This document shows positions 1 through 64,000 of a stretch of DNA of 64,000 nucleotides, piece after piece. Each line of letters begins with the position of its first letter. Position 1 is the first letter of the stretch. The position numbers were made by a program, and so were the translations under genes. Source of the stretch: Candidatus Terraquivivens tengchongensis (GTDB lineage: Archaea; Thermoproteota; Nitrososphaeria_A; Caldarchaeales; Wolframiiraptoraceae); NCBI GenBank assembly GCA_023261845.1, contig JALNJZ010000002.1, positions 32,001 through 96,000 on the forward strand, written 5' to 3'. The notes beneath the pieces were generated by a model. That model was not told the origin of the DNA. It did no database searches and was given only the letters and a program-made list of their open reading frames with translations.

Positions 1-542
1 TTTACAGACACACTGGAACATGGACCGATGAGATAAGGAAAGTATCAGATATTGCTCGTAACTTAGAGCTGTGTGTTCTATCACCACCTGATGAAATCTA
101 CGGGATAACGATGTTCAGATCTACAGGTCCGGAGGTAAAGTTCTACAGGGATAAGGACGATGGTGTTGAAAGGAGCGACAACCTCGGCACAATAATCAGA
201 AACTATGTTGTGGATATAGATGCTAACGGTAAATTGGTACTCGTAAAAAGCGGACGGAGCGAACTATTAGTGAAGTGTGGCGAAAGGGGGCTTAACATGT
301 TAAAGAGGATGGGACAAAATCGATTAAAACCTGTACTAGTCAGTTGGAGTTTTCTTCAGGATGTACTTAAATGTGAGATAGTTGATTCGCATAAGCTTGA
401 CACGGCAGGTTTTGAAGGTCAACTCTTCATGGTCGTCGATACGAATGATAGTGAGATAGCCGAGTTTCTTGCGGCGACCGGTCGTGGCTTAAGGGTTGAT
501 ACGGGTATGGAAAAGAAAACGCTTGTGTTGATCTTTGTATAA
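1..542 (+). CDS. 3' part of a gene running in from before the window; probably the C-terminus of a Cas3/Cas3' helicase
   Basis: Frame is open from position 3 (YRHTGTWTDE...) to TAA at 542 and lies directly upstream of cas2-cas4-cas1. Identity rests on context only; no diagnostic motif is visible. Confidence 0.4.
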   Translation, partial: YRHTGTWTDEIRKVSDIARNLELCVLSPPDEIYGITMFRSTGPEVKFYRDKDDGVERSDNLGTIIRNYVVDIDANGKLVLVKSGRSELLVKCGERGLNMLKRMGQNRLKPVLVSWSFLQDVLKCEIVDSHKLDTAGFEGQLFMVVDTNDSEIAEFLAATGRGLRVDTGMEKKTLVLIFV

Positions 543-553
543 GTGGTGACAAA

Positions 554-835
554 ATGTATGTCATCGTTGCCTTCGACATTTCGGAAGAAAGCAATAGAGA
601 AGTTGTACGTAGATACCTCAGGTCTCTCGGTTTATCGATGGTTAACAGAAGCGTCTATGCAGGAGTTGGAGGACAAAGTATCGCAGAGAAAATTTCAGAG
701 AAAGTTAGAGAGATCGTTGGAGAACGTGATCACGTTTTTATTATTCTTGTACAAGAATCAGAATATTTACGGGCGATTGTATGTACCAAGGAGTATTGTA
801 GGAGGGTCGAGGACGAGAAGTTCGAGGTCATCTGA
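554..835 (+). CDS. cas2: CRISPR-associated endoribonuclease Cas2
   Basis: 93 aa with N-terminal MYVIVAFDIS and VNRSVY motif (QxSVF-like); next to cas1 and the array. Confidence 0.9.
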   Translation: MYVIVAFDISEESNREVVRRYLRSLGLSMVNRSVYAGVGGQSIAEKISEKVREIVGERDHVFIILVQESEYLRAIVCTKEYCRRVEDEKFEVI

Positions 836-854
836 ACCAAAGATATTCGCGACA

Positions 855-1511
855 ATGTTGTCATGGATGGCCAAGTGTCCTATCGCAAGAAACATAGTGC
901 TAACGAGTGGAGGAGGTATGTCTTACACAACTCCAATATTCGTGAGCAAGTTAGCTAATAAACATGATGACCTAAAAAACATCGCAGTGGATGCATTTGA
1001 AGAAGTCTTAAAAAGTTATCCGACCACAGACGTTATGTATATGGAGCTCGCACCAGAGGAGACCACGGTTATAATTAATGCCGATTCTACGAATAAGTAT
1101 GTTGTTAGCGGTCGACCAGACGTTCTTATGTGGATTACTGGTGAGAGCCTAGAGCAACGCCATTTAGTGCTTGCATGTGAGCTAACCCTAATGTCGGCAA
1201 TAAGACACTTGATCTATGGTGAGATGACCTTCTACATCACGTCTTTATACATTAATTATGGGTTTGAGGTAGCGGGCCTCCTCATCAATCCGAAATATAT
1301 CTACTTAATTCTCCCAAAGATACCGACAGACCGTGCAAAGCTTAAGGAGTATTTTAAGAAAGAGGGGGTGCCGATACTTCTGCTAAAATTATTCAGACAG
1401 ATTGATGAGGAGCGTGCAACGAAGTATGCTGAGGAATTAAGAAGCAAAAAACCATGGATCTGCACTCTGTGCGATCTTAGGAACTTATGCCCAATTAGTG
1501 GTGAGATATGA
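855..1511 (+). CDS. cas4: Cas4-family nuclease (start uncertain: ATG 855 or TTG 777)
   Basis: N-terminal KCP, RecB-like GRPD, and C-terminal CTLCDLRNLC (CxxCx5C, Fe-S ligands); lies between cas2 and cas1. The ORF-track start at 543 overlaps all of cas2 and is unlikely. Confidence 0.8.
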   Translation: MLSWMAKCPIARNIVLTSGGGMSYTTPIFVSKLANKHDDLKNIAVDAFEEVLKSYPTTDVMYMELAPEETTVIINADSTNKYVVSGRPDVLMWITGESLEQRHLVLACELTLMSAIRHLIYGEMTFYITSLYINYGFEVAGLLINPKYIYLILPKIPTDRAKLKEYFKKEGVPILLLKLFRQIDEERATKYAEELRSKKPWICTLCDLRNLCPISGEI

Positions 1512-2479
1512 AGGTAATATTCGTCAAGAATGCAGAGAGAATATCAAGAAAGAGCAGGTCCGGAATACTTGTACATTTTGGCGAAAATAAGTATAAGGAG
1601 ATCAACATTAGAGATATCGAGGCTCTGTTTATCCTAGGTTCGAAGGTTCTTATAGAGTCATGCGCAATCTCACTCCTTTCATCGTTTAACATCCCAGTAG
1701 CGATAATCTCTAAGCTTGGCGTTTCATTGCTGTCCACCCACATGTTAACATACTATAATGATGTTAGACGTGCGCAATATGCCATGAACGATGAAGAACG
1801 TCAAAAGATAATGCTCGAAATACTGCTTGCGAAATTTAGAGGCTTCTCCAACATCATTAAGTATTATGGTAAAGACGAACCTGACATACACTATACGGAA
1901 GATCTGGAAAAGGGCAATATTTCGCTACTGTTGTGGGAGGCGCTTAATAGCAAAGCCTATTGGGAGAAAGTGTTAGGGATTTTGCCGGGTGACATTCTTG
2001 ATACTTTAAAGGCCAGATATGGTTTCGAGGGTAGGAAGCCTAGGGCTAAAGATCCGTTCAACAAGAGCATATCCTTACTATATGCTCTGCTTTACGCTAT
2101 GTCGTTACGTGCGCTTGTAGCTAGCGGCTTAGACCCAACTGAGGGGCTGCATCATAAGACTAGATACTCAACACCTTTGGTCTTCGACTACGTTGAAATG
2201 TATAAGCCGATAGCGGTACATGCTGTCTTGAAAACGTTTAAAAGCAAAAGCGAGAAGATAAACATCAACAAGGATGGTAACCTGACGAAGGACTCGATAG
2301 AGATCTTAGCGAAAGAATTCTTCTTGATAATGCGGGCACGGATAAGGAATACACGAATGACACCTTATAGGGCCGTTTATATTAACACCTATAGGCTTGC
2401 GCGGAGGATAAGGGGTGATGAGAAGGTAAGGTACACCTTCACGTACAACCCAAAGAAGCTCATCCTACACGACTTTTAG
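1508..2479 (+). CDS. cas1: CRISPR-associated endonuclease Cas1
   Basis: 323 aa with Cas1 motifs WEALNSKAYW, DPFNKSISLLY, GLHH and LVFDYVEMYKP; adjacent to the leader and array. Confidence 0.92.
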   Translation: MKVIFVKNAERISRKSRSGILVHFGENKYKEINIRDIEALFILGSKVLIESCAISLLSSFNIPVAIISKLGVSLLSTHMLTYYNDVRRAQYAMNDEERQKIMLEILLAKFRGFSNIIKYYGKDEPDIHYTEDLEKGNISLLLWEALNSKAYWEKVLGILPGDILDTLKARYGFEGRKPRAKDPFNKSISLLYALLYAMSLRALVASGLDPTEGLHHKTRYSTPLVFDYVEMYKPIAVHAVLKTFKSKSEKININKDGNLTKDSIEILAKEFFLIMRARIRNTRMTPYRAVYINTYRLARRIRGDEKVRYTFTYNPKKLILHDF

Positions 2480-2674
2480 TTTCTTGTTGCTTAGAGGACA
2501 AGAATTTTTAAACTTTTCGGAGAAAGAAGTTATAAAGAAAATCAGGGAGAAGCAAGAATTTCACCCAGGAAGCTTAAGTTATCAGAGAGAAGTTTTATAT
2601 ACGAAAATCTTCAAAAATAGAGCCGAAACTAAAAGAAAAATAGGCGAATAAAAGTATAACCAGTTGAGAGTGTC
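2480..2674 (+). promoter_or_regulatory. CRISPR leader
   Basis: About 195-nt AT-rich non-coding stretch with TATA-like elements between cas1 and the first repeat. Confidence 0.7.
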
Positions 2675-5600
2675 GTCTAAATAACAAAGAACTAAAAGAA
2701 AGCATTTCAGGAACGCTTACTTTTTGTCCGAACCTGGTCTAAATAACAAAGAACTAAAAGCGTTAAAAGCGTGATGCCGAAGGTGGTGTTGAAAAAACAA
2801 GTCTAAATAACAAAGAACTAAAAGTCTTCGAGACGATTGTGATGTTCTCTGCGAGTCTAAATAACAAAGAACTAAAAGATTATAGTGAAAATGTGACAAC
2901 TCGCCCAATTTTTGTCTAAATAACAAAGAACTAAAAGCTGAAATTCATCAATCGTCAGGTCATATTTGGAATGCATGGAGTCTAAATAACAAAGAACTAA
3001 AAGACATTTATGACAGGACTATTCTGGACTTTCCTTGAGCGTCTAAATAACAAAGAACTAAAAGATCCACGACTGAATTTGTGCACAAAAAACATTATAA
3101 GTCTAAATAACAAAGAACTAAAAGTAAAAAGAATTCCCGCCACGTCTCCACAACCGAGTCTAAATAACAAAGAACTAAAAGTGGATTTAAACCATTCGAC
3201 TACCAAATAAAATTATTACGGTCTAAATAACAAAGAACTAAAAGACTTTATAAAAGAATTCGTTATACAAACGCTTGATCTAAATAACAAAGAACTAAAA
3301 GAGGTATGCCAAACTAATAAGTGCTGGTTCAACATTTCTGTCTAAATAACAAAGAACTAAAAGTGTTTTGCACCTCAGCTAGTACTAAAACTTAGGTCTA
3401 AATAACAAAGAACTAAAAGTTTAAATTTTCGTCCATCAGCTCGCTTGGCCGTTTTCCCAGTCTAAATAACAAAGAACTAAAAGCTTGATCTTCCACTCGA
3501 AAGGCTCATCACAATTATGTTGGTCTAAATAACAAAGAACTAAAAGTACAAAATCAGATCCGAGTATGCCGTGAACCAGCACGTGTCTAAATAACAAAGA
3601 ACTAAAAGGCATTCGATTGCAACTCTAGCCCATCCTTTACTGGTCTAAATAACAAAGAACTAAAAGAGGTTCTGGTGAATTCATATTATCAAAAATAAGT
3701 CTAAATAACAAAGAACTAAAAGCGTGAAAAATTCGGCCTATAGATGACCCTAGTCTAAATAACAAAGAACTAAAAGTCAAAGTGTAGATGCGCCAGCTGA
3801 ATTGCTGAGTCTAAATAACAAAGAACTAAAAGGATGTTCCAAGTAGTTCCAGAAAAGTCCCGTCATAAAGTCTAAATAACAAAGAACTAAAAGCTTTTAG
3901 TTTTTCCCCTTCTTCAATTATGAACTCGCGTCTAAATAACAAAGAACTAAAAGCAACACCACTTTTTTCATCGCCGCCATGATGAATCGGTGTTAAGTCT
4001 AAATAACAAAGAACTAAAAGACTTTAACCTCACCGCCCCCTACATCATAATCGTCTAAATAACAAAGAACTAAAAGTTACGGTGGCGGAAAAACATCCGA
4101 GGACGCTCTAACCGCGGGTCTAAATAACAAAGAACTAAAAGCTCATACTTACACCTCAACCAGTACTGAAACTAGTCTAAATAACAAAGAACTAAAAGTA
4201 AAGCGCTTGCACTCACTGCCGCTTACACATTCTTGCATCAGGTCTAAATAACAAAGAACTAAAAGTAACCAAGCCAACTTGGCTCACAGCTTGCCCAGTC
4301 TAAATAACAAAGAACTAAAAGGAAATAAAAACAACTCGTGTAGCCACTCACTCTTGTCTAAATAACAAAGAACTAAAAGATATGTGCTTCTGCAAGAGAC
4401 AGATCAGCTGGCGGCCTCGTGTCTAAATAACAAAGAACTAAAAGCTATAATTTTCTCAATTGTCGGATACCAATTATGTCTAAATAACAAAGAACTAAAA
4501 GATAATCCCAACGATTGGAATGCCTGTTTTCGTCAGTCTAAATAACAAAGAACTAAAAGCGACTTCCTCAAGAACGCCGCCGCTGAAAAACATATATCTA
4601 AATAACAAAGAACTAAAAGACAGTGGCATTACATTTAGCGCTGAGGGTTAAAAAGTCTAAATAACAAAGAACTAAAAGTGAACACAAAGTTGACATTCAT
4701 AACTTGCTAGAAACACAAGTCTAAATAACAAAGAACTAAAAGTGTTCTGTCCACCATCCCACCTCGAAGGGCAGATAATCTAAATAACAAAGAACTAAAA
4801 GTATAATGAAAACGAAAAAAGGCTCAAACTAAGTGTCTAAATAACAAAGAACTAAAAGATTTGAACACAGCTTTAAATTTTGTGTTGATAGCAGGGTCTA
4901 AATAACAAAGAACTAAAAGTAGAATCGAGCGGCGGGATCCGCACGCAGAGCAAGACCACCGGTCTAAATAACAAAGAACTAAAAGCTTAATTATGGCCCC
5001 GGCTTTCGTGCCGGTATCATATAGTCTAAATAACAAAGAACTAAAAGCTTCACTTTCAGAAACGTTTGCGCAAACATAGCTAGTCTAAATAACAAAGAAC
5101 TAAAAGCTGTCAATATATATTCGCGGCAGATCCGTCTCGATCTCCGTCTAAATAACAAAGAACTAAAAGGCGCACTTCTAATGAGCTCATTCGAAAAGTC
5201 ATCCCGTGTCTAAATAACAAAGAACTAAAAGTATGCCTGGATGAGCATTTGCCACAGCCAGTAAGTCTCGTCTAAATAACAAAGAACTAAAAGACCAAGT
5301 GATGCAACATTTTCTTTCATGGTCGAAAAAGTCTAAATAACAAAGAACTAAAAGAGGCGTGAAGACCCCGAAGCGTTCCAACTCTTTTTGTCTAAATAAC
5401 AAAGAACTAAAAGGTGAAGGTTATTGTTGTGGCGGACGATGAGTATGTCTAAATAACAAAGAACTAAAAGTCAACAAGCTGAAGGATTGGGGTGAGGAGG
5501 AAGAAGTCTAAATAACAAAGAACTAAAAGCGGGATTTTAAGTATTCAAGCCGACTTATGAGAAAGTCTAAATAACAAAGAACTAAAAGTTAGCAAAATTT

Positions 5601-6755
5601 TTTTACCTACCCAATTAGCTGTTTCGTCACCAATCTAAATAACAAAGAACTAAAAGATACTTTTCAAACAGGACTCTTTTCGAGATTCATGTCTAAATAA
5701 CAAAGAACTAAAAGCTGAAAACTTGTGAACAGAGGTCGAGTGTGGTAAGGTCTAAATAACAAAGAACTAAAAGATGGTAATGTCTAAGGTCTCGCCGAGA
5801 TATAATAATATTTTATGGTCTAAATAACAAAGAACTAAAAGTTGTTGATGGCCCTAATTGTTCTTCCGGTCGCTGTCTAAATAACAAAGAACTAAAAGTC
5901 GTTCTTGTAGATGTGTCGCCACTAACATCGCCAAGTCTAAATAACAAAGAACTAAAAGCAGTCATCTGGCTGTCACCATCGCACTCATACTCCTCAGGTC
6001 TAAATAACAAAGAACTAAAAGCTGTTTCGAGGTCAACCCCAATCTCATTTCTGCACTTTTGTCTAAATAACAAAGAACTAAAAGTTATCTCCTGGCTCAT
6101 TTCGTCTTCGTGTTTCTCATGGTCTAAATAACAAAGAACTAAAAGTTTGGTGCATATTTTTGTGCCATTTTTTGCCATGTCTAAATAACAAAGAACTAAA
6201 AGTGATGATTTTCTAAAGCTACCGCCAGAGCCTGAGACTCTAAATAACAAAGAACTAAAAGATGGTAATGTCTAGGGTTTCTCCTAACATCAACGTTATT
6301 TTACTCTAAATAACAAAGAACTAAAAGTTGACTACGTAAAACTCCCCGACGGAAGACGAATCTCTAAATAACAAAGAACTAAAAGATGTTTTTTCTGACT
6401 TCTTTCGGAGGCTTACCGAATTTTATCTCTAAATAACAAAGAACTAAAAGACCTCTCCCGGGGTTGCACCAGTTCCGCCTCTACTCTAAATAACAAAGAA
6501 CTAAAAGGTTTCAGGTAACTTGTTTTCTTGGTACGCTGGACGTATTCCTGCCTCTCTAAATAACAAAGAACTAAAAGCATTCGAAAGTGGGCATCAAGCG
6601 ATGGCTCGGGCTCTAAATAACAAAGAACTAAAAGTTTTCATCAGCGTACCCAAAAAGTTTTAAAAGTGCCACTCTAAATAACAAAGAACTAAAAGTGACA
6701 ACGTACGCCGGGAATTTGGCAAAAAGGTCGGCTCTAAATAACAAAGAACTAAAAG
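2675..6755 (+). CRISPR. CRISPR array, 24-nt repeat GTCTAAATAACAAAGAACTAAAAG, about 68 repeats and 67 spacers of 30-46 nt
   Basis: Repeat read directly and counted by hand. The last 9 repeats start with C and four internal ones start with A. Orientation inferred from the leader and the AAAG 3' end. Confidence 0.99.
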
Positions 6756-6890
6756 AGCTGTCCTAGTAATCCATTATACGTCGAACATACTGGTAATCTA
6801 TGTCAACCTTTACATTAATTTGTTTCCAAGAAAGATAAATGAGTTATCAAGAATAGGATCAACTATCTTAAACATACAGTTGAGTAGAAG

Positions 6891-7460
6891 ATGTTGATAG
6901 CTATCTTGTACCGATCACGCTTTCTTCGTGAAAGGGATATTATAATGTATTTGACCCCTCGCATAATACTTCGAGATCAGGTCGAGGAAAAATTTGAACA
7001 ATTCTTTAAAATATTTAAAGAAAAGCCTCCAACATTTGGGGAGGGGGAAGTTTTGAAATAAAAAATCTTAAAGAGGATGTAGTAAACCTTCCTCAATAAT
7101 TTATTTAAACATGAGACAGGCGAATGAAATATCAATCTTAATAGTTACACCTAATGGACTTCATAACTTCTTAAAACAATATAAAAGCGTTGATGAGTTG
7201 AATAACGCGAGCAGAATTAAGTTAATCTTGCTTGATGAAGTTCACAGAGTTTATTTCGGTCCAGAAATTTTAAAAAGCATTAGCATGCTTATTAATGGTA
7301 TAGCTCTTAAAAATGCATCTATAATTGGACTTTCAGCTACACCTATAAGACAGGCAATAGAATACATAGGTCCCATTCTTTATTCTTTAAGTTCTCTTCA
7401 GGCGATGGAAGAACCGCTTTTGCGTTATTTAATGCTAGCAGCATTTGAACCCAATTTAAG
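6891..7460 (+). pseudogene. Remnant of an SF2 DExH helicase (restriction Res-subunit-like)
   Basis: Fragment 1 from ATG 6891 has motif Ia-like YLTPRIILRDQ and then stops. Fragment 2 (from 7111) has ILLDEVH and GLSATP and runs into the tRNA. No Walker A or C-terminal domain; AT-rich. Confidence 0.7.
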
Positions 7461-7535
7461 AGCCCCGGGCGGGATTCGAACCCGCGACATGCCGCTTACG
7501 AGGCGGCCGCTCCGACCGGGCTGAGCTACCGGGGC
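7461..7535 (-). tRNA. tRNA-Thr(CGT), no intron, CCA not encoded
   Basis: Cloverleaf GCCCCGG...CCGGGGC-T; anticodon arm GCCGC CT-CGT-AA GCGGC; T-loop GGTTCGAATCC. Confidence 0.95.
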
Positions 7536-8090
7536 AGTGGATGTTCAAGCTTTTATATACTCATTCGCTCGAACGAGTGTGATGGAGGCAAGCGGCATCA
7601 CGGATGACAAGCTTGTAATTGATTATATAAACTTACAGCCTGAAAGCTTTCGTAAACACAGACGAGCTTTACCCCCTTTTGAAAACGCTAAGTATTTTTT
7701 CTAAAGAATTCAGGGTTCAAATTGGTAAGCAAGGCTATAAAAGCGTATAGCAATAGCTTTTGGTCTTTAAGGAGGTGCCGTCCTCTAACCTATATCAGAA
7801 GGCATGGTCATTAATCATTTGGCCTTCTTTGCGATGACTATCCCCATAATTCCATGCTTCATCGGCCAGGGGCATGGAAGAATAAGGAGCTTTAACCCAT
7901 CTGGTTATGCTTGATGCATTTATGAGTTGCTCATTAAGGTAGTATAATGAAAGGGGTAAAGGTGTTGTAAGGTTTCTTGCGAGACAAAGTATCTAGCCCT
8001 AACGGGCAAAAAGTCAAAGAAAATATACTTAGTAATTAAAAGCTAGCTTTTGTCCATCAAGACTTAGAAGCCATGGTCAAATAGTTAGAG

Positions 8091-8453
8091 TTATGTTTCT
8101 GAAGTGTCCAACTTAATTTCTATGCCAAACTCTTGCAACTTTTTGAATTCCTTATCTAATGTGAGCAGCAATAGGTTCTTTGCTTTTGCCGATGCTGCTA
8201 TGAGTAGATCTGCGTCCGGGATTTTCTGGCCCCTCCTCTTTAAGGCTTCGTAAATGCTGCAGTACTCGAGGATGACCTCATTATCTAAAGGTATGACATC
8301 GTAGACCTTTTCTAGAGTTGTTTTAACCTCGCTACGTTTTTCAGCTGGAATTCCCCTCAGGACCTCAATTAATGATATTACGCTGATATAACCTTCTCTA
8401 AATTCTCCCTTTCTTAGCCAGTTTATTAAAACGCTCGTGTCCACCAGCATCAT
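8091..8453 (-). CDS. vapC: VapC PIN-domain toxin
   Basis: LVDTSVLI, ISLIE, DLLIAASA and LLTLD PIN motifs. Confidence 0.9.
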   Translation of the reverse strand: MMLVDTSVLINWLRKGEFREGYISVISLIEVLRGIPAEKRSEVKTTLEKVYDVIPLDNEVILEYCSIYEALKRRGQKIPDADLLIAASAKAKNLLLLTLDKEFKKLQEFGIEIKLDTSET

Positions 8454-8677
8454 TCTATTGTAAACTCCTTTCTAAAGGTCTCAGATTCCTCCAATATCCT
8501 TTTGAGGTCTTCCTCTGAGAGAATCTTTCTAAGTTTTTCGAAAGCTTCCCGTCTTCGCTTTTCACTTGCCTCTCTATACAACTTCATGAGGTACTCGCCC
8601 CAATCGCTTTCTCCCTTGTCTTTTTCAAGGATCTCCTTAACTTTCTTTGGTAATGATATAGTTGAATAATTACTCAA
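8450..8677 (-). CDS. vapB: VapB-type antitoxin
   Basis: 75 aa, charged, with TISLPKKVKEIL DNA-binding-like N-terminus; 4-nt overlap with vapC. Confidence 0.8.
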   Translation of the reverse strand: MSNYSTISLPKKVKEILEKDKGESDWGEYLMKLYREASEKRRREAFEKLRKILSEEDLKRILEESETFRKEFTIE

Positions 8678-9114
8678 TTACATCACTAATAAATTATAAA
8701 TAACGCTATAATATAAAGTTTTTCTACAAAGATGAAGCTTATATGTCATTTTCAACCTCTCGCATTTTCGCATATACTTTAACCTCCCCTTGGGTCTCTT
8801 TTTATACAGGGGAGAAATCGTAGACAGATAAGATATTTTTGGAAAACCTGGAAGAAATATACCATTCGGGCTTCTCTCAATTTTGAGCGAGGAATTAGTT
8901 GGTGTCGGAAGGTGACGAGTATGTTGTCGCTTCTACATTTCAACTATTAGGCAAAAACCCATCGTTAGAAAGATTGAGCAGCTATTTTTCGAGGGTGTCC
9001 GACCGGGTTAGCTACTGGGCTCGTCTAATTTGCTTAATATGGAAGCTTATTAATCTACGGCGGTTTTTATTACGTTGCTCGAATGGGTAAAGTACCCATT
9101 AAAGCTTAAGATCG

Positions 9115-9882
9115 GTGGTCGTGGTAGGCTTGAAAAAACGAAGCCTCGCAGTGGTCATACCAACTTACAATGAGGCGGAGAACATAGGCACCGTATTAGA
9201 ATTAACCTCCATGGTGATGTCGAGCAAAAACATGGACGGGTGGATAATAGTAGTTGACGACGACAGCCCGGACGGTACGGCGGATGTCGCTGAATCTTTC
9301 AAAGAAAAGTACGGCAAAATTGTGGTCATAAGAAGGTCTGGAAAACTAGGGCTTGGTTCTGCTTACAGAGATGGTTTCGCTCTAGCTCTAGAAAAGTTGG
9401 ACGTTGAATATATAGCAGAGATGGATGCTGACGGGTCGCATCCGCCGGAAAAGTTGCCCATTATGCTTGACTTATTGGTAGAGAGCCAAGCTGACTGTGT
9501 CATAGCATCGAGGTATGTGGAGGGTGGAGGTTGGGGATGGGAGTCACTCAGCAGGACCATAATAAGCAAGGGCGCTAACTTGCTGGCGAAGTTAGCGACG
9601 GGTGTTAAGCTGAAGGACATGACGTCCGGTTATAGAGTATACAGGGCTGACGCGCTGAGGTCCATTAAGCTTGAATGTTTAGATTCTGGTTACCTTTTTC
9701 AAGTACAGATAATTTATGAACTGGTAAAGAATGGTTTCAGAATCATAGAGAGCCCGTTTGTATTCATGCCGAGGCTAAAGGGAAAGTCCAAGCTTGGTAT
9801 TGCTGAGTTTTGGAGGTTCTTCAAGTGGTGCATCAAAATAATGCTGGCGAGATTATTTAAAATTGAAAAATCAACGTTATAA
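9115..9882 (+). CDS. GT2 dolichol/polyprenol-phosphate mannosyltransferase
   Basis: VVIPTYNE, VVDDDSPDGT, GLGSAY, MDADGSH and DMTSGYR motifs. Confidence 0.9.
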   Translation: MVVVGLKKRSLAVVIPTYNEAENIGTVLELTSMVMSSKNMDGWIIVVDDDSPDGTADVAESFKEKYGKIVVIRRSGKLGLGSAYRDGFALALEKLDVEYIAEMDADGSHPPEKLPIMLDLLVESQADCVIASRYVEGGGWGWESLSRTIISKGANLLAKLATGVKLKDMTSGYRVYRADALRSIKLECLDSGYLFQVQIIYELVKNGFRIIESPFVFMPRLKGKSKLGIAEFWRFFKWCIKIMLARLFKIEKSTL

Positions 9883-9918
9883 TGAACTTGATGGAGCTTT
9901 TTTACGGTTGATTCGAGT

Positions 9919-10887
9919 TTGTCCAAAATGCTTCACGACATCGGGGAGAAGGGTCTTGTTGAACGAATACTTTCGAGAATAACATTAGGTCCGCGACACG
10001 TACTTCCAAAAGGTGACGATGCCGTAGCAATCGAGTTCATGGGAAAGCTTGTTGTGTCTACCGACATGCTGGTAGAATCAACAGACGTACCACCCGGCAT
10101 GAATATGGAGAGCGTTGGTTGGAAAGCTCTTACAATGGTTGTAAGCGACCTTGCATCCAAAGGTGCGATACCCATACTTTACTTGATTTCTCTCGGTCTT
10201 CCAAGGAGCATGACCCTTGAGCAGTTTGAGGCATTTTGGGATGGTTTAGAAAAAGCCGCACGTTGTTATGGCGGCACAATAGCTGGTGGCGATACTAACG
10301 AGGCTCAAGAAGTCGTTGTATCTTGTGTCGGCATAGGTTCCGCGGAGAGGGTCGTGCCTAGGAGTGGTGCACGTGTAGGAGATGTTTTGGCGACGACTGG
10401 GCTGTTCGGCAGATCTGCGGCCGGTCTCAACGCTTTACTTAGGGGCGTTGAAGATGTTGACGAATCGCTAAAGCGTGCGGTTCTAAAACCCATGGCCAGA
10501 TTTAGGGAAGGTGTGATTTTAGCGAAGTACGCAACATCATGCATAGATTCAAGTGACGGGCTAGCTGTATCCCTTCACGAGTTAGCAAAGCAAAGCGGCG
10601 TAGGCTTCGAGGTAACTATGCCACCAGTTGATGTGGTTGCCAAAAAATTTGCTGAAAAATATGGACTGGATGTATTCGATTTGGTATTCTACGGCGGCGA
10701 GGAGTATGAATTAGTGTTTACGATTGGTCGCAACGATCTCGAAGCTGTTAGAAAGGCGTTAGCCTTGGTCAACGGAGAGCTGATAGAAATCGGTAGAGTG
10801 GTCCCTAGGTCAGAGGGCATAACTGTATTCTGGGATGGAGAGCGCATACCGCTCGAGTGTAAAGGATGGGACCACTTTAAGAAGTGA
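9919..10887 (+). CDS. thiL: Thiamine-monophosphate kinase
   Basis: GDDAV, SDLASKGA, GGDT, DSSDGL, GGEEYEL and GWDHF motifs. Confidence 0.93.
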   Translation: MSKMLHDIGEKGLVERILSRITLGPRHVLPKGDDAVAIEFMGKLVVSTDMLVESTDVPPGMNMESVGWKALTMVVSDLASKGAIPILYLISLGLPRSMTLEQFEAFWDGLEKAARCYGGTIAGGDTNEAQEVVVSCVGIGSAERVVPRSGARVGDVLATTGLFGRSAAGLNALLRGVEDVDESLKRAVLKPMARFREGVILAKYATSCIDSSDGLAVSLHELAKQSGVGFEVTMPPVDVVAKKFAEKYGLDVFDLVFYGGEEYELVFTIGRNDLEAVRKALALVNGELIEIGRVVPRSEGITVFWDGERIPLECKGWDHFKK

Positions 10888-11416
10888 GCCTCTTCAGTAG
10901 CATTATACCCGCAACCGTTTTTGCATCTTCTATCTCCCCTTTCATTATCATACTTACAACATCATCCATCTTCAAAATCACTGTCCTTATTTTTTCGTCG
11001 GGTTCAGGCTTCTGGCCTACCTTTTTCAGGTCGGAGGCCATATAAAGGTGGACCTTTTCCGTACTGTAACCGGGCGCCAAGTATAACGTCGCCACTTTCT
11101 CCATTCGGCCTGCGATGAAGCCTGTCTCTTCTTCTAGCTCCCTGCGTGCGCATCTTTCAGGATCTTCTCCAACCTCCAGCGTTCCGGCTGGCAACTCTAG
11201 AAGGACCTTTCCCACGGCATGCCTATATTGGCTGACCAGAACGAGTGACTCCTTATCGAGGAGCGGAATTATAACAACTGCACCTGGATGTTCTACTATT
11301 TCCCTGACGGTTAACCTACCCCACGAGGTCAGAACTTTGTCAACCCTTACATTAAACAGCCTGCCTTTATAGACGGTGTTGCTTTCTATAATTTTCTCAT
11401 AAACTTCGTCGCTCAT
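10877..11416 (-). CDS. nudF: NUDIX hydrolase, ADP-ribose pyrophosphatase family
   Basis: Nudix box GTLEVGEDPERCARRELEEETG, plus EHPGAV and DAKT. Confidence 0.85.
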   Translation of the reverse strand: MSDEVYEKIIESNTVYKGRLFNVRVDKVLTSWGRLTVREIVEHPGAVVIIPLLDKESLVLVSQYRHAVGKVLLELPAGTLEVGEDPERCARRELEEETGFIAGRMEKVATLYLAPGYSTEKVHLYMASDLKKVGQKPEPDEKIRTVILKMDDVVSMIMKGEIEDAKTVAGIMLLKRLTS

Positions 11417-11805
11417 CTATCTTCACGCAGCATTACAACCTTTACGGGCGTTCCGCTCTTTACCTTCTTAAGAATCTCAATACCCCCGACGACTTTACCT
11501 ATAGGGTTGCAGGGACTGTATGCGCGTGGTTCACCAGACTGGCTTATGGGTGTCGGGCCGAAGAATACCGCTATGGCCCTTCCTGGCGGCCAGTACGCCA
11601 GCTCGCCGACGTCCATAATTGTTTTTGTGTTCTCTTCGCCAACGGATACGGGCGTCTCGAAGTACACCTCATCCCCCCATCTCATCGCCTTGGATTCTAT
11701 GGGCAACACTTTCAAGATGGCTGCGACGGTCTTAGGGTTCAAAGATTTAACAAGCTCGGCCTTAACGCTGCCGAGGTCTTTAAAATCGAGTAGGACCAGC
11801 ACCAT
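11413..11805 (-). CDS. Cyclophilin-like fold protein (DUF369/TM1367-like)
   Basis: WGDEVYF, GELAYWPPG and FFGPTP motifs. Confidence 0.8.
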   Translation of the reverse strand: MVLVLLDFKDLGSVKAELVKSLNPKTVAAILKVLPIESKAMRWGDEVYFETPVSVGEENTKTIMDVGELAYWPPGRAIAVFFGPTPISQSGEPRAYSPCNPIGKVVGGIEILKKVKSGTPVKVVMLREDR

Positions 11806-11896
11806 ACATGCTCAGCCACAAGACCAAGAAAAGCAGTATATACATTTTAGATGGTCGGATAAGTTTATAATTGAGGTATTTAGAACACCAGAGCTG

Positions 11897-12002
11897 GGGC
11901 CCGTAGCTCAGCCAGGTAGGGGGTTCCGCCTAGAGCGGTGGGCTCTTAGGTTTGTTAAACGGAGTAACCCATAGGTCGTGGGTTCGAATCCCACCGGGCC
12001 CG
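11897..12002 (+). tRNA. tRNA-Lys(CTT) with two introns (11920-11933 at position 22/23; 11949-11966 at 37/38)
   Basis: GGGCCCG acceptor stem and T-arm GTGGGTTCGAATCCCAC. Removing both BHB-bounded inserts gives D-arm GCTCAGCCAGGTAGAGC and anticodon loop CT-CTT-AA. Confidence 0.92.
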
Positions 12003-12058
12003 TCAATCGCTTTCCCATAAAACAGGGCAATATTAAAAAGGGAACATGATATAGAGGG

Positions 12059-13627
12059 TTGAACGGTTTGAGTGAGCAAAGGCTGATACCAAAAACTATG
12101 TCAACACAACATCCCGATAACGCCTCCATTCCTCCTTGGTGCGACTCGGACGTAATAGAAGGTGAGAAGGAGGTCTATGAAGCATACTATGCCTACAGTA
12201 CCTTAGGTTGTCACGAGGTTATGTGGGACTCTGAAGGAAAGGACATAGACCCCCATGTCGTCAGGAAGCTTCTGACGGGTTATCCCAGTTTCTTTAAGGA
12301 AAAGGTCCTTGGTAGAGACATATTCCTCACATATAGAATTCCAAATCCGATGCTAGAAAAGGTAGAGAAGAAAGTATTCCTCGAAACCCTTCAGGCCATA
12401 CCCAAGCATTTTGATGTGGCCAAACAGTTTTATGGAAACGGAGATTATGCACCAGTCTTTGAGGTCATACTGCCCTTCACCAGCAGCCATAAAGATGTCG
12501 TGAGGGTGTTGAGAGCATATTCCGAGGCCGTGGTCGGCATAGAGAAGGTGAGAATTGACTTTCCAGACGTTACGCTGGTAGAATTAGTAGGAGAGATTCA
12601 GCCAAAATCCATAAACGTGATACCTTTATTCGAAGAGTGGACGAGCTTAGTAAGTTTGGACAATTTGCTTTTTAAACTTTTGGAGACAATTTCTCCAAAA
12701 TATTTACGCGTATTTCTTGCAAGGTCCGACCCGGCCCTTCATTATGGACTTGTACCCTCCGTAATTCTGGTAAAGATCGCGCTCTCTAAAATTGGGAAGC
12801 TTGTCGAAAGAGAGAAAGTAGATATCTATCCTATAATAGGTGTCGGCAGTCTACCCTTCAGAGGTCATCTTTCACCTAGTAATCTAGCAAACTTTGTTAG
12901 GGAGTATAAAGGTGTGAATACCGTTACCATACAATGCGGATTCAAGTACGATTATCCCGAAAGGGACGTTAAGATGGTCGTAGATTATTTGAACAGAAAC
13001 CTACCAAAAGGTGAGGCTGAGGATTTCTCACAGACAGAGCAGATGCTTCTATCTATTGCATCTAAGTTTAGAGATGCATACTATGAGTTTCTGCTACATG
13101 CTGCGAAACTCATTGAAAAAATATCGAAGCTTGTACCAGCAAGAAGGGCCAGAAGGTTGCACATTGGTTTATTTGGCTATCATAGAACAGTAGGTGATGT
13201 AGTTTTACCAAGGGCCATACCATTTACGGCCTCCTTCTACTCCTTAGGTCTACCGCCTGAATTCATAGGTTTAAGAGTTTTTGGAACGTTAAAAGAGGAG
13301 GAGCAACATGTGCTTTTGGATGCGTACAAGAACCTAAAGGAAGATCTGAAAGTTGCAGCAGAATTTTTCTCGTGGAGAAATTTGGAGACCATCCGTGAAA
13401 GTGGAACGTTCGATAAAGAGTTCATAGAATTTGCGCTCCCATTGTTGATTGAAGATATTAAAGTAGCAGAGGAGATTATGGGTTTAAGAATAGGTCCAAG
13501 CAGCTCTGTTGCGAAAAGGCACGAGAACTATACGAACGATTTCATAATTTTATTCTCAGAAGGGAAAATAGAGGAGGCGAAGCAAGCATTGGTTACGGCT
13601 GCTAAGCTCAGACGTAGTCTCGGTTAA
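12059..13627 (+). CDS. ppcA: Archaeal-type phosphoenolpyruvate carboxylase
   Basis: IPKTMSTQHPDNA, MWDSEGK, RVFLARSDPA, GSLPFRG and LPRAIPF motifs. Confidence 0.93.
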   Translation: MNGLSEQRLIPKTMSTQHPDNASIPPWCDSDVIEGEKEVYEAYYAYSTLGCHEVMWDSEGKDIDPHVVRKLLTGYPSFFKEKVLGRDIFLTYRIPNPMLEKVEKKVFLETLQAIPKHFDVAKQFYGNGDYAPVFEVILPFTSSHKDVVRVLRAYSEAVVGIEKVRIDFPDVTLVELVGEIQPKSINVIPLFEEWTSLVSLDNLLFKLLETISPKYLRVFLARSDPALHYGLVPSVILVKIALSKIGKLVEREKVDIYPIIGVGSLPFRGHLSPSNLANFVREYKGVNTVTIQCGFKYDYPERDVKMVVDYLNRNLPKGEAEDFSQTEQMLLSIASKFRDAYYEFLLHAAKLIEKISKLVPARRARRLHIGLFGYHRTVGDVVLPRAIPFTASFYSLGLPPEFIGLRVFGTLKEEEQHVLLDAYKNLKEDLKVAAEFFSWRNLETIRESGTFDKEFIEFALPLLIEDIKVAEEIMGLRIGPSSSVAKRHENYTNDFIILFSEGKIEEAKQALVTAAKLRRSLG

Positions 13628-13661
13628 AATATAACGGTATGTAAAAAGTTGGTGAATAATA

Positions 13662-14411
13662 TTGCAGATTGAGCTAATACAGTTGGGAATTTTGGCGAGC
13701 CTAGTTGTTGGTCTAGCGACCGGAATAGGCGCCGTGCCCGTGTTATTTTTCAAAAATGTATCGCATAAGATAACTGATTCAGCATTGGGTTTTGCCGGCG
13801 GCGTTATGATAGCGGCTTCAATATTCAGCCTACTCATACCTGCGATAGATACAGGCGGCACGTTCATTGCCGTAATAGGCTTTGTTTTTGGGAGCATATT
13901 TGTTTATGTCTTAGACAGACACGTGCCTCACACTCATATCCTAAAGGGCATAGAAGGGCCGAAGAGTACGCTCTCTACGGTGAGTCTTATGATGCTTGCT
14001 GTAACTATACATAACTTCCCAGAAGGACTTGCGGTCGGTGTTGGTTTCGGCGCAGGTGACTTAGCGCTGGCAACGACGATAGCCATGGCCATAGCCCTGC
14101 AGAACATACCTGAGGGCATGGCGATAGCCTTTCCGTTAATTGGAGTAGGTTTAAAGAAGGCAAAAGCATCCTTATACGCACTGCTTACCGGTTTAGCTGA
14201 ACCTATTGGAGGCGTTATAGGTGTTCTAACAGTTACTTTCGTGAGTCAGGCCCTTCCGTTTGCTTTGGCCTTCGCAGCGGGTGCTATGGTTTACGTGGTG
14301 AGCGACGAGATGATTCCAGAGAGTCATAGACGGGGCCATGAGTTAGAGGCAACGTTCGGCTTTCTTATAGGCTTCATTGTGATGATGATACTCGACACCA
14401 TATTTTTGTGA
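13662..14411 (+). CDS. ZIP-family (ZupT/GufA) metal transporter
   Basis: HNFPEGLAVG and QNIPEG motifs; multiple TM helices. Confidence 0.9.
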   Translation: MQIELIQLGILASLVVGLATGIGAVPVLFFKNVSHKITDSALGFAGGVMIAASIFSLLIPAIDTGGTFIAVIGFVFGSIFVYVLDRHVPHTHILKGIEGPKSTLSTVSLMMLAVTIHNFPEGLAVGVGFGAGDLALATTIAMAIALQNIPEGMAIAFPLIGVGLKKAKASLYALLTGLAEPIGGVIGVLTVTFVSQALPFALAFAAGAMVYVVSDEMIPESHRRGHELEATFGFLIGFIVMMILDTIFL

Positions 14412-14461
14412 CAGAATTCAAGTTTAGGCTATAAAGCACCTTTTACGTTATTTACCACTAG

Positions 14462-15583
14462 ATGCGTGTCTGTATAATATCTCATGAGGGAGAGCTTGGT
14501 CCTCAGATGATACAGTTTGCTAGACGCATGGTTAAACAGGGCATCGAGGTTCATGCAATAATTAGGTCTTATCCCCTTCAGATGAGGGAATTCTCAAAGA
14601 GGGATGGTGTTAAGAGACACATAGCGCCTGTAGTGCCGATAAGAAGGTTGATGTTCCTCTCGTACTTCTTGAGTGCATTCCTCATCGCATTGTCCATCAG
14701 GGGTGCCATAACAATTTGTAGAGAACCATTCACAGGGTTAATCGGAGCGGCAGTCAAACTCCTCACAGGCAGAAAGTCAGTTATATACGTCGTAGATTCT
14801 TCGACTGAGCTTAAGTTAGAGCGAGGGGCATGGAGAAGCCGCTGGCTTGTAAAGCTTGGGAGGTTACTCGAAAAGCTAGCGATATCCGCCAGCGACCTTA
14901 TAATCGCTTTGGATTCTTCCTTAACGCCTTATCTCAAGACAATGGGTGCAAGACGTATCGCCGTAGTACCTTACGGTGCAAACCGCGAGATATTCAAGAA
15001 TGGTGATCCTGTGAAAGTTTTGAAGAAGTTAGGATTGGACGGTAAGAAAGTTGTGGTGTATGCTGGAAGCATGGAATCCTACCATGGAGCGCAATACCTT
15101 GCAAAGGCCGCGCCGATTATAAAACGGAACGTTCCAGAGGCCGTCGTGTTGTTTCTTGGAAACGGTCCATTAAGGAGGCTCATGGAAAAAGAGGCAGGCG
15201 ATGCCGGAATTTTTCTCGGTACGGTTCCGTATGAAGAGTTACGTGATTATCTTGCGGTTGCTAAAGTCGCGGTTGCACCACCAGCACCCAACTCGCCCTA
15301 CGTGAGTGTCCTTACGACGAAGATTTTTGATTACATAGCCGCTGGAAAGCCTGTTGTTGCAACGGATGTTGGAGGAATTAAGCGGGCTTTCGGCGACGCG
15401 GCGATAATCGTCAAACCAAGAGACCATGTAGGGCTTGCGGAGGCAATAATTCGATTACTGAAAGATGAGGAGCTTAGGTCAAGATTGGAACAAAATGCGA
15501 TTAAGCTGGCAGAAGAGGCGTATAATTGGGAAGAGTTGACGAAGAAGTTTGTTGCTGCTCTAAAAGAAATACATTCGGCATAA
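14462..15583 (+). CDS. GT4-family glycosyltransferase
   Basis: GT-B C-terminal motif KIFDYIAAGKPVVATDVGG, plus YAGS...HG. Confidence 0.85.
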   Translation: MRVCIISHEGELGPQMIQFARRMVKQGIEVHAIIRSYPLQMREFSKRDGVKRHIAPVVPIRRLMFLSYFLSAFLIALSIRGAITICREPFTGLIGAAVKLLTGRKSVIYVVDSSTELKLERGAWRSRWLVKLGRLLEKLAISASDLIIALDSSLTPYLKTMGARRIAVVPYGANREIFKNGDPVKVLKKLGLDGKKVVVYAGSMESYHGAQYLAKAAPIIKRNVPEAVVLFLGNGPLRRLMEKEAGDAGIFLGTVPYEELRDYLAVAKVAVAPPAPNSPYVSVLTTKIFDYIAAGKPVVATDVGGIKRAFGDAAIIVKPRDHVGLAEAIIRLLKDEELRSRLEQNAIKLAEEAYNWEELTKKFVAALKEIHSA

Positions 15584-15586
15584 AGT

Positions 15587-17644
15587 TCACTTTATCCTTA
15601 TGTCTACGTACGTAGTCTCAGACCTTAGACCTTTAAAGGGTTTGCCATTACCTTCGAAGAATTTCGTAAAGAACTCATAGAGGTGGAGCCTTAGGGATTG
15701 TATGAAGACTATCAGGCCCTCTAAGGCCATTATGCCCAAGTTTCCAATTATGAGTATTGGTAAAGACAACATCCCAAGCGCGTACCAAACGTTGTTCAGA
15801 AGCATCAATAGGGCAATATGAACGAGCAGCAGTATCGTTAGCCTAGCGTAAGATATCGTGTTTGATAGGAAGTGAATTATATTCTCCAAAACCTCGAGTA
15901 GGCCCATACCAGCAGCAACCACGAAGCCATTACCTTTTCGGGTTAACAAGTTTGCAACGGGTCTTCCCAAAATTAAGACAAAAATGCTCGCAATGCCTCC
16001 CACCATACCAATAGTTCCAACGAGTGAGGACGGAAGACCTATGAAAGGTGCTGGGTTTTGGGATGTTAACATTTGCGAGATGCCTCCAGCACCAAAAAAT
16101 GCGAGAGCAAAAAGCACACCAAAGATGTACATAGCTATCGTTGGAATTTTGGACGTTAAAGCCTCTAAGTATTCTCGGTTCTTAATGTGCTTATATGCGC
16201 TGAGAGAATAACCGAGGGTGAGGTGCGCAATCCCGAGCATTATCGTAAACTGCAGAAGCCTCTGGACTGCCGCCAAGTTAAGCTCCTTGGAGCCAGCACG
16301 TTCCTCCACCAAGTGCACAAGTTCCGGCGAAGCTATACCCCAGTTGGATAGTTTGAAGCCGAAGCACTTACCTAGCAGAAAGCCAGCGATGCTGGATGAT
16401 ATGCCGAGTACGGCTAGAAGCGTACCCCAATCCCTTAGCCTACCTTTGGTCCTCATCCTCATGAAGAGACCGAAGATCGCGAGCACAAGCCCCTGGCCGA
16501 AGTCTGCGAACATTATTCCGTAAAAGATTGAGAAGAAGGGCGTGACGAAGGGCGTCGGGTCTATTTCGCCATGGCCCGGCAATCCTTGTATATTCGTAAC
16601 GTTCTCGAACGCCTTTATGATACCTTTATTGTGGAGTAACGTAGGCAGACTTTCAGTATGTGTTGTGCCGTGTTCACCCGCATGCATCGCTTCCACTTCT
16701 GAAACGAAAATGGGATATTTCCCATCGAGCCTTTTGACCAATTCATCACTTTTCTCATAAGGCACATAACCCTCTATTATGGCAAGTCTCCTCAGGCTGC
16801 CTGTAGCCTTTAACCTTTCTAACGACTCTTTGAGAATGTTCGCACCTTCTTTTAGTGATAGAATCTTTCCTTTTGAAGTTTCCAGTATTAAGTTCAACTT
16901 TTGCCTAACGCTAGACAGCTCTGCGTTGAGTTCAGCCAACTTAGATTCAACGGTTGCGTAAGCTTCAGGGATGGTCTCTGGTAACCACTCCGGGATTGCG
17001 AAGGGTTTTACGCCGAAGCCCTTAAGAACCCTTTCGACCCTTTCTGCATCCTTGTAAGGTGCCACAAAAAGGGCGGCGCTTAATGTCTTGGTTAATGTGA
17101 TGTGAAGTATTGCTGCCTCTGGAAGACTCTTTTTTATCTCTTGAATATCCCTAATCGGTATAACGGCAAAGACCGCATACATTTTCCTCAAAGCTGAAAG
17201 AGATTGTGGCGCTATACGCAAATCTTTCAATAGTTGTAAGGTCGCAAGGAGTGTTTCATTCTTCTGTATATCTTTCGTTATTGAGTCAATCTTTGACGAT
17301 AATTCTTTCAGCTCCATTATGATTGGCTCTGCCTCAGATTCTAATGCGTCTACAAGTCCATTTATGTCCTCAGCTTCAATTCTATGCCGCTCGACTTTAA
17401 CACCTTTTATTATAGAGTCGATGATGCCGATCTCCGACTTTATACCAAAATCGCTTATTATAACATCAAGCGCTGAATCGATTCTTTTGACCCTGTCTAA
17501 CATCTTCTCCAAATTTTTGTCAGCGGATTCATGTTCTCGTTCCACTGGATGAAAATCTCCAAACTTGAATAGTTCCTTGATAACATCTTCGACTTCTGCC
17601 TTCGGTGCTATTATTGAGACCTTAGCCAGCTTTGCCAGACCCAT
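15587..17644 (-). CDS. atpI: A/V-type ATP synthase subunit I
   Basis: EIDPTPF, GIMFADFGQG, SNTISYARL and LRLHLYEFFTKFF motifs. Confidence 0.93.
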   Translation of the reverse strand: MGLAKLAKVSIIAPKAEVEDVIKELFKFGDFHPVEREHESADKNLEKMLDRVKRIDSALDVIISDFGIKSEIGIIDSIIKGVKVERHRIEAEDINGLVDALESEAEPIIMELKELSSKIDSITKDIQKNETLLATLQLLKDLRIAPQSLSALRKMYAVFAVIPIRDIQEIKKSLPEAAILHITLTKTLSAALFVAPYKDAERVERVLKGFGVKPFAIPEWLPETIPEAYATVESKLAELNAELSSVRQKLNLILETSKGKILSLKEGANILKESLERLKATGSLRRLAIIEGYVPYEKSDELVKRLDGKYPIFVSEVEAMHAGEHGTTHTESLPTLLHNKGIIKAFENVTNIQGLPGHGEIDPTPFVTPFFSIFYGIMFADFGQGLVLAIFGLFMRMRTKGRLRDWGTLLAVLGISSSIAGFLLGKCFGFKLSNWGIASPELVHLVEERAGSKELNLAAVQRLLQFTIMLGIAHLTLGYSLSAYKHIKNREYLEALTSKIPTIAMYIFGVLFALAFFGAGGISQMLTSQNPAPFIGLPSSLVGTIGMVGGIASIFVLILGRPVANLLTRKGNGFVVAAGMGLLEVLENIIHFLSNTISYARLTILLLVHIALLMLLNNVWYALGMLSLPILIIGNLGIMALEGLIVFIQSLRLHLYEFFTKFFEGNGKPFKGLRSETTYVDIRIK

Positions 17645-17679
17645 CGCTGGTAGTTTACAATTTTTCCATAAATATAGCT

Positions 17680-18756
17680 TTAGCGCACAGATATGGCAAT
17701 ATCCAACGCGACCACGACCTTCCTCGGAGCTACTTCCTTCAGTTCTTTAGCCCAGAAGAATTTGGCATCGAAGCCTAACGAACGTATGATTGAACTGACG
17801 TTAACCTTGACAGCCTCTACTGCATCATCATCTTCTGTAGCACCATAGAAATGTATAACTGCACCAGATGGTTTAGCAATCTTTGTCGCCACATCAAGAT
17901 ATTTCTCCGCGGAAAACGGGAGGTTCATTATTAATCTGTCGGCCTTTCCTTCCAAAATCCCATAGTTGTGCCTAACATCTCCGAATATCGCCGTGACTCT
18001 ATCTTCGACTTTGTTCAATCTGATATTTTCTTCAAGGAACTTATAGGCTGCAGGATTTATCTCGAAAGCGTAGACTTTACAACTGGGTTGCATCTTAGCA
18101 ATCGTTATTGAAAAGGGGCCAACACCTGCAAACATATCCGCCACATATTCATTAGGCCTAACTTGAGACGCTACCCTCAACCTTTCGCCAGAAAGTCTTG
18201 GTGTGAAGAACACCTCCTTTACATCGAGTCTGTATCTACATCCATGCTCTCTATGTTCTGTTAGCGTTTTTCCGGAACCAGCTATAACATCATACTGTCT
18301 AATCCTGTATTCTCCGGTGGATGGGCCTGCCTTTAATAGTACGGTATCAACATGCTTATGGACGAGTTTCAGCGCGGATGCGATATCCTTAGCAAACGGT
18401 CTTAACCTTTCGTCCAGCTCTATGATCGCTACGTTGCCTATAATGTCAAAAGATCTCGGAAGAAGGCCTATGAGTTTCTCATCTAAAACACCCATCATGG
18501 CCTCTTTCAGAGTCTTCGGCTTAGTTGTTAGTTTGTTGAAATTAGCTTCTTGGATTATCGCATTGCCCATTATCAGCTCCGGCAGTTCGTCAGGATTCGG
18601 TGACCTATTTACTGGAAAGTAAACGTATTCGTCATCTGAAAATACTTTCATGGATGTTCTTAGAATTCCAAGGGATAAAAGTCTACGCCTGACTTCCTCA
18701 GCCTTATGCTTCTTAACAGCGACGGCCAACGAAGTTTCGCTCATCGAAGCACCCAT
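17680..18756 (-). CDS. trm5: Trm5/Taw2-family tRNA methyltransferase
   Basis: SFDIIGNVAI, FTPRLSGER, DMFAGVGPF and IMNLP motifs. Confidence 0.85.
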   Translation of the reverse strand: MGASMSETSLAVAVKKHKAEEVRRRLLSLGILRTSMKVFSDDEYVYFPVNRSPNPDELPELIMGNAIIQEANFNKLTTKPKTLKEAMMGVLDEKLIGLLPRSFDIIGNVAIIELDERLRPFAKDIASALKLVHKHVDTVLLKAGPSTGEYRIRQYDVIAGSGKTLTEHREHGCRYRLDVKEVFFTPRLSGERLRVASQVRPNEYVADMFAGVGPFSITIAKMQPSCKVYAFEINPAAYKFLEENIRLNKVEDRVTAIFGDVRHNYGILEGKADRLIMNLPFSAEKYLDVATKIAKPSGAVIHFYGATEDDDAVEAVKVNVSSIIRSLGFDAKFFWAKELKEVAPRKVVVALDIAISVR

Positions 18757-18935
18757 GATCTTCTTAACCTTTAGCTTTTATGCCGTACTCCGTATTCAGT
18801 TTTTGAGCTGGATTAGATCGAGTAGTTTTGTAAAAAACTTAGAAATGATGAAGAAAATCACGTGTTTAAACTTAAAATTATGCAGTAATCGGAAATTTTT
18901 GAGACATCAAGAACGTTACAAAACAATAAAAGCTA

Positions 18936-20231
18936 TTATATTAAAAATTTACCTTTTACGACGCCGGCTTTACTTCGTTCCTGTTCAGTAAGTTTGAATA
19001 CTTTCCTGAGCATATCCTCATATGTCCTGGATAGTTGAACGTTCCTGCGGCGCATCATCCTCCGAGCAGTCTCTATCGCCGATTCGAGGTAGATTTCAGT
19101 CGGCTTGGCGCCTAATGTCTTAGCATAAGCTGTGAAGGATGGGACGTCCTCCGATACTATGCCGTATAAGTGGCTGGAAACTCCTATCTTCTTTCCACTG
19201 AATATGTACGTACCAATGGCGGTTTTCACATGATCTCCGACGAATGTACCAACGAATATGTTACCAGTGTCATGTGTTCTTCCTCCAACGTCCATTTTTA
19301 TTGTCCCGTATGTGTTCTTTAGGTCCGAGTTGCTTGTCCCAGCACCGAGATTTACCCACTCGCCTATGTAAGAGTGGCCTATAAAACCGTAATGTCTCTT
19401 GTTAGAGTATCCATGAAATATTGACCCCTCGACCTCGCCGCCTATCCTGCAGACGTTGCCTATACTACAACCTTCTCTGATTTGTCCTCCGAATATTATG
19501 CAGTTCCTACCTATGTATACAGGGCCGGATATTCGTGTAGGTGATTGAATATAGGTATTCTCGCCGATGTATATTGGTCCATTCCTTGTGTCAAGAATCG
19601 TTCCGGCCTCAAGGAAAGCATCTTCAGCCACAAACACGCTCTCCTTACTTCCGTATACCGTTACAGAAGGGTCCAGCCTATCTTTCAGCTCCTTATCTTT
19701 GATTTCCTTAAGCTCAGCTGCAATTAGCTTGGGGTTGAGCTCTATCAGCTCCCATGGATATTCTAAAAGGGTGATTTTGTCAGCGTTTAATTTTTCCGGC
19801 ACGAGCCTCAGAATAATCTCTGTCAAGTTCTCAACTGAGCTCATTGCTGTTTGGATTTCTGGTCGTTCAAAAAAATCACGTTTAACATGGGCCGCCACAA
19901 CCCTTCCCTTTTGTACGATAACCATACCCGTTTTTGAAAGCTTTTGTAAAACACTATTCAAGTACCCGTTCGTTATGACCGAACCATTAACCAGAAGAAC
20001 GCTATCATCTACTGCTGAAAAATCGTTTACATAACTGTTTGGTAACCTCTCCTTCAGAACATCCTCAAGATAATCTCTACAAAAAAAGACTGCTTCCCCA
20101 GAGTTCGCAACGTTCTTGAGTGTCTTTTCTCTAATAGTTGATGTGCCGATCATTAACTCGTATATAGGTCTCGTTAATGTTAAGGGAAAGAAATTCCGAT
20201 ATGCTTCATCTTCAAATATGGCTATACGCAA
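18936..20231 (-). CDS. GlmU-like putative sugar nucleotidyltransferase with hexapeptide repeats
   Basis: FPLTLTRP N-terminus, left-handed beta-helix repeats, and GHSYIGEWVNLGAGTSNSDLKN. Confidence 0.8.
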   Translation of the reverse strand: MRIAIFEDEAYRNFFPLTLTRPIYELMIGTSTIREKTLKNVANSGEAVFFCRDYLEDVLKERLPNSYVNDFSAVDDSVLLVNGSVITNGYLNSVLQKLSKTGMVIVQKGRVVAAHVKRDFFERPEIQTAMSSVENLTEIILRLVPEKLNADKITLLEYPWELIELNPKLIAAELKEIKDKELKDRLDPSVTVYGSKESVFVAEDAFLEAGTILDTRNGPIYIGENTYIQSPTRISGPVYIGRNCIIFGGQIREGCSIGNVCRIGGEVEGSIFHGYSNKRHYGFIGHSYIGEWVNLGAGTSNSDLKNTYGTIKMDVGGRTHDTGNIFVGTFVGDHVKTAIGTYIFSGKKIGVSSHLYGIVSEDVPSFTAYAKTLGAKPTEIYLESAIETARRMMRRRNVQLSRTYEDMLRKVFKLTEQERSKAGVVKGKFLI

Positions 20232-20458
20232 CTTCCACCACCTTTATCCTAAACGATGCATATTATTGATACATTAATGACCGATAAAAGGATTGAAGTT
20301 ACTTGTAGGAACGTGTTTATTAAAGGTCTGAGTAAAATTGAAATATATTTTTATCAGGTATTGATACAGTAATAAAGCAGGGCTCATGAAGTTACAAAAA
20401 AGAGTGCATAAGCTTACACTAACAGGTGCTTTATTAAAAAAGGCTCTGCAGGTGATCA

Positions 20459-21856
20459 TTGTTGAGAGTTTGTCTTATTTCTCCACCCTATGCGTCAGCT
20501 GTCAAGTCTGTCGTTGGTATTAGTTCTCCACCATTAGGGCTTGCTTACTTGGCTTCTATGATTAAGGATGAGCATGAGGTTAAGATCATTGATTCAAATG
20601 TTCTTAACTACGGTTTTGAGGATATTAAAAAAGAGCTGAAAAATTTTGGTCCAGATATTGTTGGTATAACTTCCACGACGCCGTCAATTTACGAAGCCTA
20701 CAAGGTTGCTGATATTGCTAAAAAAGTGAATGAGAATTGTATCGTTGTAATAGGCGGCCCACACGTAACTTTTCTCCCAGAGGAAGTCCTTATGGAATGC
20801 AAAAGCATCGACATAGTTGTTTTAGGCGAGGGAGAAGAAACCTTCCGAGAACTTGTTAATGCAGTAGAGCGCGGGCTTCCGTTAGAAGATGTAAAAGGCA
20901 TAACGTTTAGAAAGCATGAGAAAATAGTTGTCACGAAGCCAAGGCCCCCTATCAAAGATTTGGATGAAATCCCTTTTCCAAGTTTAGACATCCTGCCTGT
21001 GGAGAAGTACGAACTCCAAGGAGTCAAATATATGCCGATAATGAGTAGCAGGGGTTGCCCGTTTAGATGTTATTTTTGCGCATCATCACGCATCTTTGGA
21101 GGATGCTGGCGTTGCAGAAGTCCTAAATTGTGGATGATACCTTTACATTAAGTGAAAGAAGAGTCGAAGAATGTAGTAGAAGAGATTGAACTCATACACG
21201 ACAAATTCGGAATAAGAAATATCGAGTAAATTTGCAAGGAAATCTTAAAGGAGCGCCTCGATATTTCTTGGGGTGCCTCTTCAAGGGTTGATTCCATTAA
21301 CAGAGAATTGGCTGAGAAAATGAGAAAAGCCGGATGCTGGATAGTATACTTAGGGATAGAGTCGGCGTCCCAAGAAATTCTGAACAAAACGGGTAAAAGA
21401 ATAACTGTAGACCAAGTTATAAAGGCTGTTAAGACGTTGAAGGAGGCGGGCATAAAAGTTTTGGGGTCATTCATATTAGGCTTTCCTGAAGAAACCGTCA
21501 AAACAGCTGAACAGACGATAGCTTTAGCTAAAAAACTTGATTTGGACTATGCATAGTTCTCGATCTTAACGCCTTATCCGGGAACATCTCTCTATGAGTA
21601 TGCAAAGAAGAACGACATGCTACTTACAAGAGATTGGTCCAAATTTAATGCCATAGAGCCAGTAATGAAGTTGAAGAACATAACTCCAGGACAACTTCGA
21701 TCCCTACTTGAGAAGGCCTATCTAACATTCTATATGAGACCAAAAATATTTTGGAGATTTATTAAGCAGAAACAGTTCCACATTATAAAACGCACAATCA
21801 AGACTGTGATAAAATACCTAAGAACTTACGTATTATCCCTCCAATCATTGTCTTAA
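20459..21856 (+). pseudogene. B12-binding radical SAM protein disrupted by an internal block swap (21128-21227) and an in-frame TAG (21554-21556)
   Basis: PPLGLAYLAS, GGPH and SRGCPFRCYFC, followed in fragments by GIESASQEIL, FILGFP and TPYPGT. Confidence 0.88.
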
Positions 21857-21933
21857 GCATACTTACTAACTCCGAAATGCCGGTTAAGACATTATTGCAG
21901 AAAGTTCTCTCTACAACACTACAAACTGAAAAG

Positions 21934-22011
21934 TGGCGGGCCCGCTGGGATTCGAACCCAGGCATACTGGCTCCGGAGGCCAGCGCCCTATCCTTGCTAG
22001 GCTACGGGCCC
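21934..22011 (-). tRNA. tRNA-Arg(CCG), CCA encoded
   Basis: GGGCCCG...CGGGCCC-GCCA; anticodon arm CTGGC CT-CCG-GA GCCAG. Confidence 0.95.
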
Positions 22012-22119
22012 ATTGAATAATACATCGGCCCGTGCATGTATATTTTATGGTGACAAACATGATTTCCGAAGATTTTTGGTTTAAAAGTTTAAAATTATGC
22101 CGTACGACACCTTAAACCG

Positions 22120-23016
22120 TTGGGTGAATTTATGATAATAGACGTGCATTCCCATGTAGGTGAGTTTCCTAATCAGTGGAGTCGAGAATGGTTCGATTCA
22201 TATGCGCATCTTGTGGGTGACCCTCTGAAGTCAGTTTTACAATATTTCCCTATCGAGGAGAAAATTTTAGCGGATATGGATGAGGCGGGCGTTAATATAT
22301 CTGTTGTCATGGGGTTTGTGCATTACTCGACATCAACACTTGTGCCCGACGAGCACGTTTACAATTTTGTTAAGAAAAATCCGGATAGGCTCATAGGCTT
22401 TTCTTGTGTGCAACCAGTGGACAGCAGGAACGAGTTTAACGCAAAGGGCCTCTTGGAATTTGAGAAAGCCGTTACCGAATATGGGTTCAGGGGGTTAAAG
22501 CTCCTACCAGTTTACAACTTCTTCTTCCCTAACGACAGAAGGGTGTATCCTTTTTACGAGAAAGCGCTGGAGCTGGATGTTCCTGTGATGTTTCATTCGG
22601 CAGCAGTCGGGAGTACCGCGGCGCGCATGAAATACGGTCACCCTATATACTTAGAAGATGTTGTGATGGATTTTCCCAAGTTAAAGATATGCATATCTCA
22701 TATGGCATTCCCGTGGACGGAAGAGGCGTTGCTGTTAGTGCGAAAGGCGCCAAACATGTACATGGATATAAGCGCAGTAGTTAGACCAACGATCCTTGCA
22801 TGGAACCTTGTTAAAGCAAAGGAATATGGCGTTATGCATAAGTTAATGTTCGGTAGCGATTATCCCCTCTTCGGTCCTCGGAAGAACCTAGTGGAGCTCA
22901 TTAGAAACAAAGTAAATCAGATCGCGGAAAGAGCAGGATGGCCAACGCTAACCAATGAGGAAATCGAAGGAATATTGTGGAAAAACGCCGCAAGGTTCTT
23001 GGAGCTGAAATTATAA
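22120..23016 (+). CDS. Amidohydrolase family 2 protein (likely start ATG 22132)
   Basis: IDVHSH, GLKL, PVMFH and FGSDYP motifs. Confidence 0.88.
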   Translation: MGEFMIIDVHSHVGEFPNQWSREWFDSYAHLVGDPLKSVLQYFPIEEKILADMDEAGVNISVVMGFVHYSTSTLVPDEHVYNFVKKNPDRLIGFSCVQPVDSRNEFNAKGLLEFEKAVTEYGFRGLKLLPVYNFFFPNDRRVYPFYEKALELDVPVMFHSAAVGSTAARMKYGHPIYLEDVVMDFPKLKICISHMAFPWTEEALLLVRKAPNMYMDISAVVRPTILAWNLVKAKEYGVMHKLMFGSDYPLFGPRKNLVELIRNKVNQIAERAGWPTLTNEEIEGILWKNAARFLELKL

Positions 23017-23019
23017 CTT

Positions 23020-24312
23020 TCAGAAAAAATCTTCTAGTCTTTTGCTGATATGCTTTCGTTCCTCCATCTTTTCTTCTGTACCGAAAATTATCCGACCGTA
23101 TACACCGTCAAACCCTGGAATTATCTTGATTTTGTTTTGCCTTACGGCCATAATGAGATTTACTAGCTGAGGTGTCATTGCATTCCTAAGCTCCTCTTCC
23201 GATACTTCGAACATTATTCTGAACTCATCGCCTAAGGCGGATATTATCCTGGCATACTCTTTCCAGATTTTACCGGACATGAGCTTATGTTCAGATTCTA
23301 AGCTCACACCTTCTGAGACAGCTATGAGTTCTTGAAGGGGTATGGCATATTTGAAGCCTATGGAGCCTTCTGGGATATAATTTGGGGGCCTGTCCGCGAG
23401 TTCGTTAACCCTATCATCAACACCTTTCGTTAATTTTTTACCACAAACGCTACACTTGTATCCTATACTCTTAGCCTCTTCCGGCGATAGAGGACCGACG
23501 TTACAATTCCTGTGTCCTGACCAATGATACTTGCCATAGGCTGGCGGAACCTCTACCGTCATGATTATCCTATTCCTGTCCTTCTTTCTGATAGCATCCG
23601 TAACTTCTTCATAAGTAAGCCTGTCTAATTCGAATGCAACAGCCTCTCTTCCAAGCCTAAATGGATAAGGACTATGTGCGTCGCTAGCGCTTACTAACGT
23701 GAGCCTATCCAAGCTGCTAACCCTCCAGTTCATGGGGGGGTCGCTGCTAAGCCCAGTTTCTAAAGCGTGAATGTCCTTAACCCTATCTTCATAAGCTTCC
23801 TCTAAAGAATCCACACCGCTGAAGCTTCCGAATACTGACCACCATGGTGTCCAAGCATGTGCTGGAAATATCAAGCATCTCTTTTCGGTTTCTAGGATTA
23901 TGTCAACGAGTTCCGCAGGGGTTATTGTGAGGACAGGCCTACCGTCGGATGCCAAGTCGCCGTAAGTTGAAAGCCTGTCCGCAAGCTGCACGGATACATC
24001 TTTCGATGGCATGAGGATGACATGATGTATTCTCCTAAACTTTTCTCTGTACTGGTGTACGGTAGCTACCTCGGTCTGGAAGATGAAGTATGCGGAACTT
24101 TCGGAGGATTTTACCCTATAAATTCCCGTATCATCTATCTCCTCTAGGCGTTCGTTCAGCTCCTTGAACCATCCTGGATGAAGGGCGTCGCCCGTTCCCA
24201 GTAACCCTAGACCTTTTATCGCAGCATATCGTGTAATCTCTTCCAAGTTCATGTTCCTTGAGGTTGCACCGGAGTAATGGCTGTGAATGTGCAAGTCAGC
24301 ATATATTCTCAA
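23020..24312 (-). CDS. Endonuclease Q family (PHP domain plus Zn finger)
   Basis: DLHIHSHYS, GTGD, PAHAWTP, ETGLSSD, SDAHS, GKYH, CSVCGKKLTKGV and PGFDGVYG motifs. Confidence 0.85.
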   Translation of the reverse strand: MRIYADLHIHSHYSGATSRNMNLEEITRYAAIKGLGLLGTGDALHPGWFKELNERLEEIDDTGIYRVKSSESSAYFIFQTEVATVHQYREKFRRIHHVILMPSKDVSVQLADRLSTYGDLASDGRPVLTITPAELVDIILETEKRCLIFPAHAWTPWWSVFGSFSGVDSLEEAYEDRVKDIHALETGLSSDPPMNWRVSSLDRLTLVSASDAHSPYPFRLGREAVAFELDRLTYEEVTDAIRKKDRNRIIMTVEVPPAYGKYHWSGHRNCNVGPLSPEEAKSIGYKCSVCGKKLTKGVDDRVNELADRPPNYIPEGSIGFKYAIPLQELIAVSEGVSLESEHKLMSGKIWKEYARIISALGDEFRIMFEVSEEELRNAMTPQLVNLIMAVRQNKIKIIPGFDGVYGRIIFGTEEKMEERKHISKRLEDFF

Positions 24313-24346
24313 GCTCTGCCCTTCTCCGACCCGCGGGCTCCGCCCA

Positions 24347-24946
24347 TTATATCTCCCATTTCCATCTTATCATTTCTGTCGCTTTGTGCGGAAGCTTGAA
24401 TATCATAGATGGGTCTATGTTCCTCCATTCAAGTATTTCTTCGAATAAACTAGACGATTCGATTTTTACGCCCATGCTAAGTAACTCAGCCAGAATATCC
24501 GTCATTATGGATTCAACTTCTTCTTTTGACCTAACCCTCTTAAAGCTACCATCAGCTATCATACCAAATATTGCTTTGAATTCCAGCTTACCATCTTCGA
24601 GTATGCGTTTTGTGTGTTTGGTTGCACCATATCTTGTGGCCAGGTGTTCGAGGGTTTTTAAAACCTCATTAAGTTTTTCGCCAATAGAAAGTGTAAGGGA
24701 AATTCCAAATGTTTTTTCATAAACGATAAAATATCCCAAATAAATCTGAAGCGCTCCTTCGAAATCGGGCCTAAACCTACTCATTCCTAACATCACGAAT
24801 TCTTGTCCTTCCTTTAGAAGGAACCTTTGAAGCAACTCAGCAGGAATTGTTATCGCTAAACTGTTTCCGCTTCGCCTTATCATGCCCCTAAAAACCACAC
24901 TATCCTCAATCCATTCGGGCGCGTCCTTCTTTTGAGCTTGCGACAT
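24347..24946 (-). CDS. AbrB/MazE/SpoVT-like DNA-binding domain protein
   Basis: IRRSGNSLAITIPAELLQRFLLKEGQE. Confidence 0.7.
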   Translation of the reverse strand: MSQAQKKDAPEWIEDSVVFRGMIRRSGNSLAITIPAELLQRFLLKEGQEFVMLGMSRFRPDFEGALQIYLGYFIVYEKTFGISLTLSIGEKLNEVLKTLEHLATRYGATKHTKRILEDGKLEFKAIFGMIADGSFKRVRSKEEVESIMTDILAELLSMGVKIESSSLFEEILEWRNIDPSMIFKLPHKATEMIRWKWEI

Positions 24947-25140
24947 CTTTACCCAGTATTTAGTACATACGTAATGCTTTAAGTATATCTGCGTAGTATT
25001 CTGGTCCGATTCGTTTTTCTTGGAATTGGGGGGACTTATGCCTTAAAAGTGCCTGGGGCACGCTTAACTTACACGAAAACAACCCAACCATTTATATTAA
25101 TGCACCTAACCTTAATCTGAATATGCGGGGGCACTAAACA

Positions 25141-26049
25141 GTGGAAGAAGACGTAATGTGGCTCCTTAGGCACAAAAATAGGCGCAGGATAATCTTGGCC
25201 ATAGGCGAGGCAGGTAAGATAGGAGCCACAGCCCTTCGTGATAAGTTAGGGATAAGCACCGGTTCACTCTACTACAACCTGCGCCAGCTAGGGGGGCTGG
25301 TCCAACAAGACCAAAAAAGAAACTATACGTTGACTCCTGAGGGGCAGAGAATTTACAAGGCCTTAATAGAGCGGATGGAGCCTGAAGAATTGTTAAGTAA
25401 AGAGCCACCCAGCAGAATAGTTTCTGTGCTTTCAAGCATATTCTTTCCAGTTAGCCTTTTCACTCCAATCTACGAGAACGTTGCGATGAGGATCTTCCTT
25501 CCTTTACTTTCAACCTCCGTTATCAGTGCCTTAATGATCTATACGAAATTTATTCCGTTCATACTCCATGTATTAGAGAGGCCACGCTTTACCGTTCTGG
25601 AATTTGGGACAAACTTTCTTCTCAGCATTCTTATTATTTATATTTACGCTTCGGTCATGAGTTGGATCGCGACAGGCAATGTGAAAACTTTTAGAGCAAC
25701 TAGTGGAAAAGGGATTTTATCCAATATAAAAGATTGGTTCAAGAACAACTACGCAGAGCATGTTAAGTTCTTATTATGTCTGCTGCTCTCACTTCTACCT
25801 CTTGCAATACTTCCAGGAATTGTAACGATAGATAGGCTTTTCAAGTTTAACATAATGCCGCCTTCAGGTACTGCTAACTATTTTATAACTAGGGATGTAC
25901 TCCTATTAGTATCGCAAGGCATAACTATCATTTTGATGACTGCAGGCATATCTTATGCTAAAAACATTAAGTGGCAGAGTGCTGCGATGGTTAGCTTCTC
26001 GCTACTTTACTTTTCATTCTTCGTAAATAAAGTTATGGGATTTGTTTGA
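25141..26049 (+). CDS. ArsR-like winged-HTH protein fused to a multi-pass membrane domain
   Basis: LRHKNRRRII...GSLYYNLRQL...YTLTPEG followed by about 5-6 hydrophobic helices. Confidence 0.75.
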   Translation: MEEDVMWLLRHKNRRRIILAIGEAGKIGATALRDKLGISTGSLYYNLRQLGGLVQQDQKRNYTLTPEGQRIYKALIERMEPEELLSKEPPSRIVSVLSSIFFPVSLFTPIYENVAMRIFLPLLSTSVISALMIYTKFIPFILHVLERPRFTVLEFGTNFLLSILIIYIYASVMSWIATGNVKTFRATSGKGILSNIKDWFKNNYAEHVKFLLCLLLSLLPLAILPGIVTIDRLFKFNIMPPSGTANYFITRDVLLLVSQGITIILMTAGISYAKNIKWQSAAMVSFSLLYFSFFVNKVMGFV

Positions 26050-26051
26050 TT

Positions 26052-26363
26052 TTATTTGACAGTCATTTCAACACTTACTTCATCTGGTATCTGTATCCTC
26101 ATTATCTGCCGAAGAACTCTCTGGTCGCTTATGCTCATGTCTATCAATCTTCTGTAAATCCTCATCTCGTGCTTACGCCAAGTCTTTGTTCCTTCGCCGC
26201 ATGGAGATTTCCTGACCGGAAGGACGAGTCTTTTCCTAGGCAGGGGCATAGGGCCAGAAATCTTCGTACCCGTCTTGTCTGCTATGTCTTTTATCTCCTT
26301 ACAAACCCTCTCCAGTTTTTCTAAGTCTGTGCTGGTGAGCTTAACGCGTATCATCTGAGGCAT
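26052..26363 (-). CDS. rps10: 30S ribosomal protein S10
   Basis: GPMPLP and RKSPCGEG motifs. Confidence 0.96.
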   Translation of the reverse strand: MPQMIRVKLTSTDLEKLERVCKEIKDIADKTGTKISGPMPLPRKRLVLPVRKSPCGEGTKTWRKHEMRIYRRLIDMSISDQRVLRQIMRIQIPDEVSVEMTVK

Positions 26364-26394
26364 CGAGGATACTGCCCCTAATCATTTTGGATTG

Positions 26395-27690
26395 TTAAGC
26401 CTTCTGTGTTATCTCTTTGACGATCCCGGCGGCTATTGTCATACCGCTATCTCTGATTGCGAACCTACCTAACTCGGGAAACTGAGAGTATGGTTCGAGT
26501 GCCGTCGGTTGTAATGGCATAAGTCTCACGAGTGCTATGTCTCCTGTCTTCAGGAACTGGGGGTTCTTTTCTACAACCTGTCCAGTCCTTGGATCCATCT
26601 TTGATATTAGCTCGACAAACTTTACGGCTACTTGTGCTGTATGTATGTGCATGACTGGCGTATAACCAGCCGCTATAGCCGTTGGGTGGTATATCACTAC
26701 TATCTGGCCGATGAACTCCTTCGCTACGCTACATGGATTGTCTGGATGGCTGACAACCATACCTCTTGCAAGTTGTGTTCTTTCTACACCCTTCAGGTTA
26801 AAGCCTATGTTATCGCCAGGAATTGCTTGTTGCAAAGGCTGGTGATGCATCTCTATGCTCTTGACTTCAGCCTTTATGTTGGGTGGCATTATGACAACGG
26901 TATCACCGGGCTTCAGAACACCTGTCTCAACCCTTCCAACAGGTACTGTTCCTACACCTTTAATGGAGTAGACTGCCTGTATCGGTATTCTCAAAGGCTT
27001 GTCGATGGGTTTTGACGGTTCCTGAAACATATCCAGAGCTTCCAGTAAAGTCGGTCCGTTGTACCATGGAAGGTTCTTGCTTCTTTCTACTAAGTTGTCA
27101 CCTAACCATCCAGAGATTGGTATGAAGTGTATCTTAGAGACGTCGTAGCCAACACGTTTTAGCAGGTCCTGTACACCTTGCTTTACCTCATTGTATCTTT
27201 CTTGGGACCAGTTGACAGTACTATCGTCCATCTTGTTGATTGCGACGACCAACTGCCTTATGCCTAGCATGAATGCTAGGAAGGCATGTTCTCTTGTCTG
27301 TCCACCAGGCGCTATTCCTACTTCGTATTCGCCCTTTTTCGCAGAAACGACTAAGATTGCGGCATCGGCTTGACTTGCTCCGGTTATCATGTTTTTTACG
27401 AAGTCCCTGTGACCGGGAGCATCAATCAGCGTGAAATAGTATTTCTTAGTCTCGAATTTTTGGAACGCAAGGTCTATCGTAAGCCCTCTTTCTCGTTCTT
27501 CTTTAATCCTGTCAAGTACCCATGCATACTTGAACGTCTCCTTTCTGAGTTTCTTCGCCTCTTCCTCATATGTCTGGATTGTTCTCTCGTCAATAGCACC
27601 TAGTTTATACAGTAAATGACCCATTGTCGTCGATTTCCCATGGTCTACATGCCCAATGACTATCAGGTTTAGGTGTGGTTTTGTGGACAT
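26395..27690 (-). CDS. tuf: Translation elongation factor EF-1alpha
   Basis: GHVDHGKST, ERERGLTID, DAPGHRDF and NKMD motifs. Confidence 0.98.
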   Translation of the reverse strand: MSTKPHLNLIVIGHVDHGKSTTMGHLLYKLGAIDERTIQTYEEEAKKLRKETFKYAWVLDRIKEERERGLTIDLAFQKFETKKYYFTLIDAPGHRDFVKNMITGASQADAAILVVSAKKGEYEVGIAPGGQTREHAFLAFMLGIRQLVVAINKMDDSTVNWSQERYNEVKQGVQDLLKRVGYDVSKIHFIPISGWLGDNLVERSKNLPWYNGPTLLEALDMFQEPSKPIDKPLRIPIQAVYSIKGVGTVPVGRVETGVLKPGDTVVIMPPNIKAEVKSIEMHHQPLQQAIPGDNIGFNLKGVERTQLARGMVVSHPDNPCSVAKEFIGQIVVIYHPTAIAAGYTPVMHIHTAQVAVKFVELISKMDPRTGQVVEKNPQFLKTGDIALVRLMPLQPTALEPYSQFPELGRFAIRDSGMTIAAGIVKEITQKA

Positions 27691-27795
27691 CCTACTTCCA
27701 CCGCTTACTATTTACGTTCAACGTTTCTGGATTGGGTATATATAAGCTTGTAGGGGAACTCTTTCTAAAACTTTTTATGTTTGATGCGATGGGGC

Positions 27796-28365
27796 CTACC
27801 TTGACGCTAGGGCTATCCTTTCCAGCTCGAGCTTCTTCTTTATGGCATAACTCTTACTATCGTTTTGCGAGGCCAATATTATCTCATCCGCCAAGCATTC
27901 ATCTACGGTTTTCCTGCTCCTGAAACTAGCTTCGCGAGCGGCCGTTGTTATATATCTGAGTGCCAGGTCCAACCTTCTCTGGGGCGATATGTCAACTGCC
28001 TTAAAGTACACTATCCCTCCATAACTGAGCCTCGTCACGTCCTCCCTTGGCGCAGCATTCTCAAGCGCCCTCACCAAAACCTCAATAGGATTCGCACCAG
28101 TTCTCAGGTGTATTATTTCTAGAGCGTTGCGCACGATTTTGAGAGCTTTAGATTTTTTCCCACCATTCCTCCCGGGCCTCATGAGCATGTTTGCTAAGCG
28201 TTCAACCACACTGACGTTAGCTTTTCCAAACCTCCTGTGTTCATGTCTTCCGCCGGAATGCACCATCGGTTTAAGGCAAATATAACGTTGCAGACCGGGG
28301 TCCCTTATCTCGATGCCTTCCGTGCTCCATTTATCGAATATTTTAAATTCCACCAAGAATGTCAC
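27796..28365 (-). CDS. rps7: 30S ribosomal protein S7
   Basis: [16 protein letters not shown] and ERIALASR motifs. Confidence 0.96.
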
Positions 28366-28790
28366 CTCTTAGGTTTTTTGACTTTGCCAGTAATTAGCAG
28401 ATTAAGCGGCACACCGTTCACCAGCTCTACCTTGTATCTAACACCCGGAAGGTCACCATAGCTTTTGCCCATGGAACCGCCTATACCGCTGATTATCACC
28501 TCATCGTGTTCATCAACGACGTTTAGGGCACCATCTCCAGGTAAGAATGCCGTGACAACCTTACCATTCTTAATCAACTGAACCCTGACGGCCTTCCTGA
28601 CGGCTGAGTTGGGTTGTCTGGATTCTATCCCAATTTTCTGCAGAACTATACCGCGGGCCATGGGCGCACCCTCAAGCGGGTCGGTCTTCAGTTTAAGCTG
28701 GAGCATTCTGATGCGGTATTTTCGCTGACTCCACTTAAACTTCTTCCTGTTCTGGATTAGTTTCCTCGCTGCGAATAGCCCATTACCCAT
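28362..28790 (-). CDS. rps12: 30S ribosomal protein S12
   Basis: QPNSAVRK and GDLPGVRYK motifs. Confidence 0.97.
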
Positions 28791-28976
28791 GGCCCATCCT
28801 CGGCTAGAAATGGGGATCTGGCAAGCGACTTAAAAACTCTTCTCTTTTCTCAGACCTTGTTAAGTGCTAAATTAATTTTGGCCGCTTCTATCTCAGATAT
28901 AGGCACGCATATTCTTAAATGCATTAAGAAAAACATTTATTAAAAGGTAACGCTGTTAAAAGAGGAGAGAAGAAGT

Positions 28977-29519
28977 ATGAGTGAAAGTAAATGGACCTCT
29001 AGATTCATTATTGCGGCGATATTTCAAGGCGCTTTAGCAACGGCGTTGACCATATACATCGTATTAGGCCAAATATTCTGGCTGAAGCCTGAGGTGTCAA
29101 GAGTCATAGCTCTTGGTAGTGCTGGCAACTGGTTTACGTTGGGTTACGTGACATACCTCATAGTGGGAGTGATTGGGGTGGCGGTAACGGCGCTATTCTA
29201 TCACTACATAGAGTCTACACTCGGAAAGTCTTACACAGGTGCGGCCAACATACTCGCATGGCTACATCTCATTCTGATGAATGTCGGAATCATAGGTACC
29301 ACGTGGCTGTTAATGATCAGCGGATATCTGGGAGGGGCTGCGATGCTTCCGCCAGAAGTAGGTGGTAAAGGCTGGAATGCCGGTCAAGTGCATGTAAATG
29401 TGTTTTACGGAATTCCTCTTGGTTATCCGACTTGGATTTCGTTTTTCATAATAATCCTTGCGGTTGGTGTATTTCTAGGCGGCCTGGGATACCTAATCAC
29501 GTGGACCAAGAAGACCTAA
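28977..29519 (+). CDS. Hypothetical membrane protein (about 4 TM helices)
   Basis: Clean 180-aa hydrophobic ORF followed by a T-rich tract; shares GxWFxLGYxxYLxVG with the ORF at 30524-31017. Confidence 0.75.
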   Translation: MSESKWTSRFIIAAIFQGALATALTIYIVLGQIFWLKPEVSRVIALGSAGNWFTLGYVTYLIVGVIGVAVTALFYHYIESTLGKSYTGAANILAWLHLILMNVGIIGTTWLLMISGYLGGAAMLPPEVGGKGWNAGQVHVNVFYGIPLGYPTWISFFIIILAVGVFLGGLGYLITWTKKT

Positions 29520-29596
29520 CCTTCTTTTTTATTTTGAGGACATATTAAGCGATAAAAAGGTATAAAGCTGTAACTAAATGAAATCTGAAGACCTCG

Positions 29597-30535
29597 ATGG
29601 GTATCAGCTCACCAGCACTCATCATATGGTTAGCATTTGTAAGCTTAAGCATCTTCATAAGCATCGTTCCGATAAGTTCATCGACCTCCGCTTCATGGGA
29701 TGTTCCAGAAACAGGGCATAGCTGGGGCTTGGCCTAATAGTCCCGGATGGAAGTCCACTAGATGATGGTTCAATAGTTCGCTGGGATAAAGTTAACAATG
29801 TAACAGTCATCGTGACACTACCTAGGATAAATCAAACGGATGGAACAATCTACGCCATCTTGAGTGCTACGACAAAATCAGGAAACATCATTCAGGTTGC
29901 TGCTGGACTTTATCCCGAAGAGAGTCTGTGGTTTGTCTACAGTATGTACGTAACGGGAGTTACTTCAACTGAAAAAGATACGTCCCAATTTCCATTAGGG
30001 ATGAGCCAGCTATGAAACCGGGCGATACAATATCCATGTCTCAAACAATACTGGGTCGGATACTATATGGCTGGGGAATGGTCTGCAACCTTAACACAGA
30101 AGAGTGCGGAAGGGCCGATATACTTAACGACGGTAGCGCTGTTTTCATGTCAGGTGAGCATGAAATAATCGCCCTAGAATCTTACACAACGGCTGAGAAT
30201 GTGTTCAAGCGTATAGAAAACATGACACTTCATACTATACTAGTTGATGGTGTCCGCGTGCTAGTGGATACTACATTAGCGACGGGATGGTATTTGACCG
30301 GAACCCTTTGTTCCAAGTCGGGGGAATAGCACGTGTTCCTTCTTATATCTCGATGTATTTTACGCCCGACGGGAAAGCTGTATAGTATTACTCACATAGC
30401 TGGGAACGTGGGGGTAGCTCCCTTAACGACGTAAACGTACTCGTAGTTTTCATAATAGCGTTGTTGGCATCATCAATTGGCCTACTCATGATCATGATTA
30501 TCTTGAAATCATTTAAAAAAGATTCATATTGTTAA
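29597..30535 (+). pseudogene. Degraded gene for a secreted, C-terminally membrane-anchored protein
   Basis: Signal-like N-terminus MGISSPALIIWLAFV; apparent frameshifts near 29725, 29975 and 30295, an in-frame TAG near 30383, and a hydrophobic tail ending at TAA 30535. Confidence 0.65.
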
Positions 30536-31017
30536 GTTTTCTTTTGAAAGATAGAGTGCAGTTATCCCGGAGAGCACTCCTACGATAGCCACAATCGACA
30601 GTATTCGGATAGGGTTAACAAACGGTTCTAGGATTAAACGTACTTCTTCAGACGGTGAGTGGAGTATCGTTGATACGTAACCACCCAATATACCAGCAAT
30701 AGCCAACGCAAAATTAGCTCCTGTTATCCCAACATACATCGCGAGTATGTTTAACCATACTAACAGCCTGTTGAGTTTTCTACCCTCAATTTTTTCAGCG
30801 AGGTAGTAAAGGTATGAGAAACCAAGATGCCCAGTGAATCCAACAGCTAGGTATAAGATGTAGCCTAGTATGAACCACGTCCCCGGACCACCACCAACGA
30901 TTATTCTCAGAATCATAAGGAATGGCTGTATGGGGAGGACTATAATGAGTGTGTAAAACACGCTACTATCATATTTATGAGTGTAAGCTTCTTAAGGATG
31001 GCATACCATGTTAACAT
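30524..31017 (-). CDS. Hypothetical membrane protein, paralog of 28977-29519; possible 1-nt frameshift near 30961
   Basis: ORF 30524-30961 plus an upstream ATG at 31017 (MLTWYAILKKLTLINMIVA) that would join it if one base were added (GCGTG to GCGGTG). Confidence 0.6.
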
Positions 31018-31151
31018 TTGTTTTGCTTAGGTTAAACGCGAACTTAAAAAGTCTTTTTAGGCATAACTCTTATCAAAAGCTTAAGTTTTAACTCTAAGAC
31101 TGTAAAACAAAGCATCAGCTGACGAGGTTCCGATGACGTGTTGTGACCGCC

Positions 31152-31607
31152 TTACTGGACGGTAACATGGTCTATGCTATAATGCCTCTTGGCTAGAAGT
31201 CTAACTAGCTCTATGGTCTTGCCGTTCTTGCCGATGGCAAGCCCCTTGTCCTTTGGTTCTACTGAGGCTATAGCTATTTTTTTACCATCAGGTCTTGAGG
31301 CTATCCTGACGGGGCCAGAAAGCCTAGCCGGCATAAGAGCGTTTTTGACAAATTTACTGGGATCATCCGAGAGCTCAATAACCTTGACGCGTTTTTTAAG
31401 TATCTTAGAGAATTCTTGTATTTTGCTACCACCCTTACTTAGGACCTTCTTTAGGTCGCCCTCCCTTACGAGGAACACCATTAAGTCACCGCTCTCGACG
31501 CAATCTACGGCCGCTACGCCTGTTGCTGCCTCAAATAACGATATGTATTTCATCTCTTTTTCTGTAAGCTTGAACCCTTCACTCAACTTCTGGTGCAACC
31601 TCCTCAA
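31152..31607 (-). CDS. nusA: Archaeal NusA (KH domains)
   Basis: YISLFE, FVKNALMPA and AIGKNGKTI motifs; follows rpl30e. True start probably near 31580. Confidence 0.92.
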   Translation of the reverse strand: MRRLHQKLSEGFKLTEKEMKYISLFEAATGVAAVDCVESGDLMVFLVREGDLKKVLSKGGSKIQEFSKILKKRVKVIELSDDPSKFVKNALMPARLSGPVRIASRPDGKKIAIASVEPKDKGLAIGKNGKTIELVRLLAKRHYSIDHVTVQ

Positions 31608-31896
31608 GTATGTTTGAGCTGCCAGGGTCTAGGACGGCAAGCGTTGATACCCTAAACGGTTTTCCGAGGATGTACCCGATCTCGTTCGAGCTTAGTTCTG
31701 TCTTTATTATCGGCACACCTACCATCTTAGAAGCCATGTAGATTCTCTTTTCTATATTTGATGGGCAGTTCTTTGCTAGTAGAACAAGTTTTGACTTACC
31801 GTTTAACAGTGACAAATAAGATTGTCTGAATCCGAGGGTCACTTTTCCTGTCCTACTTATTACCTCAAGCTCCTTCCTTATGTTCATCCCTATCAC
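31579..31896 (-). CDS. rpl30e: 50S ribosomal protein L30e
   Basis: TGKVTLG, AKNCP, LGKPF and DPGSS motifs. Confidence 0.94.
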   Translation of the reverse strand: MIGMNIRKELEVISRTGKVTLGFRQSYLSLLNGKSKLVLLAKNCPSNIEKRIYMASKMVGVPIIKTELSSNEIGYILGKPFRVSTLAVLDPGSSNILEEVAPEVE

Positions 31897-34800
31897 CTAC
31901 CTCGTTATTCAACGAATTCGCTTGATGGAGCATTAGCAACGATACCATGCCCGTACCTACGGGTATCTCCTTTCCCATAAGTATCCTTTCAACGTTTCCT
32001 TTCAAGTAGTCCACCTCACCTCTGGCTGCCGCGTCGAGCAGTACTTGAACGCTTATTTCAAAGGCTGCTCTAGCAAGCACGCTCTCTTTTAGCTTAATTA
32101 CACCGTGCCTACCTACCTGTCTCACATTACCGCTAACGGTCATCATATCTGCCAGGAGTATGAGGTGCCTAATGTCAACATCCAGTCCTTGCTCACGTAG
32201 CACGTTCTTCGCCTCGTTTATTATCGCATTCCTTGCAGCCTCTATCCCTAGGACTTCTGCAATTTCATGTATGTCGTTCGTAATAACTCTAGTGGCATCA
32301 ACACCAGGTACCTTCATCACTTCCCTTAGATTTGAGCCCTCCGTTAATATCACGTGCTCATCACCTTCTTGTACAACTATAGCTTTCGTTATTCTCTTAA
32401 TTCCTTTGACCGTCATCTTGTCGTCCAGAAGTATTCTGTCTCTGAGCTTCTCGAGCGCTTGTACACTGTCTTCGGACGGTTTTAGTATGACTGTGTCCGT
32501 GTCCTTTACTTCTGGCTTGTAAGCTTTTAAGGCATTCTTCACGTCACTTAACGTGATGCCCCTTTCATGCATTGCATCCGTATCTAACTTAATGGTTAAA
32601 GCACCACGCTTATAGTTTATTACTACTTCAGAAACTATGTCCTTGAGAGCCGTATGTTGTATTTGGTTTGCGATTTTTTGTGCTTTATTCTTATCTTTTG
32701 CGATGTCCTTTTGAAGGCATATCCTCATCGTGGGCGTGGATGGTACCTTACGTGCGTCAACTATCTCGATTAACCTTGGTAAGCCAAGCAATATACTCTG
32801 CTCCCTAACGCCCGCAAAGTGGAATGTTCTGAGCGTAAGCTGAGTTCCTGGTTCACCTATTGATTGGGCTGTCACAACACCTACGGCGTCACCAGGCTCT
32901 ACCCGAGAGTTCAGATAAACTTTGTATGCTTCTTCAAAAGATTTGTCAACCACAGGTTCTGAGGCTTTTACCTTTATGAGCTCGTTTACTAAATCTTCAA
33001 CAATTTTTTCAGGCATGAGCTTCTTGTACCGTTCAGACATTGATATGATATACTCACTAGAGGCAGGTTTGCCTGATGGCAAACTCTTCATGAACTTCTC
33101 TACAATCAGTACTGGGTTGACTGGTTGCCCATGCTCGCTCTTAGCTGGGTCGACACCATCTTCACCGTATTGGAACTGTATTATCCTCTTTTCATCCGTC
33201 GTCCTTACCGTACCGTCGTACTCAACATATAATGATTCTAGAGCGTTTATCAATCTGCGCTGCATATAACCGCTTTGCTGAGTTCTCACTGCCGTATCAA
33301 CTAGCCCATCCCTTCCACCCACCATGTGGAAGAAGAATTCCAATGGGTCTAGACCGCTCATGAATGAATTGTAGACGAAACCCCTAGCCCTAGGTGAGAG
33401 ATCTCCCGGCTTAAAGAACGTTAGAACCCTATCTGTGTATCCTCTCTTTATCCTTTCCCTTCTGACTGCTTGCTGACCGACGACCGCTATCATTTGGTCA
33501 ATGTTAAGCGACGTGCCCCTTGCTCCAGTCTTTATCATTATCAATGCATTATTTGATAGAGGTATGTGTTGCCTCACAATCTTGCCAGCCGTGTCCCTAG
33601 TCTTTGAAAGCAATGACAGGATGGCAGATTCGAATGATTGTTCGGGTGTCTCTCCGGGATAGACAGGAGCCTTACCCTTTTCGTAGTCCGTTTTAAGTTT
33701 AATGAATTCCTCATCCATCTTTACAAAAAGTTTGGATACTTCTCGGTAGACTTCAGCTGGCACTGTTAGGTCATCTATAGTGAACGTAAAGCCCCTGATA
33801 CGCAGGTATGTGTTAGCAAGCCTCACTACCCTGTCTAAAAATTCCCTAGCTACATCAGGGCCGTAATCTCTCACTAACCTGTGTATTATGTTGTTTGCTT
33901 TCTCTACACCTATGCCGCCCTTATCTATCACACCCTTTATGAGTTTGCCGTCTTGTATAACAACAGGTTCTTCGGGCATGAAGCTAGATCTGAATTTATG
34001 ACTAAAGTCCTTCGGAAGCAGCAGGCTAAATATCTGCTTGCCGCTCCACAATGGCTGCGGTTCTTTTACTGCTGGTTCTGGTAGCTTACCGTCATATCCT
34101 ATCGCTGAGAGCAGATAAGACGTCTCCTTTAGGTCGAGCAACGTATCATCTTTCGTTAGCAAGTACGTGGCCGTGAGGAAATCTCTAATGGCTCCGATTA
34201 TGGGCGTACCATGGCGCGGAGATATTATGTTGTTCTGTACTAGGAGCAGTATTCTGGCTTCGGTTTGAGCTTCTTCACTCTGTGGAACGTGCAGGTTCAT
34301 CTCGTCACCGTCAAAGTCTGCGTTATACGGCGTGCAGACCGCAAGATTAAGGCGGAATGTCTTGTAAGGAAGTACCTTTACTATGTGGGCCATTATTGAC
34401 ATCCGGTGGAGTGATGGCTGCCTGTTAAACAACACGATGTCTCCATCAATAAGGTGCCGCTCGACTATGTACCCAGGCTCTAGAGCGTTTGCCAACTCGT
34501 TCAAATCGTGCGCAAGTTTTAGCCTGATGGTCTTGCCATCTGGCCTGATTATGTACTTAGCGCCCGGATATTTGTCTGGACCGTTCCTTACGTACTCCCT
34601 TAATCTTTCAATGTTCCAGACCGTAACCTTTTCTGGTACGGTAAGCTGCATCGCTATCTCTATAGGAACGCCAACCTCGTTTATTCCTATGTTGGGGTCT
34701 GGAGATGTGACAGTCCTAGCCGAAAAATCAACCCTCTTGCCGGAAAGGTTTAACCTGAACCTACCTTCTTTGCCCTTCAGTCTCTGTGCTAGCGTCTTCA

Positions 34801-35683
34801 GTACACGGCCAGACCTGTGAACAGACGGGGATATTCCGACCGCTTCATTATTGATGTAAGTTGTTACATGATACTGAAGAAGGTCCGATAATTCCATTAT
34901 AACTGGAGAAGGTGATCCGGCAGCCATGTTTTCTCGAAGCCTTTGAGCAACCCTGAGTATGTCCACCAACTTGTGAGTCAGGTCGTCCTCTGACCTGAAA
35001 CCGGATTCAAGCGTAATGGATGGTCTTACATAAACAGGCGGCACAGGTAAGACCGTGAGTACCATCCACTCCGGTCTTGCACTCTTAGGGCCTATATCCA
35101 GCAGCACCAGGTCATCGTCGGGTATCCTCTCAAGCCTAGCCCTGACCACGTTAGCCGGAAGCCTTACAAGCTCTGACTCTGTCGCTTCTATGAAAGTTGT
35201 TGGTTTCTCTAACTCGATCTTTAGTTGCTTTTCACCGCAGTGTGGACACGTCTGCGTTGACGTGGCCTTCTGTATTACTTTGAAGTAAACATGCCTATAC
35301 GGTTTACCGGCTTGTTTCTCCCTTTCTAACTCTTCCTTGAAACTCTTTATCTCTTCGTCATTTAGAAGTATTCTACCACACGACCTGCATGTGGCTTTTA
35401 GAAGCGTATGTATGATCTTGGCAAATCCAACGTGTATAACGGGAACTGGTAATTCTATATGTCCGAAGTGTCCTGGGCATCCGAGGTAGGTATTACCGCA
35501 CGTCTTACAGCGTTGACCAGGTTCTAGAGTTCCTAGCCTTGGGTCCATCACGCCGGTCGGTATAGGAAGACCGTCGTCGCCGTACGTGTCAGGGTTTTGT
35601 ATCTCAGCTACGGACATCCTTCTAATTAAGTCGGGTGAAAGGATGCCAAACTTTATAGCAGCCACAGAACCCCTGTAGGACAT
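31865..35683 (-). CDS. rpoA: RNA polymerase largest subunit, fused A'+A''
   Basis: CPGHFGH, NADFDGDEMN and AQSIGEPGTQLTL in one 1272-aa ORF. Confidence 0.97.
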   Translation of the reverse strand: MSYRGSVAAIKFGILSPDLIRRMSVAEIQNPDTYGDDGLPIPTGVMDPRLGTLEPGQRCKTCGNTYLGCPGHFGHIELPVPVIHVGFAKIIHTLLKATCRSCGRILLNDEEIKSFKEELEREKQAGKPYRHVYFKVIQKATSTQTCPHCGEKQLKIELEKPTTFIEATESELVRLPANVVRARLERIPDDDLVLLDIGPKSARPEWMVLTVLPVPPVYVRPSITLESGFRSEDDLTHKLVDILRVAQRLRENMAAGSPSPVIMELSDLLQYHVTTYINNEAVGISPSVHRSGRVLKTLAQRLKGKEGRFRLNLSGKRVDFSARTVTSPDPNIGINEVGVPIEIAMQLTVPEKVTVWNIERLREYVRNGPDKYPGAKYIIRPDGKTIRLKLAHDLNELANALEPGYIVERHLIDGDIVLFNRQPSLHRMSIMAHIVKVLPYKTFRLNLAVCTPYNADFDGDEMNLHVPQSEEAQTEARILLLVQNNIISPRHGTPIIGAIRDFLTATYLLTKDDTLLDLKETSYLLSAIGYDGKLPEPAVKEPQPLWSGKQIFSLLLPKDFSHKFRSSFMPEEPVVIQDGKLIKGVIDKGGIGVEKANNIIHRLVRDYGPDVAREFLDRVVRLANTYLRIRGFTFTIDDLTVPAEVYREVSKLFVKMDEEFIKLKTDYEKGKAPVYPGETPEQSFESAILSLLSKTRDTAGKIVRQHIPLSNNALIMIKTGARGTSLNIDQMIAVVGQQAVRRERIKRGYTDRVLTFFKPGDLSPRARGFVYNSFMSGLDPLEFFFHMVGGRDGLVDTAVRTQQSGYMQRRLINALESLYVEYDGTVRTTDEKRIIQFQYGEDGVDPAKSEHGQPVNPVLIVEKFMKSLPSGKPASSEYIISMSERYKKLMPEKIVEDLVNELIKVKASEPVVDKSFEEAYKVYLNSRVEPGDAVGVVTAQSIGEPGTQLTLRTFHFAGVREQSILLGLPRLIEIVDARKVPSTPTMRICLQKDIAKDKNKAQKIANQIQHTALKDIVSEVVINYKRGALTIKLDTDAMHERGITLSDVKNALKAYKPEVKDTDTVILKPSEDSVQALEKLRDRILLDDKMTVKGIKRITKAIVVQEGDEHVILTEGSNLREVMKVPGVDATRVITNDIHEIAEVLGIEAARNAIINEAKNVLREQGLDVDIRHLILLADMMTVSGNVRQVGRHGVIKLKESVLARAAFEISVQVLLDAAARGEVDYLKGNVERILMGKEIPVGTGMVSLLMLHQANSLNNEVGDRDEHKEGA

Positions 35684-35684
35684 G

Positions 35685-38600
35685 CTACACCAACTCCTCC
35701 AACTTTACTCTTGGATAAATACACATGCTTAGCAACTCGTTCAGTAGAAGGTAGAATGCGTACGACATGACGACGGGTTTTATGCTTGCCTCCTTTCCGC
35801 ACACTCTGCATACAAAACGCTCTTGTTTAAGGTCGTAGTAGGCAGGCAAGCCGCATTTTTCACAGAAGTACGCAGTATATTTATCGGACTGTTCGAGTAA
35901 CCTATCCAAGAGCAGATAAGCGGCACCATGCGCGATCAAGCAATCACGTTCCATCTCTCCAAACTTCAAACCACCACCTCTGGCCCTTCCTTCGGTCGGC
36001 TGCCGAGTCAGCAACTGTACCTGTCCACGTGCCCTTGCATGTATTTTATCCCTAACGAGGTGGTGTAACCTCTGATAGTAAACTACACCAATGAAGATTT
36101 CTGCTTCAAACTTCTTACCGGTTAGACCATCGTACATAACGGAAGTTCCCGAGCTTTTGAAGCCCAATGCCTCAAGCTCCGCCCTTAATTCCTCGATCTT
36201 TTTGCCAAGGAAGGGCGTTCCGTCAACAGGTTCAGCCTTTATGGCCGCAACCTTTCCCGCTATACTCTCGATAAGTTGACCGATGGTCATTCTTGAAGGG
36301 AATGCGTGCGGGTTTATTATTAGATCAGGCACTATGCCATCCTCAGTATATGGCATATCCTCTTGCGGGAATAGCATGCCGACGACACCCTTCTGTCCGT
36401 GCCTCGATGAAAACTTGTCACCTATCTCGACAAAGCACGTAGTCCTTACCCTTGCCTTTACAAGCTTGTTACCCTCATCCGTCCTAGTTATGAACATATT
36501 GTCAACGACACCACTCTCAGACTGCCTAACTACTTCGGATGCATCTCTCCACACCATTTCTCTTGCCGGCGCACGCGTGTACTCCTCCATGAATCTTGGC
36601 GGGCTCATGACACCGACTATCACCATATTTCCGCTCACGTCGGCTTCTACGTGAGCCAGACCATCAGCATCAAGTATTCTGTAGTACTGCTCGCCCTTGT
36701 AACCCCTTATGTTAGGTTCGGGTATCCCAAACTTATCCTTCTGGCCTCCGAGGTACTGTCTTGACTCTACCTCGTAGGTTCTATAGCTTAAGGAGAGACC
36801 TAATCCTCTCTCCACAGATGATTTGTTGAGTACGACAGCATCTTCCATGTTGTAGCCCTGAGCCGACAGTATCGCAACCACCATATTCTGACCTATCGGT
36901 CTGTTGTTAAGACCTATTAACTCAATAGATTTGGTCGTAACGAGAGGTTTCTGGGGATAAACTAGCAGGTGCATTCTGGAATCTGTTCTTATCTCATAAT
37001 TCGAGGCGAAGAAGCCTAAAGCCTGCTTTCCCATAGCACACTCGTAAACGTTTCTCGGGGACTGGTTATGCTCGGCATATGGGATTATCGATGCAACAAT
37101 ACCAAACATCAGGTAAGGGGATATCTCCATATGCGTATGCTCGGGCGTTACGGAATCTGGCGTTAAGGCAACAAACGCGTTCTCTTCTTCTTCCGCATCT
37201 AAGAATTCGATGATGCCCGTAGACACGAGGTCTCTGAACCTAGATATCCTATTCTTTATGGCCTCTACGTGATTGCGGTTTAATTTCGACACACCCTTCT
37301 CGACGATTATTAGCGGTCTTCTAACTCTACCCTCATCAGTGTTTATCCAGACCTCTTGCACGTGTTTGTAATTGTATAACGCAACGTTCACGTTATTATT
37401 TATCTCACCGTTCCTCCTCAGGTTTCTGAGTTCTGTGACAAGTTCCTGTCCGTTGGAATGGAAGCCCACCAATAAGCCATCAACAAATACCTTTGCAGGC
37501 AAGAACTTTTTCCGGTTTATGGCCTCGCTTAGGGGCATAACACCAAGGATGTAGAGTTTATCCAAAACTTCGCGCTTATTCATAGAGAATGAAAACTCTG
37601 CTGACAGTGCTAGATTCTTGACTAGGCCACAATTACTACCCTCAGGCGTCTCGGCAGGACATATCCTGCCCCAATGGGTTCCGTGAAGGTCTCTCGCTTC
37701 AAAATGCGGTTGGCTTCTACTCAAAGGTGACTGTACCCTTCTTAGATGGCTCAACGTTGCCAGGTAGTTAGTTCTGTTCAACAACTGAGTAACACCAACC
37801 CTTCCACCAGGCCAGTTCCCAGTCGCGAAGGCATGCTTGACAAAGTCGGCAACTATTCCTGGCCTGACGAACGTTGATATTGATGTCGGCTGTCTTATGG
37901 TTAACAGCTTTTCCAGCTGATACCTTATGTCCCTTATGAGCTTTAGGAATGCCATTCTGTACAATTCCATCAGCAGAGGCGTTGCGAGCTTCACGCGTTT
38001 ATTGGCATAATGGTCCTTATCGCTGGGCTTCCTAAGACCTAAGCTGGTCTCGAGTACCCTGCCTACCATATCGCATAAGAATATCGCCTTAAGATATCTC
38101 GATGCCTTATCCGTCCCGATATGCGGTAGTAGAACGTTATCTATCAGTTGCTCGGCCCTTTGTATCCTGTACTCTTCAGCATACCCGAACGCTATCTTAT
38201 TGCCTATGTACTTTAAGGCATCCTCAACAGTCTCTATCCCTTCTGCTTCCTTGAATGGAAGCTCCAGCAGTTCCTGGACTTCCTTAACTTGCGATACGAA
38301 GTTTACGATTTCTCTGTCGTTTGTCATGCCCAATGCTCTGAGAAGAATTATGATAGGTATGCCTTTGTAGATTCTTGAGAAGAAAACCCTTATCGGGCCA
38401 CCTTCTTTGTATGTAACTTCGACTTTAGCCTGCCTACCGAACGCAGAAGATAGCACGACGGCAGAGTATTGTGGTTTACCACCAACATCCTTTTCCGTTA
38501 CGAGTATCTTGTTGGGTGCTAAATCCTCTATTGCAACTATCACACGCTCCGAGCCGTTGATTATGAAATAACCTCCTGGGTCCATTGGGTCTTCTCCTAT

Positions 38601-39041
38601 GGCCAATAGCTCGTCGTGGGTCATCTTTGATAGCGGACATATGTCGCTCTTCACCATCACCGGTATTATCCCAACCTCTACGCGTTCTGAGGATAGCAGC
38701 CTACCGTCTAAGTACAAGTTCATCTTGGCGTATATCGGTGCTGCGTATGTGAGCTTCCTAAGCCGACATTCGGAAGGAGTTATGTTGTCGTTAATCGTGC
38801 CGTCTATCTCGATAATACGTGGCTTGTCTATTTCTATAGTCCCGAACTTGAAGGTTAACGTCCCGTGCTTCGTCTTAATCTCTTGAACTTCTAGAGAATT
38901 GACAAGATCTTGGAGACCTTTCCTAACAAAATAGTTGTATGACCTGATTTGATGTTGGACTAAACCTTCCTCTTCTATGAAACTCCTAGCGATGTACCAA
39001 AGGTCTTCCGTGGTGAGCTTGTGGTCCTTATCTTTCTGCAT
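35685..39041 (-). CDS. rpoB: RNA polymerase subunit B (unsplit)
   Basis: GGYFIINGSE, GDKFSSRHGQKG and GGLKFGEMERD motifs. Confidence 0.97.
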   Translation of the reverse strand: MQKDKDHKLTTEDLWYIARSFIEEEGLVQHQIRSYNYFVRKGLQDLVNSLEVQEIKTKHGTLTFKFGTIEIDKPRIIEIDGTINDNITPSECRLRKLTYAAPIYAKMNLYLDGRLLSSERVEVGIIPVMVKSDICPLSKMTHDELLAIGEDPMDPGGYFIINGSERVIVAIEDLAPNKILVTEKDVGGKPQYSAVVLSSAFGRQAKVEVTYKEGGPIRVFFSRIYKGIPIIILLRALGMTNDREIVNFVSQVKEVQELLELPFKEAEGIETVEDALKYIGNKIAFGYAEEYRIQRAEQLIDNVLLPHIGTDKASRYLKAIFLCDMVGRVLETSLGLRKPSDKDHYANKRVKLATPLLMELYRMAFLKLIRDIRYQLEKLLTIRQPTSISTFVRPGIVADFVKHAFATGNWPGGRVGVTQLLNRTNYLATLSHLRRVQSPLSRSQPHFEARDLHGTHWGRICPAETPEGSNCGLVKNLALSAEFSFSMNKREVLDKLYILGVMPLSEAINRKKFLPAKVFVDGLLVGFHSNGQELVTELRNLRRNGEINNNVNVALYNYKHVQEVWINTDEGRVRRPLIIVEKGVSKLNRNHVEAIKNRISRFRDLVSTGIIEFLDAEEEENAFVALTPDSVTPEHTHMEISPYLMFGIVASIIPYAEHNQSPRNVYECAMGKQALGFFASNYEIRTDSRMHLLVYPQKPLVTTKSIELIGLNNRPIGQNMVVAILSAQGYNMEDAVVLNKSSVERGLGLSLSYRTYEVESRQYLGGQKDKFGIPEPNIRGYKGEQYYRILDADGLAHVEADVSGNMVIVGVMSPPRFMEEYTRAPAREMVWRDASEVVRQSESGVVDNMFITRTDEGNKLVKARVRTTCFVEIGDKFSSRHGQKGVVGMLFPQEDMPYTEDGIVPDLIINPHAFPSRMTIGQLIESIAGKVAAIKAEPVDGTPFLGKKIEELRAELEALGFKSSGTSVMYDGLTGKKFEAEIFIGVVYYQRLHHLVRDKIHARARGQVQLLTRQPTEGRARGGGLKFGEMERDCLIAHGAAYLLLDRLLEQSDKYTAYFCEKCGLPAYYDLKQERFVCRVCGKEASIKPVVMSYAFYLLLNELLSMCIYPRVKLEELV

Positions 39042-39044
39042 CGC

Positions 39045-39320
39045 TCACTCCCTCACGACTAGTCTGTAGTAGACAGACTTCCCAGCAGTTTCGGTCTGCC
39101 TTATAATCCTTATCACATCGCCCGGCTTCGCACCAATTTCCTTAACGATCGGGTCCGAGGCCAGAATGTAGGGGAGTTGTTGGGGCTTTATGCGATATTT
39201 TTCCAATAGCTCTTCCACTTCTTCTTTCGTCATTATTTCATGTTTCGGAACTAAAACGTGTTTGCTGGGTGAAAACTCTTGGGTTCTTTCTTGCTCTGAG
39301 AGCTTGGTCTTATCTGTCAT
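39045..39320 (-). CDS. rpoH: RNA polymerase subunit H (Rpo5)
   Basis: HVLVPKHEI, QLPYI and YYRLV motifs. Confidence 0.96.
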   Translation of the reverse strand: MTDKTKLSEQERTQEFSPSKHVLVPKHEIMTKEEVEELLEKYRIKPQQLPYILASDPIVKEIGAKPGDVIRIIRQTETAGKSVYYRLVVRE

Positions 39321-39412
39321 CTATATGTTCCTCCAAATAGATAGACAAATTAATATCAAGTCTAAATTTGGAAACTGTCTTAGGTTATTAATAAATTTTC
39401 AATGGTCCCGTT

Positions 39413-40873
39413 CTAATAATTATTAGGTTTTTGTGTGGAAATCCGTCCTTTTAACCTATTTAGGGCAAATTCGAGGCTTGTCCTTTTATTTCGTACCCAC
39501 CTTTTCTCTTCCTCAAGGTTTATCATACTGTCCTCCACGGCACGTTTCACCAACGTTGGGTTAGCCGATCCGATGGTCGCATAAGAGCGCACAACCCTCT
39601 TTGGTTCCATCAGGTTCATAACATCTTCGAGCGTTAAGGGAACTTCTATGTTAAATTCTGCCTTAGTTCTTTGGAACGAAGTCTCGTTAAGGTTTCCCTC
39701 ATAGATAAGCTTGCTGATCTTACCTGCAAATATATGAGCGTTACGGAAAGGTACTCCATATTTTAGGGAGAGATAGTTTGCGACCTCCACGATACCTGTC
39801 GGCGGACTGCATGTAGCCATGCACCTGTTTTCATTGACTCTTAGGCTTGGTATGAGCTTTGTCATTATATGTAATGTTTCTTCAATAATTTCAAGCGCTT
39901 GCCATAATTTTGGCGTTATCTGTTGGAGGTCAAGGTTGTAACCGCTAACTTGCCTTGCGCTCATCATGAAGGCAGATGTTAATAGACCCAACAACTCTGC
40001 AACCTTCGTCCTCGCTATTTCCGCGACCACAGGGTTACGCTTCTGGGGCATGATGCTACTCGTAGCTGAAAACTCTTCGGGGAATACTATGAGGCCGAAC
40101 TCCTCAGAGCTGAAGACTACTAGCTCTTCAGATAAGGACGACAGTATAAGGACAATAACGCTCAAGCATGACAATGCTTCAACTATGAAGTCCCTTGAGG
40201 CTGTGGACTCGAGTGCATTCTGACTTACTCTGCTGAAGCCCAGAAGCGAGGCCGCATACTCTCTATCCAAAGGTACGCTGGTTCCTGCCACAGCTGCTGA
40301 GCCGAGCGGCGATTCATCAGACAGCTCATAGACAAGCTTTACATGCTGAAGCGCTTTAAGCAATCTGACGGCATAAGAATGCATGACAAAACCAAACGTT
40401 GCTGGTGCGGCCCTCTGCAGATGCGTATACACAGGAAATATCGTCCCGAATTCCTCCAACGCTTTTCTCAGCAGGGCTTCACAGAACGTTATGCAACTTT
40501 CGTGAAGGTTCAAGAGTCTTTCTTTAAGTCTAAGCCTTATGGCAGTAGCGACTGCATCGTTCCTACTCTTACCAAGGGCAAGCGAGGTACCGATTTGGGG
40601 CACGTGCTTTGTCAATTCGGCCTCGATTACCATATGCACATCTTCATACCTCGGGTCATCTAGGCTTGGCGGCTTTTTCAGCATCTCTTGGAGATGCTTT
40701 TCCGCCTTCTCGGCCAGATCCGAGGGTATTATACCTGCTTTCTCTAGAAGCTTTACATGTGCTATGTTTACCAAGATCACGCTTTCCAGTATCTCTTTAT
40801 CAAAGTGGAGCGATGAGGTGTACTTAGCAGCATCTACGTCAAATTCGCGTTCGATTCTACCTCTTCTATGCAT
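39413..40873 (-). CDS. argH: Argininosuccinate lyase
   Basis: EDVH, SRND, YTHLQRA and SSIMPQKRNP motifs. Confidence 0.93.
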   Translation of the reverse strand: MHRRGRIEREFDVDAAKYTSSLHFDKEILESVILVNIAHVKLLEKAGIIPSDLAEKAEKHLQEMLKKPPSLDDPRYEDVHMVIEAELTKHVPQIGTSLALGKSRNDAVATAIRLRLKERLLNLHESCITFCEALLRKALEEFGTIFPVYTHLQRAAPATFGFVMHSYAVRLLKALQHVKLVYELSDESPLGSAAVAGTSVPLDREYAASLLGFSRVSQNALESTASRDFIVEALSCLSVIVLILSSLSEELVVFSSEEFGLIVFPEEFSATSSIMPQKRNPVVAEIARTKVAELLGLLTSAFMMSARQVSGYNLDLQQITPKLWQALEIIEETLHIMTKLIPSLRVNENRCMATCSPPTGIVEVANYLSLKYGVPFRNAHIFAGKISKLIYEGNLNETSFQRTKAEFNIEVPLTLEDVMNLMEPKRVVRSYATIGSANPTLVKRAVEDSMINLEEEKRWVRNKRTSLEFALNRLKGRISTQKPNNY

Positions 40874-40955
40874 TCAAGTCACCTTCATTAAAGACCGATG
40901 AGCTATAACAAGGTTGCGAGTTCTTATAAAAAAGGCTTGTGTAATAAGCACATAC

Positions 40956-42023
40956 TCATCGTGTTTGGTCAATGGATGCGAGTTCAATTATGCAATTCTT
41001 GTAAACCTCTGCCGCGGTCAAAATATCTTTTATGGATATCCTCTCCAGCGTGGTGTGAGCTAAAAGGGAATCTCCAGGTCCATAGGCAGCTATATCAGAC
41101 GATATTCGGTACATCACATTCATATCGCTCGTCCCAGTCTTCATCACAGCCTTCGGCTTCATGCCCATCTTTAGCATGCTCCTGATTAATGACCTTGGGA
41201 CTGGGCTGGATAGGCTGACCTTGACGGGTTCCGTCCTTTCTAGCACCGAAAGCTCACAACCATGCTCCAGACATAACTCTTCAAGCTTGCTCAAGATTTG
41301 CTTCGAAAGAATGTTGCATGGAATTCTTATGTTTATGACGGTTCTCACGAATTCTGGAAGCTTTGTTGGCCAATCTCCGGCCTCTAAAACGGTTATGCAC
41401 GCCGAAGTCTCATCGTAGCCTCTGCCTGAGAAATTACGTTTTATTTCTTCCCAGAGGGTGAAGAATTTATCAAGTGCCGACTCTCCCATGTATGGTGCGC
41501 TACTATGACCTCCGCTTGCGGATACGTTGACCCTAACCGTCAAGCTCCCTCTATAGCCTATTGCAACACCAGTAGTCCCAGTAGGCTCGCCGATTATTAT
41601 GTGGTCGGCTTTAAAGCCAGAGCTTACCAGATAGTTTGCGCCCTTGCCTTCCCTCTCCTCATCAATAAGACATGCTACGATGACCCTAGCACCTTTAACG
41701 CTGTCCTTGGCCTTGGCTGCGCCTAGAAGCATCGCCATAAGCGGCCCCTTGGCATCAACAGCGCCCCTGCCCCAGACCTCATCGTTTGAAACCTTTACCT
41801 CGAGTTTACCTGGAACAGTATCCATATGACCAGCAAGCAGAATAGTTTTGCCAGAGCCATACTCTGCGATGAAGTTGCCTACCTTGTCTACATAACAATT
41901 TTCGTAACCCAGACGCGAACATATACCTTGGAGCGGTTCATGGAGCTTCCACTCTTCACCAGAAGGCGTATAAATATCTAAAACCCGGATGAATGCCTCC
42001 TTTATTTCGTTGACGGACATCAT
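40956..42023 (-). CDS. lysK: [LysW]-lysine/[LysW]-ornithine hydrolase
   Basis: M20 motifs GHMDTV, GRGAVDAKG, DEE, GEP and GTSDMN; in the lys cluster. Confidence 0.9.
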   Translation of the reverse strand: MMSVNEIKEAFIRVLDIYTPSGEEWKLHEPLQGICSRLGYENCYVDKVGNFIAEYGSGKTILLAGHMDTVPGKLEVKVSNDEVWGRGAVDAKGPLMAMLLGAAKAKDSVKGARVIVACLIDEEREGKGANYLVSSGFKADHIIIGEPTGTTGVAIGYRGSLTVRVNVSASGGHSSAPYMGESALDKFFTLWEEIKRNFSGRGYDETSACITVLEAGDWPTKLPEFVRTVINIRIPCNILSKQILSKLEELCLEHGCELSVLERTEPVKVSLSSPVPRSLIRSMLKMGMKPKAVMKTGTSDMNVMYRISSDIAAYGPGDSLLAHTTLERISIKDILTAAEVYKNCIIELASIDQTR

Positions 42024-43216
42024 GATCCGGAACCTCCACTTTCAGGTTTCCAAACCGACAGGACTTCGTTAATCGTATCCGCGCAGAACCTTATATCCTC
42101 ATCAGTTATCAGGTATGGCGGCAGTAGTCTTAAAACAGAGGTTCCTGCCTTGAGGCAGAGTAAACCTTTCGTCTGCAACTTGCGTATAACTTCATCTGGA
42201 GCGAACCTCAACTCTATCCCCAGCATAAGCCCCTTCCCTTTGACGTTGCGTGCTACATGTGAGCAGCATTCCACCACTTTCCTTAGCTCTGCGGATAACT
42301 TTTCTCCTGAAAGTGAGCTCTTCGATGGGACAGAGTCGTCGACCAAAACATCTATACCTCCTGAGATTGCAGCCAAGGCTAATGGATTTCCACCATGCGT
42401 AGAGCCGTGGTCGCCCTCGCGCAGCCTTTCACCTATTGAGGCTTTAACCGCCACTATGCTTACTGGGAAGCCTCCACCTATCGACTTACCTGCGACCATT
42501 ATATCAGGTTTTATATTCAGGTGCTCATGCGCCCAAACCTTACCAGTCCTGCCAAAACCTGCTTGAACCTCATCTATTATGAGAAAGGCTCCAGCCTTCT
42601 CGCAGGCTTCCACCAAAGCTTTTGCAAATTCCTGCGTAGCAGGCGTTAGACCGCCCTCGCCTTGGACGGGTTCGAATAATACGGCAGCAACGTTTTCGTT
42701 GACCGCCGACGTTATTGCATTAGCATCGTTGTAAGGGACGAATATCGTCTCCCATGGGAAAGGCTCGTAACCTTCTCTATACTTCGGGTTCCATGTGACG
42801 GAAAGAGCACCTATCGTCCTGCCATGGAAGGAATTCCTGAACGATACAAAACACTTCCTTCCGGTTACCTTGCGTGCGATCTTCATGGCCAGCTCGACAG
42901 CCTCACTACCGCTGTTTAGAAAGAATACGTAATCCATGTCGCTTGGTAGTATCTTCGAAAGCTTGGATAATGTCTCGTCAGCGATATCTGTCTGGAAAGC
43001 TGGTGTGGCTGTCATGATCAGGTCCATCTGCCGCTTTATACTCTCTACCACTTTTGGGTTCCTATGGCCAAGAAAAGCAACACCATACCCAGTGTGACAA
43101 TCCAAATACTTCCTTCCCGTATCGTCCCATACATACTGCCCGTAAGCCCTTGATAGTCTGAGGAGCCTTGGCTTGGCGAACTGTATTATCTTCAAGCTCC
43201 TCTCTAATGCGCTCAT
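42020..43216 (-). CDS. lysJ: [LysW]-aminoadipate/glutamate semialdehyde transaminase
   Basis: Class III PLP motifs SGSEAVE, FHGRT, EPVQGEGG, DEVQAGFGRTG and GKSIGGG. Confidence 0.92.
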   Translation of the reverse strand: MSALERSLKIIQFAKPRLLRLSRAYGQYVWDDTGRKYLDCHTGYGVAFLGHRNPKVVESIKRQMDLIMTATPAFQTDIADETLSKLSKILPSDMDYVFFLNSGSEAVELAMKIARKVTGRKCFVSFRNSFHGRTIGALSVTWNPKYREGYEPFPWETIFVPYNDANAITSAVNENVAAVLFEPVQGEGGLTPATQEFAKALVEACEKAGAFLIIDEVQAGFGRTGKVWAHEHLNIKPDIMVAGKSIGGGFPVSIVAVKASIGERLREGDHGSTHGGNPLALAAISGGIDVLVDDSVPSKSSLSGEKLSAELRKVVECCSHVARNVKGKGLMLGIELRFAPDEVIRKLQTKGLLCLKAGTSVLRLLPPYLITDEDIRFCADTINEVLSVWKPESGGSGS

Positions 43217-44058
43217 GCTCTTAGCACTTCTATAGTTGAAGAGACTATCTTGCGAGGTAGATCGTAGCCGGTAACCCTAACCGTGTTCTTGAACTCGACC
43301 ACAGCGTTCACCTCGGATACCAATATCCTACCGTCCTCGTCCTCCATCAAGTCCACACCCAAGACACCTCCGCCCATCGCCTCGCCTGCCTTTATGACCA
43401 ACTCCTTTGTACTCTCGTCCAGGTTGGCTGGCTCCGCCCTCGCACCGAGTGCAGTGTTCGTCTTCCAGTTCTGACTTACCCTGTAGATGGCAACAGGGAC
43501 TTCTCCCCATACATAGTACGCTCTTATGTCCCTTCCGGGCTTTCTGATGAACTCTTGGATGTAGTGTATCTGAAAGTGGGGCGAGGGCATATTCTCCCTG
43601 AAATCCAGTATATCTAATAACGAGGACTCATCGTCGGCCTTAGCTATCATCCTGCCCCAGCTTCCATATATCGGCTTCACCACAACAGGATATCCAATGC
43701 TCTTTGCGGCCTCAAGCGTCCTTACCTTGTCGAAAGTTATCATTGTCTTTGGTACGGGCACACCTTTCTTTGCAAGCATCACAGTTGTAAACATCTTGTC
43801 GCCACAGTTCCTTATGATATCGAAGTTATTAACGACGACGACTCCCTGAGCTTGTAACATAAGCGAAGATGCCAAAGCCCTATAGAAGCTTACGCATCTT
43901 TCGAAAACTATGTCAAGTCCTCTAGCGTTGGGCTCCGTAAGGTGAAAAACGGATTCTGGAACGTGGATAAGCTCAAGTGTGTGACCTAGGTCCTTGACGG
44001 CATACGCGAGGGCTTTCTCTTCCCATCTTATGATGTCGTATGCCAGCCCGATCCTCAA
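43213..44058 (-). CDS. lysX: alpha-aminoadipate-LysW ligase
   Basis: ATP-grasp protein with YDIIRWEEK, GSWGR and WKTNTALG; directly after lysW. Confidence 0.9.
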   Translation of the reverse strand: MRIGLAYDIIRWEEKALAYAVKDLGHTLELIHVPESVFHLTEPNARGLDIVFERCVSFYRALASSLMLQAQGVVVVNNFDIIRNCGDKMFTTVMLAKKGVPVPKTMITFDKVRTLEAAKSIGYPVVVKPIYGSWGRMIAKADDESSLLDILDFRENMPSPHFQIHYIQEFIRKPGRDIRAYYVWGEVPVAIYRVSQNWKTNTALGARAEPANLDESTKELVIKAGEAMGGGVLGVDLMEDEDGRILVSEVNAVVEFKNTVRVTGYDLPRKIVSSTIEVLRA

Positions 44059-44065
44059 TCGAGTT

Positions 44066-44239
44066 TCACTGTCCCCAGTCTTCGGCTATCTCCTCGGCCA
44101 GCTTCAACTCGAACTTTCCTTCATTTATGGCAAGCTCTAAATGTGCGCCGCACTCTTCATGTTCGAACAGTTCGCCGGGCAACGAGTCTTCGGGTATATT
44201 CAGCTCGCCGCCGCATATCGGACACTTAACCTTTACCAT
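44066..44239 (-). CDS. lysW: Amino-group carrier protein LysW (57 aa, not in the ORF track)
   Basis: MVKVKCPICGGELNIPEDSLPGELFEHEECGAHLE...LAEEIAEDWGQ*: Zn-ribbon, acidic, EDWG C-terminus. Confidence 0.95.
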   Translation of the reverse strand: MVKVKCPICGGELNIPEDSLPGELFEHEECGAHLELAINEGKFELKLAEEIAEDWGQ

Positions 44240-44386
44240 GGTTTGAACACCACGATTCTACTACATTTTTCGTATTGAAAGTGATATAAATGTTTTAATT
44301 TTTTGTGTAATAAACCTGTATTTCGGATTAAAAATACGATATTCGGATATATTTTCGACATAAAACGTAATCAGATTCTGCAATTG

Positions 44387-45190
44387 CTAAAAGCTGCGCA
44401 TGCTTACCACTGTACCGTGCTCTTGCTCAAGCACAGAGAGGGGCTCCTCGGTAAGCCCTGAGCAGATTATACAGCGCTCGACGCCCGCCTCGACGGCCTC
44501 GGCCGCCAGCATCATCTTCCTGTTCATACCTGCGCCTATTCTGGGTAATAGGTTGCGCGCCTCTCGGGGCGTTATCTCACGTACGAGTTGCCCGTCTAGA
44601 ATCAGACCCTCTACATCCGTCAGTATAACTAAGACCTCAGCCCTCAAAGCCTTTGCTATAGCCGCGGCGGCTTGGTCACCATCAACGTTAAGGAGCTCAC
44701 CTTCCGTACCTATTGCCACTGGTGAGAGTATCACGACATATCCTTGTTCTATGAGTAACCGGGGCAGCTCCGTGTTCACAGAAACTATCGTTCCAGTATA
44801 TCCACCGTCTATAACTCTCTTCCTTCCGCGCTCATCAACCACCACTATTTTCTTCTTCCTCTCAGCCTTCAGCACGCTGGCATCAACGCCGCTTATCCCA
44901 ACGACCTTAACCCCTTGCTTTCCAAGATACGAAACCATCTCTTTGTTAAGCTTGCCCGACATCACCATGTTGTAAACGTCCATCTCGTTCTCGTCGGTAT
45001 ATCTGCTCCTTATGCCCTGCGGTGATGTGACAAACTTAGGCTCTATACCCATCTTTTTGGAATATTCAGAAACTATATCGCCGCCACCATGTACAAAAAT
45101 TATTCCCATCTTCGCCCTTGAGGCTATACTATCCAGTATCTTGTTCCTATTCTGCATCAGAGCCCTTCCGCCAGCCTTAACCACTATCAT
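44387..45190 (-). CDS. lysZ: [LysW]-aminoadipate/glutamate kinase
   Basis: VVKAGG, VHGGG, NVDGD and GMNRK motifs. Confidence 0.92.
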   Translation of the reverse strand: MIVVKAGGRALMQNRNKILDSIASRAKMGIIFVHGGGDIVSEYSKKMGIEPKFVTSPQGIRSRYTDENEMDVYNMVMSGKLNKEMVSYLGKQGVKVVGISGVDASVLKAERKKKIVVVDERGRKRVIDGGYTGTIVSVNTELPRLLIEQGYVVILSPVAIGTEGELLNVDGDQAAAAIAKALRAEVLVILTDVEGLILDGQLVREITPREARNLLPRIGAGMNRKMMLAAEAVEAGVERCIICSGLTEEPLSVLEQEHGTVVSMRSF

Positions 45191-45292
45191 AACTCTCGCG
45201 GATTCCTAGAGGCGCTGCTGCAAATTATACATTTCCTTTGTACCAACGTTTATAAAATTCTAACGATCACGTACGTACACTGTAATCTAATA

Positions 45293-46084
45293 GTGGTGGT
45301 TAATGTGTTCAAAAATAAGGTCAAGCGATTGCTACATGAAGGTAAGGTGGCCATAGGTGCATGGGTTACTATCAACAGCACAGACGTTATTGAAGCTTTA
45401 TCGAGAGTTGGTCTCGATTGGCTTTTGTTCGATATGGAGCATGGTTCTTTAGAGGTGAGCGACATTCAAAGGCTTCTGCCCGCGACTAATGGCACAGATA
45501 CCGTTCCGCTCGTTAGGATTCCGTGGAACGATTTTGTGATAATCAAAAGGGTTCTGGACATAGGTGCATATGGCATTATGGTTCCGTGGGTTAACACACG
45601 TGAAAACGTTGAGGCGGTTGTCAAAGCCGTAATGTACCCGCCTCAGGGCATCAGAGGTTTTGGACCTAGAAGAGCCGTATATTATGGGCTAGAACCCAGC
45701 AACGAGTACTTTAAAAGCGCCAGCGATGAAATTTTGGTGGTTGTTCAAATCGAGACGGAGGATGCGATAAACAACATAGATGAGATACTTTCAGTCAAAG
45801 GTGTTGATGTAGCGTTCATAGGGCCGTACGATTTATCCGCAAATTTAGGGATATTCGGAGACTTTGAACACCCGAAGTTTAAGTCGGCCATCGATAAGGT
45901 TTTGAATTCGTGCAAAAGAAAAGGGGTTGCGCCAGGAATGGCCGCACTTTCTGTCGACGATGCTATGAATGCCCTCAAGATGGGCTTTAGGTTCGTATCA
46001 ATAGGTTATGATATATTTGATCTGACGAGGGCCTATCGTTCAAACATTGAGAAGGTGAGACGTTACCTGAGCTTCCTTACGTAG
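45293..46084 (+). CDS. HpcH/HpaI (GarL-like) class II aldolase
   Basis: DMEHG, VRIPWND, LDIGA, YPPQGIRG, QIET and FIGPYDLS motifs. Confidence 0.9.
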   Translation: MVVNVFKNKVKRLLHEGKVAIGAWVTINSTDVIEALSRVGLDWLLFDMEHGSLEVSDIQRLLPATNGTDTVPLVRIPWNDFVIIKRVLDIGAYGIMVPWVNTRENVEAVVKAVMYPPQGIRGFGPRRAVYYGLEPSNEYFKSASDEILVVVQIETEDAINNIDEILSVKGVDVAFIGPYDLSANLGIFGDFEHPKFKSAIDKVLNSCKRKGVAPGMAALSVDDAMNALKMGFRFVSIGYDIFDLTRAYRSNIEKVRRYLSFLT

Positions 46085-46923
46085 TTTACCAACGTTCCTA
46101 TTTTTTCTATGTAGATTTCTACCCTGTCACCGTCTTTGAGTTGTACGTCTTTGCCCGGAATTATGCCCGTGCCAGTCGATATTAGTGTACCGGAAGACAC
46201 TATGTTGTCCCTAAGCAGGTATGCAACTATAGTTTCAATTCTCTTCTTCATCTTTGAGGTGTTCGTTTCGCCAACGAATATCACGTCTCCATTTCTTAAA
46301 ATTCTCATCTTTATAACGAGGTTGTGCGGGTCTGCAATTTCGTCTGGGGTTGTTATGGATGGTCCGAAGGAAAAACAGCCTCTATATATTTTCGCTTGTG
46401 GCAGGTATAGAGGGTTCTGGGCTTCGATATCACGCGCCGTCACGTCGTTGCACACAGTATAACCGAGGATCGAACCGTCCGAGTCCAGCACGACGCCAAG
46501 TTCAGGTTCAGGCAACGTCCAATTAGAGTCGCTTCGGACGTTGATGAAGTCTTCGTGACCTACGGAGCGCCTCCCGCTGACGTCTTTAAAGAATAGCTCG
46601 GGCCTCTCAGATACGTAGGCTATCTCGTAGATGCTCTCACCCTTAATCATCGCCACGTCCTCCTCCGTATACCTAACCCTAGCCCTTTCGTAAACTATGC
46701 CTGCGCCCCATATTTCTGGCGGGTCATAAGGCGTGATTAGTTTCTCATTCTTGAGCAACTCCTCCATGGTCAAGCCTACCTTCTCGTGAAGGGCCACCTT
46801 ACCTTCTTTCTTGAACGTTACTAGAATGCTTAACGGCTCGCCAGACCATCTAAATACCTCATGGTCTTTCTGGACATACACGTTAATCTTACCTTTCCCA
46901 TTTATAGTCCGGAATACTTTCAT
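46063..46923 (-). CDS. Fumarylacetoacetate hydrolase family protein (2-keto-3-deoxypentonate dehydratase-like)
   Basis: ERPELFFK, PEPELG, NDVTARDIE, NPLYLPQAK and TGTG motifs. Confidence 0.85.
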   Translation of the reverse strand: MKVFRTINGKGKINVYVQKDHEVFRWSGEPLSILVTFKKEGKVALHEKVGLTMEELLKNEKLITPYDPPEIWGAGIVYERARVRYTEEDVAMIKGESIYEIAYVSERPELFFKDVSGRRSVGHEDFINVRSDSNWTLPEPELGVVLDSDGSILGYTVCNDVTARDIEAQNPLYLPQAKIYRGCFSFGPSITTPDEIADPHNLVIKMRILRNGDVIFVGETNTSKMKKRIETIVAYLLRDNIVSSGTLISTGTGIIPGKDVQLKDGDRVEIYIEKIGTLVNYVRKLR

Positions 46924-46980
46924 CGTACTTCGCTGGACATATGTTATACCAGCTATTAATTTTTTGGTGGAGTATTTTCG

Positions 46981-48039
46981 TCAAACAGGCCTAATGGCTG
47001 GAAAGTTTAAGCCGGTTTTCTCGTCGAACCCAAGCATTATGTTCATGCACTGTATGGCCTGACCTGCCGCACCCTTTACTAGGTTATCGATTGCGGCCAT
47101 CAAAGCAGCCCTGCCAACTCTTTTCTCGACGGCAAAACCTACATCCGCGAAGTTACTGCCTATGATGTGCTTTGGGTCGGGATATTGGTACGGTTTACCC
47201 CTGACTATTCTAACGAACGGTTCTTTTCCATACTCAGCAGCATAAACTTTCCAAACATCTTGTTCATCCATGTTAGAATCAACGAGCCAAACGTGTGAAG
47301 TTGCCAGTGCGCCCCTTACGCTTCCTACAGCATGCGGAACAAATGCTATCTTTAACTCTCTACCTGCTATTTGTGAAAGTTCTTGTTCAACTTCTGCCAC
47401 ATGCCTATGACCGGATGCTTCGTACGGTCTCATAACGTTAGCCCTCTCTGGATGGTGCGTACCAGCTGTTGGTATTCTTCCTGCCTCGCTACTTCCAACT
47501 TTGACGTCAACGGCTACATGGTCTAAGTCTATGATGCGAGCTTTAACTGCGGGTATGAGGGAAAGAAGGGCGGCTGTAGAGTTGCAACCTGGACATGCTA
47601 CAAGTTTTGCGGAGGCTATTTCTTTCCTGTGAAGTTCTGGTAGACCGAACACTGCTTCCTTGAGTAAATCTGGCCTCGGGTGCTTCATCTCGTACCAGAG
47701 CTCGTAGTCCTCTGTTCTCTTTAACCTAAAGTCGGGGCTTAAGTCTATGACCCTTAGGCCTACCTCCAGTAACTTTGGAGTATAGTTTACTGACGTGCCA
47801 GCAGGCGTATTCACAAACACTAGGTCAGAATCCGAGGAGATTTTGTCTATGTTTACGTCTGAGAACTTCATACCTGAAAAGAAGCCCCTCAGGTTTGGAT
47901 GAACTGTCGTTAGGGGTTTTCCCGCATACTCCCTCGACGTTGCGTAGAGCAGCTCTATCTTATCGTGATTCGCCAATAGTCTAAGAAGCTCGCCCCCAGT
48001 GTAGCCCGAGGCGCCTATTATTGACACCTTAACCGTCAT
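46981..48039 (-). CDS. lysY: [LysW]-aminoadipate/glutamate phosphate reductase (ArgC-like)
   Basis: GASGYTGGEL, ACPGC and DNLVKGAAGQA motifs. Confidence 0.93.
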   Translation of the reverse strand: MTVKVSIIGASGYTGGELLRLLANHDKIELLYATSREYAGKPLTTVHPNLRGFFSGMKFSDVNIDKISSDSDLVFVNTPAGTSVNYTPKLLEVGLRVIDLSPDFRLKRTEDYELWYEMKHPRPDLLKEAVFGLPELHRKEIASAKLVACPGCNSTAALLSLIPAVKARIIDLDHVAVDVKVGSSEAGRIPTAGTHHPERANVMRPYEASGHRHVAEVEQELSQIAGRELKIAFVPHAVGSVRGALATSHVWLVDSNMDEQDVWKVYAAEYGKEPFVRIVRGKPYQYPDPKHIIGSNFADVGFAVEKRVGRAALMAAIDNLVKGAAGQAIQCMNIMLGFDEKTGLNFPAIRPV

Positions 48040-48896
48040 CGCTTAAGCACCTTAATGACGTATTTTGCCAAATCTGCCGCCACATTTCTTTTGGTCGCTT
48101 CTATGAAAGCCTTAAACTCTGGTACACCGTTCACCTCGTTTAAGAAATATCCATCCGATTCAAGCACGTCCACAGACACGAACACCCCTTTGATGGCGTT
48201 TGCAGCTTTTATGCAGATCTCTGCCAACTCTTCATCCGGCTTGAAGCCTATAGCCTTTGCTCCGAGTGCGACGTTTGACCTCCATTCATTCTCCTGCTTG
48301 TACCTGTACATAGCGCCCAAGACTTCATTGTCTAAAACTATTACCCTTACATCCCTTCCGGGCGTCTTTATGTATTCTTGGATTATGTGGGTCTTAAGCT
48401 GCTGACTCGTCATCATCTCGCGATGTTCCAAAAGGCTCCTGTAAGCGGTCTCATCCGATACGAGGGAGACCAGCCTGCCCCATCCACCGATCGGAGGCTT
48501 ATCGACCAGCGGCAAGCCTATCGATTTGTACGCTTCTTCAGCAGATTGTATCGTCAGCGCCACCACGCTCTTCGGTATCCTCAATCCGGCCGATGCCAGC
48601 TTGGATAGCGTTAGCACCTTATCGCCGCAGGCAATTATAGCCTCAGAGCTGTTTATCGTGAAGCTTCCAGAGGATTCCCTTACGGCGGCTGAGTACGCTG
48701 CCCTGTACATGGACATCGGTCTAACTATGCACACACTCGGTGCGCTCTCTTTAAAAACCAAAGGAGTATCCTTGACGGGTGTCAGCTTGGGCTTTATTCC
48801 TAAATTCGTTAAAGCCCTGATTATCAGCTTCTCTTCTATTCTCGGGACGTCATATAATACCTCTACATCGTATTCAGATGCTTTAGTAGGCGGCAA
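48036..48896 (-). CDS. argX: Glutamate-LysW ligase (second RimK-like ligase)
   Basis: RPMSMYRA, CGDK, GGWGR and WRSNVALG match the ArgX pattern rather than LysX. Confidence 0.82.
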   Translation of the reverse strand: MPPTKASEYDVEVLYDVPRIEEKLIIRALTNLGIKPKLTPVKDTPLVFKESAPSVCIVRPMSMYRAAYSAAVRESSGSFTINSSEAIIACGDKVLTLSKLASAGLRIPKSVVALTIQSAEEAYKSIGLPLVDKPPIGGWGRLVSLVSDETAYRSLLEHREMMTSQQLKTHIIQEYIKTPGRDVRVIVLDNEVLGAMYRYKQENEWRSNVALGAKAIGFKPDEELAEICIKAANAIKGVFVSVDVLESDGYFLNEVNGVPEFKAFIEATKRNVAADLAKYVIKVLKR

Positions 48897-49078
48897 TTTC
48901 CAGCTTCACTACCTTAAATTCTTTGGATGGAAGGTTTACCATCCTTAATATAAATTTATAGCTTTAAAAGCCTATCAAAAAAGTTTATACAGATAATTTA
49001 AGCCATATTTTAAATTTTTAAAATTTGGATAGCAAACACCTAAAGAAATATAGGGCCTCGCCTTGGCTGGTAGGACGG

Positions 49079-49129
49079 AATTAGTTCAGCACGTGCAGAG
49101 AAATTTTTTCCGAGGATGCTGAACTAATT
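49079..49129. repeat. 13-bp perfect inverted repeat with a 25-nt spacer
   Basis: AATTAGTTCAGCA (49079-49091) and TGCTGAACTAATT (49117-49129). Confidence 0.85.
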
Positions 49130-49175
49130 GGCTACTGTGTGCCTTTATAAGAATCTTTGATGCTCTTGGAGCTGA

Positions 49176-49823
49176 ATGGAAAGGTCGGCGTACCTTTTGG
49201 ACCTTGAATCGCTTACGTATGAGGAAGCAGTCGAGCTTCAAGTGAGAATGGCATCCATGGTCTCAGAGTACGACTTCTCCAAGAAGTATGAGTTGTTCTG
49301 CGGAGTTGACGTAGCTTACTCCAACCAGCATGCCGTCGCAGTTGCCGTTATACAAAACGAGGATGGGAGCGTAGTTGAAGTCAGCAAGCGCAGGTATACA
49401 GTTCGACATGCTTATGTTCCGGGCCTTCTCTTCCTTCGTGAGGCGCCTCCCATGCTTAACGTAATCAAGAGCTTGAAGAACGATTTTGACGTGCTTCTCG
49501 TTGACGGTAACGGGAGGCTCCATCCTAGAAAGTTTGGTATAGCATGCTACGTTGGTATCATGTTGGACAAGCCGACGATAGGTGTAGCGAAAAGGCTCCT
49601 CTGTGGCCAAATTAAAACTGTGAATGGAAGGAGGGTCGTGGTGTTGAACGGCGACATAGTTGGTGAGGCGGTGGCGAAAGACGTGTACGTCAGTGTTGGC
49701 CATAAAATATCCTTGAGTACGGCAGTAGAAATTGTTAAGAAGCTAATGAGAGCCGGCCGGCTACCATCACCGATTCTCGTTGCACATAGAATGGCGAATG
49801 AAGAATTGGGGCGAAGGAAGTAA
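49176..49823 (+). CDS. nfi: Endonuclease V
   Basis: GVDVAY, YVPGLLFLRE, VDGNGRLHPR, PTIGVAK and YVSVGH motifs. Confidence 0.93.
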   Translation: MERSAYLLDLESLTYEEAVELQVRMASMVSEYDFSKKYELFCGVDVAYSNQHAVAVAVIQNEDGSVVEVSKRRYTVRHAYVPGLLFLREAPPMLNVIKSLKNDFDVLLVDGNGRLHPRKFGIACYVGIMLDKPTIGVAKRLLCGQIKTVNGRRVVVLNGDIVGEAVAKDVYVSVGHKISLSTAVEIVKKLMRAGRLPSPILVAHRMANEELGRRK

Positions 49824-49842
49824 AATTAGTTTATTCGGTACT

Positions 49843-52063
49843 TTATCCCTCTTCCACGAAATCGGATATCTTCGGTATCTCCGGCGGGAGGCCCTTCCTC
49901 TTCCTTATCTCCGCTATGACTTTGTCCCTTATTGACGCTGGAACGGGTTTCCAAGAAGAAAACTCAGTAGCCCAGAAGGCCTTGCCCATCGTCACGCTTC
50001 TCATGACCTCGCTAAGGTCGAAAGTCTCAGCTGCTGGAATCTCACCCTGTATTACTGTTATGTACTCGGCTTGTTTTATGTCCAGCACCTTTCCTCTCTT
50101 GGAGCTTATGACACTGGTTACGGCGCCCATAAATTCGGGCGATACCTTTGCCTCCAGCTTTAGTATGGGTTCAAGCAGCACGGGGTCGGCGCTCAGTATG
50201 CTGGCATAGAGGCTCCTCCATGTCGCCGGCGCTATCTGGGCATAGCCTCTGTGTACAGGGTCCTCATGTAACTCCACGTTAACTAAAACCGCCTTTACTC
50301 CCCTCATAGCTTCGCCGGCGAGCGGACCTTCCGACACTACCCTTTGGAAACCGCCTATTATCATCATCTTGGATTCATGAAGATATTGTGCCCCTTTCGT
50401 CATGTCAACGAGTATGTTGCCTCTGGGGTCGATGCACCAAACGTTCCTAGCTTCTTCTGCATCCCATCCATGGTCCCGCAGTATCTTCGCCACCTGTTTC
50501 CTGTCCATCTCGTCATAAAGCTCACCTGACCTTATCAGCTCTATTACTTCAGGCTCCAACGGTTCTGCCCTAATGTATATCCTATTGTGTTTGTTCGGCG
50601 ATTTACCTTCGAAGACCTTCCCCACTTTCTGGACAGCTTCTCTGTAGAGGATTATCGGTTTGCTTGGGATGACTTCCAGACCTGCCTTCGCTATCCATGT
50701 TAAAGCTATCTCCAGATGTAAAGTACCCATACCGCTTATCAGATACTCACCGGTCTCAGGTCTTACAGTTGTGACTAGCGTTGGGTCTTCTATGCTCAGT
50801 TTATTTAAGAAATCTACCAGCTTTGGTAAATCCTTGCTATGCTTTGGCTCTATCGATATTGTTACGACGGGTTCCGACACGTACTTTAACGTTTCGAACG
50901 GAACCATATCTACGGTTGCAAGCGTATCACCCGCCCTTGCATTTTCTACACCTAAGAGTGCAGGTATGTTACCAGCCGGTAGGCTACCGACTATCTCCCT
51001 TGCGGGACCCATGTATACGGCAACTTGTTGAACTCTTTCTGTTATATTCCTTCCGACCAGCAACAAAGTATTGCCATCACTCACGATACCGCTGAATAGC
51101 CTACCTGTTACCACGACACCGGCTTGTGGATCAACCTTTACGTCAGTTACTGCCATAACCGTAGGACCGTTCTCGTCGCATTCCATCATGGCCCTGCCGA
51201 CGTCGCTATCTAGCGGCCCCTTCCATATCTTCGGTATTCTGTACTTTTGAGCCACGTGCGGAGGCGGATGGTGGTTTATTACCATCTCGAGAATCGCTTC
51301 ATGTAACGGTGCATTTTCTCTGAGCCACTCTATATCGCCCTTCGCAAACGCATTAATTACATCGCTGAACTTTATGCCCTTCTTCTGGGCTTGTTGTAGA
51401 GTGAATCCCCACCTGTCTTTTGCGCTACCTATCGCCACGCTGCCGGCGGCTATACTAACCTTCCACTTATCCCTAAACTCTGGTTCGGCATACATTTCTA
51501 TCAGTCTGTTGATGTCCATTATTATCCTACCCAGCGTCTCCTGGATTCTTTCAGGGGTCAGCTTCAGCTCCTTAACCAGCCTATCGATTTTGTTTATGTA
51601 GAGAACCGGCTTAACCCTTTCTTGCACTGCCTGCCTTATCACGGTCTCCGTCTGCGTCATGACACCCTCAACTGCATCCACCACGACCACCGCGCCGTCT
51701 ATCGCTCTCAGAGCCCTCGTGACCCTTCCAGAGAAGTCAACATGTCCAGGCGTGTCTATGAGATTTATTATGTAAGGCTTTGAGTCCATCTCATAATATA
51801 GGCTGATGTTAGCTGCCTTGATCGTCATCTGACGTTGTTGTTCTTCTTCGAGATAGTCTAAGGCCAATGCCTTCCCAGCTAAAGATGGTGAGAGTAACCC
51901 TGCTGCAGCTAGAAGACTGTCCGTAGTTGTTGTCTTTCCGTGGTCTACTTACCCCCTAAGGATGTTACGGTCCTTAGGTATGGGCTATGATGCCGACGTT
52001 CCTTATACTATCTTTATTTTTCAGAATGTCTACGACTTCGCTGATCTTCTTCACCCTAGGCAT
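49843..52063 (-). CDS. fusA: Translation elongation factor EF-2; two exons (52063-51980 and 51948-49843), 729 aa after joining
   Basis: Exon 1 MPRVKK...IRNVGIIAH joins exon 2 VDHGKTTTTDSLL, followed by DTPGHVDF, NKIDR and the diphthamide-site HEDPVHRG. An AGGTG RBS lies upstream of ATG 52063. Confidence 0.95.
51949..51979 (-). other. 31-nt bulge-helix-bulge intron in the EF-2 coding sequence (predicted)
   Basis: Sense strand: GCCC-AT^A-CCTAAGGA-CCGTAACA-TCCTTAGG-GGGT-AA^G-TA. Removing it restores AHVDHGKT. Confidence 0.88.
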
Positions 52064-52297
52064 TTTCCTTCAACACCTGAGGACTCGTTTAAAATACTGC
52101 CATATATAGTTGCCACCAGCGGACTTTTGTCTTGGAAAGCCATTGTCAGGCTTGTATCAAGCTTTTTAACGGTCTCATAGCTCGTATAATGCCTTATTTT
52201 CAACATTTACTCTAACTCTAAAAGTCAAGGATGCTTTTTAGTTATAAAACTTACTTGCGGTTTAGTTGGAGGGCGCTGAGGGGCGTAAGTGTCGTCT

Positions 52298-52603
52298 TTA
52301 AGCACTCTTTCCAAGTTTTTCCATTACGTCGTTGTATATTTCAGTCCTTGTTCTTCCTTCCGTCGGTACACCTAGCTTCTTCGCCATATCCATAAGCATA
52401 TCAACGTCTTTCTTCAATTCTTGAACGTCTATAGTTGATGCGGCCTGTTCCTTAATTTCCTCTGCCTCTTTCATAGCCTTCTGAAACTCTTTCTTAGCCT
52501 TACCCAACGATCTCGCCAACTCAGGTATCTTGCTCGGACCCCATATGAGGAATATTACTACAAGTATTATAATGATTATCCACTCGATGCCAACTATCGC
52601 CAT
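52298..52603 (-). CDS. tatA: Twin-arginine translocase TatA/E
   Basis: Single N-terminal TM helix and WGPSKIPELARSLGKAKKEF. Confidence 0.9.
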   Translation of the reverse strand: MAIVGIEWIIIIILVVIFLIWGPSKIPELARSLGKAKKEFQKAMKEAEEIKEQAASTIDVQELKKDVDMLMDMAKKLGVPTEGRTRTEIYNDVMEKLGKSA

Positions 52604-52713
52604 GGCCGTTCTACCGTTAAATACCCAAAACTTGTTAAAAAGGGTTACGCACCAACCAAATTTAACGCTGCTTATTCATCGCATCTCCATATGTTTTTAT
52701 ATAGGCGAAGGGT

Positions 52714-53199
52714 TTGGATGCTCGAGAAATGTCGGGAGAATTCAAGTACATCGTCAGAATCTTGGGCACGGACATAGACGGGACGCTTAAAATACCGTAT
52801 GCCCTTGCGAAAGTGAAGGGCATAGGAATAAACCTTGGCTATGCTATAGCAAGGGTCTTAGGACTCGATACTGAGACGAGGATAGGTTATCTGACAGAAC
52901 AGCAACTCCAACGCATAGAAGCTGTCGCGAAAAATCCCTTAGAATATGGCATACCAGACTGGATGGTAAACAGAAATAGTCCAGCTCCAACAGAAAAGAA
53001 ACATCTCATCGGCGCAGACTTAGAGCTTGCAATCAAAGAGGATATTGAAAGAGAGATAAGGATAAAATCTTGGAGGGGAGTTAGGCATTCGTTAGGTCTT
53101 AAGGTGAGGGGACAAAGAACCAGGACTACCGGTAGGAAAGGCGGCCCGGTCGGAGTATCAAGAAGGGCGGTTAAGGCTACTGAAAAGGAAAAAAAGTAA
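52714..53199 (+). CDS. rps13: 30S ribosomal protein S13
   Basis: IVRILGTDIDG and WRGVRHSLGLKVRGQRTRTTGR. Confidence 0.96.
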   Translation: MDAREMSGEFKYIVRILGTDIDGTLKIPYALAKVKGIGINLGYAIARVLGLDTETRIGYLTEQQLQRIEAVAKNPLEYGIPDWMVNRNSPAPTEKKHLIGADLELAIKEDIEREIRIKSWRGVRHSLGLKVRGQRTRTTGRKGGPVGVSRRAVKATEKEKK

Positions 53200-53208
53200 A
53201 ACACCTAA

Positions 53209-54342
53209 CTATTCAAATTCTCTCCTAGCCAATCCTGCACCTGCCACTAGAGCTTTTTCTTTCTCGTAAGCAACCTCCCATGTCCTCGTCCTAAGACCAC
53301 AATCATTCGATGCTATTATCTTGGAAGGGTCATCCAATAATCTGGCCGCGTAGAGCAGCCTATCCCTCACAAGTTCTGGCGATTCTATAAAGTCCGTATG
53401 CACATCTATCACGCCGGGCGCAACCTTCATCTCCGCTCCATACTCCTTGAACAATCTTAGTATGGAGTAACCGGGTCTAGAGCTTTCGTCCCTGCCAAGC
53501 ATTTTCGTATCTCTGTTAGCACACTCAATCGATATGTGTTCGGCCTTCAGGTCCAGTATGTGTGGGAAGAGGAGCCTATAGTCGCTATAGCATATGTGTA
53601 CAGAGAAGATGCAATCGAGTCCCTTCACGGCTTCGTTGAACCCTTCCACGAATATGTCAACTTCATTTGGTTTTGTCGTGGCAGCAGGTTCGTCTATCTG
53701 AATCCTTTTTGCCCCAACCTTTATGAGAGCTTCTAAGTTTGGTCTTATGACTTCTTTTACAAGGTCGAGTACCATATCGCGTTTATTTACTCTTCTTCTT
53801 TCAAACGGGTCATCGATGTTTAACTTTCTTTTTGCATAAAATTCATCAAAAGACCAGTCTGCCAACGTGTAAGGCCCAGTTATCGGAATCTTGAGCTCGC
53901 GTCTTGCTTTCTTTTTTGCAAACTCAAACTCTTCTATGTGATAAGGTTTTATTAGCGATGGTTTGTCGAAGACTGCTGCTTTTTTGAATATTTCGAAGTC
54001 CCAGACTTTAACGTAACCTACAAACTTGAATCCTTTTACATGCATCAGCGGGTATTCGTACATCTCGACCCTTCTTTGTTCACCATCGTAAACGATGTCC
54101 AACCCTGCCGATTCATGAAACCTTATACCGTATAACGATGCCCAATCTTCTAAGCTTTTTAGCTTATCATCACTTTGTATGCCAGGCTTAAGCTGTGCAA
54201 TTAACTCTTCAAAATTCTCTACACCAATGCGAATGGCCCAATCCTTTGATATTCTTATGTGCTCCTCGGACAACCTTCTTCGCAAGAACGGTGCTTTTGA
54301 GAGACTTCCGACTTCTTGCGTTGGGAACAGCTTTTTGGTTAT
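53209..54342 (-). CDS. metE: Cobalamin-independent methionine synthase, catalytic half; probable ATA start at 54342
   Basis: DGEQRR, ITGPYTL, QIDEPA and Zn ligands HIC...NDCG. The conserved FPTQEVGS lies upstream of the ORF-track TTG start. Confidence 0.85.
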   Translation of the reverse strand: MTKKLFPTQEVGSLSKAPFLRRRLSEEHIRISKDWAIRIGVENFEELIAQLKPGIQSDDKLKSLEDWASLYGIRFHESAGLDIVYDGEQRRVEMYEYPLMHVKGFKFVGYVKVWDFEIFKKAAVFDKPSLIKPYHIEEFEFAKKKARRELKIPITGPYTLADWSFDEFYAKRKLNIDDPFERRRVNKRDMVLDLVKEVIRPNLEALIKVGAKRIQIDEPAATTKPNEVDIFVEGFNEAVKGLDCIFSVHICYSDYRLLFPHILDLKAEHISIECANRDTKMLGRDESSRPGYSILRLFKEYGAEMKVAPGVIDVHTDFIESPELVRDRLLYAARLLDDPSKIIASNDCGLRTRTWEVAYEKEKALVAGAGLARREFE

Positions 54343-54345
54343 AGG

Positions 54346-55293
54346 TTACACCTCCTTCAGGAGCTTTAGAGCGCTACCTATGTTCCTTATTTTTATGTTT
54401 GCCACATCCTTTGGTAAAAACTCTAACCCAGAGCTCGGGTTCACATACACTTGTTTGACTGAGGTCTCTGATAGGACTTTCATAACGGACGAGACAATTT
54501 CGTCTGGTGTCTCGAGTACCGTATTTCGAGCGTCAACGCACCCCATCCCTAAAATTTTTGTGAAGTCGTATTCCTTTAAGTCCTTAAATGGTGTAACCGT
54601 CATATCTACGCCGATCATGTCGACCGGAAAATCTAGAAGCTCGGGCATAGCATTACCAACCCTTCCAAAACACGTATGGATAGACAACATACCTCCGTAT
54701 CTCCTTCTTATTATATCAACGGCATTCATCGCCAACTCTATCTCAACTTTAGGAAGTTTTTCGTAGACTAGGCTGGGCGCTGTTAACTGAACGTGTACGG
54801 CGGGAAGTGCGCGAATTTCTTCCGCCATGGCTTCGGCAACGTCGTAGACCAAATCTTCAAATCGTCTATAGCTTTTGTTAACTGAAAGTTTTAAAAACGT
54901 GTACGGGTCAGGAATGATTACCTTGAGCCTTTTGGGTGGCACTAGGTCATAAAAAAGCATATCTTCAAGTATTGGTCTCGTCCTTTCAACCTTTCCTACA
55001 ATTACAGGCTGTTTGTAGAACGCGTTGTTATCAAACCATCTGGCAAGACCGCCAACCTCTACACCGCTTAATCTCTCCGTGAATGGTCTTAGGAGGTCAT
55101 GCCAGTTCAGCATGCCGTCTATGATTACAGTAAACTCGTTTTCCAGTTGGACCTTAATGTTTTCTTCAGCTTCTTTCCTTATCAGATCGTCCAAAGCTTG
55201 CTTAGCAAGCTTACCTTTTGCATACTCTCTATAAGCTTTCATGAGCTCTTCCGAGCGAGGTTGTGGACCTACGAGGTGTCCTGATATCTTCAT
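54346..55293 (-). CDS. MetE N-terminal-half-like protein (split MetE partner)
   Basis: VGPQPR, DGMLNWHD, RWFDNNAFY and VDARNT; has PSSGL where the catalytic PDCG would be. Confidence 0.8.
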   Translation of the reverse strand: MKISGHLVGPQPRSEELMKAYREYAKGKLAKQALDDLIRKEAEENIKVQLENEFTVIIDGMLNWHDLLRPFTERLSGVEVGGLARWFDNNAFYKQPVIVGKVERTRPILEDMLFYDLVPPKRLKVIIPDPYTFLKLSVNKSYRRFEDLVYDVAEAMAEEIRALPAVHVQLTAPSLVYEKLPKVEIELAMNAVDIIRRRYGGMLSIHTCFGRVGNAMPELLDFPVDMIGVDMTVTPFKDLKEYDFTKILGMGCVDARNTVLETPDEIVSSVMKVLSETSVKQVYVNPSSGLEFLPKDVANIKIRNIGSALKLLKEV

Positions 55294-55371
55294 ACATCAA
55301 CCCTAACTGTCCGATTAAAGCTCAGTTTGTTTTTAAATAAGTTTTATACGTTCCGTTACGTTGTTTCGCCA

Positions 55372-56376
55372 TCACCTTAGCTTAACAGTATATCCTGGAA
55401 ATATGGGAGAACTTGGGTCGATGTAGTGTTTAGCGCAGTTGACGGCTATTATGGCTTGCGCGAAACCTATCGCTATTAAGTTTAATTTGGGAGAATCTAC
55501 CGGGCTTGCTACGTCTCCTGCCGCGAAAACGCCGGGTATATTGGTCTCCATTTTTCCGTTCACTCTTATACCATGCTCATCCATATCAAGCCCCCAACTC
55601 TTATAGAGTGAGTTGTTCATTTCGTAACCAATCTGCGGTATGAGACAGTCTGTCTCTAAGGTAACTTCTTCGCCTGTCTCCACATTAGTTAACGTAACGG
55701 ATTCTAGTTTTTCCGTACCATGTGCATCCTTTACAACATAAGGGATTAGTACGCGGACATTTGAATGAAAGAGTTCAATTACTTTTGCTTCATGTGCTCT
55801 AAAACCCGCCCTACGATGGACAAGTATTACTTCAGATGCTATATCTTTTAGATTTAATGCCCAATCGACAGCAGAATCGCCGCCGCCCACTATTATGACC
55901 TTTTTATCTCTGAACATCCACTTATTTGTGATTGAGTAGTAGACCCCCCTACCCTCAAACCTATCAACGCTTGGTATTCCAAGCTTCTTCATAGATAGCG
56001 CACCCATACCGGTCGTAAGCAGAACGGTTTTACTGTAATGAAGGCCTTTTGTAGTCTCCAGTTCTATGAGTTTTTCATCTAAGCGTCTTAAAGCGACGAC
56101 CCTTTCGTTTAATCTTATGGTCGGGTTAACTTGCATAGCCTGCTCCTCTAACCTCTTGACAAGGTCCTGTGCGGGTATCTTCGTGCATCCAGGCACATCG
56201 TATATGTACTTGTCAGGATAAAGGGCCGAAAGTTGACCGCCAAGATGGGGAAGTGCTTCGATCAACTTTGTTTTCATGTTCCTAATGCCTGAATAGAAAG
56301 CAGCAAATAAACCGACCGGCCCGCCACCGACTATCGTTATGTCGTACACTTCTTTATCTATATCGTGAAGAGACAT
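55372..56376 (-). CDS. TrxR-like ferredoxin-NADP+ reductase (YumC type)
   Basis: GGGPVG, GGQLSALYPDKYIYD, GGGDSAVD, HRR and AAGD; no CxxC. Confidence 0.85.
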   Translation of the reverse strand: MSLHDIDKEVYDITIVGGGPVGLFAAFYSGIRNMKTKLIEALPHLGGQLSALYPDKYIYDVPGCTKIPAQDLVKRLEEQAMQVNPTIRLNERVVALRRLDEKLIELETTKGLHYSKTVLLTTGMGALSMKKLGIPSVDRFEGRGVYYSITNKWMFRDKKVIIVGGGDSAVDWALNLKDIASEVILVHRRAGFRAHEAKVIELFHSNVRVLIPYVVKDAHGTEKLESVTLTNVETGEEVTLETDCLIPQIGYEMNNSLYKSWGLDMDEHGIRVNGKMETNIPGVFAAGDVASPVDSPKLNLIAIGFAQAIIAVNCAKHYIDPSSPIFPGYTVKLR

Positions 56377-56513
56377 GGACCGTCAACCTGATTATTTAAA
56401 AAAGCCCGAAAAATTAAAATGTTATGTCAGTTTATTCTTGTTCAAGTTTTATACAGTGATAGCAGATATTGGGGCAAAAAAATAGAGGGAGTTTTTATAT
56501 TGCAAATTTATTT

Positions 56514-57182
56514 TTATAATTCGTAGGATTCGCCAGGCTTTAACACTACGACTTTCACATTTTTTGCTTTTCTTCGTACAAATTTTACGAATTCGTTCGG
56601 GTCCTGCTTTATGATATCAAATGTTCCATAGTGGTGCGGTATCACGACTTTAGGTTTTATCAGAGCAGTAGCCACGGCCGCCTCTAGCGGGCCCATTGTG
56701 TAGAAGCCTCCAATCGGCAGGAGCGCTACACGGGGCTTATAGAGTTGACCGATCAGCTTCATGTCACCAAATAGCGAAGTGTCACCAGCGTGGTAAATTG
56801 ATACTTTGCCATCAGAAAGAACAACACCGGATGGGTTGGACGTACATGAATGGAAGGCAGGTGTTAAAGTAATAGACAATCCGTCTATCTTTGCCGTTCC
56901 ACCAACGTTAAGTCCCACAGTTTTCTCAACACCCCGTTCTGCAGCTGCACTAGCAGTTTCGTAAACTGCGACAATGCCGGCACCGTGCCTCTTGGCAATG
57001 TCAACGGCATCCGAGAAATGATCAAAATGGTTATGTGTTACAACTATTATGTCAACTTTCTGTATCTCGTCAGGCTTTACTGCTGCTTGAGGATTATCCT
57101 TCAGGAATGGATCTATTAAAACAATTTTATCAGCTATATTAACCTCAAACGCCGCATGACCAAGCCATTTTATCGTTACCAT
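56514..57182 (-). CDS. Metallo-beta-lactamase-fold hydrolase (UPF0173-like)
   Basis: WLGHAAF, THNHFDH, YHAGDT and PHHY motifs. Confidence 0.88.
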   Translation of the reverse strand: MVTIKWLGHAAFEVNIADKIVLIDPFLKDNPQAAVKPDEIQKVDIIVVTHNHFDHFSDAVDIAKRHGAGIVAVYETASAAAERGVEKTVGLNVGGTAKIDGLSITLTPAFHSCTSNPSGVVLSDGKVSIYHAGDTSLFGDMKLIGQLYKPRVALLPIGGFYTMGPLEAAVATALIKPKVVIPHHYGTFDIIKQDPNEFVKFVRRKAKNVKVVVLKPGESYEL

Positions 57183-57239
57183 GCATAAATTTTATTAATT
57201 ATTGATACTTATAAGAGTTTAAGACCTCTTGTCGCTGAG

Positions 57240-58289
57240 TTATTGTGGACTTCTAATAGTTATCGGAGCTGTCAGCTCAGCTATGTCGATGTTATTCTCA
57301 TTTATTCTTTCAATGTTCAGAACGATCTTTGTCATATAGTTTCGGATGTTATCAGGCGTGTAGCTTAAGGAAGAAAGCATCATTTCATAAAGCTTGCTAT
57401 ACTCGTTCCTTTTCTCTAAAACCTTAAGCGCTAAGAAAACGTCCTCCGAGAGGAAGGCCTCTATCGATTCTATACCAACTTTCGTAACTATGTCGTCTAA
57501 CTGCTTGAAAATGCTTAGTAGATTTTCAGGTATCTGCAGTCCCTTATTTTTCAACACTTCCATAGATACCGAGGCGGCATGGTCACCACTATCTTCAAGG
57601 AACTTTGCAACGAGTCTGAAATCCATTAGCCTGAGTGGGGAAAGACCCATTTTCTTAGCAATTTCTGGATCTCTTATTGCGAATCGCACTATCCTAACGA
57701 GTGTGAAGTAATGCCTGTCAACTTCTTCGTCGCGCTGCAAACTTTTTTCGGCCAGATTCAAGTCACTGTTCATAACTGACGCCAAAGAATCCGACACCAT
57801 ACTATTTACGAGTGAGCCCATGCGTCTTAGAACCTTATCTGGGGTTACTGCTTCAGGGTCAAGCAATATCTGTATCTCCATACTGTTAGGTAGTTCTTCG
57901 ATTATCTCGGCTCCAGCCAGCCTCCTTACGCATTTCCTTATCTCGTTAATCGTCTCACTCTTGAATGGTTTTGACGATTTTAACTTGATGATGTTAAAGC
58001 CCATCAGATAGCTGCCGACTATATCTCTCACGACCACCGGGCTATCTTCTATTACTATCTCGCTCGTGTCCCTCGCCAGCTGCCTGCCCTCGGGCGTTAT
58101 GAGTAGGGAGCCATCTTCCAGTACTTCAACGTTAAGTGTGGCACCCTCCGCAATATCCAGCCTCTTAACCCAACTCTTTGGAAGCGTTATCGCGTATGAT
58201 CCACCACCAGTGAGCTGTAAGACCCTTTTGTGGGAGGGCATTATTTCCCAGTTTAGGTGTGATAGCCTGCTAAAAACGTTTTTCGGCAC
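57240..58289 (-). CDS. phoU: AbrB-PhoU phosphate uptake regulator
   Basis: QLTGGGSYAITLPKSW plus two PhoU repeats (DEEVDR, LEDSGDH, ERINE). Start may be the ATG near 58241. Confidence 0.85.
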   Translation of the reverse strand: MPKNVFSRLSHLNWEIMPSHKRVLQLTGGGSYAITLPKSWVKRLDIAEGATLNVEVLEDGSLLITPEGRQLARDTSEIVIEDSPVVVRDIVGSYLMGFNIIKLKSSKPFKSETINEIRKCVRRLAGAEIIEELPNSMEIQILLDPEAVTPDKVLRRMGSLVNSMVSDSLASVMNSDLNLAEKSLQRDEEVDRHYFTLVRIVRFAIRDPEIAKKMGLSPLRLMDFRLVAKFLEDSGDHAASVSMEVLKNKGLQIPENLLSIFKQLDDIVTKVGIESIEAFLSEDVFLALKVLEKRNEYSKLYEMMLSSLSYTPDNIRNYMTKIVLNIERINENNIDIAELTAPITIRSPQ

Positions 58290-58382
58290 CCAAAGCCCAT
58301 TTTAGGCAAAGGACCGTTTTCTAAAGTTTTTGTGCTAAAAAGGTTTATTACTACCACATTCCGCTAGGGCAACTAGCGCATC

Positions 58383-58838
58383 ATGCCAGAATGGGGATAC
58401 TCAATCCAAGGATTGGACCCGGACAGGACTGTCAAGGCTAGCCTTAGGGAGGTAGATTTATCTCCAAAATTTTCGAGGGAAGTTTGTAAAGCCATCGTAG
58501 GATTGAAACTTAACGAGGCAAAGCAGCTCATGGAAGATGTCATTAATGGGAAACGCATGATTCCTTACAGACGTTATAGGAAAAAACGGGCCCATAAACG
58601 GGCCACGAAAGGGCCTGGCGGGTACCCCGTTAAGATTGCACGAAAGATGTTGAAGCTGTTGGAAAGCCTGGAAGCTAATGCAGAATTTAAAGGGCTATCA
58701 CCCGAGAACATCAAGATAATTCACGCTGCTGCTCATAAGGGTAGGACTCTAAAAAAGTATATCGAAAGAGCGTTTGGCAGGTCTTCACCGTACTTCAAAA
58801 CGCTCGTGCATATAGAGGTGATAGGTGAGGCGATATAG
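58383..58838 (+). CDS. rpl22: 50S ribosomal protein L22
   Basis: GGYPVK, ANAEFKGL and RAFGRSSP motifs. Confidence 0.95.
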   Translation: MPEWGYSIQGLDPDRTVKASLREVDLSPKFSREVCKAIVGLKLNEAKQLMEDVINGKRMIPYRRYRKKRAHKRATKGPGGYPVKIARKMLKLLESLEANAEFKGLSPENIKIIHAAAHKGRTLKKYIERAFGRSSPYFKTLVHIEVIGEAI

Positions 58839-58840
58839 CC

Positions 58841-59464
58841 ATGTCTGCAATTAAGAAGTTACTTAGAACGAGTATTCAAAAACAAGAAATAGAGGAATAT
58901 TTGAGGGAAGAGCTTAAGGACGCGATATTCGGCGGTGTTGATATAGCCTTTACCCCAATTGGTACGAGGGTTACGATATATGCTATGAGGCCCGGGCGCG
59001 TTATAGGTGCCAAGGGACGTGTTATAAAAGAGATATCTAGCGTGCTTGAGAGCAGGTTTGGTGTCGAGAACCCGCAGGTAACTGTAGCTGAGGTTGAGGT
59101 CCCAGAGCTTAACCCTTACGTCATGGCTCAACGTATAGCATCTGCTATCGAGAGGGGAGCAAGGTACAGACGCGTGGCTTTCTGGGCATTAAGGAGGATT
59201 ATGGATGCTGGCGCAAAGGGGGTTGAGATAGAAATCAGCGGAAAACTTACCTCGGCCAGAGCCAGAAGTGAGAAGTATAGCGAAGGAATAATACCGAAAT
59301 CTGGTGAGCCTGCAGAAAAATACGTTAAGAGGGGCACGGCTAGCGTTCTGCTTAAGACAGGCCTTTACGGCATAAAGGTCTCGATATATCCTCCGGATGC
59401 TCCCTTGCCAGAAGAGGTTAAGATTGGTCAGCTTACGCAAGCAGAGAAGGTAGGTGAAGGATGA
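58841..59464 (+). CDS. rps3: 30S ribosomal protein S3
   Basis: RPGRVIG and GAKGVEIEISGKL motifs. Confidence 0.96.
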   Translation: MSAIKKLLRTSIQKQEIEEYLREELKDAIFGGVDIAFTPIGTRVTIYAMRPGRVIGAKGRVIKEISSVLESRFGVENPQVTVAEVEVPELNPYVMAQRIASAIERGARYRRVAFWALRRIMDAGAKGVEIEISGKLTSARARSEKYSEGIIPKSGEPAEKYVKRGTASVLLKTGLYGIKVSIYPPDAPLPEEVKIGQLTQAEKVGEG

Positions 59465-59682
59465 TGATCAAAGAGCTTAAAGAATTAAGGAGCATGAGCA
59501 ATGAGGATTTGTTGAAAGAGCTCGACAATTTGAGGACAGAATATAGGGACCTTATGACTAAGATAGCGACTGGTGGAGCTGTCGAGAAGCCTGCAAGGGC
59601 CCGTAACATTAGAAGGAGAATCGCCAGAATACTTACTATACTCAGGGAAAGGGGAGCGAGGGAATATGCAATTACACGCTGA
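59461..59682 (+). CDS. rpl29: 50S ribosomal protein L29
   Basis: ELRSMS and IRRRIARILT motifs. Confidence 0.93.
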   Translation: MMIKELKELRSMSNEDLLKELDNLRTEYRDLMTKIATGGAVEKPARARNIRRRIARILTILRERGAREYAITR

Positions 59683-59956
59683 GCCCACAGCAAAGAACAT
59701 TATAAGACACGAACTGTTAGGTCTTAGTGTTGATGTGGAATGGAAAAATGGAAAGCAGCAGAAATGCTCCGGAGTAGTGGTCGGTGAAAGTAGGAACATG
59801 CTCAGCGTACAGTCGTCTAAAGGAAAGCGATTTTTCCCGAAGGCTGCATGCATATTCTCATTTAGGCTTCCGGATTGTTCGTGCGTAAAGGTGGATGGAG
59901 TCGTTTTGATAGGAAGACCTGAAGACCGATTGAAAAAGGTGGTGAGAAAATGGTAA
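59666..59956 (+). CDS. rnp1: Ribonuclease P protein component 1 (Rpp29/Pop4)
   Basis: [21 protein letters not shown] and GRPEDRLK; canonical position between L29 and S17. Confidence 0.9.
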
Positions 59957-60294
59957 ACGTGAGAAATATAGGTATTCAAGTAAAACCTCCAGAGGGGACG
60001 TGTAACGACAAATTATGTCCGTTTCATGGTCACCTGAAAGTTAGGGGAATCATTCTTACGGGTACAGTTTACAAGAAAAAGATGAAGAACACAATAGTTG
60101 TGAGAAGGGATTATCTGCATTACGTGAAGAAGTACAAGCGTTACGAGAGAAGAAGAAGCAACATACCAGCCCATTGTCCACCATGTATAGAAGTCCAAGT
60201 AGGCGACCAAGTGAAGATAGCCGAGTGTAGACCCATCAGCAAGACAGTCAGCTTTGTGGTCATAGAGAAGCTAGGAGGTGGCAAGGTTGGCTAA
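59950..60294 (+). CDS. rps17: 30S ribosomal protein S17
   Basis: [13 protein letters not shown] and ECRPISKT motifs. Confidence 0.96.
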
Positions 60295-60721
60295 GAAGTC
60301 TAGGGCAGTTGCAGCAGTAGGTATTCTCGAAAGAAGACCTAACATACCTAGAACGATAAACGTTGGGGCCCACGTTGTATGTGCAGACAACACAGGAGCG
60401 CGCATTTTAAAAATAATACAGGTGCATGGTTATAAAGGTAGGCTGAGACGTCAACCTGCTGCATGTGTAGGCGACTTGGTCTCGGTCACTGTTGCAAAAG
60501 GACCCATAGACCTCAGGAAGAAAGTCATGCAAGCAGTCATCATAAGACAAAAGAAGCCTTACAGGAGGCCAGATGGTACTTGGATATTCTTCGAAGATAC
60601 TGCCGCCGTTTTGATGACCCCAGATGGTGGACTCAAAGGCACGGAGATAAAAGGCCCTGTGGCAAAGGAGGCAGCTGAAAGGTGGCCGAGAATAGCTAAC
60701 GCTGCCAGCATTATAGTGTAG
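60278..60721 (+). CDS. rpl14: 50S ribosomal protein L14
   Basis: CADNTGA and [14 protein letters not shown] motifs. Confidence 0.96.
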
Positions 60722-60731
60722 GTGATGTAAT

Positions 60732-61106
60732 GTGAAAGTTTTATCAAAGAAGCCCAGAAAACAAAGAAAGTTCTTGTACAACGCCCCACTTCATAAGCTT
60801 TCTAAGCTTATGTCAGCCCATCTTTCTCCAGAGTTGAGAGAAAAGTATGGCAGAAGGTCGTTTCCCGTAAGGAAGGGCGATACCGTTAAGATACTCGTGG
60901 GAGAGTTTAAAGGTGTCGAAGGAAAGGTAACGGGCGTTGATAGGAGAAAGCAAGTAGTGTACGTTGAGAACGTGACAATAAAAAAGGCTGATGGGCGTGT
61001 TAAACCGAGACCCATACATGTATCAAATGTAATGATAACGTCGCTGAACCTTGAAGATAAGTATAGAAAGCAAGTCTTAGAGGCTAAAATGCCCAAGGAG
61101 GGGTAA
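60732..61106 (+). CDS. rpl24: 50S ribosomal protein L24
   Basis: KPRKQRK, VRKGDTV and IHVSNV motifs. Confidence 0.96.
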   Translation: MKVLSKKPRKQRKFLYNAPLHKLSKLMSAHLSPELREKYGRRSFPVRKGDTVKILVGEFKGVEGKVTGVDRRKQVVYVENVTIKKADGRVKPRPIHVSNVMITSLNLEDKYRKQVLEAKMPKEG

Positions 61107-61112
61107 AGTGGC

Positions 61113-61832
61113 ATGGGTCATTTAAAGAGGTTTGCTGCTCCACGACATTTTAGAATACCCGTAAAGGCAGCAAAGTTTACTATCAAGCCCTCTCCAGGTC
61201 CTCATCCAGCAGAAGAATGCATACCCCTTGCTATATTGCTAAGAGATCACCTCAAGTATGCGGAGACGATGGCCGAGGCTAAGAAAATAATTAAGGAGAG
61301 GAAGGTACTCGTGGATTGGAGAGTTATAACAGATCACAAGTTCCCTGTCGGTCTCATGGATGTGATTTCAATACCTGAAGCGGGCGAGCATTTCCGCATC
61401 GTTTCAATATATAGAAAAGGTCTTAGTTTAATCAAAATACAAGAAGATGAGGCAAAACTCAAGATAGGTAAAATTATTAGAAAGATGCATGTGAACAATG
61501 CTCATCTTCAGATAACACTTCACGATGGGAATAACTTTAGGTTTAAGGAAGTTGGAGTCGACGTATTATCGTATAAGACTGGAGATTCTTTGTTTATATC
61601 CTTCCCTGAGAAGAATATAATCAAACACTTGAAGCTTTCTGAGGGCAATTATGCCCTCGTAATTAAAGGACCAGAAGAGGGAAAACATGGTAAAATAATC
61701 GAAATCAAAAGGGACGTCACTTACCCCGCCAAACCCACAGTTACCCTTGACACTAAAGATGGAAAAGTAACGACGCTTCTCTCGTATATTATGGTGGTTG
61801 GTGAAGGTATTCCTATGGTGACCTTACCATGA
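61113..61832 (+). CDS. rps4e: 30S ribosomal protein S4e
   Basis: HLKRFAAP, PSPGPH and FPVGLMDVI motifs. Confidence 0.96.
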   Translation: MGHLKRFAAPRHFRIPVKAAKFTIKPSPGPHPAEECIPLAILLRDHLKYAETMAEAKKIIKERKVLVDWRVITDHKFPVGLMDVISIPEAGEHFRIVSIYRKGLSLIKIQEDEAKLKIGKIIRKMHVNNAHLQITLHDGNNFRFKEVGVDVLSYKTGDSLFISFPEKNIIKHLKLSEGNYALVIKGPEEGKHGKIIEIKRDVTYPAKPTVTLDTKDGKVTTLLSYIMVVGEGIPMVTLP

Positions 61833-62371
61833 GCCTGTTGGAAGTTAGTAACGTGATGAGGCGGTTGAGAATAGAGAAGGTAACTGTCAATTGTTCGGTA
61901 GGTGAGAGCGGGGCCAAATTGGAGAAGGCCGCCAAGATACTTGAAAGCCTGACTGGACAGAAGCCACAGATCAGAAAAGCGAAAAAGACCGTTAAAGGAT
62001 TTGGGATACATAAAGGTGAACCAATAGCTCTTAGGGTTACGCTGAGAAAACAAAAGGCCATCGAGTTCTTAACGAGGGCGCTGAAAGCCGTTAACAATAC
62101 GCTCAAGGCATCCAACTTTGATTCTAATGGTAATTTTTCTTTTGGAATCAAAGAGCACCTAGACATACCTGGTACAAAGTACGATCCAGCGCTCGGAACA
62201 ATTGGTATGGACATCTGCGTGCATATTTCGAGGCCAGGCCTCAGAGTGTCGCTGAGGAGGAGGGCGAAGTCCAAGATTGGTAAGAGCCACAAAATAACGC
62301 CGCATGAGGCGATGGAGTACATTAAGCAGAACTTTAACGTTAAGATAGTAGGTGAGGGGCATGAAGCATAA
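61829..62371 (+). CDS. rpl5: 50S ribosomal protein L5
   Basis: IEKVTVN and GNFSFGIKEH motifs. Confidence 0.96.
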   Translation: MSLLEVSNVMRRLRIEKVTVNCSVGESGAKLEKAAKILESLTGQKPQIRKAKKTVKGFGIHKGEPIALRVTLRKQKAIEFLTRALKAVNNTLKASNFDSNGNFSFGIKEHLDIPGTKYDPALGTIGMDICVHISRPGLRVSLRRRAKSKIGKSHKITPHEAMEYIKQNFNVKIVGEGHEA

Positions 62372-62522
62372 ACCACCGAAGGAAAGAAAGTTCGGGAAGG
62401 GTGTCGTGAAGTGTAGACGTTGTGGAACGACTGACGGAGTGATAAGGAAGTATAAGCTCTATATATGCAGGCGTTGCTTAAACGAAGTGGGTCCTGAGAT
62501 GGGCTTTAAGGTTTACGAATGA
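62361..62522 (+). CDS. rps14: 30S ribosomal protein S14 (not in the ORF track)
   Basis: MKHKPPKERKFGKGVVKCRRCG...ICRRC...MGFKVYE*. Confidence 0.95.
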   Translation: MKHKPPKERKFGKGVVKCRRCGTTDGVIRKYKLYICRRCLNEVGPEMGFKVYE

Positions 62523-62527
62523 GGTGA

Positions 62528-62923
62528 ATGTCTTTGACGAGACATGACTTAGTCTCAGGTCTTTTCACAACCCTACAAAATAATGAGATGGCAAGGAAGA
62601 GGGAATGTATCTACCCGGCCTCAAAGCTTATTGCGAACGTGTTAAAAGTGCTTCAAAGACACGGCTATATAGGCGCGTTTGAATACATAGAAGATGGTAG
62701 GGGCGGAAAATTTAGGATACAGCTCCTTGGCAGAGTTAACAGATCGGCCCCTATAAAGCCCCATTTCAGCGTTCGGAAAAATGAATTTGAGAAGTGGGAA
62801 AAGCAGTATCTACCAGGTAAGGACATAGGTATATTGATAGTAACCACACCGAAAGGGGTCATGTCGCATACCGAGGCGAAATCTCTCGGAACAGGAGGGA
62901 GGTTACTTGGTTATGTCTACTAA
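62528..62923 (+). CDS. rps8: 30S ribosomal protein S8
   Basis: GYIGAFE, TTPKGVMSH and GGRLLGYVY motifs. Confidence 0.96.
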   Translation: MSLTRHDLVSGLFTTLQNNEMARKRECIYPASKLIANVLKVLQRHGYIGAFEYIEDGRGGKFRIQLLGRVNRSAPIKPHFSVRKNEFEKWEKQYLPGKDIGILIVTTPKGVMSHTEAKSLGTGGRLLGYVY

Positions 62924-63467
62924 GCTAGAGAGTCTTGAAGAAAGAATACAGATACCCGATGATGTGAAGGCGAACCTAGAGGGCTTTAGGCTTAAAATTA
63001 CAGGAAAGCTGGGTTCAAACGAATACGACTTCTCACATATGGGCATAGATCTATCCTTAGAAGGTAAGGAAATCACGGTAAAAATATTGGGTAACAATAG
63101 GAAAGCGAGAGCAATGCTAGGTACAGCGGTATCTATCATTAAAAACATGATAACGGGCGTTACAAAGGGCTTTACATATAAGATGAAGATCGTTGCCTCT
63201 CACTTTCCAATGAGTGTCAAGGTTTCAGGGAACGAAGTTATAATCGAGAACTTCTTAGGTGAAAGGTACAAGAGGCGGGCGAAGATCGTCGGCAACACCA
63301 AAGTTGTCGTAAAAGGCGATGATGTGATAGTATCAGGCATAGACAAGTATTCCGTTGGGCAAACCGCCACCAATATAGAAAATGCCACACGCATCAAGAA
63401 AAAAGACCCGAGGAAGTTCCTCGATGGCATATACGTGTACAGGAAGTTGGAGGGGATTGAAACTTGA
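62907..63467 (+). CDS. rpl6: 50S ribosomal protein L6
   Basis: SHFPM, NFLGE and DPRKFLDGIY motifs. Confidence 0.96.
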   Translation: MVMSTKLESLEERIQIPDDVKANLEGFRLKITGKLGSNEYDFSHMGIDLSLEGKEITVKILGNNRKARAMLGTAVSIIKNMITGVTKGFTYKMKIVASHFPMSVKVSGNEVIIENFLGERYKRRAKIVGNTKVVVKGDDVIVSGIDKYSVGQTATNIENATRIKKKDPRKFLDGIYVYRKLEGIET

Positions 63468-63931
63468 GCGAAGAAGCACCTAAATCCCAAGAAGAAAAGA
63501 CAGCACTAACAGAAGGTGCACCGAGTATAAAGAAGGCAGCAATAAAACTACCGTCGCGTATAATTGAGCTGAGAAGGAAAAGGCCAGAATTCGTCAGGCA
63601 AGAGAGCTGGAGATATAAGCGGCTTGATGAAGCATGGCGCAGACCGAGAGGAAAAGACAGCAGGATGAGGTTACAAAAAAGCGGCGCACCTCCCCTTGTT
63701 AAAGTTGGTTACAGAGGCGATAGGAACTTCAGAGGACTACATCCATCCGGCTTTGAGGAAGTCTTAGTTAGCAGACCGGAAGACTTGGAAGGAATAGACC
63801 CGAGTAGACAGGCCATAAGGATTGCGGCCACTGTTGGAAGGCTAAAAAGGATACGGATAGCAGAGGTTGCACGCGAAAAAGGTATAAAAATTCTAAACCC
63901 GCCGCCGCAATTTAAGGAGGAGACAGCATGA
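63464..63931 (+). CDS. rpl32e: 50S ribosomal protein L32e
   Basis: FVRQESWRY, WRRPRG and GLHPSG motifs. Confidence 0.95.
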   Translation: MSEEAPKSQEEKTALTEGAPSIKKAAIKLPSRIIELRRKRPEFVRQESWRYKRLDEAWRRPRGKDSRMRLQKSGAPPLVKVGYRGDRNFRGLHPSGFEEVLVSRPEDLEGIDPSRQAIRIAATVGRLKRIRIAEVAREKGIKILNPPPQFKEETA

Positions 63932-64000
63932 GCCTTACGCTTCAGAAGAGGTTAGCGGCAGAGCTCTTGAAGTGTGGCGAAAGCAGGGTTAGATTCGATG
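63928..64000 (+). CDS. rpl19e: 50S ribosomal protein L19e (5' part only)
   Basis: MSLTLQKRLAAELLKCGESRVRFD, truncated by the window end. Confidence 0.9.
   Translation, partial: MSLTLQKRLAAELLKCGESRVRFD

Follow-up and report, generated by a model that had tools for sequence, protein, structure and literature searches.

A probable BHB intron in the P-loop of the sole aEF-2 gene of Candidatus Terraquivivens tengchongensis

Introduction

BHB introns of archaeal tRNAs and rRNAs were reportedly described by Marck and Grosjean in 2003. In each 3-nt bulge, the archaeal splicing endonuclease EndA cleaves 3' of the second base. A BHB intron in the cbf5 pre-mRNA of Crenarchaeota is said to have been described by Watanabe in 2002 and Yoshinari in 2006. 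For HAC1/XBP1, IRE1 and a tRNA ligase (RtcB in animals) remove a small structured mRNA intron, altering translation.

Among coding sequences, the portion of the literature available to us names cbf5 as the one archaeal case with a splicing-endonuclease intron (Schwarz 2020, PMC7714728), and for mRNA introns the reference list of a 2025 review has just the cbf5 papers (PMC12397907). According to the accessible text of Yokobori 2009 (PMC2738675), the crenarchaeal cbf5 introns have a patchy distribution implying gain and loss, and their hosts possess a hetero-oligomeric EndA. The accessible text of Schwarz 2020 (PMC7714728) also reports a BHB intron in the 5' UTR of the Haloferax volcanii HVO_1309 mRNA. 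Our literature search found no paper describing a BHB intron in EF-2, and the author of a preliminary description of the present DNA knew of none; the available parts of a paper on EF-2 evolution (PMC6143161) and of one on Wolframiiraptoraceae (PMC9246946) hold no mention of such an intron.

Here we analyzed a 64,000-nt window from the hot-spring archaeon Candidatus Terraquivivens tengchongensis, a member of the Caldarchaeales (contig JALNJZ010000002.1, positions 32,001-96,000; assembly GCA_023261845.1), to which all coordinates refer unless a contig is named. Judged by its sequence, a 31-nt insert at 51979-51949 is in all likelihood a genuine archaeal BHB intron in the pre-mRNA of the sole aEF-2 gene.

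Results

The aEF-2 reading frame is interrupted within the P-loop

On the minus strand, the frame opens with ATG at 52063-52061 and runs to GGC ATC ATA GCC CAT, where the 31-nt insert follows. The insert begins ACC TAA GGA ...GGGGGTAA (51979-51949, minus strand), with the in-frame TAA at 51976-51974, and GTA GAC CAC GGA AAG (VDHGK) resumes directly after it from 51948. The gene is laid out as follows:

51980..52063, minus strand: aEF-2 exon 1, ATG plus 27 codons, MPRVKKISEVVDILKNKDSIRNVGIIAH, ending in GIIAH (by translation)
49843..51948, minus strand: aEF-2 exon 2, beginning VDHGKTTTTDSLL, 701 codons and a stop (by translation)
52064..52075, minus strand: purine-rich, Shine-Dalgarno-like stretch GAAGGAAA, adjoining the ATG upstream (read from the sequence)

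Exon 1 contributes the first half of the G1/P-loop motif, and its peptide is conserved in all relatives compared. Exon 2 holds the Pfam domains GTP_EFTU, GTP_EFTU_D2, EFG_III, EFG_IV and EFG_C; its GTP_EFTU match begins at position 12 of the 188-position profile, which places the first 11 in exon 1. When the exons are joined, the reading GIIAH|VDHGKTT is identical to that of uninterrupted relatives, and the predicted junction peptide is NVGIIAHVDHGK. The stretch upstream of the ATG is a putative ribosome-binding site of Shine-Dalgarno-like composition, and its flank TGTTGAAGGAAAATGCC is common to the six intron-bearing species described below.

The list of open reading frames contains two pieces of this gene: a TTG-started EF-2 fragment of 674 aa (49843..51867) and a 29-aa ORF (51974..52063) that runs two codons into the insert and ends at its TAA. 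The preliminary description had given ATG 52063 as the start, followed by a 31-nt insert with an immediate stop, and had pointed out that the listed EF-2 misses its G1 motif. The former agrees with the DNA letter for letter, and the listed fragment indeed lacks the P-loop. The window also contains EF-1alpha (about 27328-27525, minus strand), whose homologous motif reads IGHVDHGKST without a break, as had been claimed.

The insert is predicted to fold into a BHB motif

We parsed the insert and its exon flanks into the following elements:

51949..51979, minus strand: predicted 31-nt BHB intron, A + CCUAAGGA + loop CCGUAACA + UCCUUAGG + GGGU + AA
51946..51987, minus strand: whole BHB motif (centroid structure and strict BHB parse)
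51987-51986 with 51947-51946, minus strand: outer pairs UA/UA
51985-51982 with 51954-51951, minus strand: central helix GCCC/GGGU, 4 bp
51981-51979, minus strand: 5' bulge AUA
51978-51971 with 51962-51955, minus strand: inner stem CCUAAGGA/UCCUUAGG, 8 bp
51970-51963, minus strand: loop
51950-51948, minus strand: 3' bulge AAG

The centroid fold reproduces the 4-bp helix, the AUA bulge and the 8-bp stem exactly, and together with the strict parse it bears out the geometry first proposed, namely a 4-bp central helix with two 3-nt bulges on opposite strands, an 8-bp inner stem and a 2-bp outer stem. The predicted cuts fall at 51980|51979 and 51949|51948. Cutting after the second bulge base, which had been said to restore A-H-V-D-H-G-K, yields GCC CAT|GTA GAC (AH|VDHGK) in frame, so that at the sequence level canonical removal gives a functional P-loop reading. 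A cut after the third bulge base would keep the frame as well and give AHIDHGK; in one relative (L036) that register would yield HFD. The choice of the second-base register thus follows from the known enzyme mechanism and from this relative.

The canonical hBHBh' form has flanking helices on both sides; in the present motif the inner one has 8 bp and the outer one 2 bp (UA/UA), and the outer helix is 1-2 bp long in each of the 34 EF-2 introns parsed. This weakness makes the motif a relaxed one at the 3' site, which would depend on a broad-specificity endonuclease. In the available text of PMC5829648, cleavage of non-canonical introns is confined to (alpha-beta)2 and epsilon2 enzymes.

Structure statistics alone would not carry the intron claim. 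The fold energy has a z-score of -1.80, with 8 of 200 shuffles folding at least equally well; BHB-like motifs of equal energy arise by chance at about 0.5 per 120 kb (1 in the real sequence; 0, 0, 1 and 1 in four shuffles), and genome-wide 19 of 8323 loose BHB matches reach the energy of the EF-2 motif. What goes beyond chance, as read from the sequences, is the exact match between the predicted cut sites and the two ends of a P-loop-breaking insert, together with the conservation of this arrangement in relatives.

Other kinds of intervening element were considered and rejected. An intein, an in-frame insertion encoding a Hint domain, does not fit: the length of 31 nt is indivisible by 3, and stop codons occur within the insert. 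A group I/II intron or another Rfam family was set aside given the length of 31 nt and the 0 Rfam matches at E<=1 (searched over 51700-52300).

Splicing enzymes and another mRNA intron in the genome

A profile search of the genome found two PF01974 endonuclease genes (105 and 61.5 bits) and one RtcB gene (579 bits). The two EndA subunit genes are at C2:162594 and C1:8741. By sequence reading, one PF01974 protein has the Tyr/His/Lys residues that we take to be the catalytic motif of EndA, and the other is without them. The pair points to an EndA of the heteromeric alpha/beta type, which would be able to cut relaxed motifs. ARAGORN reported introns in 12 of the 35 tRNAs.

We scanned the genome for ORF-restoring motifs of strict 4-bp/3-nt BHB geometry, a scan by which relaxed motifs would be missed. 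Among 804 candidates ranked, a cbf5 intron came first and the EF-2 intron second; the search for other BHB-interrupted coding sequences, proposed at the outset, thus returned cbf5. The cbf5 intron is 20 nt long (C8:80370-80389) and splits the catalytic Asp codon between its first and second letters, a site already published according to the accessible text of Yokobori 2009 (PMC2738675). The next-ranked candidates (-10.2 and -9.3 kcal/mol) look like chance; one of them, at C9:58599-58627, reads poorly downstream.

The insert is kept in six Terraquivivens species

An insert at the identical site was present in five of six congeners, that is, in 6 of 7 species genomes including the present one. 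Across the six intron-bearing species, there is no variation in the 23 structural bases of the intron or in the exon bases ATAGCCCAT/GTAG. The loop occurs in six versions of 7-10 nt, giving three intron lengths (30, 31 and 33 nt), and six JGI metagenome contigs with the insert repeat three of these versions. Exon 2 of these genomes has synonymous changes at about 30-37% of its codons.

Exon 2 is 94-98% identical to that of congeners and differs from it by 211-270 synonymous and 12-48 non-synonymous codons, the paired counts running from 222/12 to 259/41; for exon 1, pairs such as G000 (the present genome) and G002 differ by 4 synonymous and 0 non-synonymous codons. By these codon comparisons, both exons are under strong purifying selection. 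This bears on the reading of the locus as a decaying pseudogene, or as a source of two products, the 29-aa peptide and a P-loop-less EF-2 from TTG 51867. ORF calling does yield exactly those two pieces; however, the codon changes in both exons are overwhelmingly synonymous, the 701 codons are free of stops and frameshifts, and the same interruption is maintained in six species. Moreover, the second, intact EF-2 that the preliminary description had named as a refuting finding was not found: this gene is the only one in a genome that is 99.4% complete. A GTPase without a P-loop cannot bind GTP, which counts against the two-product version. We therefore consider decay or two products very improbable.

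The one congener without the intron is Ca. T. tikiterensis (G006). There, over the opening 300 nt of exon 2 and over 313 nt upstream, a Pelearchaeum genome is a closer match (79-85% identity) than the congeners (71%), and the Terraquivivens-type upstream neighbour sits on a different contig. The sequence suggests either a recombinant allele or a chimeric contig; in both cases, it offers no clean intron-less Terraquivivens allele.

BHB inserts at the same and a second site in other lineages

At the Terraquivivens position (site A), differing BHB inserts occur in all four genomes of a second Caldarchaeales family (f3; 33, 33, 33 and 36 nt) and in one Bathyarchaeia MAG (42 nt), all unrelated in sequence to the Terraquivivens insert. 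A second position (site B) lies nine codons upstream (IR|N), where BHB introns are common in Bathyarchaeia; one genome has both sites occupied. The BHB geometry is identical in all 11 site-A and all 23 site-B distinct sequences.

The aligned helices are backed by covariation. The 11 distinct site-A sequences pair in 128 of 132 helix cells, compared with 53-70 in shifted registers; at site B, 264 of 276 cells are paired (23 distinct sequences) versus 94-164. Pair 3 of the central helix at site A is C-G in 8 sequences and G-C in 3, a compensatory change, and the exon Ala codon changes from GCC to GCG together with intron GGGU to GCGU. Since the stems are invariant within Terraquivivens, this signal comes from between-lineage comparison, where homology of the introns is not established. 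The alignment of relatives recommended in the preliminary description has accordingly supplied both the occurrence in congeners and covariation between lineages.

All 11 site-A introns contain an in-frame stop within 2-6 codons, including the frame-keeping ones of 30, 33, 36 and 42 nt. In Caldarchaeales as a whole, 59 of 69 genomes with a covered N-terminus are uninterrupted at EF-2, by an open-frame proxy. The EF-2 P-loop of a Calditenuis MAG (L051) hosts an intein.

These inserts also speak to a mechanism that would dispense with RNA splicing, namely translational bypass by ribosome hopping, as in phage T4 gene 60, or stop read-through with a frameshift. A hairpin does lie directly 3' of the stop codon, superficially recalling gene 60. 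However, the take-off and landing codons mismatch (CAU or ACC on the upstream side, GUA on the downstream side), and the relatives' 30-42 nt inserts are unrelated in sequence and all keep exact BHB geometry, which bypass does not need. The same geometry is demonstrably used in cbf5 of this genome. We consider bypass very improbable.

DNA and RNA contigs over the locus

Contigs of three DNA runs from three studies, which may include the source sample, span the insert without a gap. An assembly or sequencing artefact has the small size of the insert in its favour and nothing else; against it stand these gapless contigs, and the insert recurs, with differing loops, in the assemblies of five other species and in six metagenome contigs from JGI. 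We regard an artefact as the least probable of all the readings weighed here, and scarcely credible.

One metatranscriptome run (X15, assembled contigs) has parts of the window, none of them over 51842-51977. Within it, a 435-letter RNA contig matches 51979-52384, corresponding to exon 1 and the upstream region. A further 29 letters of this contig lie off the window sequence, starting no more than 1 nt from the predicted 5' cut; no joint was reported for this contig, and we count it on neither side of the splicing question. The search for a spliced form in metagenome contigs, a collection that may hold no transcripts, returned none: its 15 matches were 6 unspliced Terraquivivens DNA sequences and 9 gapless unrelated bacterial GTPases. 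A comparison of exon 2 residues 1-120 with short predicted proteins gave no Terraquivivens fragment, with a best match of 94% identity. Neither a spliced junction, a circular intron nor a junction peptide was seen among the RNA contigs (which do not cover 51842-51977), the metagenome contigs and the short proteins.

Discussion

To judge from the gene and its relatives, a working aEF-2 can very probably be produced only once the tRNA-splicing enzymes have excised the intron from the message and ligated the exons. In the mechanism we propose, the transcript would fold into the BHB, and the alpha/beta EndA would cleave both 3-nt bulges, each behind its second base. RtcB would then ligate ...GCC CAU to GUA GAC..., restoring the P-loop AHVDHGKT, and would close the excised intron into a 31-nt circle; here we infer cleavage, ligation and circle from sequence features. 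Full-length, GTP-binding EF-2 would be translatable only after splicing, and ribosomes on unspliced RNA would halt at the TAA two codons into the intron, giving a 29-residue peptide.

The candidate intron shares with the BHB introns of archaeal tRNA and rRNA the 4-bp helix, the two 3-nt bulges, the cut rule and the pair EndA and RtcB, and differs from them in that its host is an mRNA, so frame and unspliced translation matter. Like the cbf5 intron, it is short (tens of nt) and sits in a coding sequence at the most conserved catalytic motif; both systems have hosts with hetero-oligomeric EndA, a patchy distribution and some frame-keeping copies that would still need removal. Unlike the cbf5 intron, it is located in aEF-2 and lies in phase 0, between codons of the P-loop; its outer helix has 2 bp, compared with 8 bp in the cbf5 intron of this genome, and EF-2 splicing is here a prediction from sequence. 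HVO_1309 likewise appears to present an mRNA as substrate of the splicing endonuclease, but in the available account its intron lies in an untranslated leader rather than in coding sequence, and the H. volcanii EndA is homodimeric. By this comparison, the EF-2 intron would add a new host gene to the known archaeal mRNA intron type.

Two further systems are instructive. HAC1/XBP1 resembles the EF-2 case in that a protein endonuclease and a tRNA ligase splice an mRNA; this is an analogy rather than membership of one family, as endonuclease and RNA motif differ and HAC1/XBP1 is demonstrably regulated. The P-loop inteins of archaeal NTPases, including the Calditenuis EF-2, are intervening elements in the same invariant motif, but they are removed at the protein level, span hundreds of residues and are in frame.

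As to why the intron is there, we lean toward a mini-intron without a dedicated function, tolerated and possibly once mobile. It would persist because, within the invariant motif, no deletion short of a base-perfect one would be viable. A regulatory role is conceivable; the intron would then be a checkpoint at which EF-2 synthesis is throttled by EndA/RtcB capacity, tying elongation to tRNA and rRNA maturation. EF-2 production necessarily needs the splicing enzymes if the intron is real, and the early in-frame stop in 11 of 11 site-A introns would leave unspliced RNA silent, with no faulty GTPase made. Moreover, an intron is kept in at least three lineages at site A and in many at site B. However, regulated splicing is here a proposal by likeness to HAC1/XBP1, and most Caldarchaeales (the 59 uninterrupted genomes of 69) do without the intron. 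The unconstrained loop gives no sign of a ligand or protein site, and the Calditenuis P-loop intein makes a hot spot for selfish elements a better fit than a designed switch. We therefore hold the checkpoint to be unlikely, and rank the coupling of tRNA maturation to elongation that the preliminary description had proposed below an intron that is tolerated, selfish or neutral.

Placed in the P-loop of an essential translation GTPase with a single gene, such an intron would extend archaeal mRNA splicing to core translation, and EF-2 production in the intron-bearing organisms would presuppose functional EndA and RtcB. Gene callers drop exon 1, which leaves EF-2 mis-annotated as truncated or partial in these genomes; this has a practical cost, since the protein is routinely used as a marker in phylogeny and for completeness. 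That introns and an intein cluster in a single invariant motif is relevant to how such elements spread and persist. We further offer, as a doubtful extension, that BHB mini-introns in the aEF-2 P-loop region form a recurrent class across archaeal phyla (here Caldarchaeales and Bathyarchaeia), which with the cbf5 intron would make up a hidden layer of obligatory mRNA splicing on invariant motifs of translation and RNA-processing genes, with EF-2 output tied to EndA/RtcB capacity. If such a class were real, tRNA maturation and elongation would have a built-in tie.

An insert interrupts the P-loop of the aEF-2 gene

The gene for the archaeal elongation factor EF-2 (aEF-2) is laid out as follows, where BHB denotes the bulge-helix-bulge motif of tRNA-type introns.

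52063 (ATG) to the insert, minus strand: exon 1, ATG plus 27 codons, ending GGC ATC ATA GCC CAT (GIIAH)
51979-51949, minus strand: insert, BHB intron, 31 nt, ACCTAAGGACCGTAACATCCTTAGGGGGTAA
51948 to the stop at 49843, minus strand: exon 2, 701 codons, beginning GTA GAC CAC GGA AAG

The mechanical ORF list represented aEF-2 only by a 674-aa fragment with a TTG start at 51867 and by a 29-aa ORF, which terminates at a TAA two codons inside the insert. Exon 2 encodes five EF-2 domains (Pfam), and its GTP_EFTU match begins at profile position 12 of 188, so this frame lacks the beginning of the G domain. The preliminary description placed the insert inside the P-loop, with the frame restored on its removal, and both sequence and translation agree. 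It had also envisaged an assembly artefact, or an intact second EF-2 beside a decaying copy. We found the site spanned gaplessly by DNA contigs from three studies, and a single EF-2 gene, with no intact second one, in the source genome (1.22 Mb assembly, 99.4% complete), where two further weak matches were other GTPases.

The cut register, and not folding alone, marks out the intron

The BHB structure first proposed for the insert was correct to the base, with outer pairs UA/UA, central helix GCCC/GGGU, bulges AUA and AAG, inner stem CCUAAGGA/UCCUUAGG and a loop of 8 nt. The central helix, AUA bulge and inner stem were recovered in the centroid fold. By folding alone, the intron is not beyond chance: the fold z-score was -1.80, and 8 of 200 shuffles folded at least as well. 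A strict scan for BHB motifs across the genome returned 8323 loose matches, 19 of which reach the energy of the EF-2 intron, and a 120-kb test gave 1 match of that energy in the real sequence and 0, 0, 1 and 1 in four dinucleotide shuffles. The weight of the case is the register: an invariant motif is broken by the insert, whose two ends coincide exactly with the canonical cut sites.

Among 804 energy-ranked BHB candidates in the genome whose excision restores an open frame, the EF-2 intron (-12.5 kcal/mol) is one of two standouts. The other, recovered by the genome scan suggested for further BHB-interrupted coding sequences, lies outside the window and is a 20-nt cbf5 intron (C8:80370-80389, plus strand; locus L114:571-590). 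This canonical BHB (outer helix of 8 bp, -19.7 kcal/mol) splits the catalytic Asp codon (GHGGTL-D-PAVSG) after its first letter, between an exon 1 with the DKCLD domain and an exon 2 with TruB_N, TruB_C_2 and PUA. Its site is the published cbf5 one (Yokobori 2009, PMC2738675). Thus, the organism already applies this mechanism to one mRNA.

Several BHB motifs outside the ARAGORN tRNA calls are also strong (-14 to -18 kcal/mol), for example those at C12:142205-142226 (+), C9:66632-66654 (+) and C6:20441-20494 (-). Only 1 of the 19 best motifs overlaps a called tRNA, and some of the strong ones resemble tRNA genes that carry non-canonical introns and escaped ARAGORN, which found only 35 tRNAs.

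Intron structure is held among relatives

The insert occurs at the identical position (site A, AH|VDHGK) in six of the seven Terraquivivens species genomes, the source genome included. Across these six, the 23 structural intron bases and the pairing exon bases (ATAGCCCAT / GTAG) are unchanged. The loop reads CCGTAACA, TGCTTTAA, TGCCGTAA, CCCATCA, GCATAGCA or GACGCTACAA, giving intron lengths of 30, 31 or 33 nt, and three of these versions recur in six metagenome contigs. In the same genomes, codon differences per pair were 127-270 synonymous versus 8-48 non-synonymous in exon 2, and 3-9 versus 0-4 in exon 1. Neutral sites are thus well diverged and the gene is under purifying selection, with the intron structure held and the loop free-running.

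The sole congener without the intron is Ca. Terraquivivens tikiterensis (G006, locus L008, contigs C21 and C32). The 5' end of its gene and the upstream region are Pelearchaeum-like (79-85% identity, versus 71% to its own genus), and the usual upstream neighbour is on another contig. Either the intron was lost through recombination or the contig is chimeric.

The order Caldarchaeales was covered with 76 species genomes, 69 of them with the N-terminus covered. Ten are interrupted at site A, namely the six Terraquivivens and all four members of family f3, and 59 are uninterrupted by an open-frame proxy (27 directly read). The f3 introns (33, 33, 36 and 33 nt) have the geometry of the Terraquivivens intron but none of its stem sequence. 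In genus g7, the central helix is GCGC/GCGU, the exon Ala codon having changed from GCC to GCG with a matching intron change. A 42-nt BHB with helix GCCC/GGGC occupies site A in a Bathyarchaeia MAG (L053). The alignment of relatives proposed earlier thereby gave both intron presence and, between lineages, covariation (Terraquivivens, f3, L053).

A second intron site and pairwise covariation

The f3 genome G035 (locus L036, G035:C60) carries BHB introns at two sites nine codons apart, one of 30 nt at IR|N (site B, IR|NIG, the upstream site) and one of 33 nt at AH|V. Among 16 Bathyarchaeia-type loci (L053-L068), 8 (L054-L056, L058, L060, L065-L067) have an intron at site B only and 1 has one at site A, and 7 are uninterrupted. 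Fifteen further loci (L134-L148, mostly Bathyarchaeia) were picked for an open frame of 714-728 aa among the best 150 of 425 matches in a 401-genome phylum sample; site B is occupied in 14, one of which fits only if an A.C mismatch is allowed in its inner stem, and the fifteenth is uninterrupted. The central helix at site B is UCCG/CGGA or UUCG/CGAA.

Covariation was counted over the central helix and the first eight inner pairs, with the 3' partner shifted by 1-2 positions as control. Standard pairs filled 128 of 132 cells in 11 distinct site-A sequences, versus 53-70 in slid registers, and 264 of 276 cells in 23 distinct site-B sequences, versus 94-164. Two-sided changes in the central pairs were C-G 8 and G-C 3 at site A, and C-G 15 and U-A 8 at site B. 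Site A combines a bulge of AUA or AUU with one of AAG or AGG; at site B the combination is AAA or UAA with ANA. An in-frame stop falls within 2-6 codons in each of the 11 site-A introns, frame-keeping lengths included, so read-through is impossible for every one.

Predicted splicing and its machinery

The best account of the insert is ordinary archaeal splicing acting on an mRNA. The transcript would fold into the BHB, the endonuclease EndA would cut each side after the second bulge base, a register that follows the known mechanism, and the ligase RtcB would join the exons and circularise the intron, leaving a mature message that encodes GIIAHVDHGKTT. If left unspliced, the RNA would give a 29-residue peptide; with an exon 1 of just 84 nt, some wasteful translation seems likely. 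A cut after the third bulge base would also keep the frame, with the product AHIDHGK; the doubly interrupted L036 argues against that register, which would yield HFD there.

The source genome has two splicing-endonuclease genes. The 189-aa protein shows what we take to be the Tyr, His and Lys of a catalytic subunit, which the 183-aa protein lacks; this pattern indicates an enzyme of the alpha/beta heteromeric type. PMC5829648 gives this type as one of two that cut non-canonical motifs, and Nunoura 2010 (PMC3082918) reports the Caldiarchaeum splicing endonuclease as heterotetrameric. The outer helix is 1-2 bp in every parsed EF-2 intron, which leaves the 3' site relaxed and fits such a broad-specificity enzyme. 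The genome also has one RtcB gene, and 12 of its 35 tRNAs have intron calls (ARAGORN).

At the RNA level, no contig from one RNA run covered the intron, and one contig's match ends within 1 base of the 5' cut, followed by 29 further letters. Neither metagenome contigs nor short predicted proteins yielded the joined form.

A probably tolerated element and its place in annotation

A regulatory checkpoint, in which the intron controls EF-2 synthesis, seems unlikely: no result here points to regulation, the intron is patchily distributed, its loop is under no constraint, and other intervening elements, such as the Calditenuis intein, occur in the same motif. These features fit an element that is selfish, neutral or tolerated and that is difficult to lose, as nothing short of an exact deletion is viable. 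The intein was seen in a Calditenuis sp. MAG (L051) and in G060:C23, where it is large and lies in the P-loop after GK (...VVVHN|TTTTDSLL) within an open frame of 1352 aa. Thus, in a sister family, the same motif of aEF-2 is interrupted at the protein level.

The BHB intron of cbf5 is of the same kind, both being BHB introns in archaeal coding sequences, but EF-2 differs as the host. We found no report of a BHB intron in EF-2 in the literature searched, including the available portions of PMC7714728, PMC12397907, PMC6143161 and PMC9246946.

In the phylum sample, many genomes of families f14 and f18 match the EF-2 query in two pieces (best E ~1e-200 to 1e-220), a hint that introns or inteins may interrupt the gene again further in. 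Public annotations hold partial GTP-binding or EF-2 proteins mid-contig on long Bathyarchaeia and Nezhaarchaeales contigs, such as P0083 (254 aa, 1.3-Mb contig) and P0050 (281 aa, 322-kb contig), as truncation at unrecognised introns would produce. The EF-2 intron is of clear specialist interest and carries practical weight for annotation.
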